Shown here piece after piece: positions 1-64,000 of a stretch of DNA of 64,000 bases. Source of the DNA: Trichoplax adhaerens (Eukaryota > Animalia > Placozoa). The notes beneath the pieces were generated by a model. That model made no database searches. It saw only the letters and a list, made by a program, of their open reading frames with translations, and was not told the origin of the DNA. Location: NCBI RefSeq assembly GCF_000150275.1, contig NW_002060947.1:2469740-2533739 (forward strand), written 5' to 3'. Numbering within the stretch: position 1 is the first letter of the stretch; each line of letters starts with the position of its first letter. The translations under genes were made by a program, and so were the position numbers.

Positions 1-1157
1 TACCACCTAATTACAATGGAAAGGTATCCTCTTCCAATAAAATGAAGAACCGATACGAAGCAGGTCCTGCAGCTCACAACAGCCAATCCGATAACGACAA
101 TTATATATCAGAAAGCGATTTCGATCATTCTAGCAATGGTTTTAAGTCAAGCAAATTCCTTGGCAGCAATACTAGTGATTGCTTTGAAGGTTTAAGGTTT
201 GAAAATCAATCGACTCCCTGGTATCAAGAAATTGCAGAGCTTTCTTATTGTTTACCAAGTAATAAAAAGTCTAATGCGGATGTAAATGAAAGTTCCTACA
301 ATCATAACCGGAAAGTAAACAAAAAACCTGTAATTGGAAACACTGAATCTAAACATTCGATAATCCCCAGCGCTAGTGGCAATCAAAGTCAAAATAGCGA
401 TGACTATCATGATAATAGCAGCGTATGCACTAAAGATCTCGGCCATGACAGCGGTATTGATTCTAGTGCTAGCTATCCACAAAAATTTATTCTGCATTAT
501 CACGATACGGAGAATAGCGTGTCCCACATATGTGATGGTCCCAGAGAAGATACAGGTAAAGGAAAAAGCTATTACACCGATTACGAAGGTCCTAGTCATA
601 CGCAAGTTACCGCTACATTTGCTGTCGACAAATCTCGCAATTGGGTAGGAAAGGATTGTACCGAAGTTAGTCATAGTAACTCGAGACACAAAAGTACAAA
701 CTCACCACAAGACGATACATCATCAACCGATAGCACTTTAGCCACTTCTGATAAAATTTTGAGCTGTAACAACAACCAGAACTTCTATCCCATTAAAAAT
801 AGAGAAAATAGTTTCGATTCTTTAACGCACTACAGCAAGACATCTGCAAGTACTAGTGGCAGTAAAAGCTCAAGAAAGCGTATATCTTACTTATTTGAAG
901 ATAAAGTTGAAAGAAAGTCAGTTACTGGTAGTAATAGTGGTGGATCTTCGTCAACAGAGGGCAGAGGTATCAGCTCTTCGATTAAGAGGGACCGTCGCCG
1001 ATCTTCAAGAAATCAATTGACGTACATAGCAGTCGATGAGAAAAGCAAGAAAGTAGCCAATAGATCAAATGTTAGATCTACAGCTCTTGAATGTGCAACC
1101 AGTAAATCCAAGCGAAAAGGAAAAGGAAAGCTTAGCAGTACTTGCAAAGTCTCATAA
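1..1157 (+). CDS. Terminal exon of an upstream gene: Ser-rich disordered tail ending in a polybasic stretch plus CaaX (KSKRKGKGKLSSTCKVS*); probable Prickle-family paralog
   Basis: The frame is open from position 3 to the stop at 1155-1157. The CaaX end and low-complexity tail mirror the last exon of the adjacent PET-LIM gene. No diagnostic domain lies inside the window, so the identity is inferred. Confidence 0.6.
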   Translation, partial: PPNYNGKVSSSNKMKNRYEAGPAAHNSQSDNDNYISESDFDHSSNGFKSSKFLGSNTSDCFEGLRFENQSTPWYQEIAELSYCLPSNKKSNADVNESSYNHNRKVNKKPVIGNTESKHSIIPSASGNQSQNSDDYHDNSSVCTKDLGHDSGIDSSASYPQKFILHYHDTENSVSHICDGPREDTGKGKSYYTDYEGPSHTQVTATFAVDKSRNWVGKDCTEVSHSNSRHKSTNSPQDDTSSTDSTLATSDKILSCNNNQNFYPIKNRENSFDSLTHYSKTSASTSGSKSSRKRISYLFEDKVERKSVTGSNSGGSSSTEGRGISSSIKRDRRRSSRNQLTYIAVDEKSKKVANRSNVRSTALECATSKSKRKGKGKLSSTCKVS

Positions 1158-2449
1158 GAATGGGCTCTTTAGGATTAGAAACTTCCAACAATGCTATAAT
1201 TATATTCTTGCTAGGTGGATAATGTAAAATAATAATGTTCCAGTCAGTGTGCCAAGATGCTGACTCAAATTAATTAATATAGGGAATGCTTAAATCAAAG
1301 CTCGACTTGGGTACAACATTACGTACTTCAAGATCCTATATCCGGAAATACTTTTTAACTTATACTTACAGTAGATAATTTTTTATTCTACACAATAGAG
1401 GCATTGAGTAGTGTACTGTACCGTAAACCATTTGTAGAAATGTATTTCGTTCAATCGTGGAATCTTCATATGCAGCAACAAATTTTAACTTTTTGTACTT
1501 AAAAATAGTTCTAAGAATCTTTTCAGGAAGCCTTTGTTATCATTCGCCGGGTGTTAATCACGCTTTTTTGAAACAATGTGTGCCAAAATTTGCTTTATTG
1601 GCCTTTATATTCTGTATGTAGCCTAAGTGATTTTAGTACTGCAGTATGGACAAACCTTTGGCTCTGCTCCTGTAAAAATACTGTAATGGAACGTAGACAA
1701 TATGCATATACACTTAGTAATAAGCTGTATGTAAGGACATTAGCGCCTTCTAATCCAAGATTATTTTGACTTTATAACAAAGTATCACTCCTTGGCGTTT
1801 GAAATAATTATATTAATTATTAGACAGCAGAGTCTAGAGCTCTTGTATTGAGATTTTATTCTTCACCAGTCAAAGTCTCACATTTGTAAAATCTTGGCAT
1901 AAAGAAAGTAATATTTAGCTATTCTCGAATTTGTCTCTCGATTATATTTATATGTGTCAATAACATTGATTTTAGCAACTAGCTATTCACTGCTAATCTA
2001 GTATTTTGGCGTCGCTTTTATATAAATTTTATATGAATATTTTTGTTTAAACAATTAAACAGAATTCTCTTGATATCTCATGGTACCGCTGTTAGCGAAA
2101 TGTAAATCGTATTTCATGCAGTCAGTAGTTAATGAAGCGTTGATGTTTAGGCGTGATTTACGCATAGCACACACAACCTAATTATCACAGTAGTGTACAG
2201 TGTAGGTAGGTTGTACACATACTGTACGACGTAGGAGCGTATACCCAAGAACGAAGCCGCATATCACCTTCATGTAATGTGGAATGATGTCAGACAAATA
2301 GAATTTGGTTACTGAACTCACAAATCAAGATTAAAGTATTATACAGAATAAGGATAGTATCCAGTTTAGCAACCTTTTGAGCCATTGATATAGCCATAAA
2401 CTGAACAGTAGCAACCACCCGTAACTATACTATAGTTTCTCAAAGTATA

Positions 2450-2568
2450 CACGGTATAAAGTTACTGAACCTCTGACAGGTCTATCAAATGGTAATACTA
2501 TCAGTTAATTATTAACAAATGAGCACATTATCGTAAACCGTCAGCAAAGCGACGGGAGTTTGTACTAG
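2450..2568 (+). mobile_element. Helitron-like 3' terminus, copy 1
   Basis: Hairpin CCGTC-N8-GACGG (2538-2555) lies about 10 nt before CTAG|T (2565-2568). A closely related copy at 63179-63286 ends at the same CTAGT. Confidence 0.6.
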
Positions 2569-2591
2569 TAAAGATGAAAACCAATTTATTT

Positions 2592-3237
2592 CTACAGTAC
2601 TGTACAGTACTGTATGTTTCTACTGTACCGTAGTGTACCGTACTGTACTGTACAGTACACAACATTACAGTACTGTACAGTACAGTACAACAGAGATTCA
2701 TAGTCGCACAAGAGAAGTGAACGCACTCGTATTACTAAAAAATATGCTGTATCAGTACGAGAGACTATTGAACGGCCGCTAGGCGTCCCTGATCAGTACA
2801 CTGTACAGTACAGTACAGTAGTTGGCTGATCTGCAGTATTGTACTGTACACTGTATAGTGTGATCCTTTTCCAATCCGATGAATCAGCACATATTATATG
2901 CGGGCATTTTTTTTACGAAATCCGTTATATTTTTTATATGTGGAAACAGTAAGCTCTCATGGGCATGCTTTTGCAAGTTTTTGGGGTCAATTAGATGTTT
3001 AAAACGTTTTTTTAACACCATTTATGGGCGTACCGTTATTCTTGTAAAAATTACAGTACTGTATACTGTACTGTAGTTGGTCCCAGTGTACAGTACAGTA
3101 GCATGGTTCTAGATACTGTACTGTACTGTACTGTACTGTATATTGTTTGGAGCCCTGATCAGTAGAGTACTGTACAGTGTACAGTACTGTACAGTACAGT
3201 AATGTGTTTACAACGAGTACAGTACAGTACTGTACAG
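2592..3237. repeat. Cluster of mixed (TACAG/TACTG)n arrays upstream of the Prickle-like gene
   Basis: For example TA-CAG-TA-CTG-TA-CAG-TA-CTG-TA at 2592, with further runs at about 2795-2860 and 3052-3237. Confidence 0.95.
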
Positions 3238-3366
3238 CTTTTTATTTATTTATCTTAAACAGACTATAACAACAGAGCAGAGTGGATAAAAACCGCTTGT
3301 ACGATTCTTACGACACACATTCTGCGGCAAACGCAACTTGAAATTTCTTATCAACAAATTAATAAA

Positions 3367-6300
3367 ATGGCTTTCAGTATGAGAAGGAGAAAGGTTAGTA
3401 ATTAATTTCTAAAATTTACTGTAATGTAGCGAAAGTATAAACTTTATAAACTTCACATAAAGATTTCATTAAACTATGTTAACTTGATACATTATGGTAC
3501 GTATGTAAGAAAAATATATGCTGACATGCCGTAGTGTGACCATACTATATGGTATGCGTAGTAAAATAATGTATAATTTAGCGATGAAATGAATGCGAAA
3601 TATCAGTATTACTGTCCAGTATAGCAATGTATACGTACGTTAGTTTTATCGTTTTTATGATATTAACCCTTCATGTCGTGAACCGTAAAGATTTTCCCTT
3701 GACCTAAAGTACATGACCATCATTAGGATAGTTTATCATGTAATTTTTGTTATCCTAAATAATTCATTATGAAACTCAGTCATGAGTTATATTACATGCT
3801 ATCAGAGTTTCATGCTAACAATTTAAGTATAACGAAAGTTATAATACAAGTCAATTTGTTACAGGGACTGCAAATTTTGTTTCAATTTTAACTGGAAAAT
3901 CAATACAAAATTGGTTTATAAATTAATATGCTGGATTAACATGATGTTGCACTATGTTACGCTCACTAAACTAAGTTAAACTCGGAGAATTGTAGTCGTA
4001 AATGAGATTCTGATGTGTATTTAACGTACAGTGCGGTTAAGGAATTCTCTTAGAGAAGTCCCTTGTATAGTCCATGTTCATTTAGTTAATTATAATAATC
4101 ATACTGCAGAGATGAAGCCTTTTCTTTACCTCTATGTTTTTTAACTTTCAAGTTCGGTCTTTCTTTTCATAGCCAGCAGAAGCAACTCGCGACTCTGATA
4201 CTGGCCGACCTTGCTTAAAATGTCGCCAAAAATGTCCTGGATTTTGTCACCACTCTTGGAGGTAAGAATAATCCCTATAGTTTTATTACATTTTTCATTA
4301 CTTGGACGTTTTTATGCGAAAGTACGTCTGGTAAGAGGATGTTGATGTACAAAAATGCGATGACTCAGACTATTTTTTACTCTAATATTGTATTGTCGTC
4401 CATCGCATGTCAATACCCTGCACAGTACTTAAAACCAAATTTTAGATTGAAATAAATATAAATCATAGTAGACCTTACGAATACTGTAGATAACATCAGT
4501 CGGTATTTTCAGTCAGAAACATCACATAGTATTTATTATAATTAATAATGCAATTCAAGATTGAAAGACGAATGCTTTCTACTGTAATTTATTATATGGT
4601 TAGGCCCTGAGCTGTAAAGCTTAAGCTTTGTATACGAGTGATTTATGTTGTTCTGTGATATCATGGTGCATATTTGTGTACTGTATACTGATAAAAATTA
4701 GAGACCTGTAATGTTTACCAATCGATTCATGAATATTACAGCAATGCCATAAAGTTTAGATACTATGAATTATACTGCATAAATCGACACTCAAGTTAGT
4801 GACGAGCAATGCCACGATAAACACTCAAATTAATGGACAGTTTCGATAATTCTGAAATCTTTCGTAGATTGGGCCTTGTTCGGAAAACACAGTCGTTTTT
4901 AACATCATTTTTTGAAATGTCTTAACATACTGTATGATATGTAGGTATGATGTTATCATGAACTGCTGAAAAAGTATCTTTAATTCGCATTTATAGCTTG
5001 CAGTATAGCATTGAGTGTAGATTATGCTGTGCGAAGAATAGTTTGAAAGAAATAGAAAATTAGTATTTGCGAAGGTATTGAAATTTGTTCAATATACCGT
5101 ACAGACATAGAATGCACTATGGTAAGCCGATATCATTTGCTGCCTTCGCTTTTTCATACCAGATATGAGAAATTATGTAATGCTGTACTGTATACTACAA
5201 TATCAGATAACAATATTTCAGTAAACCCATTCATGATGTCTATTTATGTTATACGATCATTGAACTCACAAAGAGAATATATATATGCATATCGATGAGC
5301 AAAGCGACTTTCTGATCAGAATATCGATCATACTGGTTTCTAATCACGGTTATTGGCTGTAGACCGTCAAATGTTGGCAACCTAACCTCCTACCATATTC
5401 TATCTCTACTTCTACAGTCAATATGAAAAATTGTTTCACACGAATCTCTAAAACAGGCTATGAAATTAAGCTAAATGTGGCCCAAAATTATTCTTATATG
5501 ACTTGATATGATCCTATAAGATGAAGTACACTTTTGAAACAAATCTAATTTGTGAAATTACATAAGTCTAAATTATTGTTCCGCAACCCTCTTTCTTATT
5601 CTTAAAGAAAAATTTGCCGTCACTGTAAATGTTCAAAGAGTGAACACGATATATTAGCCGATGATCATGAAAGATTTGTTGAAAAAATGATATTTGAATA
5701 TTATAAAGTAAATGGACTATCAGACTTTAATATAAATCCTGCGATTGAGGAATATGCATGGACGCCGCCCGCATTATCAATTCGACAGGTATTATAACGT
5801 AATATTTTGTAAGACACTTAAGTAATTCATGTATATTCGTAAGATCTGGTTGTACTCATTTGCATCAACTATAATATAATTAATTAATGTAGATTGAAGC
5901 CTACTTTGACTGCTTACCAAAAGAAAACGTTCCAATCATTGACAGTGTCGGTAAGATTTAAACAAAAGATTTAAACAAAATTACGGAATACGTTTTATAC
6001 TTTTACGTGCTTCCGTTCGTTAGCAAAGCTATCAAATATCGACTATTCGCTGTACCTGCATAAATTAAAATCGGTCAAGGTTTGCAAAAATAAATTATTC
6101 ATTTAGTAAAATAGCAGCTGGATTACGTAATTGATACTTGGTAGGTTAAAGATGTGATTCAGTTGATTCTAGCATTCTACATAGGAATTGAACAAGGTTA
6201 ACCATATCAAGTAATCTTTTGTAGATAAGGACTTCTGTAATACTTATCACAAGCATCCTTCCTATAATATAATGCGCATATAGTAACGTTACTTATGGGT

Positions 6301-8560
6301 TAGATGTCTAGTAATAAGTAAAATCTTGATAAAAAAGGACGTGCAGGTGTTTACAAAATGGCATTGCAGTAGTCCAAATGATCACCTATACAATTCGTAA
6401 AATGTAATCATTCATGCAACTTTCTTATTGCCTAGGTGATAGATACCGAATTCAACAGCTACTTTATCAGCATCCAGCTCATGACTATGACCCGAAATTT
6501 TGTTACCGGCTATCAGAAGAGGAGAAGAAAAAGCATAGGCAGTTTTCTGCTACACGCAAAAAAGATGCGTTTGGCCAAGCAACCGTGAGAACAATAGGAT
6601 CTAGAATGAATGGCCATGAATGCGCTGAAGTGAGTTATGCTACACCTTTGGTATAGTAAAAGTACCACCTTTGCTTAATTAAATTATTAGTCGCATAGTT
6701 ATGCTCGTAAGTTTAAGATCGACCTCACAGTTAATGTCATACTGTAATACCTGGATAAGATTCGATTTCTTGCATTTTAACTTGCTCTCGTAAAAAAATA
6801 TCCAATCACCACAATAATTATACAAATTACCTACGTGAATCAAGATTTAGAACCTTTTTAAAAGTTTCTGGAATTTTCTTAAAAACTTCTTGCTAATCCA
6901 GAATGTTGTTTTTAGTGTGGAGAACAATTAAATCATGGGGAGTTAGGATTATTCGCATCGCATGCAGTTCCTGAAAACTTGGTTTGGCACCCAGAATGTT
7001 TTATTTGCTGCGTTTGTGAAAATGGATTAGTAGACTTGATCTATTATTACAAGGATGGTGAAGTTTATTGTGGGCGGCATCATGCCGATTCCGTAAAACC
7101 TAGATGCAATGCCTGTGACGAAGTATTATTTATTTTATTTTTATATTCGTTTCTAATAATACAAAACCACATTGATAAATATTTTCCTGAATTAACAGAT
7201 AATCTTCACTGAGGAATGTATTCAAGCACATGGGCGAACTTGGCACACTGATCACTTTGTTTGTTACGAATGCGAATGTAGACTTGGTAGCAGAAATCAA
7301 TATATTATGAGGGATGGACAACCGTATTGTTGCAGGTGCTTCGAGAGTAAGTATAATGGAAATAAAGTTATCTGGGCTTAGAAATATAGTAGTACATCAT
7401 AGCTTAAATAGTGCCGTACTACTGAGTGCTGTATTAATAATGCGATAATATAACTGTTATAGAATGTCAGTACTATTGCACCTTATTTTTATATAGGTTT
7501 GTATGCAGTATATTGTGAATCATGCGGAGAGATGATAGAATTAAATGACGGTCACATGGCTCATAACGACATGCATTGGCACGCAAGTGATGATTGTTTC
7601 AGCTGTAGCGAATGTAATCAGTCTTTGCTCGGAAAAACTTTTTTGCCAAAGCATGGGAAATTATACTGTTCGGTTGCCTGTTTTAAGATAGGTCGTATGC
7701 CAAGCGAATATGGCGGTTCGGAGGAGTCTTTAGTTGAGTATAGCGACTGTGATATAAACCATCCGCAACCCCCTACTAGCAGTGTTAAAGACATTGGAGT
7801 TGGTATTAGAGGGCAACTAAATGTTATTCAAAATAGTAGCGAACGCAAATTGAAAAACTCTCAAACCAATCGGAAATACTGGAACCGTCATGAACAAGAT
7901 CATATAGGATCAAGCGAAGTCATTCCTGAATCATTTACAGGAGCTTCTTCAGGATTAGCGTATTCCAGGAGTCAAAAACTTAACTCCTATAGATCTCGCG
8001 ACAACAATGCAGAATTTTCGAAAAATAATTCCAATATCCGTCGCTCTAGATCTCGATCAAATGGTCATGACTCGGCTCAATCAAATCCGAATAATCAAAT
8101 AGAAGTAGAAACTGCTAGTGCAAATGATCATTATAATTATAATAATCCTACGAAAAATCCTCAGCATAGAAAATCTCCAAAACAAAAGAAATACACTAAA
8201 AATGAAACAATGGCCCTTGAGGGTCCCAGTTCAGAATTGAAATTTAAGAAATATTCGTCTATAGATAGAATAGGTGAGGGTATAGCATATGCTCAACCGC
8301 TTGACAGAATTAGAGAAGCGGATCAAAGTATTCTTGTTGCAAAAGGATATAAGAAATCGGAATGTATAACTGGTTCTTCGAGTGACGACTCTCAGCCCGA
8401 CACCAATGTGACTTTTAATTTAGTTGGAAAATTAGATATACAGAGAGGCAAGTCTCCACAAAAAGTTAGCACGGCTAATAGTTTTAACGAATCCAGAAAA
8501 GAGAAGAAAGTACGCATTGTTGATGAAGCCGTTGACAAATCAAAATGTATTGTTATGTAA
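3367..8560 (+). CDS. Prickle3/testin-like protein: N-terminal Cys-rich domain, PET domain, three LIM domains, disordered tail, CaaX (CIVM)
   Basis: GT-AG exons 3367-3393, 4173-4261, 5608-5788, 5893-5950, 6436-6629, 6916-7122, 7199-7346 and 7497-8560 join in frame. Motifs: [67 protein letters not shown], C-terminal KCIVM. Confidence 0.92.
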
Positions 8561-8719
8561 TTGGAACGCAATGGTTCTCGATGCCAAATGTAACTGATTC
8601 AACTTTGTTTAAAACGGTAAAATGCTACGATTTTGTATATAAATGCAGTAAAATTATGCGCATGCATATGTAAGACTGTTTCTAAAAGGACGATTAAATT
8701 AAATAATTATTACACTTTC

Positions 8720-8760
8720 CATGGACTACTAGATTATACCGGTACATCTAGTAGTCCATG
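8720..8760. repeat. 41-bp mini inverted-repeat element with perfect 15-bp arms CATGGACTACTAGAT
   Basis: Arms at 8720-8734 and 8746-8760 with an 11-nt spacer. Related half-copies at about 43563 and 63550. Confidence 0.75.
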
Positions 8761-9957
8761 CACTTACTAATATATAATTAACTCTTGTCGTATCTGTTAC
8801 TCCTTCACTTAAAAACAAATAAATTGTATTTATGATACCGTAATTATAATTACACTGTAGTATAGAAACACTAGGTTAGTCTGTGCCACTACGAAATACT
8901 TTCCACTGTAATGTAGATAGTGAGATTGATAGATGGCGTAATTAGCTATAACTCCCCAAGACAATGTAATCTTACTCTGTTATGCAAACGTACATGTACT
9001 ATGGTATGCAGTAAATTCTACTGTACAGTATATTATATTCTGTATAATTATAACTTTCAAACTACAATTTTATACTCAGTATTACAGAATTTATCACGAT
9101 CTTGCCCTAACCGTAGCAATTGTTATACTGTTCTGTGGGTGCAACTTTGTGTAAGTATAGCGACGCAAAGTCTGTTGAGGTTCCTCCTAGACTACTGTAA
9201 GTGTACTGAATATCGTACACTTTCTTTATCTTACAGTACAGTTTTACCTATGAAATGTTATACTTTCATAAATGGGTAATTAATTTATTATTAATGATAT
9301 CATGCGCATTTTAGGACTTCGAACACTATACCTGTAAGGGTCTACTTTTGTTACAAAGTAAAATTTTAACTGTGTGCAATAGGGACTAATCAAATTATAT
9401 ATCCCATTTTGCAAATTTAAATAAATCGTCGCTTATTTTAAAGAATAAAGCATATTTTAGTTCATTGTAATCTGACTAATAATATTGACTATAAACTGTA
9501 AAAAAATTATAGCATATGCAAGTATAATCCTAGCAAAAATTCGAAATTTTGTTAGTACTCTGTTCACCAGCTGTCTTTCATTTAGGGTAAAACACTGTAC
9601 AGTATACGCTATGATATATCTTACATATGGAGAGACCTTTACACGTACACCATAGTGTAAATTAAGCCCCTAAATACAGTGAAACTAGACCTATAAAACT
9701 AGATCCGCATGAATTAACTCTTAAAATGTAGAATATGAAAGCAGAAATCTTCTAAAACATAGGTAACCAGTTATAAATAAAACATTTAAACGGCATTCTT
9801 ATAGCTGTAGATTTTAAACGAAAGAGCTAACGATACTTAGCAAAAAAGAATGAGAAATGACAGCTGTTTAATGTCATCAAGACACCGGTAATTGTACTCA
9901 TAGACCTAAAATGTTACTCTACAAAAATGGGTAGCTTTGAGATAACTAATCCCTGCC

Positions 9958-10233
9958 AGGGACCTCTCAAGTCGAAAGGACAGAAGGACGCAAAACGAAC
10001 GTTTCCTATACGAGAAATTTGGGGCCGACTATTAAACTTTCTATTTTAACTGTATTAAAAGACCATCCGTGCGTAGCATTGTCTACATCAGCGCTTCATA
10101 ACGCTGGTACCGAATATTGCAGCAGTGTAACTGTACAGTACGATAAAGTGACCAGAAAAATGACAGGTCTCCCAATTTCTAGCGATGAACGACCGTTTTG
10201 CGTCCATCTTTCCTTCCGAATTGAGAGGTCCCT
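9958..10233. mobile_element. Non-autonomous MITE, probably Mutator (MULE) type
   Basis: Imperfect TIRs of about 65-70 bp run from AGGGACCTCTCAA to TTGAGAGGTCCCT. The flanking 9-mers ATCCCTGCC and ATCCCTGAT match at 7 of 9 positions and look like a 9-bp target-site duplication. Confidence 0.75.
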
Positions 10234-10706
10234 ATCCCTGATAATACAAAGTTCTTATGATATATTCTTCACGAAGTTTGATAGCTATAATTTAACAGTT
10301 TAACTTCCGTATATTTCTTTATACTACAGAATATATACAGTATACTGTATATGAAACGAAGATAATACAATGGGTTATTACGGGATCTTATAATTAGCTA
10401 TCTGTTACTAATTGGTCTACCATAAATAACCGAGCAACTACATTTTGTATAAAGTTTATTTAATCTCCCAATGCATAATAAAATCAATACTCAAATAATA
10501 TTGTGATACGATAGATACATTGTAAAAGTATATATGCCGTATACCATATATACAAGCTTATAACGTAGGCATAAAGAAATTGTAATTTAAAGAGTTAACA
10601 AATCATTGGCATTGACATTCATTAACCGACGTAAACAAATTTAAATTGGACTTAAACCACCAAATTAACTTAAAGAACCGCAGGTATACAACAGAATGAA
10701 CTAATT

Positions 10707-13700
10707 TCAAATTTCAATAGATTTTTGGTTGGGCTTCCTAATATGCCGCATGTTACTACCATTTTGAGTCGGTTTAAAAGGCGCATTAACCCCATAAGGT
10801 CGTGGTATTGGCAATTCTGTATCATCATCTGGTATATATGCATTCGGTCTTGGCTCTGCTGTTGTAGATATACCACCTGGCAGCATGCATTTCTGCTCTT
10901 CTTCGCTGATCTGTATTATCATGATTACATTAAAAACAGATTTTGTAAAAAATTCTTATCCAAATAGAAACAAAATGAAAATCACTAAAAATATCATCCT
11001 ACTTGTAACAAGGCTTGTTTATCACGAACTCGTTGAGATTCATTCCTTTGCTGTTTTTGCCACTCTTGCTCAATTTCCATTGATGGAGCTTCACCCATTT
11101 CCATTCTAACGTAACACTGCTCAAGCACTCTTTCTCTCTCTTTAACAATTTCCTGAAATTTCATTGTTTGAGCCTATACACACATATTTTATAGAGAAAT
11201 TTAATTAATAAATACATTTATTATACATACCAGCTATATACATCGCATATATATATATGTACTCGTAATTATAATTTCAAAGAGGCAAAAAAGTATCCTT
11301 CCAATTCAAGGCTTATATTAACCGTAAGATGCAATATCAATATACGCGTATCTATACCATATTTATTGATTCTATAAACGCTATATAAATATTTGTTGAA
11401 AGGATCATTTCAATAATTGCATGGAACCATTAATGTTGTAAGCTTAAGAGTAACTATAGTTAAGAAATTCCTAGCTGTAGGTGTCTTGCATTAATACAAG
11501 TATGTTAAATTTGAATCAGTAAAATAAAATTATAGCTGAATCTTTACTTTAGACTTTAAACATTACATATTACTTATTACGTAAATGTCTTGAAATGAGC
11601 ACATTTTTGAATGAGTAAGGATTAGCTATACCGAAGAAAGATAAAGCATAAACACTATACAACTCAAACCTGATTCATGGATAGTTCCGATATCTTTGAC
11701 ATCGTTTTGCGGGTCATCTCCTTAATTCTGTTCTTTAAGTCGTTAACCTTTAAAAAATTGAGAGGATGAGATATGGAATAAATTGTTTACCTAAGTCTCA
11801 TTGAGTTACCATTCTAGCCAAATTTAGAGTATCATCTTTCCTAGAATTCATCTTTTCTTCTGCTCTCTCAACTAGTCTAGAAATTTCTTCCAGAATTAAA
11901 TCCTTTTCCAATAAAAATTCCTCTTTTTCGGATAATCTAATTTCAAGCTATTGGGTTACAAACTGCATGTTAAGATGTTATGGTTAAATAATCAATATCC
12001 AATGTAATCATTACTTCACCCCTTCAATTCTCTTATGTACTTCCTCTAAAGACATGTCTTTTCCATCAAGAAACCTTATTCTTTTAAAATTATCTGGAGA
12101 TTCTACTAATTTTTCTAATTCTTTTGCTTTATCCTGGACACTTGAAAGCTATAGGTTTGAGGATGTTTAGCACATAACATTACTATCATATATAAGAAAA
12201 CATGAAACAGTACCTCAATTTGCAGCTTAACTAATTCGTCATCGAGGTCTTTTCGTTGTGAAATTTCTTTTCGTGTTACTTCAATAGATCGTTTTAACTC
12301 AGTAATCTGTGAATTTATCATAAAAGTCCACATATAAATCCTAACTACGCAAAGATAGGCATCGAAAGCTTATAGATGACATAATAGGTTTACCTCCATA
12401 TTCATAAAGCGAATCATCTCATCCTTAGCATTTATTTCCAAATTTCCATTCCTAATGACGGTATCTGTTGACAGAAGGTTATCCCACATCATTCAACTTA
12501 GAAGTATAGTATAATATTAAAGTTTAATCATACCAGTGTAGTTGATACACGTTAATATCAGCATACCTTGGATATTTACTTTTTCGTAAAAAACACACAC
12601 TTCTTCATTTCGCTCAATTAACTGAATTCCTCTATAATGGTTAATTGATCATCGGTTGACGTTTGTATGCAAGTAATTACTATTTTAATAAGTAATTAAA
12701 CCCAGAAAAATTATAAGCTACCTTTCATTTCTATCCTTAACTGCTGATTCATAGCGTTCCCTTAACTTTACATCATATTATAACAGATTAGAATGTGATA
12801 ACTTATAACGTTTTACAGTAAAGAAAACACATATTATTAGAATTACCCGGAGCATATCTAATTCAGCTGAATTGATTATTGAATTCAGTTTGGTAATATT
12901 TAAACGCTATTGAGCATTAATATAAAAGAAATTAGTATAAAGTACATTCTCGCTTAATTGATTATGATACCTATTCAATACATGTAATTACTGATCTGAC
13001 CTGCTGCTCAACTTTTTCTCGATTATCTTGCTGAAATTTAAATTGTTTACTCAGTTCGCTTCTTAAACTATCTTTGATAATTATGGAATTGCTATGCTTG
13101 AGCTTAGATTTTTGATACTGCCTAAAGTATTAATAAAAAAGGGAAGAATTTAGACATCGAGGCTGTGATAGAATAGCGAAAACTTATCCATATAGCTTGA
13201 TGATATACGTAGACAGCATATAGCGACGCTAAATTTATTACAAACAATACTCACCTCTCCTTAGCATTTACTGAAGTACGTAAAATTTCAATTTCATTTT
13301 GAAGAATCTTTATTTTTTCTCTCATTTCAGCAGCTCTCTATAAGGAATGTGCATATCAAATTTACTCCAGATATCACCTCACTTACACTCTACATAATGA
13401 ATAATACTGATGTCAGATTATTTTAGTAGCGCTTCCGTACCTGAGTGCTGGTTTGAATTAAATTTACACATTTATTACGATCATTTTTAATTACGTCGTA
13501 TAATTTTGCGAAATCTTTTAATCTTTATTATAAAGCAAAATCAGGCATCATTAGAAATGCTATATCATAACACTATACATTTTTTTTATTAATATAGTTG
13601 CTAGTTACTAATTAACTAAAATCAGTCAATTGTAAACCGTCGCCACTATACCGAATTGTTTAACTACGTACAATTGCACCAAGCAATATAAAATGACAAT

Positions 13701-16700
13701 ACCTTTGCTGCATTTCCATATTTTTTTTTGCAGCATCCTGAATAGCAAGGTCCTTAATCTTTAGATCCTCTAAAGCCCTATGATAACGTAACTGAAAAGC
13801 AATACAAAATTACTTTATCTCTCTAACAATCATTACATTTTCAAATAACTCAGTTTATTTATCTGACATGCTCATTGAAACATACTTCGGCCCTCATAAA
13901 ATCTCTGGATTTTTGCTCTCTTTCGTCCGTCTAAATTAAATATTACAATTGGTTTATACCTGACCTCAAGACAACGTTAGCATAAAATCCGGAGATCTTA
14001 ATAAAATCATTTAAACTACATGTAGATCCGGCAAATGTAATGTAAGGAAGAAGAGATTTACATCAAATTTGGCTTGTAAATTATACATCCTTACAAAGTG
14101 AAGACATAAGGTACAATAAAATGCAGTAATAAACATCAGAAAATAGATTATCCAGAAAAGAACTTAGCGATACAACTCTTTGATAATTTATGTTTTAATA
14201 TGTTACCCGATACCTTTATTGCAACCATTCTGCCAAGGTCCATAACATCATCTCTTAATTCGCATTGTTGGGATATCAACAGCTCCTCTTCAGCCATACA
14301 GACTTCGACCCGATTTCTCTCAGTTGATGTTAGTGTATTCTTAACAGTAAGTAGTATTATATTGGACTAATTATAAGTAACGAAAGAAAAGACAAAGAGA
14401 ACAAATGATATCGGTTTGTAGGAGTAGTACCTGCTGTAAAAGTAATCGTCTAGCGGCTTCCACTTCCTTTAGTAATTCCTTCCGTTTTTGTTGTAAAGCT
14501 GTATCATCTTTTGGATGACTTTCTAACTATAAATTACAAAGTCGCATTCAATTGAAAGTACATTATATGCTACAAATATAATAGTAGAATTTTACCTGTA
14601 GCTTAGCTTTCGTGTGTATCGTTTTCATTAAATTATAAGCATCTTCAGACCCTTTCAATTGCAGTTCTATTTTCTTAACGTTTCTATGGTAAAAATCGTG
14701 CAATGTTTAAGAAGAATTACTGTGATCATAGCTAAAGTTAGAACGTAAGCAACTATACTTTAAGAAGCGTTCTTTCTCTCGCAATTTTCTTGCATTTATG
14801 TCGTGCTGATTTTTTCTTTCCAAATTTGCATGTCGTAGTTTTACTTCCAATGAAGCTCGCTGTTCCAGCAATTCCGTTTCTTGTTCTTTGCTAAGTTCAA
14901 ACTGTTTTAATAAAGTATCATATTCTCTTTCCTAATCTCAGTATAAAAGGTAGATAGATTTTCATTATTAAATTGATAAAGACTCAGTCTTCAAAACACT
15001 TATAAATTATTCATACCCGTGCTTCAAGCAACGCAAAACTATTATCGAGTTCTTCAGTAACATAAACCTTGTTTTCCTCTAGCCGCCGTCTTCTTTCATC
15101 AAGCTGCTTCAACTGGGACAAAAGTGTAATATAAGTATGATTTACATAAAATGGTTTATTTGATCATTTAAAGCCATCTCTCTATATTAATAAACCTCGG
15201 AGTTGTAGTCTTCTGCTACTCTATCTAATTCATCCTTTCTATTAGTTATATCACTAAAATAAAAAGTAACATTTATTTTATGATTTGCTTTGTTGCAATC
15301 AAATTAAAATATTTGCTAACTTAAATAAGTCAGGCCTATAAACAACAATACAGAGAGCTAAACTTCCATTTAGGATTTTTCCAAACTATCATTCAATAAA
15401 ATATATTAGCAGACCCCACACTCGTAATACTCGCGTAGTCTTTACTTGTACAGGTACAAGTTTTTGCTTTATGTACTCGTAAGTATGTACTCAATAGTAC
15501 ACACAAACACGGATAAAATTAACTTATTATATATAGGATATCAGGACAAGTAATAATATCACTTGATTTAAATATTTTAAAATATCCTTTGCATGTACAA
15601 ATTTAACTGTAGAAATTGTAGAGATCGTTAAAGACACAGAATACAAAAAGGAACATACCTTTTATTTCTAGCTAGCAATTCATACTGTTCATGTATGTTA
15701 GCGGGTTCTCCGTGTATTCGGACCAAGTCATCCTTCATATCATAATAGTAACAATGAAGAAAAGATCAACCTCTATTTTCCATCAATATGAAATTACTTT
15801 ACTCATTCCATTAGCTACTAACCTTTAAGATTGACTCTTCCTTCATATATTTATCCTAAAGAAATTATTTAATGTAATTTATATTTTATAAGTACGATAA
15901 TCATCAGAACTATTTACTAACTATATGTTTCAGCAAGATCTCATGATCATGTCTTTTAGCTTCAAGTTCCTCGCTAAGGTTCTTGATTTCTAATGTTCTT
16001 TGATCTACAGAAGCCTTATATTCTTTGCTATCCTTAGATAAATCCTTCAACTTCTTTTCAATTTCCTACCAGATCATTAAATTTAATAAAATAGAGTCAT
16101 GATCAAAATCATTCTTACTATAAGATTATTTTAGAAACTATTTAGACATTATGACTGACCGACAATTTAGGAATCCTTTCGTATTCGCGTTGGATTAATC
16201 GAACTTCTTCTTGTAAGCTATAATTAAATTATAGTTTAGATATATATGGGACTACCTGTTTATATTTTTCCCTACCTTTCTATCTCAAAATTGAGCTTAT
16301 CACAGCGATTCTCGGACTGGATAACTTCATTATGATGCTAATATAGATTTCAAGACGGTGATACGGAAACAAAATTGGAATATAATAAATTATAAGTTCA
16401 AGGATGAAAATGTGTAGCAATTTGAAAGTATACAAGAGTTCCCATATATTCAGTACCTGCAGTAATTCTTGTCGTAACTGACTGACTTCAGTTAAAGAAT
16501 CATTTTCAGGAAATTCTTCTGCCTTGCGTAAACTTTCCTTCTGCTTATGTACCGTCTACATATAATTAGCATTATGTATGTAATTATTCCATTTTTTAGA
16601 TTCTCTACTTGATAAGAACAATAATTTGGGATTTTCTTCGTTATTTGTTACCGTATCTAGCTGTTTTGCATCCTGTAACAGTTTAACTTCTTTATTTCTG

Positions 16701-17156
16701 CAACTGAGTATGTAAATATACAGATATTACGATTTTTTATCACAGTAATGACTCTTGAAATTTATAGTGTAACTAATACATCATTTTAAAAAATAATTTA
16801 CTCCTGCAACGCTTGATAGGTCTGAGAATAATTAGCCTTGAGACGGGCCATTTTTTCTCCGGTAATTTTTCCTTCATAAAATGCCTATTTTATATATGCA
16901 ATACATCTGAATAAGTAACTGGGAATAATTTTTGGTTACATTTTTTGCCCAATGCATGTTGTAAAGAAATAAAATGAAAAGCAGAACTGTAGCTCATAAG
17001 TCTGTAGTCTAATACCTCGTCTAATGCTTGATAGGCAATGCTATTTTGAATATCATTGGTTTCCGGAGAAGCATTTAAAATTGTTGGAGCGATAGCGCTG
17101 ACTATATAACTCTTGCCATTCGAAGAGCTATCATCACTTTCATTAGAGATATCCAT
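10707..17156 (-). CDS. CCDC146: Coiled-coil domain-containing protein 146 (MBO2-like ciliary protein), many short exons
   Basis: The last exon encodes [45 protein letters not shown], which matches the conserved CCDC146 C-terminus. More than 20 coiled-coil exons have GT-AG boundaries. The first exon is [15 protein letters not shown]. Confidence 0.9.
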
Positions 17157-17448
17157 TTAATTGACGTCGTTTAGGATATAACGGACCGTGCTCCTGTATT
17201 CGTATATTGTACGCGTATAGTATTAGAAAGCTATTGTTAAATACGAGTAAATAACCTTAGAGTTTAAATAAATTTAACCTATATCCCTGAATTACTATGC
17301 TACTAATCACAATTATTTACTTCAACAGATTTCTGTAAGAACGGTAAGTAGCACTATTGCCTCTTGAGTAAATGATGTGATAGTAATACTGTATGCATTT
17401 ATGCTTACTTCAATATTTTAAGATAGTATCAAAATTTTGAACAAGCAC

Positions 17449-17462
17449 GTCGTCATGGAAAC
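17449..17462. promoter_or_regulatory. RFX X-box upstream of CCDC146
   Basis: GTCGTCATGGAAAC against consensus GTTGCCATGGCAAC, about 300 bp 5' of the start codon of a ciliary gene. Confidence 0.7.
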
Positions 17463-18551
17463 CGTGAAAGTATCCGTCATCTGTCAGTCAGGGACTTCTA
17501 AGAAATCTCTGTATCAGAGTTTTAGAGCAATTGTTATTTCGACTAAGTGCAATTTAAAGTCTTGATAAAATCGCTTAAAACTTTAGTATAATATTGCATA
17601 ACAGTCACCAAACACCGTATAGTACGTGTATACTGCATACTTCTCCCGTAAGTAGAACTACAGTAGCTTAACGTCGTAATGCAATTTCCATTGTATAGAC
17701 TGGTTTATTAATAATTATTATAATACAGTGCTATTTGTATAATCGAGGCATTCAAACCGATGTTTGCTACATTAATTAGCAACCTCTGCCGTACACATTA
17801 GCTTACTACTGATTTTACAAAAGTACTATATACTCCCGTATTGCCATACTGTTTTTAATTTTGAATATTTTACTGCTGGGAACAACCATTAGAGTAACAG
17901 TAAGCGCACGGCCAGAAACCTTTCTTGCCATATTAAGAAGCATTTGGGCTTGATTAAGTATATAACAAAGTGATCGCATATTTAAAGAATTTTTTGACTA
18001 AATAGCTACGTGCATAACATACAAACTGACAATGGTTGCCAGTATTTAGGACTTACGATGTGGGTGTATGTGCAGTACAGTAGTTAATTAATGTACAATT
18101 TTAAAGGGATTAAGAGATATTTAGATCTTTTGATCAAGCTTTTACGTGCATGTACTCGTAATCCTTTAAAAAGTTTAAAAAAGTCTTGTCAGATCTTGAT
18201 GAAAACTCTTCAGCCAGGTTTATAGCACTACCGTGAATATTTTACGTTAAAACCGAATAGCTTCTTTATTCTATAAAATACAAGGTATTAGTGCTCCCAA
18301 TACGTTCAAAAATCATTTAACATGATCATCTGATAGGTTTATTTTTGAAAATCAGCTTCTTTAGCCAAATGTAACTATGTGCTCGTTTCACATCAATTAC
18401 TATAGATCGATTGTTATTTAACGAGATTGAAATTCACAAAACACAACCTAAATGAAAACTTTGTCGGCCATGTAGCCGTTTCAAATTTGGTAATTACTTT
18501 CATTTATTAACAGATTTGTGGTGATCTTAAGAAGTATGACAAAATTACGTG

Positions 18552-21500
18552 TTACAAATTGGAATTTAAAATGGCAATTTCTTCGGCTAATTTGGAACGC
18601 TTCGCCATATTACTCTGCAGGTTATCTATGTATTTTTCGCGATCAATCTTACCAACTACTATCTGTTCGGTTAAAGATGCTGTCTGATCAAGAAGATGCT
18701 TGCGTTCCATTTCCTTAGTTTGTATTTCTTGAATCTAGGGAAAAAAGAGATATGAAATAAAAATGTAACATATATAACATAATCAAAGATTACTTAGAAT
18801 TTCTCAGGTGTTTACCTGCTGCGTTATAGTGCTCTCTGCCTTTTCAGTACCGAGTTTTTCAAGGAAAACAGTAACATCAGCATAAATTTTTTTATAATCA
18901 AGGTCAAATTTCTTGCGGGCTGATCCGAAAGCATTGCTGTTTTTTTGCGCTTTATACTTGGAGATTGCAGAACTAAAACTTTCATAAAGACTTTCACGAT
19001 TTTCTTGAAGGCACTGAATTTCCTCTAATATACCGGCGACTTTCTGACGGGCTTCATTTGCTTCGTCTTTAATGACTGAGAAATCCAATCGAACATATAT
19101 AACAACGACAAGGAATAGTAGATACAACGAACCTACCACAAGCAGAGGCTCGCGTAAAAGCAAAATTTGGGAAAAATCATAGCGTAGCTAGAAGCAAGAC
19201 AGACCACCTGCATTAATACCGAAACATAAACATTCAGGTAATATTTTGAAGTAACTTACATTAAAATCTTGAATGTGATGTTCTACTAATTTAGATTTAT
19301 GAATAGAAATAACAGGACGACCAACGACATCTAAGTACGTAAAATGTAGCCCATCTGCATCACGCTCTACTTGATAAGGAGCTTTGAAAATGATATTTCT
19401 GAAATCAATGTAAATATATGGTTACTTGAAATTTAACGAATGTCGTAAGGGTTTAATTAATTGGTAAATTTAATTATATAAACTTGCATATTTATAGCAG
19501 CTTACTTTGCGCCTTCAGGTAAAATGATACGAAGCTTAATATTTTCTATCACACAGTTATCGAAAATATGGTCTATCAGTCTCATTTGCAAAAGATAAGA
19601 ATTGCCATTAGAGTATAAATATTGAAAGCTTGGCACATTGTAACCAAGAGTGTAATGGGTTTGCCAACCACCGAATAGGGGGAATCGAGGACGAATATCG
19701 AGTTCGACCGAATCCTCTAACTGCAACATGTGGCTAGTAGATATGTTTCCAATTTCATCCCTATAGTATACATCTTTAGCAGAAGCAGGAAGTACAGTTT
19801 TAAATGATTTGACAGCAGGTATGTTTTCGTAAGATTGTCCTCTTTGAAAGTCGAATCTTGAAAAGGATCCTATATTGGTATATTAACTTCAATATATTAG
19901 ATACTGGAACTTTCCCAAATTTAGATTGTATTAATATTCTTTATCACCTTTCAAAGCAGCTCCGACGTGCTTAATATGGATTTTTTCTTCAACAGCTATA
20001 TTTCCCCAGTGAGAAACTTCGATCACTCTTTCGAGACTAACTACGGATAAGAATGGAGAGTTGTTCTCGTAGTGAATTGTTACAGATGTACCGTCAAATG
20101 CAGGTGTATTTCTGTATGGGCCATATGTAATCGTGCTACCGGACAAGCTTACGGGCTTCACTTTGGAATAGCTTTCAACATTACTAGAGGCCAAAGTTAC
20201 AGTAGTTATTTGCTTGATAGTATTATAGGGAGAGAAAAAGTATGGACTGCCATCATAAATGACCAACTGCTTGTCCAATTGATTAATTTGGGCGGGATAA
20301 GGTCTCAAAGCATTCACAAAAACCATTTCAATTTCCACTGCCACAGTCCCACTAGGAGCAACGTTGTCTCTTAATTGCAGGCGGTAGAAGCTTTTATCCC
20401 TATATAAAACCAATTATTTTAGAAATCCTTAATTTAGCCTTGACAGTCGCGCAGAATCGCTAAATATCACGACACATAATAACTTCGGCCTCATTATTAA
20501 TTAATTATCCTTTGCTAATAGTACTGTTCTGTGCTAAATGCAGCTTTGTATATGACATATAACTACAGTGGTAATAAAAAAACTATGCATAGTAATCAAC
20601 TTTAATCAATTATTATTTTAACGCTGCATATGTGAATGTAGTTATACAGTACGGTATAAGTGTACATTTTTGATACAAAATCAATCCTGCATGAGCTGCA
20701 TTTTACAATTATGTCATGCGTTGTTACTGTGTTCTGTAAAAGACGTGCATTTGTGCAATACGTATAAGTTTCCACTTAAGAAAAGCCGCTTTATAATTTA
20801 CGAAAAGCGAGCAACTGTTTTACATTTCTAAGAAATACCTATTATCGGAGATCGAAACACGCCTCGGCATTAAAGGATGTTTGTTAGATGCGTCGGTTTT
20901 AACCTATCAACAGATATCCAACATTACTGCTGAAATAATATAAGTAATATACTAAAAATACAGAATTGCGTCAATTTAATACGATTGTATCGTCCTAATT
21001 TACATACTGTCGTATAGAAGGATAATTTAAAACTCGTGAACAACATAATAATCGTTCGTATTTTGTTATGGTAGCAATGAATATTTTTGATAGATGCTAA
21101 ATAAGCTACAGTATTTATTACACTAATTATCATCATCTTTATCGTATAACTGTTCTCAATCAAATTATTCTAAATGTCATACAGTACCAGAGTGCATCAG
21201 TAAGTAAAAAATATCGCTACACACTTGTATTCTTTAGATCTAGACGTAAAAGCTAGCTATAACATCGGAACAAAGCACAAGATCACGTTCTCCATACTCT
21301 ATACAGTACGTACGTGTGGTAATACCGTACACTGCTACATTGTACATCTACTGAGTAAATCAGTGACCCATAAATATACTTTGAGGGCTGAAGTAACAGA
21401 ACTTCTTGCAAAAATTCTACCAGATTAGCATCTACTGGGTATTAAATTCAGTATCGACTATATCTCAAATTTTATGAAATATGCCACGCACTATGTTGCC

Positions 21501-21817
21501 TTACGACTTTGCAAAATTTTCCCATTTTTTTTATAAATTGTATAATCACAACAGTACCGCGATCTTAAGCTTACGTTGGCATCGATAAATGATAACATTT
21601 CATGCATCTTGGATTCAATGGCAATATGAAAGGAATTGATAGAGTTGGTACCAGTATTTTCCATCAAAACTTGAACTTTCATTTTGACTAGTTGGCTACT
21701 AATGTCAATCGATCTCGTAACATCTTTATTGACAATATCGTTATTCAATGAGTCTCTTAAAAGGCCAGAACAACTGCCAGACCACGTCAGAAAAAGTAGT
21801 AATAGATATGTCCGCAT
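18552..21817 (-). CDS. RPN1: Ribophorin I (oligosaccharyltransferase subunit 1)
   Basis: Signal peptide [12 protein letters not shown], then [44 protein letters not shown] and the TM segment [25 protein letters not shown] small exon at 20839-20903 restores the phase. Stop at 18552-18554. Confidence 0.96.
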
Positions 21818-22029
21818 TGCTATAGTTTTAATTATCTTAAGAGGGAACTAATGAGTAAGGGATGGCGATGATCTTTCTTGGATGTAATCAATTGCTATAG
21901 ATTGCTATAGATGGCGTTTCATCAAAGCAAATGCAATGAAAATACGAACAGGAAACGAACACATCGACGACAAAGGCATCCTAAGAGTGTGCGCACTTGA
22001 ACCGGTCAGGGCGCATGGTACGGTGTGCG

Positions 22030-22168
22030 TACTGTACATTACTGTACTGTACTGTACTGTACTGTACAGTACACTGTCGTACAGTAGAGTTTTGCGAAAG
22101 ACAGTCTTGCAGAGTGCAGACACACAGTATGACGATCATGGTGTAGTACTGTACAGTACAGTATTGTA
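22030..22168. repeat. (TACAG/TACTG)n arrays in the RPN1/HDAC11 bidirectional promoter
   Basis: Runs at 22030-22086 and 22147-22168 lie in a gap of about 400 bp between divergent start codons. Confidence 0.95.
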
Positions 22169-22228
22169 ATCTAGCATTTAAAGGAATGATGGCAATCAAT
22201 GATACAGTATATCATAGACGAACAGAGG

Positions 22229-25200
22229 ATGCAGAAGCAGCAGAGGTAATTTTAATTTTTATTTAAAACTTTATTCATTTCTTTCAAGATCACTGGTGAA
22301 AATTGGTGACGGTTATATAAAATCGCAAAATCTTACTGATTGTCATTTTAAAGCTGTACCGTATCTACAGTACCTTACCCGTACATCCACAACGTCAATC
22401 GGTCGAATAATTAATATTTGTGTTACTTTTATATTATTGAGTACTGTAGTTACTCATAGTTATATTATTTTAACCTTAAGCAATAATTGGGCTCATTTAG
22501 CCGTACTTATTCCATTCGCTGATAGGATTAAAAATTGCGTACTCGTTTACATTGGAGTATAGTACATGAGCATCACTCACAGATAGATTAATTCTTTAAA
22601 ATTTGAATTTTGCAGTACAGTATTATGTTAACTTGTTATTGTCGGATTGAATTTACGATCGTACATAATCTTTTTTTGATTGTGGCGCTAGAATCATCAA
22701 GTTAACCGTAATTCTGAAATGTTCTAGCAATATTCAACAGACTGTACTGTGCGTTACACTTGCGGTTTAAGTTAATGCCTTTGATACTATAGAAATTTAT
22801 GCTGGTCTTTATAGTCAGTACGGTATATTAAGTTAACAAATACGCATACAAATTCTTTTAAAATATTGCAACTTATTATTATAAATTCCCTTATTATTAT
22901 ACGCGTAGTTAACCAAATATGTGCTTTCGATTTCGGAAAGCACGCACTCACAATCACCACCGTACCCTAATTTATTAGTTCATTGCCTACCTAATAACTG
23001 TTTAATTGAGGTTACACATTGTACTGTACAGTGTATAATGACGTGATTTAATTTGCATTTTAAATTAATGAAAGGAAATCGCCTCCAAAATTTATCGACC
23101 CGAGAACTTCCTTAACGAACCTATACATCGACATTAGAGATAATCAATGGCCTATTGTTTATAGTGATCGTTACGATATCTCCTTCTTCGGCGTAGAAAA
23201 ATTGCATCCATTCGATTCGTGTAAATGGGGAAAGGTCATGGCAATATTAAAATGTAGGTTGCTTTTAGTTGTCCATACAACACGTAAGTGTATGCTATAT
23301 ACGCACTGTATAACTATTTTATTGACAATCCCTAAAATTAGTAGTCAGTAGAGGAAAACTATGTTTTGACTTGATAAAAATGCCTGCTCAATTATTTTGA
23401 AGTACGGATGTAAGTATAACTGGCTGACTGTAGCCAGCTAAAAATATTTAAGTCTATCGACTGTTTTGTGAGAGCTGTAGAATAATTAAATTGCTGCTTT
23501 TCAACGTACAAGTGGTTATACTATTGCATTGAGTTTGATACTTTGTTACTTTACAGTTAGTACAATACATGAAGCATAAATGCGAGTAGATTAATTAAAT
23601 AGCTTGGTATCGTTAATCGTTAGTACAAACGTACCAGTTTTCTTCGATATTTAAGCATATTAATGTGACTGACTTGCGAAAATACTTTGCACAGAATATA
23701 GTAAAGCGTGATAGTTACATTAACGGCACAGGACTACGAAATCGCACGATGTTCTTATTCCTATTACATCCTATCATGTTATTTTCTTTATCCTGCTATG
23801 TATTGACTTATGGGATTCAAAGTAGCTACAGTAATGGCTGCACAAAAGCAAATTCAGGAATAGTTTTCTCATTGTACTTTATCGTATACTAGTGGCATTA
23901 TACTGTAAATAACTGATTCCTCGCAACTAGTTATGCGTTGCAATCAATAAATTAATTATATTGTGAATATTAAACGAGCTTACAAATAATCTTTTACCTA
24001 AAGGGTCTCATCAATGTACTGCATAATTCGTGTCATACGTAGAGGGTATAAAAGCCCAACTAAATTACGGAAGTAGGGTAGTACGTTACAGTATTAAGTA
24101 AAGAGCAAACTTACGAGATACGGCTCTAAATTTTATACAGTTGTACTATTGTGGCTGTACGCTATGTTATATTTAACTAGATAATATCATTTAGATATTA
24201 CAATAATTGATTATGCAAAAAATTTAAAAAACCTTTTCAGCTATGAAATTAATTGGTGACGATGATATTGTAATTCCAAATGAAGCAACGGAAAATGACT
24301 TGCTGGTAGTCCATCCAAGCTCTTATCTGAAGAGTTTAAAGGTTTAATTCGGAGAGATACGCTTATTATAGCTGTAAATCTGTATAGCTAGTTTAAATTA
24401 ACAGACACGCGTATTTATAAATAATTGATACTCTATCAAACTTTATGTGTAGTGTCTGTATCACATTGATCATAATACTGAGCGATGATTAATAGCAGGA
24501 GAAAGAAATAATACATGTACGTATACCTTAGGATTGACTTAAGGTATTAAGAGTATATACCAGGTCACCTGTTGAATTGGGTGTATGTATAAGTTGTTAT
24601 ACGCGTATAAAATAATATAATATAAACGCAACCTGTCGTTTGATAATTGACATCGCATTATTATGCCAAGTACAAGTAACATTTTTAAGATTAATGAAGG
24701 CTTTGATTTATTTATTTCATGCTGATACAGTGGAGCATAACCGTAGCAAATATAATTGAAGTACCATTCGTAGCGTTATTACCAAACTTTGTTGTTCAAA
24801 AACGTATATTGAAAGCATTTCGATATCAGACCGGTGGAACCGTTTTGGTGAGTAAAATTTAAATAAAATGATGACACTTAGAGTGTTCTTTATAGGAGGT
24901 GAAATTACCAATTGGCTATTTTATCATGCTGTATATGATTCACAGGCAGGAAAGTTAGCATTAGAAAGAGGATGGGCTATCAATATTGGTATAATTTTTG
25001 ACTGATCAATTATAATTTCTTTTCAATTATGGCGATATGATCACTCTATCATATTTCCTTCATAAAATGAATGACTATCCCATGAGAAGTTAGGGTATTG
25101 TAGCTGTTGCCTTACTTAATGTTAGCTTGTATTGACCCGTAGGTGGCGGTTTTCACCATTGCAGCAGCGATAACGGTGGTGGATTTTGTGCTTATGCTGA

Positions 25201-26667
25201 TATCACGATCTGCTTAAAGGTATACTATGGATGGATAACGCTACGTATTTATCTATAGTTTTAGAATTATTCCTAATCCTATTTCTAATTTACAACAACA
25301 TTTTATTTTTCCTATATGTACTCTAGATGCTATTTCAGCACGTAGATGGCGTAAGAAAAGCTGTAATAATAGACCTAGACGCTCATCAGGTTTACTCGAT
25401 GCCAAGATATTAATTCCCCTTAACATAGATTAACTATTACATGATAGAAATTAATTTACAGACCTATGACTGTATTTTATTGCAAATAATTTATTCATCT
25501 GAATGAACTATTTCATTTTACTTTCATTTTATGTTTGTTACTTTCAAAATTTAGGGTAATGGCCACGAAAGAGATTTCGCTTATAACTCTAACGTCTATA
25601 TATTGGATTTATATAACGCAGACATATATCCTCGTGATAAGGATGCAAGACGTGAGTAGTATTCATAGAGAAAATTGTTACGGAAATATTCATATTAAAT
25701 TTACTGAGATTTTTAGGTGGGATTAGTAAGGAGATTAAAATTAGAACAGGCGAAAAGGATGATAGATACTTAATGCTAATAAAACTGTAAGTAATTACAA
25801 TTTTACTTTTCTGATTCGATTGCGAAATCGTTACAGTGATTTAAGAATCAAATTTCTATTGAGTCATACACATACCTTTGAATCTTTTGTTTACAGAAAC
25901 TATCCAACTATTTTAGATGAATTCAAACCAGATATAGTGATATATAATGCTGGTAAGTTTTTGCTACAATTTCTGAAACCGCGTAAAGCTCAAATTTTCT
26001 TCACAAAGGCTCATACTTCAGCTAATTATTTGTGCAATGATTAATCTTCTCCATCGTTATTTCCATCCACTCAATAAGGTACTGATATCTTGGATGGAGA
26101 TCCTTTAGGGGGCTTATGTATATCTGCGCAGGTTAGATGATGTATCAGAGAATTTCTTAACGCTTCGTTATTGTAGCTCTTAAACATACAAACGATCTTG
26201 TAACGGTTAGGGCGTCATTAAGCGCGATGAAATCGTTTTTAAGGAAACGCGTTTCAGAAATATTCCGATTGTGATGCTAACTTCTGGTGGGTATCAGGTA
26301 TCGGACAAGAGATACTCCATTTATTTTATAAGAAACCCATTATTTAAACTGACTTACTAACTGACTTTTCCATGAATCTTTTTTAATTAACAAAATCCTT
26401 AGAAAAGTAATGCGAAGATAATTGCTGATTCTATAATGAATCTATATCAAAAAAAGCTGATAGGGAACGAGTATACAGCTACCTTTTCTTCAGGTAAGTC
26501 AGTTATGCGACCATCAAGTGTAATGATTTTACAAAAATTACATTGTAATCGACTATTTCATCACTATTTTAGATCAGAATCTAGAAAAACTGTCAGTAAA
26601 GGAATACACCTTGGAATCTCATAGTCAAGACACCAGATATAGTACATTTTCGGTTGAGGGAAAATAA
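22229..26667 (+). CDS. HDAC11: Histone deacetylase 11 (class IV), missed by the ORF track because exons are short
   Basis: Exons encode WPIVYSDRYDISFFGVEKLHPFDSCKWGKV, AGKLALERGWAINIGGGFHHCSSDNGGGFCAYADI, IIDLDAHQGNGHERDF, YNAGTDILDGDPLG and MLTSGGYQ. The start is 22229 or the in-frame ATG at 22199. Stop at 26665-26667. Confidence 0.95.
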
Positions 26668-27142
26668 CAGCGTTATTATTACGTACGAGTATAATACGTA
26701 TTAGCAATTTTTTGCCCCGTGTTGGCATTCTGTCTATGCAACCCGTATTTAAAGAAATGCTAAACTAAAGCGTATTTCTGGCTAACTGATATATCAGAGA
26801 CGACATGTGGCTTAAACTATATGCTATTACATTTGTTAAAATTGCTATAATATTTAAGTAAAAGCATTGAGGATGTGCCTGCATCAATGAATGACATTTA
26901 ATAGAGTAACTTTGTATACGCAGTTATTGATGAATTTTTGTACAGTTTAGCTATATATTAATGTAGCCTTTGATTTTTAGGTAGCTCTTTTAATATTGCA
27001 TGTGGTATGCTATATTCAAAATGTAATTATCATTGACAAATGGTTTGCAGTTATAGATGGTTATAAAATTTTAATCATTATACATACACTAGATTCTTTT
27101 AGCTGGCTGCTTAAAACGATTTATGTCAAGATTTCCGCTTAT

Positions 27143-27614
27143 GTACCGTATCTTGTATAGTACTGTACTTTACACTGTACTGTACGGCCCTATTTTTACG
27201 CACCTACAGACTACAGTACTTGTAGACTGTACTGTACAGTACAATATACTGTATAAACGCAGCGAGTACAGTACTGTACAGTACATATATCTACTTGTAT
27301 TACGATCTGTTTATTAGTCTATGACTTGAACGCAAATCTAAAATTCTGTACTTTCATGGCACTGCCTGTAAAAACATGAATTAGAAGCTGAAAACTTGGG
27401 AAGCAATAATCCATATAGCCTCATGTTTTGATTAATTTAATATTGCAAAAATAGAAATCGAGAATCCGGCCTGCTATACTGTTCAGTACTGTACTTTGCT
27501 CATACACAGTGTCAAGTGTATTTTGCGCATTACGCGTTTTGTCCATTTTTCCGTAACTTGTCTGAGACTAGACCTGAGAAACTGCAAATTGCTCAAATCA
27601 TACAGTGTACTGTA
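27143..27614. repeat. (TACAG/TACTG)n cluster with no recognised adjacent start codon
   Basis: Dense at 27143-27285, with smaller patches at about 27476-27495 and 27601-27614. Confidence 0.85.
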
Positions 27615-30600
27615 CCTGGCAAGGTTCAAATTTACTGTTTGATTTGCTGTGCCTATAAGCTATAACCTTTTGACTGTGGTTTCGGATATTACACCTGAAA
27701 TATGTTCACCACCGAAGATTCGCGGAAAACCCAGGCGTCATGAAAGGAATGTGCGGATTTCGCCTGAGTATCCCGTTGCGTACTAGTCGGATACATTGAA
27801 TACTTTTTTAACAGTTGGAATATTGGCAGTTCGGCACAGTAAATTAAAAAACATGACGATTTCTGAACGACCGACCCTACTGCACCGGAATATCAAAATT
27901 TAACATATCACAGCTCCGATGCTATACTGTAATTTGTAGGTGAGATAGCTGGCACATTCACAATTTTTTACTTGTGAAGATCTTACGGTACAACTAAGCC
28001 TAAATAAGTACATCATACTATTACTATACGTACAACCTACTGTACTTTATCAGATTTTCAATAACATTATTTCTAGGACTACTGAGAAAAAATGTTTCCT
28101 TCTCTCATTTCGAGTATTGTAGTCTCTAATCACTCGACATCGTATCGATAATTCGATACGAACGACCATACTTTCTTAATTTTTTTTAAGGCGCCAATTA
28201 ACAACACGAAAATAAAAATATATATTAATATTTTATTTACTTTATTTTGCAAAGAATTAGATATAATCCTATCCGCTAATACTTTACACTTTTAAAGTAT
28301 ACTCGTATATGAGTCAGTAAGAATTTTAATGAAAATTATACAGCAATCATAATCTTAAGGCACTAATTAAGAGTACGAAAATTAAAAATTCATGTTTAAT
28401 ATTTTATTCATTAAGAAATTATGATAAATAATTTGTTTTGCTAGGAACTTGAGATTTGCCTATATTCCAGTTCATGGCATAACGAAAACACCCAGAGTCA
28501 AGCACCAAAGCAACGTTACCGCTACCGAAAATAACATCTCTAAATTATAGTTAAAAATTTGAAAAGGAAATGAAATCGAGTAATATACAGTACATCTGAC
28601 AGGTGCAAGCATGTAAATTTAATTAAGTTACATCATCCTAATATATAATTTATACTAGCAACTATCTAGTAACATTAAAAGTCCTAAATTAGAATGAGAT
28701 TAAAGTCATTCCTTCCTTAAAAGAGAGCAATATCGGACAAAAGCATCAATTTAATCGATGTAATAAAACTCTATTTTGATACTATTATTGTAAAAAGCAT
28801 GAAAAAAATTTATACCACTAAATTACGCTCGCTAGCTGTGAACTGTTTATTCGCACTTACTCAAGTTGGTTGATTTTTGGATTGTGCCATTTTGTTATAC
28901 ACATTTGAAAATTTAATTCATATAAGCTTGGTAATTGCTGTTGCCACCGAGCACTAAAAGAAGCATAAAGTCTTTCGAAATATATCATTCTTACCTTGAA
29001 TATAGCCGAATGAAGACATTTCGATGTAAATTATTTATATGAAAAACATTCTTCTTTTATCGAAACTTTATTTAAAATCAATGGTTGGTATTGCACAGTA
29101 GTATTTACTACTATACAACAATAATTTAGCTACGCCTTAACCTACTAACAATTATCAGCTACATAATGACAAAATAGTGCAATGTTACAGTGCGCTATTA
29201 ACGTAATAGTTAACATTACTATAAAATTGTAAGAAAAGATAGCTAACGAACCAAATATATGTACGCGTATACCAAATATTACTACGTAACATTAATTGCC
29301 ATTCTTCCTATTTATAACTACTATAACAACTGATTAATTTTTATAGTGAGAGGTTTGTAATAACAATTTCAGATCGTTTAGCCCAGGATCAATATCCAGT
29401 AGTTCCGAAATATCATCTTCCGCTGCTATTTATCAACAAAACATAAAATTTTATTAATTAATTAATCAAGAAAACCTTTTAAGCCATCCTTGTGATCGAA
29501 GGATGGCACACCTGTTCTCTACGCTAGGTAAATAATTAAATTTGTGATATATTTAGCTATTACCCAAATATCATTCTGTAAGATAAATGTATACTACTGT
29601 ACAATACTGAATAATTTCTGAAATATATCATCTTTTGTTTATATCACGTAAGTTCTAAGTATATCCCGCTATTGTTTGTTAACATTTAATGATAACAGTC
29701 ATTTCAACGAATTCTTCCTTTTGATAATATCTCTTTATATTCAGAAATTTAACTTACAAATATTAAGTTCTTTTACATCATCTATTTATTTGCTCATTGT
29801 TCCGAATGATAAGTAAAAAACGGATCAAAATAGATTAAATTAAAATTTCACAAACCGTGTAATAGACATCATATACCAGAATGAAAGATATTTCTAAGTA
29901 TGTACTAGATGTGACGTACTATCTTCAAGAAATTAAAGCTACTGTACTAAAGCACCCTACAGCAGGTAGTTACATCCGTGAATTATCTACCTTAATATTA
30001 AAAATAAAATTTCAAATCAAATATCAAAAATAGCAATAGTTCTCTAAATTGCTATACATAGCTAATGATACAGACCCTATCATCATTGTATCTGAAGGCA
30101 TGAATATCCTTGAAATTCTTATATTTAATTTTACAATGTCAAACTTAATCGCTACCGAAATAATAAATTGAAAATCAACCCATTAAAACTTTAAGTATCG
30201 ATGAAAGTAGTTTTACTTACTAAAGACAGACCTTTCAATGACATATTAAATAAGAACATAATTAAGGCCATGGTTAAGACTTATTTAATCAATTCAAGTA
30301 TTACAATATGAATTATAATACATAAGTAAGACTCTAAAAATCGGTACTCTAAAATTCTATTGATAGCTGAAGCATAAATAAGGCTATTTTCATCTTATCT
30401 TAGAGCAACTAAATAGAATGAACTCATCCTCAGACGCATTATACTATCGATACTAAAGAACTCGTTTCTGTTGTGAACATTGATCTAATGAACAAATATA
30501 GTATCACTACTGCTAAACCGAACAACCTTATACGGTGGAGTATCTATGTGTAGGTCAAATCTTTATGGAAGACGTATATCTATGTACAGATAATTGTATA

Positions 30601-32532
30601 AATCACTTAATAGCCAGGGCAACCAGACATACACATATTACGGAGTGCATGTTAATAAGAACTGTATGGCATAGTAATATCCTACAATACAGTTTGGTAC
30701 CAAGATAGGCGGACATTATACAGTATATGATTATATATATTCCATTATCAAGTATTGTAACGGTTTTAAGTTAAGTCTTCATTCGAGCGCCTGTCCTGTT
30801 CCTTACTCTTATATATGCAACAATAACAACCGGTCTTTTATCCAGTGATATATATAATATATCAAACGTTATCATACCGTACTATCTATCCCTAACAACT
30901 TAATTCTGTATTCATGTCTATAGCGTACCAAGTCATCGGTAACAACATATCTAATACTATCCACCATAAGAGCATACATACAGTGACGTACACCGTCACA
31001 AGCATGAATCTATTAATATACTGTAAATATATAATAGAAAGATATCGTATTTAGAAAATTGATAAATTAGGGAAAAATTTTACACGAGTGAAACAGACGA
31101 TCCTAGAATAATGTAACTACATTCGCCTAAATACAATGCTGTACATGGTGGTATAAATATACCGATAGAATTTATGATAAAGGGCTTAGATTCGTGATGA
31201 GCTGAATTTTTCTGCTGTAAAAACAGAAATATTAGCAATAAATGATATCAATGGTGATATTTGCTTTAAATGTTGTAATTCAAACTCTAACAATATTTTT
31301 AAGATCTGAATTGTTATTTTTATTTTATATTTACAATAACTCCTCTCAGTACAGCATATCAGTGGGATTAATTTTCGCATAGGGCCCCTCACACTTTCGA
31401 ATTCATTTTCAACCACTTATTCATTCTACAACGAGGATGCCACCTTCAATTACTAATTCTGAAAAAGCATAGGTCTGTGTTTTTAATTAGTGACAGAAGT
31501 GGAAAGTATCTCTTTGACAAGAAAACAAAAGTAGTATCTACAGGGAATAGAACCTAAGACAATCGTCATATCATTTGTTTGCTCATTAAAAATAGTTCTC
31601 CTATGACTAGTCATAAGCTTGTCTAGACAATAATAAAACATTTAGGCTGGGAAAGGATTCTCCGCACTTACATTAATGTCTTCGTGTCATAAATTTGATG
31701 TTCTCCGGCTATCAGTTCCTTTTAGTGTACGGATGCTTATGAATGCGTAATTATAATTATTATCATAACCTTTTTTGTGTCGTCATTAGACTCATTACTC
31801 ATATTCTTATCTTCGAAATGTAATAGACTCGAATCATCCAAAAATCGATAAGATTATTCAATCCATGACTACAATATTTTACGATCTCAATCTTTAGCTA
31901 ATTACAACTTAACCTACATAACAAGCTGACAAACCTGTGCTAAGCTAATATCGAACTGAATAAATGATCGAAACAATAATGTTACGTAATCAATTATTAT
32001 GACCAGATGGTTACATCAGCATTTATCTTAAATTTTTTTTTGATTATTTAAATTCGCTGCATCTTTATTCTTCTATTTTTACGGCAATACGAGCCTATAT
32101 CACCTAAGTGTACTCCTGATTCTAGCACTTCCAAGTCATCTGTTCTAACAGGCATTTTTGATTATGTAACAATTCTTTGTCATGTATTTGTTATTAATGA
32201 AGTCAACAATAAAATTTGAGTCGCAGCCATTGTTATTACTTTATGAATATAAGATAAAAATCTTAATTTGCTATCAGGCAGTTTTAACTTAATTATCCTC
32301 TTTTCTTACTAATATGATTCACCTGTCCGTTGTCCTACATTTTAAAAATTTTATACTGTTAACATTTTCACTGAAATGGTTTATTAGCGTAAAGAATATT
32401 TATCTAGCGGGCAACCGATTGCAGTAAATTATAGAGAGAATTTTTATTTAAACCAGAATAAGTTAACCTTAATTCGTTCTATGATTGATTATCTTCTTCT
32501 GATCAGAAATTAACCTGTGGCGTACATCAATC

Positions 32533-33462
32533 ATGAGTAGTGCAGCTTTAATTACTCTGGGCTCCATGTCACTGGTTACCAATTCCTTTTTACTATCCTT
32601 CATTTGGTCTAAATCAGGTTTAAGGTCGCTCTCGACGGCTATTCTGCAAAGTATGCTTATCAATGGTATTTTATGGAGTATTTATGTAATAGTACGCTTT
32701 ACGGGACAATTTTCATCCTATTCTATTTATCTATGTATACTTTTACCGCGTCTGGGTCAAGGAATGTTCGTTAACCTAAATTTACACGCTTGTTTTATCA
32801 TGCTGGAACGTTACGTTTCGGTGGCGTTCCCGTTTCGATATGAGCGTTTAATCACCAAGACAAAGATTACTATCATTATTACAACTGTTTGGACATTATC
32901 CTCGATTATACCTATTACCGCCGTAGTGACCTTGAGTGAAAACAGTAACTCAATCAATAATTGTTCACTTAAATACGTGAATTCATTCGTTGTTGTCGAT
33001 ACAAATATTCATATTTGTTTGTTGGTTGTGGCCTGCTTCCTTCTAGTTATACTATTTTTAATTTACAGCAGAGTGATCTGTCTAGTTCGTACGCAAGAAA
33101 TCCGTTTGGTAAAAAGTTATACTTTAGAGGATACGGCACCAAATGATACTCGCTCTGTTCGCGTAAGACGCGAGCGAAAAGCGGTTATCCAAGCTATTGT
33201 AGTTTTCACATTCTATTTTACACTTCTGATGCCTTTCTTGTTATCATCTACTTTGGCATTTTATAATCTTACATCAACAGCACGATTACAAGCGGCATCT
33301 ACCACACGTTACTTAGCCTTTAGCTATCCTGCCATACAACCTTTTATCTATGCGTATTACACTGCCAATATTCGAAAAGCATTAATTAGTACCATATTTA
33401 AGAGAAAAACTGAATTCAATCAAATCAATACGATGAGATCCCCTAATATATCAACTCACTAG
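32533..33462 (+). CDS. Rhodopsin-class (class A) orphan GPCR, 7TM region in one exon
   Basis: Seven hydrophobic segments with the TM1 Asn, ERYVSVAFPFRY in TM3, the TM4 Trp, RRERKA before TM6 and YPAIQPFIY (NPxxY variant). A possible splice acceptor at 32504-32506 could add an upstream exon. Confidence 0.9.
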   Translation: MSSAALITLGSMSLVTNSFLLSFIWSKSGLRSLSTAILQSMLINGILWSIYVIVRFTGQFSSYSIYLCILLPRLGQGMFVNLNLHACFIMLERYVSVAFPFRYERLITKTKITIIITTVWTLSSIIPITAVVTLSENSNSINNCSLKYVNSFVVVDTNIHICLLVVACFLLVILFLIYSRVICLVRTQEIRLVKSYTLEDTAPNDTRSVRVRRERKAVIQAIVVFTFYFTLLMPFLLSSTLAFYNLTSTARLQAASTTRYLAFSYPAIQPFIYAYYTANIRKALISTIFKRKTEFNQINTMRSPNISTH

Positions 33463-35859
33463 TGAGGTCATGGTTTTCGCTAATCAGAGTAAGCTGAACA
33501 ATAGATGAAAGTCATATAATTACGTGTTGCTATTTATAAAACTACAGCCAATTTAAGAAGAACATTTCTTATTCGTGAACTGAAGGAATGAATTGGTTTA
33601 TCGTCATACTGTCAAGAAAAACTTTTTAAGTATTTAAATTGATAACCGTACTGTTAGCTGCTGCTATACTGCTCTGTTAAACCTTAAAGTAACTGAAGTA
33701 TTATAAAGAAAATTAATACTTGCAATTTAAATGCGATCTAACTTACCAAGTATCGTAGCATTAATACATTTCAAAACCATATCTTATTATACAGTACTCA
33801 ATCAATGAGTCTATGACCTAATAATTGAGTCACATAAATGATTATTACCTTACAGTTGAGTATAGTAGCCAAGGTATAGAAATAAAATAAAATGAATATG
33901 TTCTCTATCGAAGATTTGTACACTCCGGCAATATTTAAATTATTCCAGAATATAAGTTTAGAACATATTTTAAAGCCAGTTATTTGCATAATCCTGTTTT
34001 AGCACAATTGATACAATAATTTAAACTCACTATAAATACGAAAATCTACCTTTTTACTGTACTTTGATCACTTAATCTTAAATAAATTATTTAAGATTTT
34101 CTCAAAATTCTGACAATAGTTGTATTCCTCAACTACCAAATGAATCGCTACAGTAAATTTATTAATCTTACGATAATATGATTCTCTTCTGAAACTATTA
34201 AAAACGATCTTCTCATTGAAAGCTTATAGAAAATTATTCTTCTTTTAAATATCTTGTTAAGCGACTAGATAGAACCTGAATGATGCTTTTTGATGTATTT
34301 CTTCAATTATATATTTGCAAGCTTCTTATGTAATGTTACAAAAATCGCTACAAAATCTATTATAGATGATGTATTCGTATATCTGAAACAGGGCATTAAT
34401 AAATGACCGGCAATGTCACATGTAAACAATTTCATTTTTAGTTATATAGCTACTTCTTGGTAATAGACGCAATGTGCGTTCATTAAAAGTTAATATTACA
34501 TGAGTAAGCAATCAAGGAAGTCTGAGAAATCAGTCTATCTGCCTTATAAATCTATCATCAAAGTTACCATTCGATCAATTTTGCTCGTAATTTCGTACTG
34601 CAGTTACAACACTCACATTAATGAACAAATTGTGAATCGAAAGAGAATAAGTGTAATAGAATTAAATTCTATATCGCTTTGTTCCTATTGACTTATAACT
34701 TGATAAAACGTCATTTACGTCAACAGAAAAAGAAGTCACAGATCTATTACTCGAATCTGAGAAAAGTACGCACAGTATATTGGTATACAATGCTGATTCG
34801 GTCGCATGAAGACATACAGTAGTTATATTTTTGATTATGACTTTTTCAGTCAAATTTGCTGTATATCTTTGCTGATCATTTAAGTAATCACGATCTCTTG
34901 CTGTAAGTATCTCGTAATCTAATTGCTCGAATTTCAAATAATGAAAATACGTTTGCTGCCAAAATATTGAATTAACGATGATAATTTATCGTGCGTGCTG
35001 AATTCGTAAGCAAAAGGCTAATATAAATACTCGAAAGGGCAGCATGCTAGTCAAAGAATTGATGTTCATCGAGCCTCTAGCAATATCTGAGCTACGTCCA
35101 CAACATACAATAGTTGTAGGTGCAACTGCATGACTACGCCTACATAGTGCCGGATATGACACAACACACGCACGAACACATTCGGTGATTTTTTTAATTT
35201 CCTTATATATCCACCTGTTGCTGGTCAGGCTTGCTTTTTTGGGAGAGTAATGAGTATAAATTTTTAAACTTCAAATAATGTTATCTATGAATAGTAGCGG
35301 CAGCAACAATTTGTACTACAGACCCAAGCAACAAGATAATTTGTTTGCTTTCATTACTTATCGAGAGTTACGGGTTTGAGTTCAGTTATAGAAAGCATTA
35401 TCAACTCTATTCACGTATCAAATAATTGCAATTTCTCTTCAAACATTCGAATTGAGAAACGATTACTATTAAATAAACTTATCTAATCAATTCGAAAAGG
35501 ATATCTACAGCACGATGTACACTATGTAGTAGTGTAAACGAATTTACTTAATTCGACATTAGCGCAACAGGGCAGTGCCTGTTCATACCTTTATAACAAG
35601 TCGAGTGAGAATGAGTCAATTCTATTGTAACCATTAGATACTTTATTAGGTGACAGCGTGTACATTATAGAAAGATTTGATTTTATACGTTTAGCTAAAC
35701 TGAGTACATGAACTTAGGCCATAGCTGCAAAAACTGTTAAGTCTAAAACGCTGCCTTTGTAACGATGTACTATCAGCCAAAGTCTGTAAATCTAATTCAC
35801 TAAGGTATCAATCATACTTGAAAGCAGCAATCTATACAAGAAATAACTAGCCAAACTAT

Positions 35860-38714
35860 TTAATTGGAAATATTGATCGTTATACCTGGTGATTTTGCAT
35901 CTTCAAAGCGATCCATAGTTTTCACGTACATCGTACATAAAACTCCAGCATATAATATAACAATTAGAACTAAACTAACTACCAATCCCATCCAAATTGG
36001 AGCAGTAAAGAATCCAACGCAATTACTGGCATAGGAAAACTTGTTTTCATTTATAGCCATTGGTTGAATCTAAAGGAAAAGGACTCCATTAAGCGATGAT
36101 GTAGTATATGAATAATTCTGCAGTACAGTATCCTACTTGCCTGCAAATTAGCGAATCGAATGTAGCTACCATTATTTAACACTGCATCCGACAGAACTCC
36201 TGGTTTATGGCATGCGTAAGAGTAGCCATACGGAGACATAAGTTCGATCTGTGTCGTATACTGCTCTGTGCCAGAGATAGAATATTTCGGTTGTTTCCAA
36301 TCGTATGACACACTCATACTAACACACTTCCAGTAAAACATATGATCAGTTCGTTGAAATCTCATACTAGATGTAATTAGAAGAAAGAATCATCAATTCT
36401 TACAGTAAGAACATATTAAAGCATGAAAGAAAGTTTCTGAAATTTTATCTACTAACGAAATTCGTAGATCTTTAAGCGGACTTTTCTTCAAATTATTGTA
36501 ACTCAAATCTAGTCTAAACATTTTAATCAATCATTTCAATTACAAAATACCCATGACTTACGAAAAGAAGGAAAATAAGAAAAAAACTTACGAGACATTT
36601 CTAGAGTTTTTCATATCGCATTCGGCACTTACGGTGGTTGGTTGCACAGACATCAAGCTGACGTTAAGGGCGGGTTTGTAAAATCCAAAGACGAAATTGG
36701 TAGCGTAAATGTAAACGCAATTACTAACGTTAACAAAAAATGTATCATTCGTTATTAATGTTGTGTATTTAGGCGTGACGACTTCGGTAGCCTTCCGAAG
36801 TCGGCGCCTAATGTATCCGGATGCCTCGTAAATATCAGCAGTCTCGCCTAGGAAGCCATCTTCAAACTCCTATTATTACGGTAAGATATTTTTTTTAGAG
36901 TTTCCGTAGTGAAAAATCGTTACAAGAACTATCAAACATACTTTCGATGGTTTCGCCCCTGAAAAGATCCCAGTAAGAGTCGAAACATGATCTCCAATTT
37001 CTTTCATAATCTCATGAATTATTCTATCATTCTTCTTAAATACGGCGGCTATTTCCTTAGAATTGCTACAGATTTAGAGTAAAAAGTAGCTTAAAAAAAG
37101 CCTTACCCTATTATTTATTTACAACTTAACGATCCTTAGTCATGCTTGCCTCACTGGTACTCTTGGTAGATGAACGATAATTGCGTTGATAGCGTCATTA
37201 TCGAAGTGATGATCATTAAATTTAAATTTCTTAGCTTCTTTCGCTGTTAGCTCTAACACTTTACCGGACGCTGCCTTCTTCAAGAACTCCTTTAGAACAT
37301 CAGCATTCATAACAGATGGCAATATCAGAGAGGATTTGGCATTTTGAATTGCCAGCTGATATCAAAAATATTCAAAATAAAGTGGAGTTAGTGTTCGATG
37401 TAAAATACGAGTATAACGTCTAATGCAGTTTAGCTAATAGCTTTCCTTACCTTTAGATGATGAAAACTTGATCTTGTTTGTTCATAACCATAAACATGGC
37501 CAAATCTTGTAACATCATTTAAACTTAGCTGCACCAATTTAACAACTAGAGTTATTTACTTGGTAAATAATAAAATACGTAAGAAATGGCCATTGAAACT
37601 TACTCTGTTTTGCACGAAGAAGCAGACAGTTCGAGGTTTACCGGAAAATATAGGAAGTAAACGTTTTTGGGCTTCTTGAACATCAAGAATTTCTCCAGCA
37701 AATACATTATCGTCTGTAACTATGCTCCTAGGTGAAGTCAAAGTGCCAATAAATAAAAAACAAGCTAAGCCAAGATTATGTTAAACACATTTTGCAGATA
37801 AGACTATCTTTTATCATTGTCAGCTAAAATTATGTACGCATACAAACTACATTTTTGGGGCATTAATTTTTCTAAATTCTGGCTATATTTACGCACCATG
37901 GACAAAATGTGATTACTATAGTAACCGAATTTCGACGATTTATACACGATGAACATTAAACGGGGTTACTAACCAAATTATAAAGTTCGATTCAAGTTAT
38001 ATTGCAGCACGATATACCGAAGTGTACTTATTAGCTCATACTTTTCGATAACGGTACAGTTTATTATGTATGCATGAGATAGAACCATATGGGCATTCTA
38101 CGTTCTAGCAATCGACAATTGAAATGAATTTCACATATTGCGAATTTGTACTTCTAAGTTATAGAGGGAATAGAATATGTGCTTAAGAAGGAAAACACCC
38201 ATACTACAAAGATAATTATTATAATGTAACAGATTCAATATCAGTGCTTCATAGTCAGTTATTTATGATTGAGGACCGACAGGCGAAATTCTTGAAACCA
38301 ATCTAAACCCGCGTTTTATCCAGATGTTTTTCGCATGCAAGGCTTTTAGATTTTATCTAGCTCTTAGATGTAATAACTAGTACTGGGTTTAACATAGTGT
38401 AATTTGCACTATAAGATTAACACTGTAAAGTTTAATTTAATTTTAGTTAGCACTTGTGATGAAGGTCTACATTCATAGGACGTACAGAGAACGTGTTATG
38501 CTTAGAATTTTGGAATTTAATACCATATAATCTGCGGAGGTGAGATTTCAAGACAGTAGAAGAGAACTTTCATACTGATCATTATAGGCAACTTTATTTT
38601 TCAGACTTACTTATCACTTGACCACATAAGAACAGGCATTCCGGTCTGCAAAGCGGTACTGGTGAAGATTGCAAAGTAAAAGAATAGTAAAAAGATTCCT
38701 AGATATTTTTCCAT
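35860..38714 (-). CDS. ATP6AP1: V-ATPase accessory subunit S1 (Ac45)
   Basis: Signal peptide followed by MPVLMWSSD, a furin-like RRRLRK site, YSYAC, and the C-terminal FSYASNCVGFFTAPIWMGL..TM..TMDRFED. Confidence 0.92.
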
Positions 38715-39331
38715 CCTTAATTATAATTAGTAAAATGCAAGCACGGCAAAGAAACTGATGAAAAAGAACAAGTAGAGTATAGTACTACTAATGCCAAGAT
38801 ACCCAAGAGGGCCAAGAACAAGGTAGAAGCAGAATCATGCTACAGTACAGTACAGTAGGTTAACAGATGTCGATCAACATGTCGTTTGTACTGTACAGTA
38901 CAGCACAGTACAGTACACTAGTACAGTACAGTACAGTACTGTACTGTACAGTACGCCTCTGGCAATCAACTCGTTACGTAAAATTAGAACAGTACAGTAA
39001 TGTACAGTACTGTACTTCATTGCAGCATGCGGATGTCATGTGTTCACTTATTGTACTGTACAGTACTGTACAACACTCAAAAGTTTCTTAAGACTGTACA
39101 GGCCACAGTAACAGTACTTCGTACAGTACATAGACATGCAATAAGCTTGAAATGACCAGCAAAATAATCGACCTCCATATTTTAGTATAGCAAACGACGG
39201 TTTTCCGTTCCTTTCTTTCTTTTTATCCCTAATCACCGTCTGGTTTAGGTCTGAAACCTTTCACCATTTTAATACCGAAAACCAAACCAAAAATGTTTTC
39301 ATTTTATTACGAAGAAGGATTTCATCATTTT

Positions 39332-39576
39332 CAGATGGGTATCCGGGCATCCGTTTTTTAAGTGGCTGACATACTGTACAGTACAGTACTGTACAGTATA
39401 CAGTACAGTAGATGTTAGTTGGCAAGCCACTTTGATGAAGGTAATACAGTACTGTACTGTACTGTACTGTACTGTACACTGTACACTGTACAGTACAGTA
39501 TTAAGTTCATCAAAGTGGCTTGCCAGCTAACATCTCCGCCATCTTAAAAACGGATGGCTGGCCGGATATCCATCTG
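39332..39576. mobile_element. Foldback/MITE element with arms of about 70 bp; left arm and spacer interrupted by pentamer arrays
   Basis: Left arm CAGATGGGTATCCGG..GATGTTAGTTGGCAAGCCACTTTGATGAA; right arm TTCATCAAAGTGGCTTGCCAGCTAACATC..CCGGATATCCATCTG. Confidence 0.8.
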
Positions 39577-39623
39577 TAAACATACTGTAGAGGTTTTTAT
39601 TACCTCTACACTCTACAGTACAA

Positions 39624-39806
39624 CCGCTTTTACTCTTCTGAGGAGTGTTCATTTACTGTACTGTACTGTACTGCAGTACACAGTACCATTAAGCGCAAAT
39701 TAGGTTAAGTAAAAGAACGTAGTCGATGTGTCAACGCGCTTAATGGTACAGTACTGTACAGTACAGTAAATAATTTAATGAACACTCCTCAGAAGAGTAA
39801 AAGCGG
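39624..39806. mobile_element. MITE-like element with perfect 30-bp outer and 11-bp inner inverted repeats
   Basis: CCGCTTTTACTCTTCTGAGGAGTGTTCATT and CCATTAAGCGC occur with their reverse complements, separated in each arm by a pentamer array. Confidence 0.8.
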
Positions 39807-40487
39807 GTGGCCTAAAAGTGCCAAATATTTCTGTGGAGAAATCTCCTGTACTGTACGGAAGTTGCTTCCTGTAGTACAGTACTGTACAGTAGCCCTGATC
39901 ATTTTGCATAAATTACTTTATACACTTCGTTTAAGCTGTCCTACTGATACATTAGACATGTATTGACATATCTAAAAAAAAATAAAGAAATCGTCCAATC
40001 TCACGCGGCGCAAATCAAATTAGTGTCCTGCATCATCCCCGTGCGAGAAATTATATTATTTTTTACTGTTACTGTACTGTACTGTACAGTACAGTACTAT
40101 ACAGTAACAGTACTTTTTATTTTTTGTTTATCCTTTTACTGTACAGTACAGTATTGTACAGACTGTACAAGTGTACATTATGTACTGTACATATACTGTA
40201 CTGTACAATACTGTACAGTACTGCATTGAATCACTTTTTTTACACAACCGCATAGTACTGTACAGTACACTAGTGTACAGTGTACAGTATATCATACAGT
40301 ATTTTTACTGTTAATAAATACTGTAATAATAATAATTATACAGTACAGTACAGTACAGTACAGTATAGCGATTATACTGTACAATATACTGTACAGTACA
40401 GTACACTATACAGTATAATATAATATAATATAATATAGTATATACAGTATAATTAATTAAATAATTAGTTACATTACAAGCGAAAAA

Positions 40488-43400
40488 ATGGGTGCTGGAA
40501 CGAGCAAGGAAAAAAACGAAGACATGGATAATTACCGAAAATCATCTATTGACAGCTTAGAAGCGGCTGTAAATCAGGGAATTCTAACTCCGGAGCAGAA
40601 GGAAAAAGAAGAACGTAATCGAAAATTTCGTGCGCGTAAGGTACTGCCCCAGACTTTCTATTAGAATTAGAATTATTTATTCTACTGTACAGTACAGTAC
40701 TTGTGCAGTAACCGGATCTTGATGGTAAAAACTTTTTACCTTCAGCAATAATTAGGAAAGTCAATCAGACTATTAACTAATAGTAAGTACTGTTTATTGC
40801 ATCCCAGGAGCACATGTAATATACCGTAGTATCGCAGTTAGAAGTCTTTATACTTAGGCTTTACGGATCAACTTTATCTGATTTTGCAAATAGTCAATGT
40901 TTAAAATTCGTACCAGAATCTTATAAAAACAATAAAAACAAAACAAATACAGAATACGGTACTATCCTAAGTATCATCTCGGACCCCGGCTCACTCCGCA
41001 GCCTGTTGCCAGTTTTGTTTATTTTGTTTTGCCTTTTACAACTTATTTACCATCAGTACCGTTACCATTAATTATTAGACAGCGTCCTATTGTAATACAA
41101 TGCGCATTTTACGCACATAGTGTTCGATTTATCAACCTTCAACGTGGCGCATTTTTACAATAAAGCAACGTGTAAGTTGTGAGCGAGTAAGTAAATTCGC
41201 TCACTTACAGTTATTGAACTGATATCGGAGGTAGTTGATTTATCTATGACTACTAAAGAAATACCGGGTAATTCTTTCATTAGTCCACGATTTATCGCGC
41301 ATTAATCTAATCATATAAACGTTTCACGTTGGATCGGTGTCAGACAACTCTTAATTCTTCCATAAATAGATACTTTACCATCGCAGTTAAAATAATAATT
41401 CTACGCGTACTTTACTAATGGAGCACAGTCAATTTTTGAACTCAGTCTTGTAACTGGTACTGTATACTTCCAGTTAAATACAGTATAGTATTCCAGTAAA
41501 ATCCAGCTGTTCGTACAGTACATACGGTACAATGTGCAAATGTACATAACTGTACTGTACTCGTAATTTGTAAATTCTACGATATTTCATCCATATTGTG
41601 TACAGTACTAGTCCCCGTTTAGTTTGATGCAAATGACGGGGCTAATGTGTATTAATCGAGTCCATCACATGAAATGACTTTAAACAAATTTAAGACCACA
41701 AAATCTACGGTATATTGTAAGCCAGTATATTAGACAACAAACTATATTGTCTGTAATCTGTTTGCAACCATTAAAGGTGTATTATCCTTTTAATAATTTA
41801 GAATAACTTGATGGTTCTAAAAGAACTCTATCGATTGATGGATCCTTCTGTAAAGAAATCCGGTGATGCACAAGGAGAAGTTCAACTGTCTTTTAAGTAC
41901 AATGATGAACAATCGGCGGTATTAGTGAAGGTAAGCAACCGAGCATTATATCTATAACGATATACTGTAATTATTAATGTATTCTCCTTCATGGTTAGTA
42001 CTTTATAATAAAAAGTTTTATGAAGGCTATTGATTAAAGGTAACTCTTTCTCAGAATTCTCAGCTGGTAGTGAATAAACTAAATTCGTGCTACTATAGTA
42101 CCATCGGGTAGAGTCAGTTAATTTCGATTGAAATTATGCACCGTACAGTTAAAATGGCCAGTGAGATAGTCGGCATAATAATTTAATTCTTAGTCAACAG
42201 TCACTTCTGTCCTTCTCTTAGTTGCCTCTGGGTAGAATGCTATCCTTAAACAATCGAATCTCTATACTGTAGACACTTTTGAATAAATTACACTTTATGT
42301 ACTGTACTGTACGCGTATACTTTTATCAAATGAAACTTCTCTCGAAGTTCGGACTATACAAGTCGCAATTCAGAGTTCTCGCTAGTAAGCGTTTGAAAGT
42401 ACTACAATGCAGGAAATTCTGTTTGTTAGTATAATTAAATAGCGCTATTATAGTACAGTACTATACTTCTGTAAAGTAATAAAAAATTAAGAACATTGAA
42501 CGTGAATTGATTTTATTGCAATTGTTGTCAATTCGCTTCTTGAATTCTATTCATTTATTCTGTGTGAATTGCTTTATATATTGGACGATTTTATCGACTG
42601 AAACAAGCAGTAATTCTAATGATAAGATAACTGAACAAGCTTTGCCACGTGTAAACCTTATTTACATCGAATCTCTACGACAAATTTCTGTATTCTATAT
42701 TAATATCAATTATAATTATTAATACATAATCCCATGTTCGCTTGTTCAGTACAATATAGTATAAAATACATGCAATTACACAGTCGTTTAAAGTGAGCAG
42801 GTGGCTTTTTTGACTTATAGTACCTTATAGTCAATAAATGGAATGTATCTTTATCTCTAACAACTCATGACCATAGAGGTTTCTTACCTCTACGATCAAT
42901 ATTTATGACCTTAACGGACGATGGTAGCTATGTTAGGGTTATATAGTCATTCCGTATTAAAATAATATGTTTCGTACTCAGGTTTGCGTCAGTAACTAAC
43001 GTTATACGTATAATATGCACAGTTGGATTATCACAATAGTTATTAACTATTACTGTACTGTATGCATAGATTGCAAGTGTAACTTAACGTGAATGATAAG
43101 GGTAAAAAAATTTAAACCAATTTTGTAACGCTCGTTTGATTCAAAACCAAAATTGTGGAAAAACAGTTTTCCGTACTGCTTGTAGTATATCGAAAATTAT
43201 TAAGCGCTTTATGTTTTTTACAGTCATGCCATGCACGTATGTTAGCTTTTGTTATAGTTATGTAATTCAGCTTTCTTAAATTCTAGATCATTAGAGCCAG
43301 AGATCTTGCGATCAAAGATATTTCTGCTGGAACTTCAGATCCATATTTCAAAGTTGACTTAATTCCCGATCGCAATAAAGAAGGTGCTAAAAAAACGAGA

Positions 43401-44724
43401 ACCGTCAAGAAATCTTTAAATCCCATTTACAATGAAGTCATTGCTTTCAATGTCCCTCCCGAACAGTTACATGAAACTAGACTTCGATTAATGGCATATG
43501 ATTGGGATCTTCTTGGTTAGTTGTAATCATAGACTTTATTATAAAGTCGTGGATTTTAATTTCATGGACTAGTTGATTATACTTCTAATATTGAATTATC
43601 ATTAAAGGAAAGGATGATTTTATGGGCGAATGTATTATTAATCTCAGTGAATTGGACTTTGATCAAATGGGCAATGGTTGGTATCCTTTGCAACAAGCGG
43701 TCTGTAATATTCGTTCTTTAATTTTTGCGCAAATTATCGAAAACTGCTAGATAACTACAAATTTCTAATGAAATCTTTTCTGTGCTCTTAGACTGATTTA
43801 AGTATATCTGGTGCAATCGAAATTTCTCTCGAATACAAACTGCCTTCAACTATGATAGTTACAATTATTCAAGGTCGAGACCTAGTCTCTAGGGATATTT
43901 CCGGCAAATCTGATCCTTTTATTCGATGCTACGTTGTTGATACTCCAAATCGTTATAAAACCAGCGTACGTTAATTTAGTTTTCTAATAGCATTTACCAA
44001 AAAATCTATCGTAACAAATTTTAATTTACCTGTATAAATTTTCCGTTTATAGGTTAAGCATTCTACTCTTAATCCTGTTTGGGATGAAACGTTTGAATTC
44101 GATATTCCTCAAGAGGAGTTTTCTTCAAGGTGATATCTAGTAATCTGTATTAATAGATTACAATCTATTTTGTAGCTCATCTTGCTGATTCTAAGTTTTT
44201 CTTTAGAACAATTATTTTTAGCGTTTTTGATTATGATCTGACTGGAAAGAATGATCCAATGGGTGACGTTCATATCCACCTAACTAATTTTGATATTGAT
44301 AATGGTCTGCATGAGTGGTTCTCCTTAGCTGACTTGAAGAATGCCGATCGAACAAGATCACAATGGGCAGCAACTGCGGTAGTTCAAGAATTCCGAGAAG
44401 CGCTAACTGCTCACGCAATCTTTGGCTATCCATCGTTTCTGTTCTCTAAAAATAGCCAAATTGGTTTGAAGGTATCAACCATAATTATCGATAATCTCAA
44501 TCGTGTGCTCTTAGTCTATAACACTGTGTCTCCGCTACCCTAACTCTAGTATATTTCTAAATTCTATTAAAGAGGTAATATAAACATGTACGCATTGAAA
44601 TGAATTTGAAGCAAATCTACTGTGTTAACAAATTTTTGTAATATTCTAGACGTATTCGGTTCGAAGCAGAGTTGCTGGTAGTACAGCGAGAGTACAGGTG
44701 GTGGATGGTCTCTTGGCGAAGTGA
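40488..44724 (+). CDS. Tandem-C2 (synaptotagmin/Doc2-like) protein with an N-myristoylation motif and no transmembrane helix
   Basis: Exons at about 40488-40640, 41802-41930, 43287-43515, 43608-43699, 43792-43965, 44053-44129, 44207-44471 and 44650-44724. Starts MGAGTSK. C2A has GTSDPYFKV..SLNPIYNE..YDWDLLGKDDFMG; C2B has GKSDPFIR..TLNPVWDETF..FDYDLTGKNDPMG. Confidence 0.88.
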
Positions 44725-46460
44725 GATAGTCCACAGGATTCTGAATTGCTGCCAGACAGCTTATTTACGCGTAATTACGTGAGATCATACAGTAGAACAG
44801 TGAGCTACTACTAGAAATATTTAGCTGTGGATTTTGCTTTGCCACAATAGTACAGTATATTTCATTAACTTATTTTATTACAAGCTTTACGCAAATTTAT
44901 GTGATTACGTAGAGTTTCTGTAAAAATCTTTATGGACAAAAATAGAAATTACTTGAACCAGGCTGTGCGCTGGCCTCTACAGTGCGACAATGTAACATAA
45001 AAGTTACAGCACTAAGTTACATTTTTTAATTAACTATTCCTAGCTGTTTTTTAGTGTTCTTCTGTAGCGACGTAATGCTTCAACTAAAGCATATTATTTC
45101 CATTTTTAAGCATGATGTAAAGCAAACTTCTACATTCTAATTTGGAATGTTTATTTCACTTATTCGTAATCACAAGTTAATCCAATTTTTGCAATATTCT
45201 CTGATATTTGCATTTTGATAATAAAAGTGATTGCTGTTTTATCGATGAAATTTTTTAGCTATAGTAAACATTTAATAAACATTTATTTTATTTTAATCAG
45301 CTTTACTACATATTGTATATGCATAAAATCTTGCAGCATCGATACAGTATGAAGACATGATTTTATACCAAAAGGTATCAATAAATCTAGAGTTGGTCTT
45401 TTTTATTCGCACTGCTATGAATAGGTTATTACAATTTTGGATTAATAATTATAATTAATAGACAAAACCTGCTAATAAATTAGGTTGAAAACTAACTATA
45501 CATTATCGCTAGCGAAGTTAGTAAGCGAATACGCGTACACTTATTGTAGTATTCGCTTTCCAACGAATTCTATCAACAAGATAGTTGACATCGTAGTCTT
45601 TATATTCAGAGTTCACGCAACGCAAAGTTATCGTTTACATGTAGGAGTTCTTTAAAATTATTTGAGATAAAGAATCGATAGTATAGGTACACACTTAATA
45701 TTACAAATCAAATATTGACTAACATTGTCTCTAATAAGTGCATTACAGCGATGACACAAGAATAAGTGCCTGAGTAACGTAAATCAGAGAGGACTACAAA
45801 ACATGAAATACATTTAACCAAGTAATTACGCAATAACGTCATGGATTAGTAATCCACGATAATTATATAATGTATCTATCAGGTTACGTGAACGATATGT
45901 ATACAGTAATATATTAAATTAAATTAAATTCCGAAGAATAAATCTGCTATAGGGCCGTACTGTAGATCAGAGTGGTATCCACGATTACAAAGACGAATGG
46001 AAGGTAGATACTGGACGGTGATTAAAGATGTCAGTTAGGTAACGATTAACTTTTTCAATAGAAAGACAATACTATTAACTGATGCTTAATTAACTAAGTG
46101 TGGCTAATAGCTAATTAAACAGTGCAGGCAGAAAATAAATTGAACTGAATATCAGTACAATTTATCCTACACAATTTCAACTAAGGAAACTCTCAAAATT
46201 CTCATCAACAACATCGGTAAATGTTATACGAACGTGTTTAGGTATAATCTTTACGTAAGACAGTCAATGTGAACCTCTCTATGCATTTATCGAAATACGA
46301 CTGATTAATTGTTGATAGTATATTTGTAACATACAGTTATCCATAGAAATCTTCATAAATAAAGTAAGCCATTCATGAGAGCTGTAAAAATAAAAATTAC
46401 TCTTTTTACAAGGGAAAGTCGGAGAACGAATAAATGAGCCAAAGGTCCAATCACACACAA

Positions 46461-49400
46461 TTACGTCAAAGGCTCCGAGGAGGTCTTAATTTTCTTTAGT
46501 TGAGGTTCATCCCTAATGAGGTAAAGATGTTAGCATAGTTCTGTACAAATATGAACGAGAAACGTACTTATCTGAAGCTTTTCTACCGCTTTGCGGTTTT
46601 TTCGATCTGTTTTTTCCAGCAACTGTTTTCGTTAGTGTAGATTGCACTTCTGTAATAAAATACGATGAAGTTTAACTTTCTAAGTGATAATTTACATGTC
46701 TCACGACAGATCGCGTCAAAGTCTACTATGATTGAATTGCATACCTTGAAGCCATCTCACTTGCGTTGCAGGACCATACCTAAAAGATAATTTCAACAAA
46801 AATTTATAAAAATTACAAAGTTTTCTCAGTACTATTCCATCTATACCCTTTTTCATTCTTTGCAGCAATCCTGAATATAATAGCAGGTTTGGCAGATTGA
46901 TCAATGTAAGCGCGAGACACGAGACCATTATTTACCAAACAAAAAGCGTTGGTACCAATATATACTCGAATAAAGGAGAGATGAACGGAGTGGACTACAG
47001 GGCTAAGTAATTGTCCTGACTGTTGCGAATTTAAAGACGCAGGACCATCACTACGCACTGCCAGATAAACAGAATATTCTGAAATTGTTCCTGAAGTATT
47101 TGTTGGAGCTTCCCAACTAAGATGGGCTCCATCGGCGTTCTAATATGAAATTGTGGACGCGTATTAATACGATGCTTTATTTAATTAATGACATAATTGA
47201 GACGCTATTGCCTAACCTTACTGATACGAATTGATACGGGTGCACCGGGATAGCCTAGTAAGTAGGAATTAATAGCAAGTAATATTAGCTAACAGATTTA
47301 GTCACAAAGAGCGCTATTAATCGACTAAAGCAAACGATACTAACCAGGTACACATGTTTTAAAGGCGGATACTTCGCTGTAATCGCTAGTTCCTAAGCAG
47401 TTAATGGCCGCAATTCTAAACTTATAAGCTGTTCCAGATTCAAGTTCTTTTTTCTGCGCGTAAAAACTCATGTAAGACCCCTTAATCACACATGAATATT
47501 AGAAATTTTGTCAAGTGATATTAAATTGGTATGTATACCAACCTCAGTCGAACTATCAGGAAGAAAGTAGGAAGATACAATTGTAGAAGTTTTATTTATA
47601 AGACCAACATTGCACCAAATAAGGTCGGATGATGTTAATATCCTAGACTGATGAATATCGGTTACCGAAATCGAATCTTGAGTATAAGCAGCCTTCTCAG
47701 TATTCTGTACAGCTGTGGAACAGCCGTAGGCAACTAAAGGCAAAGCAGAATTAAAGTTGTGTTTGCGTCAAGTTTGAATATCACACCAGCTGTAGTTGCT
47801 TTATATCTGTAATCATAATCCGGTATAAATGTAGTTAAATTGCAACTTAATCAATAGTTTGATGTACCGGTTGTAGAAGTAGAAATCGTACGTGAATCGG
47901 AATCGAAGGGCTGAGATGTAGAGTCAACATTGATATCAGCCAGGGAAGTTTGAGAAACCTGCGCCGTAGTATCATCACCACTATTTGACATTAACTGTGT
48001 ACTTGGAGAAATAGTAGCTGCAGACACTGTACTAGATTTTACAGCAGTCGTTATATCTGATGCTTGAGAAATGGTACCCTTGTGAACTACACATTCCTTA
48101 TTACGTAAAACTGCCAAAGAAGCTGCAGAATCTACTGTAGACGGCTGAATACCTTCCGCCAATATGGAATCCATAACAATCGGATAATGATTATCACTCG
48201 CTAGTTCTGATCTACTCACAGTGGATACCGCTGCCGACATGTTAACATTACTACTTGTACATTCTACGGTCAACTCGCGTCGGCTATCTAATACAGAATC
48301 AGTAACTTTGAGATCAGAAGAAAAAGGTTCCGAAGTTTCCGCTATTGATTGATTAATATCATGTTGCCGATCTTCACTCTCGGCAGATTGCATTCTAGAT
48401 CTACTGCTAGGGGTATCAGTACCCGCGGAGAAACTAGAACTAGTAGGTGTTCTTTTGCCAATGGAAGCGGCCAACACCGATGAGATAGTGGCTCCTGGAA
48501 TTGAATCATCATTATTATCTACCGATGACCTCGTACTTGAAGTACGGTTATTGGTTGTACCTAAAAGTTCAGTAGTTTTATCGTTTATAAGGTCTAGTGA
48601 CGTAGTGCTACGATTATCTTCTGCAGCTGTTTTTAAAGGATTAGCGCTTAAGGTAAGGTTATTTGACCGTTGTGAATTCGAAAGACCATCACTTGTAGAA
48701 AACTTAAATTTCTGCAGTTGCAGTGAATAAGAATCGGCTAAACATGGAAAACAAGTCTTTAAGTCAGCGCTGTAATGAGGCTGTGCGTTAAGTAAAATTG
48801 CTTAACTAAGCTATGATAACACAATTACCTGACCTAACGGCACTCCAACAAACCTCCAAGCTATTAATACTTGCTCTTACGAGCTGCACCCTCGAAGGAA
48901 CTTTTGGTTTTTCTAAGAAAAACATTCTTGTTGTAAATACCAATATCAAGTTCATAAAATACTAAACTTAAGTACCTGATTCTAGATACCACATATCTTT
49001 GCAGCAAACCTAAAAAGAATGCTTTCTAAGTAGAGTGCAATATAATAGCAAATCGTTAAACTTGTATACCTATACCTGGTTATTCCAAGCTTTTCTATAA
49101 CCATCACGTCCACTCCATATGTATAATCTTGAATTAACTGCTATAGCGCAATGTCCAGCTCTCGCTCGAGGTACGTTATCTTCTGATATATCCATGTCGA
49201 TTTTTTCCCAACTCATAGTATCTGAAGAAATCACTTTAATAATAAAGCAATCTAGAGGTCTAAATATATTGCAATCACATTTTATTACCTAATTCGAGCG
49301 ACGCTAACGTATTAGTACATTTCCATTCTTTCTCATGGGACATTGATTTGGTTTCATCTCTGTTAGTGTTATCATCGGAAACCATTGGTACCCACCCTCC

Positions 49401-51984
49401 AAAAATTAACATCCTATAGACAGAAAAAATTTAAAAGTTCCGATAATGATATATAGCAATAATCATTTATATACCTTCTGCCCACAACAACAGCTGAATG
49501 CAAACTGCGAGGTAATGGAGGAATTCCATGTATTTCGGGTTTAGACCAAGTCATTGATGCTAAGAAAGGGATTAAAACTTGAACCTTTACCAGTATTTTC
49601 TACGTCTCACACATAAAGAATAAGACTTACTTACCAATATCTAGAATCCAAATGTCGCCTAAACGATTTCCACTCATGCCACCGTAAATCAACAATTTCG
49701 GCTGACTTTCATCTCGATTTTGCTTAACTATACATATATGTGATTCTCGAGGTGAAGGAATAGTACCGAAAGTTTCAGGAATTTCCCATTTCGGATATTT
49801 TTCATCCGCCAGATTGAGAATATACAAGTCATTCAAATATCTAAATATATATTAAAGTATATAAATTAGATCGATTGTCAAGGATAACTCGTCATGAATT
49901 ATATACCTATGAACGTTTTCTTTTCCTTCTTCTTCCAAAGTAGTTAATCCGCCAAACATATAAATCTTGTTATCCACTATCACGAAGCTGTGTCCAAGAC
50001 GACAGCAAGGAGGTGGACCATTTACAGGCGATTTCGGATTTATTCGTGTCCATTCCCACTGGTAGTTCGAAGGTTCTGCGTCTGTTGTACTATGCACTGA
50101 GCGCACGTTTAATACATGCATCTGTAACGTAGCATTTTAATTAGGAGATTATTACTGATGAGAAAATATTAATGATTGTTTAACTGTATTAGTTACTCTA
50201 TACTAATTGCTATACAAGTCTTGCATGGATTGTTAACGTTAAACGCACTTCCTTTGAGTATTTCCCATATTCTATCATACCACCAAATATGTACATTTTA
50301 TTGCCATGGCTCGCACAGCCAAAAGCAGCACATCCAGCAGGAATGTTGCCTTGAACATTTGGGGTAAACCATTGATTGTTGCCTTAAAAAAATTATGACA
50401 TTAGACGAACTAATCTTTGGCATTAGCTATAATCAACAATTTTTATTCTTACAAAGTAATACACTTAGCTTTTGAAATAGAATATATACCTTAATTTAAG
50501 TTACAAGCAGAATAGCACTTCAGTATACAAAGGAATTAAGTTTAATTTAATAAGAGTTAAATATACCCATTAACTGACTCTCAGAGTAACTGATTTGCTT
50601 AGTTAAATGATCTATGACTTTTGCTTATATACCGTAATATGTATACCATATTTAGTGAACTGCAGCGTATCTACTAACCAGCATTAAACAGTTCAGATAA
50701 AAAAGGCTATACTGTACTATAAGTTTGCACTAATAATTTATTAAAATAATGTACGACTATATAATAAAAGTAATCAATTTCCTAAGCTACTGTTTGAATG
50801 AATTGTGGCCCCTTTGCAGCTTATATTCGTAACAAGCACTATTCTATCCTTCAATTGTAGGGTCATCCCTTAGCACGACTAAGCAAGCACCAGTAGCGCT
50901 ACAATTTTCTTTACTGTACAATCTTCAAAATTAGAAGAATTATAGGTAACCTTACTAGTGTACATGTGCTGGTTTATGCCACTGTAGTACAGTACTGTAT
51001 AGCGAGGCATAACACTTCACTGTACTAAACGGCATACTGAACAACAACTCTTGACATAAATCAAAACTACCTTGCAGTTTGCTGTTTTCCCTACAATTTT
51101 AACTAAAATTTAGTAAAATCATCTCAATGAAGTAAATTATGAGTGTTTTATATCACATCATAAGTACAGTGATTGTACACCCTAAAATACTGTATGTACA
51201 GTCACAGTGAGTCACACTGTATTGTAGCTACTGTACATCTAGCAATTTAGCAATGAGTAAAATATATTTCATAAGTTCATAACTTAGAGGCATGCGAGCT
51301 ACGTAGTCACCGCATTTATGTTCGCTGTGCAAATAGCAAAGAACAGTAAAATCGAGAATGCTATAATTATTACAATAATAAATGTGCTGACAAATGCATT
51401 TTTAATTTAATTTAAACGTAATGTCGAATATTTCGGTATTAACTTTTAACATGATAGCGTGAAAAGTACTGAAATTTTATCTTCCTGCTAAGCCAGTACT
51501 GGAATCTTATCACTGTAAAGTAGTGTCAACCAAGGAAGACAAGTGATATCAAAAATTGATAATGTGTAGTACAAGTTAGACATTTTTACTCGAGCTATTC
51601 GTTATATTGGATCAACTAAGTTAACAGCATAATTAAAAGGTTAAATATTTTTACAGTAGTACAATCCTCTCAACTCAAGATTGATGCTAACAAACTAGCT
51701 TTTGTATTGCGAGATCATTTTATAGCGTTACTCACACCAATAATACAGTACAGTATTATTATAATTGATTATATCACACTGTATACAAGTACAATATCTG
51801 CTAATGGTATGAAATCCCAGTACTTACTTATACTGTATACATGCAGTTCATCTACAATTCCTTCGTTACCACCTCCAAATACAACTATCATATTATTTAT
51901 TACAGCAGCTCTATGCCCATGACGTGGACGCGGATTTGGTCCTGATGTGCCTTGAATCTTCTTCCATTTCATCGGCACCGCCAT
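46461..51984 (-). CDS. HCFC1: Host cell factor (Kelch propeller, Ser/Thr-rich linker, FN3 repeats, basic C-terminus)
   Basis: [108 protein letters not shown]. Stop at 46461-46463. Confidence 0.95.
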
Positions 51985-52102
51985 CTTTACAAGTGAGGCA
52001 AGTTAACAAAAGTTGGCTAAGTACTTTGAGACTGCGCAATGCACTGATCAACTTACAGTAAAACAGTAGTCAATGAGCGATCAGCCCCAGACAATGCTGT
52101 TC

Positions 52103-52300
52103 TGTACTGTACATTACAGTACTGTAATCGCTGTCGTTCAGTACAGTACCACACTACCAATGTGGATGGTGAATTTTTCCATATTTTTGTACAGTACAGT
52201 ACTGTACAGTACAAGCAATCAATGTACCGTACAGTACATTGTACAGTATAGAAATTTTTTGTTTCTGCAATAAATTAGATTTTATTTTACAGTACAGTAT
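52103..52300. repeat. (TACAG/TACTG)n cluster just upstream of HCFC1
   Basis: Arrays lie 120-320 bp 5' of the ATG at 51984. Confidence 0.92.
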
Positions 52301-53276
52301 AGCGTTTGGCCTAGTTTCGTCAATAAATTGTGTCAAACACTTCATTATGATAGTAATTTAATATTCAGACAGTCGATTCTGAAATGACTGTTTTTTTAAT
52401 TAGGTAATATTACATTGTATTCCATTGCCTGTTGCTTGGAAGCAGTAACTTTAGATCATAAATGTTGTTCAACGCAATATGAGCGACTGAGTGACTATTT
52501 TTCGACATTTTCGCCCTCATCTAGTATGAAAAATCCGTCCATCCGAGGAGTGTCAAGTCTAGAAAATTTGGCCTTCCACACTAGTTCAGTATATGCGGTA
52601 CATAAAGTAGGAGCCGATCTTTTTGTATTAAGTCATCAAAATTAGCGAATTTTTTATTCTTTTCAGAATGGTTCATACCAAAATTATAAACCACAAAATT
52701 ATAGGAGATAGAGGATTATATAATTATGCTCTTACTTCGATAAGCCGTCTTAGCTACAAAATCTAGCAACAAATACAGTACATTGAGTACAGTACGAAAT
52801 TGTAATGGCGAATCACGCTAGCAGGTATGAACGCAGTAAATGGTGAGATGGTACTCCGTTACATTATACATTACAAGGATAAGAATTACATATATCCATT
52901 AAAAGAGTCTAATGAATAAGTACAACAGAACCTATATAATAATATCAATTGTATTAAGTAACATGATAAGTAACAACCCGGTTTGACTTAAATAAGTAAA
53001 TACTTTCGGATGATTTATTGGGAAGAAGTTACTATTTCGGATATAAAACGAAAATAAAGCAGGGTGACGTACACGTCAACTCCAACAATTTCAACTTATC
53101 ACATTTAATGGAAAAAGTACATAAAACATCATTTCAATCCAAGTTGAAAGTACATTCCAAAATGTTACTGTAGTATGTTGGTAGTACTGTAATCTAAATT
53201 TGAAAGCTTAATACTGAAAAGAAAGGTGACGTATATGTTATAATTAGTATTAGTACACAGTTGCTATTTCGTTTCT

Positions 53277-56200
53277 TTAAACGGTGCTTTCAACACAATC
53301 ACGAGTGTGAATCTGGCCATAAGTAGGTCTTCGCCCCAATGCAACATGTGTAGAAGCTCTTCTTTCACTTAGACTTGAGCGGAAGGCATTGATGACTCGA
53401 ATCTAATAAAATCAATTTATATCATAGAATTTAATCTCCAACGAGGTAAGATTTTTCGTCCAAGCGATAATATCGAACGAACCTGCGCTTGAAGACGTGA
53501 TACTCCTCGTACCCATAATAACTATTATAAAAGAATTGAGTCACCGTATTAAAAGCAAACAAAGTCTAGATACAACACCTAAAAGAAATAATTACTCGTG
53601 CTCGGTTATCAGGAACTGAATCAGGTTCACTAATCGGATACTCTACTGGCTTCGTCCCAAATCTCCAGCTCTTGGGTAATTTATAACTGGGAATATAGCT
53701 AAGCATCACACCCCAAACGAGTTCGCCAGCTCCGAAAAATATGCACCAGAGCCATAAATCGAGATCGAGGGGTAAACAGTGGAAAGCTATCCCACCAGCT
53801 TCTACTAATACAACCTAAGCAATGTGATACAATTTACTTTCTCATACTTGAAATCATAATATTTATTGAATAAACCAATTAGTATCCGCTTAAATAACCA
53901 ATTTATACAAGCAAATACACTACGTTAATACTACATCATTTACCTGAACAGCGATTGTACCGAAAAATATTATTAAAAATATCGGATTCTTAAGTATTCC
54001 TTGAAGTACATTTCTCTCTCCATGAATTTTTCGAGCGTTGATTTCATTAAAGATCTATTAATGCGTATATAAGACTTACTGAATAATTCTTTTATACATC
54101 CAGTATGACTAAGACCTACCTGCATTTGAACAAAAGTATTAAATACCATAGTGAAATGTTTTGTAGGAACTAGCGAGTGAGCAGTCTCGTTTGCTCGACC
54201 TTCCTTAATATCAAATAAGACTTCTCCATAAAATATAATAAGAAACAGCACTGTCAGCTGATACAGGCAATGGCCTACGATATTCTTCGTCATAGTTCTC
54301 GATATTAAGGCCTTGTTACGTCCATACGGTTTGCGATTTAACAAATCGGGAGAAGGTAGTTCTGTTGCTAAGGCTAAAGACGCAAAAGTGTCCATTATCA
54401 GGTTGACCCATAGTAGTTGTACCGCCTTTAACGGGCTAGCCTGAAAGAAAGTACAGTAACGTATGATAACAGTTTAAATACATATCTGTGCAGCTGTTCT
54501 TTTTGTAATTTACCTGTATTGAAGCTGCTCCAATAAATGACGTTATGACAGCAGTAACATTTACGGTAAGCTGAAATTGTAAGAACTTTGAAATGCTGTC
54601 GTAAACATTTCTTCCCCACATTACAGCCTTCACAATACTACGAAAATTGTCATCAGTTAATATAATATCTGACGCTTCTTTTGCAACATCAGTGCCGGCA
54701 ATTCCCTAAGAAAGTGGACATAACATAATATGTTGTACAGTACTTGCATGCTCCTTTCAAACATTAAACATTTTATCACGTTTAATTAATGTATTAGTAA
54801 TTTACAGTTGGTACAATTACGCGTATGTAATTCATATTTACCATAGCAAAGCCAACATCCGCCACTTTTAGGGCAGGACCATCGTTTGTACCATCTCCTG
54901 TAACAGCTACAACATCTTGAATATTTTTACTTTGAATCAGGCCCTTTACTAACGTATACTTATCTTCTGGAGATGATCGTGCTAATACTCTTATTTTAGG
55001 GAGTAACTTGCTCATAAGATTTAAACTTATCTGAAAATGGTACATACATACGATATTGAGGACAAACAATCATCTACAACGAAATTGTCAATTTAGTAAT
55101 GTAACACAATACGTATACGTATTTTACATACTTTATTATGTTTATCTCGAATTCTTCTATTGAAGTCTTTTCCTTCAATAACTATAAATCCGTCATTTTC
55201 CGATATTATGCCACATTTAAGAGCTATTGATTTCGCAGTTTTTAAGTTATCTCCCGTAACCATCCTAACCACAATACCAGCACTTTGACATTGCTTTATT
55301 GCACCAGGAACTTCGGGTCTTACTGGATCTTCAATACCAACAACACCAATACAAGTCAAATCGTCTATCACACTCTCTTCGTCCTCCCAATTTACGAGAT
55401 TATCTATGCACGTATTTTCAGATTTATTTATATATCAGGAAAATATTTGAATACTCATAATAACACAAACTTAAAATCATTAATCAAATAAGATCTCTCC
55501 CTCAAGAAAATCGTACAGTTGTCTATATCCTTATAAGCAAGTCCAATAGTACGTAGACCGTTAGAAGCCATACTTTCCACAACAGATCTGATAAGATCAT
55601 CACGTTCTTCACTCGAGAAATCACTATCAGTGTACACATGCAACTAATGATTATTTTTCAAATTTAAATTCATTTCTTATCACTGTATCTCTCAATTACT
55701 CACTGAACAGCACCATCAGAATTAATGATACTACTGCACTTCTTTAGAATAATCTCAGACGCCCCTTTTGTATAAATTCTGCAGCCAGTACTCTTCGGAA
55801 TAGCGGTAGACATCGACTTACGTACCGAATTGAATGTATACACCTTAAGAAAGTTTTCCTCAGTAATTTTCTTTCGGTAATCATCATAATTACGATCAAA
55901 TTTCTTTACAAAGCCTAATAAAGCACACTCTGTTTTGTTTCCGACTTGGCCGGGTAACTGATCAGGATTTTCTGGAGGCGGCGGCTTTAGTAATATATTT
56001 GAAAGAATATTATAAGATCTGATGCTACCAGGTAAAAGAAAAACTAAGATCGATGATATACATACCGTAATCTTCGAAGTGTAACTACTATTTGTTGCTA
56101 TACCCTCGCAAAGTAATTCAATGTAGTTGCTGGACAAGTCATTAATAACTGGATCATGAGGATAGAGTTTTTTCCCTAAGTAGCTGCTAACTACTGTCAT

Positions 56201-57650
56201 ACGGTTTGTAGTCAGAGTTCCTGTTTTATCAGAACAAATTGCGGTTGCATTACCCATGGTTTCACATGCATCGAGATGTCTTACAAGGTTATTGTCTAGC
56301 ATCATTTTCTTTACTGAATAGGCCAAAGAAATCGTGACGGCTAATGGAAGGCCTTCAGGAACAGCTACTACGATAACTGTTATTGCAATAATTACGAAGC
56401 CCAGAAAGCGTCGGCTATGCGAAGGCACCCACGGTAGTTGTCCAATAGCATAAGTTTCGATGCAAAAGCGAACGATTAGGACCAGTAATGATAGCACAGC
56501 AATGCATAGGCCTACTTTACCAATTAATATTGCCAATTTATTTAATTTTCCTTGAAGCACTGATTTTTCCTAGCACAGTAGAAATTTGCATCAAGGTTAC
56601 AATTAAAAATTAATCATAAATAATATACAGAAAATTATACTTTCAGTCTTTTCTTCTTTTCCGGTTTCTCAATGTCGATTTCACCGTTCCCAGATAAAGT
56701 GTCATCTTCAATACGCAGATCCTCATCTTCATCGTCATCGTCATCATGAGCGTCATCAGCCATGTCTTTCTTTCCACTCATTAATGTAAAAATTATCCCT
56801 GATTGTGAATTAACACCAACAGCGGTTACGATCATTTTACCACTACCTTCCATTACATGAGTACCGGATAATAACATCAAGTTATTTGGTCCTTTTTTAA
56901 TTAAATCAGATTCGCCGGTAAGTGAGCTTTCATCCGTTTTCAAATCGTTGCTCTGGATTACAACCCCATCCGCAGGCAACAAATCGCCATACTTTACCTT
57001 TCAGAAAGATTGCTACTGCTATAATTATCACTACACAACTATCATATAGGCATTATCAAGATAGAAAATAATCGATCTAGATTTGTTATGCATACCTGAG
57101 CAACATCACCAACCACAATTTCAGCAATATTAATTTGCTGAACAGTTCCGCCTCGAATAACGGCGAATTTTTGTTCTTCCTTAATACGGTTTTTCAAGCC
57201 ACGAAATTGCTTTTCTTTAGTATAATCATTAAATGCCGTAACCAGCACAACAACAATTACAGAAACAAGAATAGCAACTCCTTCTATCCAGCCATTCGAC
57301 TCTATTTCGATCGTTAAGCCAAGGATAAGAGAAACTGCAGCAGAACACATCAGAATAATTAGTGTTAAATCCTGCATAGCCTCCCACATTAGGCGTAAAA
57401 ACGACTTTGCTTCTGGCTCAGGTATAACGTTGACACCAAACAGTCTCTTCCTTTCAGCAATGTCATCAGGATCACCACTTAAGCCTTCAGTGATAGAAGA
57501 CTTAAGGTAATCTTCGGTTAAAGCCGATGCATCTCCAAACATTTTTCCTAGTTTCGCTGCTCCCTCTCTGCCGCGAACTTTCATCAGTGTAATCAACTGT
57601 TCTCGTGTACATCTTATATTGCTATCCATTTCGTTTGTATTGCTAGTCAT
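53277..57650 (-). CDS. ATP2B: Plasma-membrane Ca2+-ATPase (PMCA, P2B type)
   Basis: [42 protein letters not shown], calmodulin-binding [23 protein letters not shown], and the C-terminal PDZ ligand ESTV*. Confidence 0.97.
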
Positions 57651-58494
57651 TCCTTCTGATTCTTAGACGATCCAGTTACAATACTTTATTATAAATGAAA
57701 GAGAAAAGTGTTGTATGTTAATAAGGAAAGCTAAATATTATCAATCTAATATATTTATAGCATAGTTTTCATTTAAAACTCTGGATATGTGATCTCTTAT
57801 TACTATAATAATAAATCAAAATCATCATTCAGCAGTTACTGATTAACAAACGATCACTGTATGATGGTACATTTTACGCGTATATACGGTAAATTAATTC
57901 AATGCTATTTACAGTTAAAACATACAGTACAATAAAATAATATTTCAGAAATATAAGATAGTAATAATAATGAATTGCACTGACCACTAACTGCAAGTAG
58001 TAATAATATAAAATAAGATAAAAATAATCATAATAATCCATTTGACTAGATTTTTAAGTCAATCTTAAACTATTACATCTTGTGCAAGATATGACGACTT
58101 CGCACTTATATACGGTACACTAACTACTAACGGTAGTCTAAAACTAAAGGATATTTTTTAAACTTAAAAATGATCTTGATTCGATAACCCAAGATTAACT
58201 TCAAATCGATTCTTTACGAGAACTTCCAAAACTGCTGGATTTATTGTACCATAAAAATCGAATTTTATTTCACACTTTCTAGTCACGAATAGCATCAATA
58301 ACTTAAATTTTAAATGTCAAGTTATAAACAAACCAGCAGAAATTTTGATATGCAGAAATGAAACGAGAAGAAATACTGTATATTTATTCGTCCAAAAAGT
58401 ACACCCACAACTCGCGCACCGCTGCCGCCGCAACTGATACAGTAGTTGGCACCGCGTACTGTAAGCTGATATTGCTTGTGCATCAATATAAAAA

Positions 58495-59143
58495 TACAGT
58501 ACAGTCCTACGGACTGCTAAAAGAGATTACAGTACTGCACAATGTACAGTACTACTCATTGTTCATTTGTTCAGTACAGCACTGTAACATGACAGTCGCA
58601 AAAGTCGCAAGAGTGATTTACTGTAGTTTACTGTACTGTACAAAGTACAGTGTACAGTGCATGGTGTTCTAACGGTGGGGTACAGTTATGCCTGCAAGAC
58701 TAGTCAGAGACTTTTAAACCTCAATTGGTAACAGTACCGTACACAGTACAGTACAGTACAGCATTCAAAGTTTTTACGCACGACCGTACAGTACAGTACA
58801 GTATAGCGATAGAGTGTACTGTACAGTACTGTAGCAGAAGCACAGTAACCGACGGTAGAGTACAGTACAGTACACTGTCCTGTACTGTACGTGTATGTAC
58901 TGTACGGTATAGTATTTGGTACCGTGAGTTCTAACGTAAAATACAGTACTGTACTGTAGAAATCAACACAGTACTGTACAGTACTGTACAGTACAGTAAT
59001 TAACAACGAACGAGGAAAAAAGGAATCCTATGACTCAAACTGGTGCAACCTGTATGCGGTAAGACTACAACGAGACGTGTAGTGTAGCCAGTGGCTTCTC
59101 TTGCAGAGACTGCTACGTACTGTACTGTACACTGAGTGTACAG
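58495..59143. repeat. (TACAG/TACTG)n cluster in the PMCA/IDH3G bidirectional promoter
   Basis: Arrays at about 58620-58660, 58730-58920, 58940-59000 and 59115-59143. Confidence 0.95.
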
Positions 59144-59249
59144 ACTGAAAAGCTATTTCCAGCTCTCTTAGCACTTGCAGCCCCTAGCTGAATCAGACTG
59201 GTACTGAACTACCAACTTCGTTACATTTCCTGTTAACGAATTTGACGTA

Positions 59250-62200
59250 ATGGCTTCTGCTTGTAACATATGGAAGACAGTAAATCTATACAAGCATAAA
59301 GTAGGCAATTTTTCGTAAAGAAAATCAATCATAACTCACCTACCAGTTCTACCATGTAAAATCATTCTCAATCAGTTTCTTTGCCACTTGCAATTTTAGT
59401 AATGTTCTTCCATAACAAAATTTTTGATGAACTCATCATAAAATAATATAATTAATTAATTAGATAAAATAGATACAGCGCGCATCACTGGAAATTCAGT
59501 TATTTCATCCTACATGTATCTTTTCAATTTACAGGGTTTGCACATGCAATTCTATCCGATTGGACATCGTTTACTATCTTCGTCCAAAGCAAATGTTAGA
59601 TTAATGAATTTACAAATTTATTACTAACCATCTTATAGCTACCCGAACTTTTCATACATGATTTAATAATACTGCAGTATTGCGGTATAATACTTTAACA
59701 ATAAATTGCAGTAGTATCAGTATTAAGTTAACAATTTAGCTAAATCAAAGCGAAACATCTCTTATGTTACAATTATGCATAAATTAACTATTTACCGTGC
59801 TATGTATTTATTTTTGCCTTCTTTAGTATGCTTTTTCTCAATACGGAGGTCGGTATACTGTGACCTTAATTCCAGGTGATGGAATAGGTCCTGAGATGGC
59901 AAGGCACGTTAAGACGGTGCTACAGTAAGATAGTATTTCACTTTCACAAATAAATAGACTTTAAGATACGTTATTGATATTATTCCGTAATCTGATAATT
60001 TTACGTCCCTTATCGTAGTAAATGCGGCGCTCCAATAGATTTTGAAGTAATAGATATCAAGTAAGTTAAGTGTGTATTTTATTGAATATATTACTTGACA
60101 TCTGTTTAAATTTCTGTATAGCAATAACCTACGTAAACTGGTTTTAATAGCTCTTTAAAAGTATACCATAAAGCACAGTACTGAATTCTAGCATACTCAT
60201 GTTTTAGTGACAGCTGATCTGATTTTATATAATTATTTGAAATACGCATAAAGTGAACTCAATAATACGTAATACAGCTTTTTTCTAATTTTATCGCTAC
60301 GATAGAGATGAATCATCTACAGATGCTGCTATCATTTCCTTGAAAAGAAACGGTATCGGACTAAAAGGTTAATTTCGCCTATAGCTTGTAAAGCTGTTGC
60401 TTATAAATGATCAAATTGCAATAATTTCTGGTTTAGTACGACTTCAATATGCCTGAGTGGTATTCGAATATTCTCTATACTGCAATTTTAAGTACTTGAA
60501 TATTAAGTTTATTGAATGTACTTTAGGAACAATTACTACTAATATTTCCAATCCTCAATCTCAATCAATTAACGCTCAAATAAGGTATTGGTACTGCCAT
60601 AATCCTTATATCATTATATTGTGACAAACATACAAGTGTATTATTTTGTATTACTGTTCTTGTAGCTCCTAAAGGTCTAGCAGGTGAATATGTTTTTAAT
60701 AATTATGTAATGAAAGATACGCGGCAGGTTATAGAAAATATATTAAGTATGAAATTTGATGCGGTTTCTATTTTTAAATTGTTGCTATACTAGGCGAAAG
60801 CTTGATCTGTATTCTAATATCGTACCGTGTAAATCAATACCTGGTGTCTGGACTAGGTAAATGTGTATACAGTAATAGTTAAGCTAGATTGTTTAAACGA
60901 ATCAGTTTAAGTCAGATTATCTACTGTAATTAATACACTCGTATGTTCATGCGACTTCGCTGATAACAGGCATGGCCAGGTTGATTTAGTAGTTATTCGC
61001 GAAAATACGGAGGGCGAGTACGGCAGCCTCGAGCATGAGGTTAGTATTCAATATCGTAATAGTTATCGTAAATTTGGGTATAAGCAATATATTTTAGCGA
61101 ATGAGGAACCTATGTAACTTATCAAATACTTAGAACGTCGATGGAGTTGTTGAAAGTTTAAAAATTATAACAGAAAAGAAAAGTCGGCGGATTGCAAAGT
61201 TTGCCTTCGATTACGCACTTCAGAATAACAGGCGTAAAGTAACTGCAATTCATAAGGCTAACATAATGTAAGTACCACTTAAAGTATGCAGTATTACTGA
61301 TATTATCACCTAAGTTTTATCCAACTAAAAATTTATACAGGAAACTAGCCGATGGCTTATTCTTGGAGACATGCAGAGAAATTTCAAAAGACTACACAGA
61401 CATAGAATTCGAGTCTATGATAATTGACAATTGCTGTATGCAGGTCAAAATCTTTTATATCTGTTAGCAGTTAGGCTGTGTTTCATTATTACGAGTTTTG
61501 ATAGAATTACTTGAATTACTACGTGATTTACTACTCCCAAGAATATTCAAAAACATGTTCTAACCGTAGATTTTAACGTTTCATAATGCCATGTTTTCGA
61601 GATCCCTTAGATGGTAACTAATCCTCAGCAATTTGATGTTATGGTAATGCCAAATCTATATGGTAACATCGTGAGCCACATTGGCATCGGCTTAGTAGGT
61701 GGCATTGGTCTAGTGCCTGGGAAAAACATCGGAGATAAATACGCTATTTTTGAATCAGTACGGTAGTAGCATTACTTTTAGACGAATTTACATTGTCAAT
61801 GATTATTTCTTTATTAAGTAAAATTAATTTAATCTTATAGTTAACTAATTCTTACCCAGATTATTTTTACTTTGCTTATCAATAACATAAACGGGATGTA
61901 CTAAGCTCCCAAATTATGCATACTGTACATTCTCTATCCACCTTCTTGAAACAATTCAATTTTTATTGACTTTAAATACAAAGGGTGCAAGAAATATTGG
62001 AAGTGACCTAGTAGGATTAAATCGGGCGAACCCTTGTGGCTTTCTCTTTACAAGTGCCTTGATGTTGCGACACTTAGGGTAGGTTTCTCGTCTTTATCTT
62101 ATAGCCAAATTTCCTGTACATAATTATTCCTTCAACAGTGCTCGCAAACCTGTAATAAGCGACGTCACTCTAATTCATAATATAGTTTGGATGATTATGC

Positions 62201-62483
62201 CGATATCATCGAAAGCGCCGTTAGGACGACAATCAAGAATGGGAAGGTACTACTAGTAGAGAGATGAAACTAAATATTTTAGTAAAAAGATTAGAGTCCT
62301 TATAGAATGATGAAATTTGCTGTCATTTTTTATTCCTTAAAGCTTCTAATCTGCTCATTTTTGCAGTTAAATTAATTAAGAAATAATATATCCTTCTATT
62401 AGTGCCGTACGCCTGATATCCAAGGGGATAGAACAACTGCAGATTTTATTGATGCAGTAATAAAAGAAATAGATGTTCAATAA
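59250..62483 (+). CDS. IDH3G: NAD-dependent isocitrate dehydrogenase, regulatory subunit (gamma-like), missed by the ORF track
   Basis: Exons encode [62 protein letters not shown] and [14 protein letters not shown] (Asn rather than Asp, so non-catalytic). The YGGR start favours gamma over beta. Stop at 62481-62483. Confidence 0.88.
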
Positions 62484-63178
62484 CCTTACTGTTTTTGTTT
62501 ATCGTTTTGGTATGATCAAAATGGTAATATAGCCGTGCTTGGCTAAAATACTTCATAAACGATAACTACAGTATATCTGAAGATTCATCCTTAATACAAC
62601 TTAAAATATGCGATATACTGCAGAACACAAGTCTCGTTTATAAATAAATATTTCATCAGAAATATACAGTACAGTATACTATACAGTCCATTCATTAAGA
62701 CTACCAAGGTAAACATATTATACAATTTAATTTATCATGCTGTAAATTGGCTCCAAGTAAAACATACGCATTAATTGAGGTTTTAGCGGTTTGCAAATAC
62801 TAATCTTTCGTTAACAATCCTGCAGCAACTGCGATTAAAATTTCAGCATGAGAATTAAATGTTTTTTGTACAGTACAGTACAGTAGACTCAGCTGAAACT
62901 GTCCTACTGTGCTACAAGTAGTCACTAGTTACTGCCCCACTACTATACGTACTGTATAGTGTATAGTAGTAGCAGTACTGTATACTGTGTATATAGCAGT
63001 GGCGTAGCAGCAATACAGGGACCTCTCTTCTAGCTTTTAGTACAGTTGTGCGGGTGAAATCCTACTGAATATAATGGTTTTAATTTAAATTAATTATTGA
63101 CGTAACACTACGTCTGCACGACGAAGTAATGGTACAATACAGCCATTCAAAACTGTACTAAAAATACAGTACTGTAGT

Positions 63179-63286
63179 CACGGTATAAAGTTACTGAACC
63201 TCTGACAGGTCTATCAAATGGTACAGTAATACTGTACTATCTGTTAAATGAGCACATTATCGTAAAGCGACGGGAGTTTGTACTAG
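63179..63286 (+). mobile_element. Helitron-like 3' terminus, copy 2 (hairpin partly deleted, two 5-bp insertions)
   Basis: Aligns to 2450-2568 and ends GGGAGTTTGTACTAG|T. Confidence 0.6.
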
Positions 63287-63573
63287 TCTCACTTGAAACG
63301 TACTGTACAGTTTAATATCTGAAACGGTACACTGTACTGTTCACGATTGTCATCCAAATTAGCCGCTTGATTTTGTACTGTACAGTTTCGGTGGTAGCGT
63401 ATACTATGTACTGTACTGTACTGTGCAGTAGAACGAGCAGAAAAATGATAAACCTTATTATTTTGAACTGAAGAACCGCTAGGCGTCCCTCTCTCTTGCT
63501 CTACAGTACAGTAGTCTACTAGACTTTACACTGTACAGTACAGTACAGCCATGGACTACAGTACTGCACGTAG

Positions 63574-63948
63574 AAGAAGACCTGGACTGACCTATCCCTC
63601 GGACAGGCGGACTTTTCTTACCAAATGAGGCCACAAATATCAAAAAAACGGCTTCTTACTGTAGATCAACCTTCCGTGTCTGTTTTTTAAATCACTGGTA
63701 CTAATTTAAGTAACATCTATGATCTTATATAACTGTTTCTAAGCAGAATTTAGTAACGTAATAAACTATTACTCAACCCTTTAATTTAATTTAGAAAAAT
63801 CAGTCAATTTAAAATCGACCATCGGTATACTAAAGTACTGTACAGTGTACATACTAGTACTGTCATGATGAAGTGTTTGAACAAATATTTTAACGAAATG
63901 AGGCCGAAAAGGTCTGTCCGTCCAAGAGTAAACAGTCCAGGTCTTCTT
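63574..63948. mobile_element. MITE of about 375 bp
   Basis: Perfect 16-bp TIR AAGAAGACCTGGACTG (63574-63589 and 63933-63948) extending imperfectly to about 40 bp. TAG lies on both flanks. Confidence 0.7.
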
Positions 63949-64000
63949 TAGGTAATCGATGGTACAGCATACTGTGTGCATGTACTGCACTTATGATCAT

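Follow-up and report, generated by a model that had tools for sequence, protein, structure and literature searches.

As reported by Wang et al. (2010, Biol Direct 5:18, PMC2871265), a single motif, ACAGT, makes up 78% of the pentanucleotide repeats in the genome of Trichoplax adhaerens; 54% of the ACAGT repeats lie no more than 1 kb upstream of genes, and they are enriched at genes for ribosomal proteins and kinases. The repeat has been known since 2010, and its abundance has so far gone without explanation. Wang et al. (2010) counted perfect repeats and suggested a role as transcription factor sites but no mechanism (PMC2871265). The mixture of A and T units, their anchoring at TA, and the existence of isolated units are undescribed in that paper, from which the word "footprint" is absent (PMC2871265). 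Transposons occupy 0.13% of the T. adhaerens genome, none of them active, and the few ORF-complete matches to mariner/Tc1 are single copy and without terminal repeats (PMC2871265). Published work reports no active transposons in either T. adhaerens (H1) or Trichoplax sp. H2 (PMC2871265, PMC6057997). The locus described here is one of the published (ACAGT)n loci upstream of genes in T. adhaerens. It shares genome, motif, and upstream position with the repeats of Wang et al. (2010), to which the present analysis adds the A/T mixture, the TA anchoring, and the isolated units.

The excision scar left by Sleeping Beauty reads TACAGTA or TACTGTA (PMC6943129). A preliminary description of this DNA had pointed out that the repeat unit is letter for letter that scar, which is correct (PMC6943129): the Sleeping Beauty/Tc1-like footprint TAC(A/T)GTA and the unit are an identical 7-bp product at TA, with both middle forms and a net addition of 5 bp. 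Unlike in the Sleeping Beauty system, neither a CAG...CTG element nor a clearly competent Tc1/mariner transposase was found here, and the units are stacked in arrays. A literature search found no paper tying the ACAGT repeat to excision scars, and we know of no description of scars stacking into arrays for Sleeping Beauty.

Quasipalindrome template-switch mutagenesis, a process of bacteria and yeast, needs a nearby inverted template and drives sequences towards perfect palindromes. The arrays studied here resemble its products in being strongly folding quasi-palindromes with A/T flips and palindrome-forming additions, but they differ in being accompanied by isolated units without a template and in showing no excess of palindromic order. 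A third point of comparison is offered by domesticated Tc1/pogo transposases of the CENP-B, Jerky, and TIGD type. Four T. adhaerens loci (L001, L013, L014, and L015) are likewise single-copy intact ORFs without terminal repeats; L001, L014, and L015 have each lost a catalytic residue, whereas L013 keeps D, D, and E, and their link to the repeat is that of candidates.

A TA(CWGTA)n cluster in the promoter of two divergent genes

The window analyzed here is the whole stretch of 64,000 nucleotides, in which an Rfam search gave no match. Within it, a promoter or intergenic region of 1.77 kb (positions 38715 to 40487) is common to two divergently read genes and encloses an entire cluster of repeat units. 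The minus-strand gene starts with an ATG at 38714-38712, opens with MEKYLGIF..., and continues into a GTAAGT splice donor, whereas the plus-strand gene starts with an ATG at 40488 and opens with MGAGTSKEK.... This gene reading is based on single open reading frames and on the exons given by the reference. The H2 orthologue of the minus-strand gene, a gene call, bears an Ac45-VOA1_TM domain, and the orthologue of one gene of the window in Trichoplax sp. H2 is 99% identical.

In the cluster (38841 to 40450), TA(CWGTA)n covers 451 of 1610 bp (28%). Its 33 runs hold 77 units, with A as the middle base in 45 and T in 32, and adjacent units are of the same form in 25 cases and of different forms in 19. 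The cluster opens with a run of three CAG units (38841 to 38857), followed by a long compound array with irregular joints (38887 to 38954). Further along, a 245-bp local palindrome (39332 to 39576), found once in the genome, carries an array in its left arm that is absent from its right arm and a second array at its center. Its CAG start and CTG end made it a candidate mobile element, which was rejected on its single copy and its TT/TA flanks; it is a local inverted duplication. A second palindromic repeat (39623 to 39806) has two arms and two dispersed copies elsewhere (L008 and L009), which at one and the same site hold about 6, 4, 1, and 2 units.

The placement of the cluster in a promoter common to two divergent genes could mean that selection keeps these words because a promoter factor binds them in either orientation; GTAC or ACWGT would then be the core, and the scar shape would be a coincidence arising from a quasi-palindromic site. 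The published preference of the repeats for the first kilobase upstream of genes (54%), and for ribosomal-protein and kinase genes (PMC2871265), points the same way. We nevertheless consider such selection a very improbable origin, as it leaves the rise of 5-bp units at TA unexplained.

CAG and CTG units follow each other in near-random order

TACAGTA (156 occurrences) and TACTGTA (136) are the two most frequent 7-mers of the window, where control words of the same composition occur 1 to 17 times. In 127 kb of the genome there are 375 copies of TACWGTA, whereas 1260 permuted patterns of matched composition have a median of 29. The count against control 7-mers proposed in the preliminary description came out positive on both scales (156 + 136 versus 1 to 17 in the window; 375 versus 29 in 127 kb). 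The 292 units of the window fall into 183 canonical TA(CWGTA)n runs, of which 127 are singles, 27 doubles, 16 triples, and 13 runs of 4 to 6 units. The unit can be written as GTAC plus W, so that one A/T change amounts to a flip; likewise, ACAGT inserted either way inside TA gives both unit forms.

Across the window, the middle base is A in 156 units and T in 136. Adjacent units are the same in 62 cases and different in 47 (0.57, versus 0.50 under independence), and agreement pooled over 156 kb is 73/132 (z = 1.2). A/T orientation is close to random and nearly independent of the neighboring units. These figures bear out two expectations of the preliminary description, namely that the arrays mix CAG and CTG with irregular orientation (neighbors the same at 0.55 to 0.57) and that their order is near random (62 same versus 47 different; z = 1.2 pooled). 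The remainder of the unit is far more constant: positions other than the middle one vary in only about 6% of units. A middle C or G occurs in just 27 of 319 TACNGTA words and never inside arrays; for units with units on both sides, the triplet is CAG in 34, CTG in 32, and anything else in 11. Because the middle base is randomized between A and T while the rest of the unit is kept, ordinary point mutation cannot be the cause.

Slippage should leave runs of identical units, which is not the pattern seen, with neighbors alike in only 55 to 57% of cases. Length polymorphism by whole or multiple units, the other mark of slippage, is present, with differences of 5, 10, 15 bp, and larger between haplotypes. 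This polymorphism indicates that slippage acts on the arrays, yet it leaves the origin of the unit unexplained. Arrays of 7-bp variant units are also present and again indicate slippage at work here. A further comparison, in which TACAGTGTA and TACACTGTA together occur 24 times versus 3 for reversed-order controls, was discarded as an asymmetry test, since a simple 2-bp GT or AC duplication yields the same words.

Mixed arrays are predicted to fold into strong hairpins (-10 to -21 kcal/mol), and the compound array at 38887 to 38954 has a predicted fold of -21 kcal/mol (z = -2.9). Such folding is central to an explanation that dispenses with a transposase altogether: (GTACW)n would be a quasi-palindromic microsatellite that grows and shrinks by replication slippage, its inverted units and A/T flips coming from fold-back priming or from template switching. 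We regard this as possible, though rather doubtful. Every GTAC pairs with every other, so the mixed arrays fold at -10 to -21 kcal/mol as this explanation would have it, and the 7-bp variant-unit arrays display the slippage that it invokes. The statement in the preliminary description that slippage does not readily flip units proved weaker than put there, since a flip is a single A/T change in GTAC+W and the arrays form hairpins. However, a transposase-free microsatellite predicts an excess of palindromic order, and among unit pairs this order was seen in 42 of 93, with no excess.

Clean TA ends and isolated units

The preliminary description had nearly all arrays beginning and ending on TA. 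This was an overstatement: in the window, 106 of 183 runs have a clean TA start and 102 of 183 a clean TA end, the rest having a G before or a C after, and in the cluster at 38841 to 40450 just 11 of 33 runs are clean in being without flanking G-before and C-after. A G precedes the run in 42% of cases (background, 20%) and a C follows it in 44% (background, 19%), the two being correlated (odds ratio, 2.7; p = 0.0015). The joint enrichment of these flanking bases is a further point in favor of selection. Where they occur, clean TA ends are real, true ends. A further unit whose C or G has mutated can be read beyond just 5 of 102 and 4 of 106 clean ends, and C-to-T or G-to-A decay was rejected as their source on these counts. 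Clean ends at TA are not predicted for a transposase-free microsatellite.

Single TACWGTA copies are indeed scattered, as the preliminary description had it. Defined as lying more than 30 bp from any other unit, isolated single units number 77 in the window and 140 in 127 kb, a length in which chance alone would give about 30; in non-coding DNA they reach 4 to 5 times the chance level. The density of TACWGTA is 0.24 per kb in long ORFs, equal to chance, versus 3.25 per kb elsewhere, and the chance-level density in ORFs is what is expected of a frameshifting insertion. The flanks of isolated units are near those of any TA (C at +1 in 28% versus 18%), and for 56 of the 140 neither side resembles a unit. 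Isolated units in such unrelated flanks are not producible by a process that copies a neighbor. A transposase-free microsatellite could therefore not seed them (140 versus about 30, 56 without resemblance), which counts against it. All non-coding DNA, array-poor regions included, has about 1 isolated unit per kb, and this spread also counts against selection for promoter function.

Differences between H1, H2, and the H2 haplotypes

Four H2 regions were aligned to H1, about 79 kb in total with 414 substitutions. This comparison, which includes a stretch with two assembled H2 haplotypes, is new here. The H2 scaffold has two N gaps within arrays, and the contig ends flanking each gap overlap; these overlapping ends are two haplotypes. 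One of them is H1-like (0.1 to 0.2% different), and the other is 1.35% different in unique sequence. The presence of two H2 haplotypes, one of them near H1, fits the shared-allele picture in which H1 and H2 have one allele in common at most loci and have been clonal since (Kamm et al. 2018, PMC6057997).

The three array-poor regions (60 kb) contain one pentamer event, an extra CAGTA in H1 at the TA of CCCTGTAGG (position 16138 of C1409:340654-361000). The array-rich region (window 22.5 to 43.5 kb) contains at least 7 pentamer events, two of which are at isolated sites, 40441 and 41487. At the first (40436 to 40449), the addition is a CTGTA that sits at the middle TA of TATATA, beside an isolated TACAGTA. 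At the second (41476 to 41492), H2 carries one canonical CAGTA more than H1, placed at the TA of TAGTATT; the neighbor is a degenerate TAG unit, and hence the addition is no tandem copy. None of these three isolated CWGTA differences at TA is a tandem duplication: each, in what is a small sample, is a 5-bp addition relative to an empty TA in the related allele, with no neighbor copy. The extra unit at 39751 is no tandem copy either. Here, a run reading A,T,A,A (39746 to 39768) corresponds to A,A,A in H2, and the extra CTG unit is unlike both of its neighbors. The preliminary description had set its reading against one in which polymorphic units arise solely by duplication of an adjacent unit; the sites at 40441, 41487, C1409, and 39751 depart from that pattern.

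The addition at 40441 is found only in the H1-like H2 haplotype; neither H1 nor the divergent H2 haplotype has it. With the divergent haplotype as the outgroup, it appears by parsimony to be a recent gain, the one event with an assigned direction (n = 1). Overall, isolated sites that differ between H1 and H2 do so by substitution in six cases and by a 5-bp indel in three, about the balance needed if insertion offsets mutational loss.

Arrays behave differently. Between H1 and the divergent haplotype (1.35% apart), 18 of 22 array blocks differ, with length changes of +10, -43, +9, +51, -25, -22, -15, -31, and +23 bp and a few of at most 5 bp, and with at least 10 apparent A/T flips without length change. 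For example, the run of three CAG units at 38841 to 38857 corresponds in the divergent H2 haplotype to five units that include a CTG (+10 bp), whereas the compound array at 38887 to 38954 is 43 bp shorter there. Arrays are the fastest-changing sequence between haplotypes here, and most of their change is not in single 5-bp steps. Change at this pace fits constraint poorly and is a further difficulty for selection. Multi-unit indels and equal-length A/T flips are not produced by stacking one scar at a time. The proposal in the preliminary description of stacked excision cycles, each adding 5 bp, is supported by the three non-tandem CWGTA differences at TA, one of them a gain by parsimony, and does not explain most array changes, which are of 9 to 51 bp or are equal-length flips. 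The search that it had suggested for +5-bp CWGTA indels at TA, performed on H1 versus H2 over about 79 kb, was accordingly split between three isolated non-tandem cases and array changes that are mostly multi-unit.

The same array data are an argument for the transposase-free microsatellite, which accommodates differences in 18 of 22 blocks at 1.35% divergence, made up mostly of multi-unit indels of 9 to 51 bp and at least 10 flips. Moreover, the 40441 gain, the C1409 event, and the extra unit at 39751 each form a palindrome with a neighboring unit, so that a fold-back copy could make these too; for the 40441 gain and the C1409 event, the palindrome with the adjacent unit is perfect. The site at 41487 is at odds with this explanation, because the canonical CAG unit added there could not have been copied, directly or in inverted form, from the degenerate TAG next to it.

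A clustered change near 40458 replaces TAAATAA with TACAGTA at a cost of just +1 bp. It would suit the capture of fragments, in which pieces of arrays are copied or captured in either orientation at breaks elsewhere, through templated insertion of the polymerase-theta type or through ectopic conversion of short tracts. Random orientation follows directly from such capture. We consider it highly unlikely as the general source of units: we know of no repair pathway that inserts exactly 5 bp at TA, and the template of such an insertion usually lies within tens of bases, whereas an isolated unit has no other unit within 30 bp.

Possible seeding of units by scar-like insertion at TA

The explanation that we favor, while rating it a little short of an even chance, is that scar-like, TA-targeted insertion seeds the units and that slippage and hairpin-driven change then remodel the arrays. 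The strongest support for untemplated TA-targeted insertion comes from the isolated units together with the non-tandem strain differences. In addition, the form of the unit matches the Tc1/Sleeping Beauty scar too closely to dismiss. Seeding would consist of an untemplated, TA-targeted insertion of 5 bp with the chemistry of Tc1/Sleeping Beauty excision repair, and the building block would be CWGTA added at TA. Two broken ends would each retain TA and a 3-nt CAG overhang; the overhangs would pair with a central A-A mismatch, whose repair would randomly leave A or T. Every such insertion would make a second TA, in many cases within GTAC, so that hits could pile up. Once grouped, units would be reshaped far faster by multi-unit slippage, deletion, and hairpin-driven template switching. 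We infer that a transposase would be the maker of the cut.

If the units are excision scars, transposition rather than slippage would be the source of a whole microsatellite class. A genome that is among the most transposon-poor of animals would then record some 100,000 or more acts of a transposase, an order of magnitude extrapolated from about 1 isolated unit per kb, and at least one of the events would be recent and in a clonal lineage. If the hairpin model is right, the locus would be a case from nature of an animal repeat whose evolution is driven by quasi-palindromes.

Transposase-like genes and candidate donor elements

As the 40441 gain is probably recent, the causative agent of insertion should still be present, and its absence from the searches counts against a transposase. 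Profile searches over the 105.6-Mb, 1414-contig T. adhaerens assembly gave no match to PF01359 (mariner) or to PF12762. PF13358 (DDE_3) matched one gene, L001, which encodes 358 aa with an HTH plus DDE_3, is 100% identical in H2, and has 53 to 54% identical orthologues of equal length. L001 and its placozoan-type relatives (all three) are without the first catalytic Asp, which more distant relatives retain; L001 is read as a probable domesticated DNA-binding protein. The four Tc3-type HTH matches to PF01498 are decayed relics or fragments without terminal repeats. PF03184 retrieved three pogo-like genes, L013, L014, and L015 (HTH_Tnp_Tc5 plus DDE_1), all with intact ORFs and in single copy, and no terminal repeats were found around them. 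L013 retains D, D, and E, and L014 and L015 are each without one catalytic residue. L015 and L014 are the loci of the supplementary entries of Wang et al. (2010) that match Mariner-34_HM and TIGGER1, respectively. Beyond its own cluster, the closest relatives of L013 are at most 42% identical, and a lookup of the pogo-like protein in other assemblies returned no exact record.

The transposase-like loci yielded no donor of the form TA|CAG...CTG|TA with terminal inverted repeats. In 127 kb, such pairs with terminal repeats number 16 versus 15 for reversed-order controls, hence no excess, and none of the large H1/H2 indels inspected has TA|CAG...CTG|TA ends. Besides the 245-bp palindrome, two individual candidates were set aside. 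The first is a 359-bp TA|CAG...CTG|TA segment with TACAGTA on both sides (9239 to 9597), which is single copy and whose terminal repeat is no better than reversed-order controls. The second is a 1764-bp pair (3862 to 5625), which was attributed to chance, since its terminal repeat is only about 17 bp long and it contains no remnant of a transposase. The preliminary description had made its reading depend on a CAG-terminated Tc1/mariner family in the lineage, and these searches found none. With no donor found, the transposon reading fails its own donor-element test, and this result is one that a transposase-free microsatellite accommodates.

Seeding by scar-like insertion could be reconciled with this result if placozoans keep a TA cut-and-rejoin activity without a conventional transposon family. 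The ACAGT repeat, which no other microsatellite of this genome matches in number, would then be a running log of that activity at open promoters, maybe co-opted as a promoter element. The source might be, for instance, a pogo- or Tc1-derived gene such as L013, in which D, D, and E are kept, or a single-copy element that moves without multiplying and was missed by repeat annotation. We offer this specific version as an unlikely one.

Units in other placozoan-like lineages

Contigs that hold orthologues or close relatives (66 to 74% identical) of two Trichoplax receptor genes were used to compare other placozoan-like lineages. One such contig has 11 isolated units in 7.5 kb, and two further ones have 3 isolated units each in 6.7 to 7.9 kb, slightly above chance. 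Unit positions are not conserved between placozoan lineages, which is another observation against selection on these words. In 3.5 kb aligned between two placozoan-like lineages (78% identity), five isolated units face substituted sequence of the same length, with 2 to 4 changes in 7 bp and an empty TA at none of the five sites. Isolated units that face same-length sequence in these contigs, with 2 to 4 changes in 7 bp, could be counted in favor of fragment capture. The five sites fit old units decaying and not rapid ongoing insertion in those lineages.

Substitution-type differences at isolated units

In the divergent haplotype of Trichoplax sp. H2, an isolated TACAGTA unit is found at window positions 40458-40464, where T. 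adhaerens H1 reads TAAATAA. The two alleles differ by three changes over 7 bp, with a length difference of +1 bp only, in surroundings that are 1.35% diverged; the change looks clustered or conversion-like. An A/G difference at the second base of the unit (TACAGTA versus TGCAGTA) was met repeatedly, both between H1 and H2 and at the sites compared in contigs L018 and L030 of other placozoan-like lineages. It makes up two of the six H1/H2 differences of substitution type (position 15741 of the H1 stretch C1409:340654-361000 and position 7395 of the reverse-complemented H1 stretch C1409:408500-430500), and four of the five sites compared across lineages carry TG.

Variant arrays, scaffold gaps, and large insertions

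A 7-bp variant of the unit (TGTACAG or ACTGTAC, i.e., TA plus CAGTG or CACTG) forms short arrays at window positions 3171-3185, 39471-39492, 40259-40288, and 58637-58659, which show that slippage expands variant units. Within the pentamer arrays, the aligned H2 scaffold (L012) carries two N gaps, L012:16810-16829 (near window position 39348) and L012:18804-18823 (near 39884). The contig ends beside both gaps overlap by ∼750 bp and represent two unmerged H2 haplotypes, and gaps of this kind are handy for comparing three alleles. Two large insertions in H2 relative to H1, of 406 bp (window position 30457) and 1083 bp (position 1927 of C1409:340654-361000), have neither terminal repeats nor an N gap.

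Transposase-like and other genes

The pogo-like locus L013 (contig C1396 of the H1 assembly) harbors an intact 525-aa ORF on the minus strand (L013:1042-2616), of which only 254 aa are included in the public gene model. The protein combines an HTH_Tnp_Tc5 domain with a full DDE_1 domain that retains D, D, and E, with QPME replacing QPLD. Terminal inverted repeats were not found at this locus. The single-copy gene at L001 (L001:895-1971; H1 C1409:3537595-3538671) encodes a 358-aa protein with HTH_28 and DDE_3 domains; the H2 sequence matches it at 100% identity, and orthologues of the same length do so at 53 to 54%. Across its placozoan clade the first catalytic Asp is replaced (WIAEISF, WIGVANF, and WLAVAHF versus WIDETNF). 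L001 is probably a domesticated transposase. Among its relatives, four proteins of 388 to 401 aa from Logan contigs (P0009 to P0012) have a RING finger at the N terminus, fused to a DDE_3 transposase domain that appears intact. Genes within the window itself include a single-exon class-A GPCR (32533-33462), plasma-membrane Ca-ATPase exons (55700-57650), and a LIM-domain protein exon (7499-8560).
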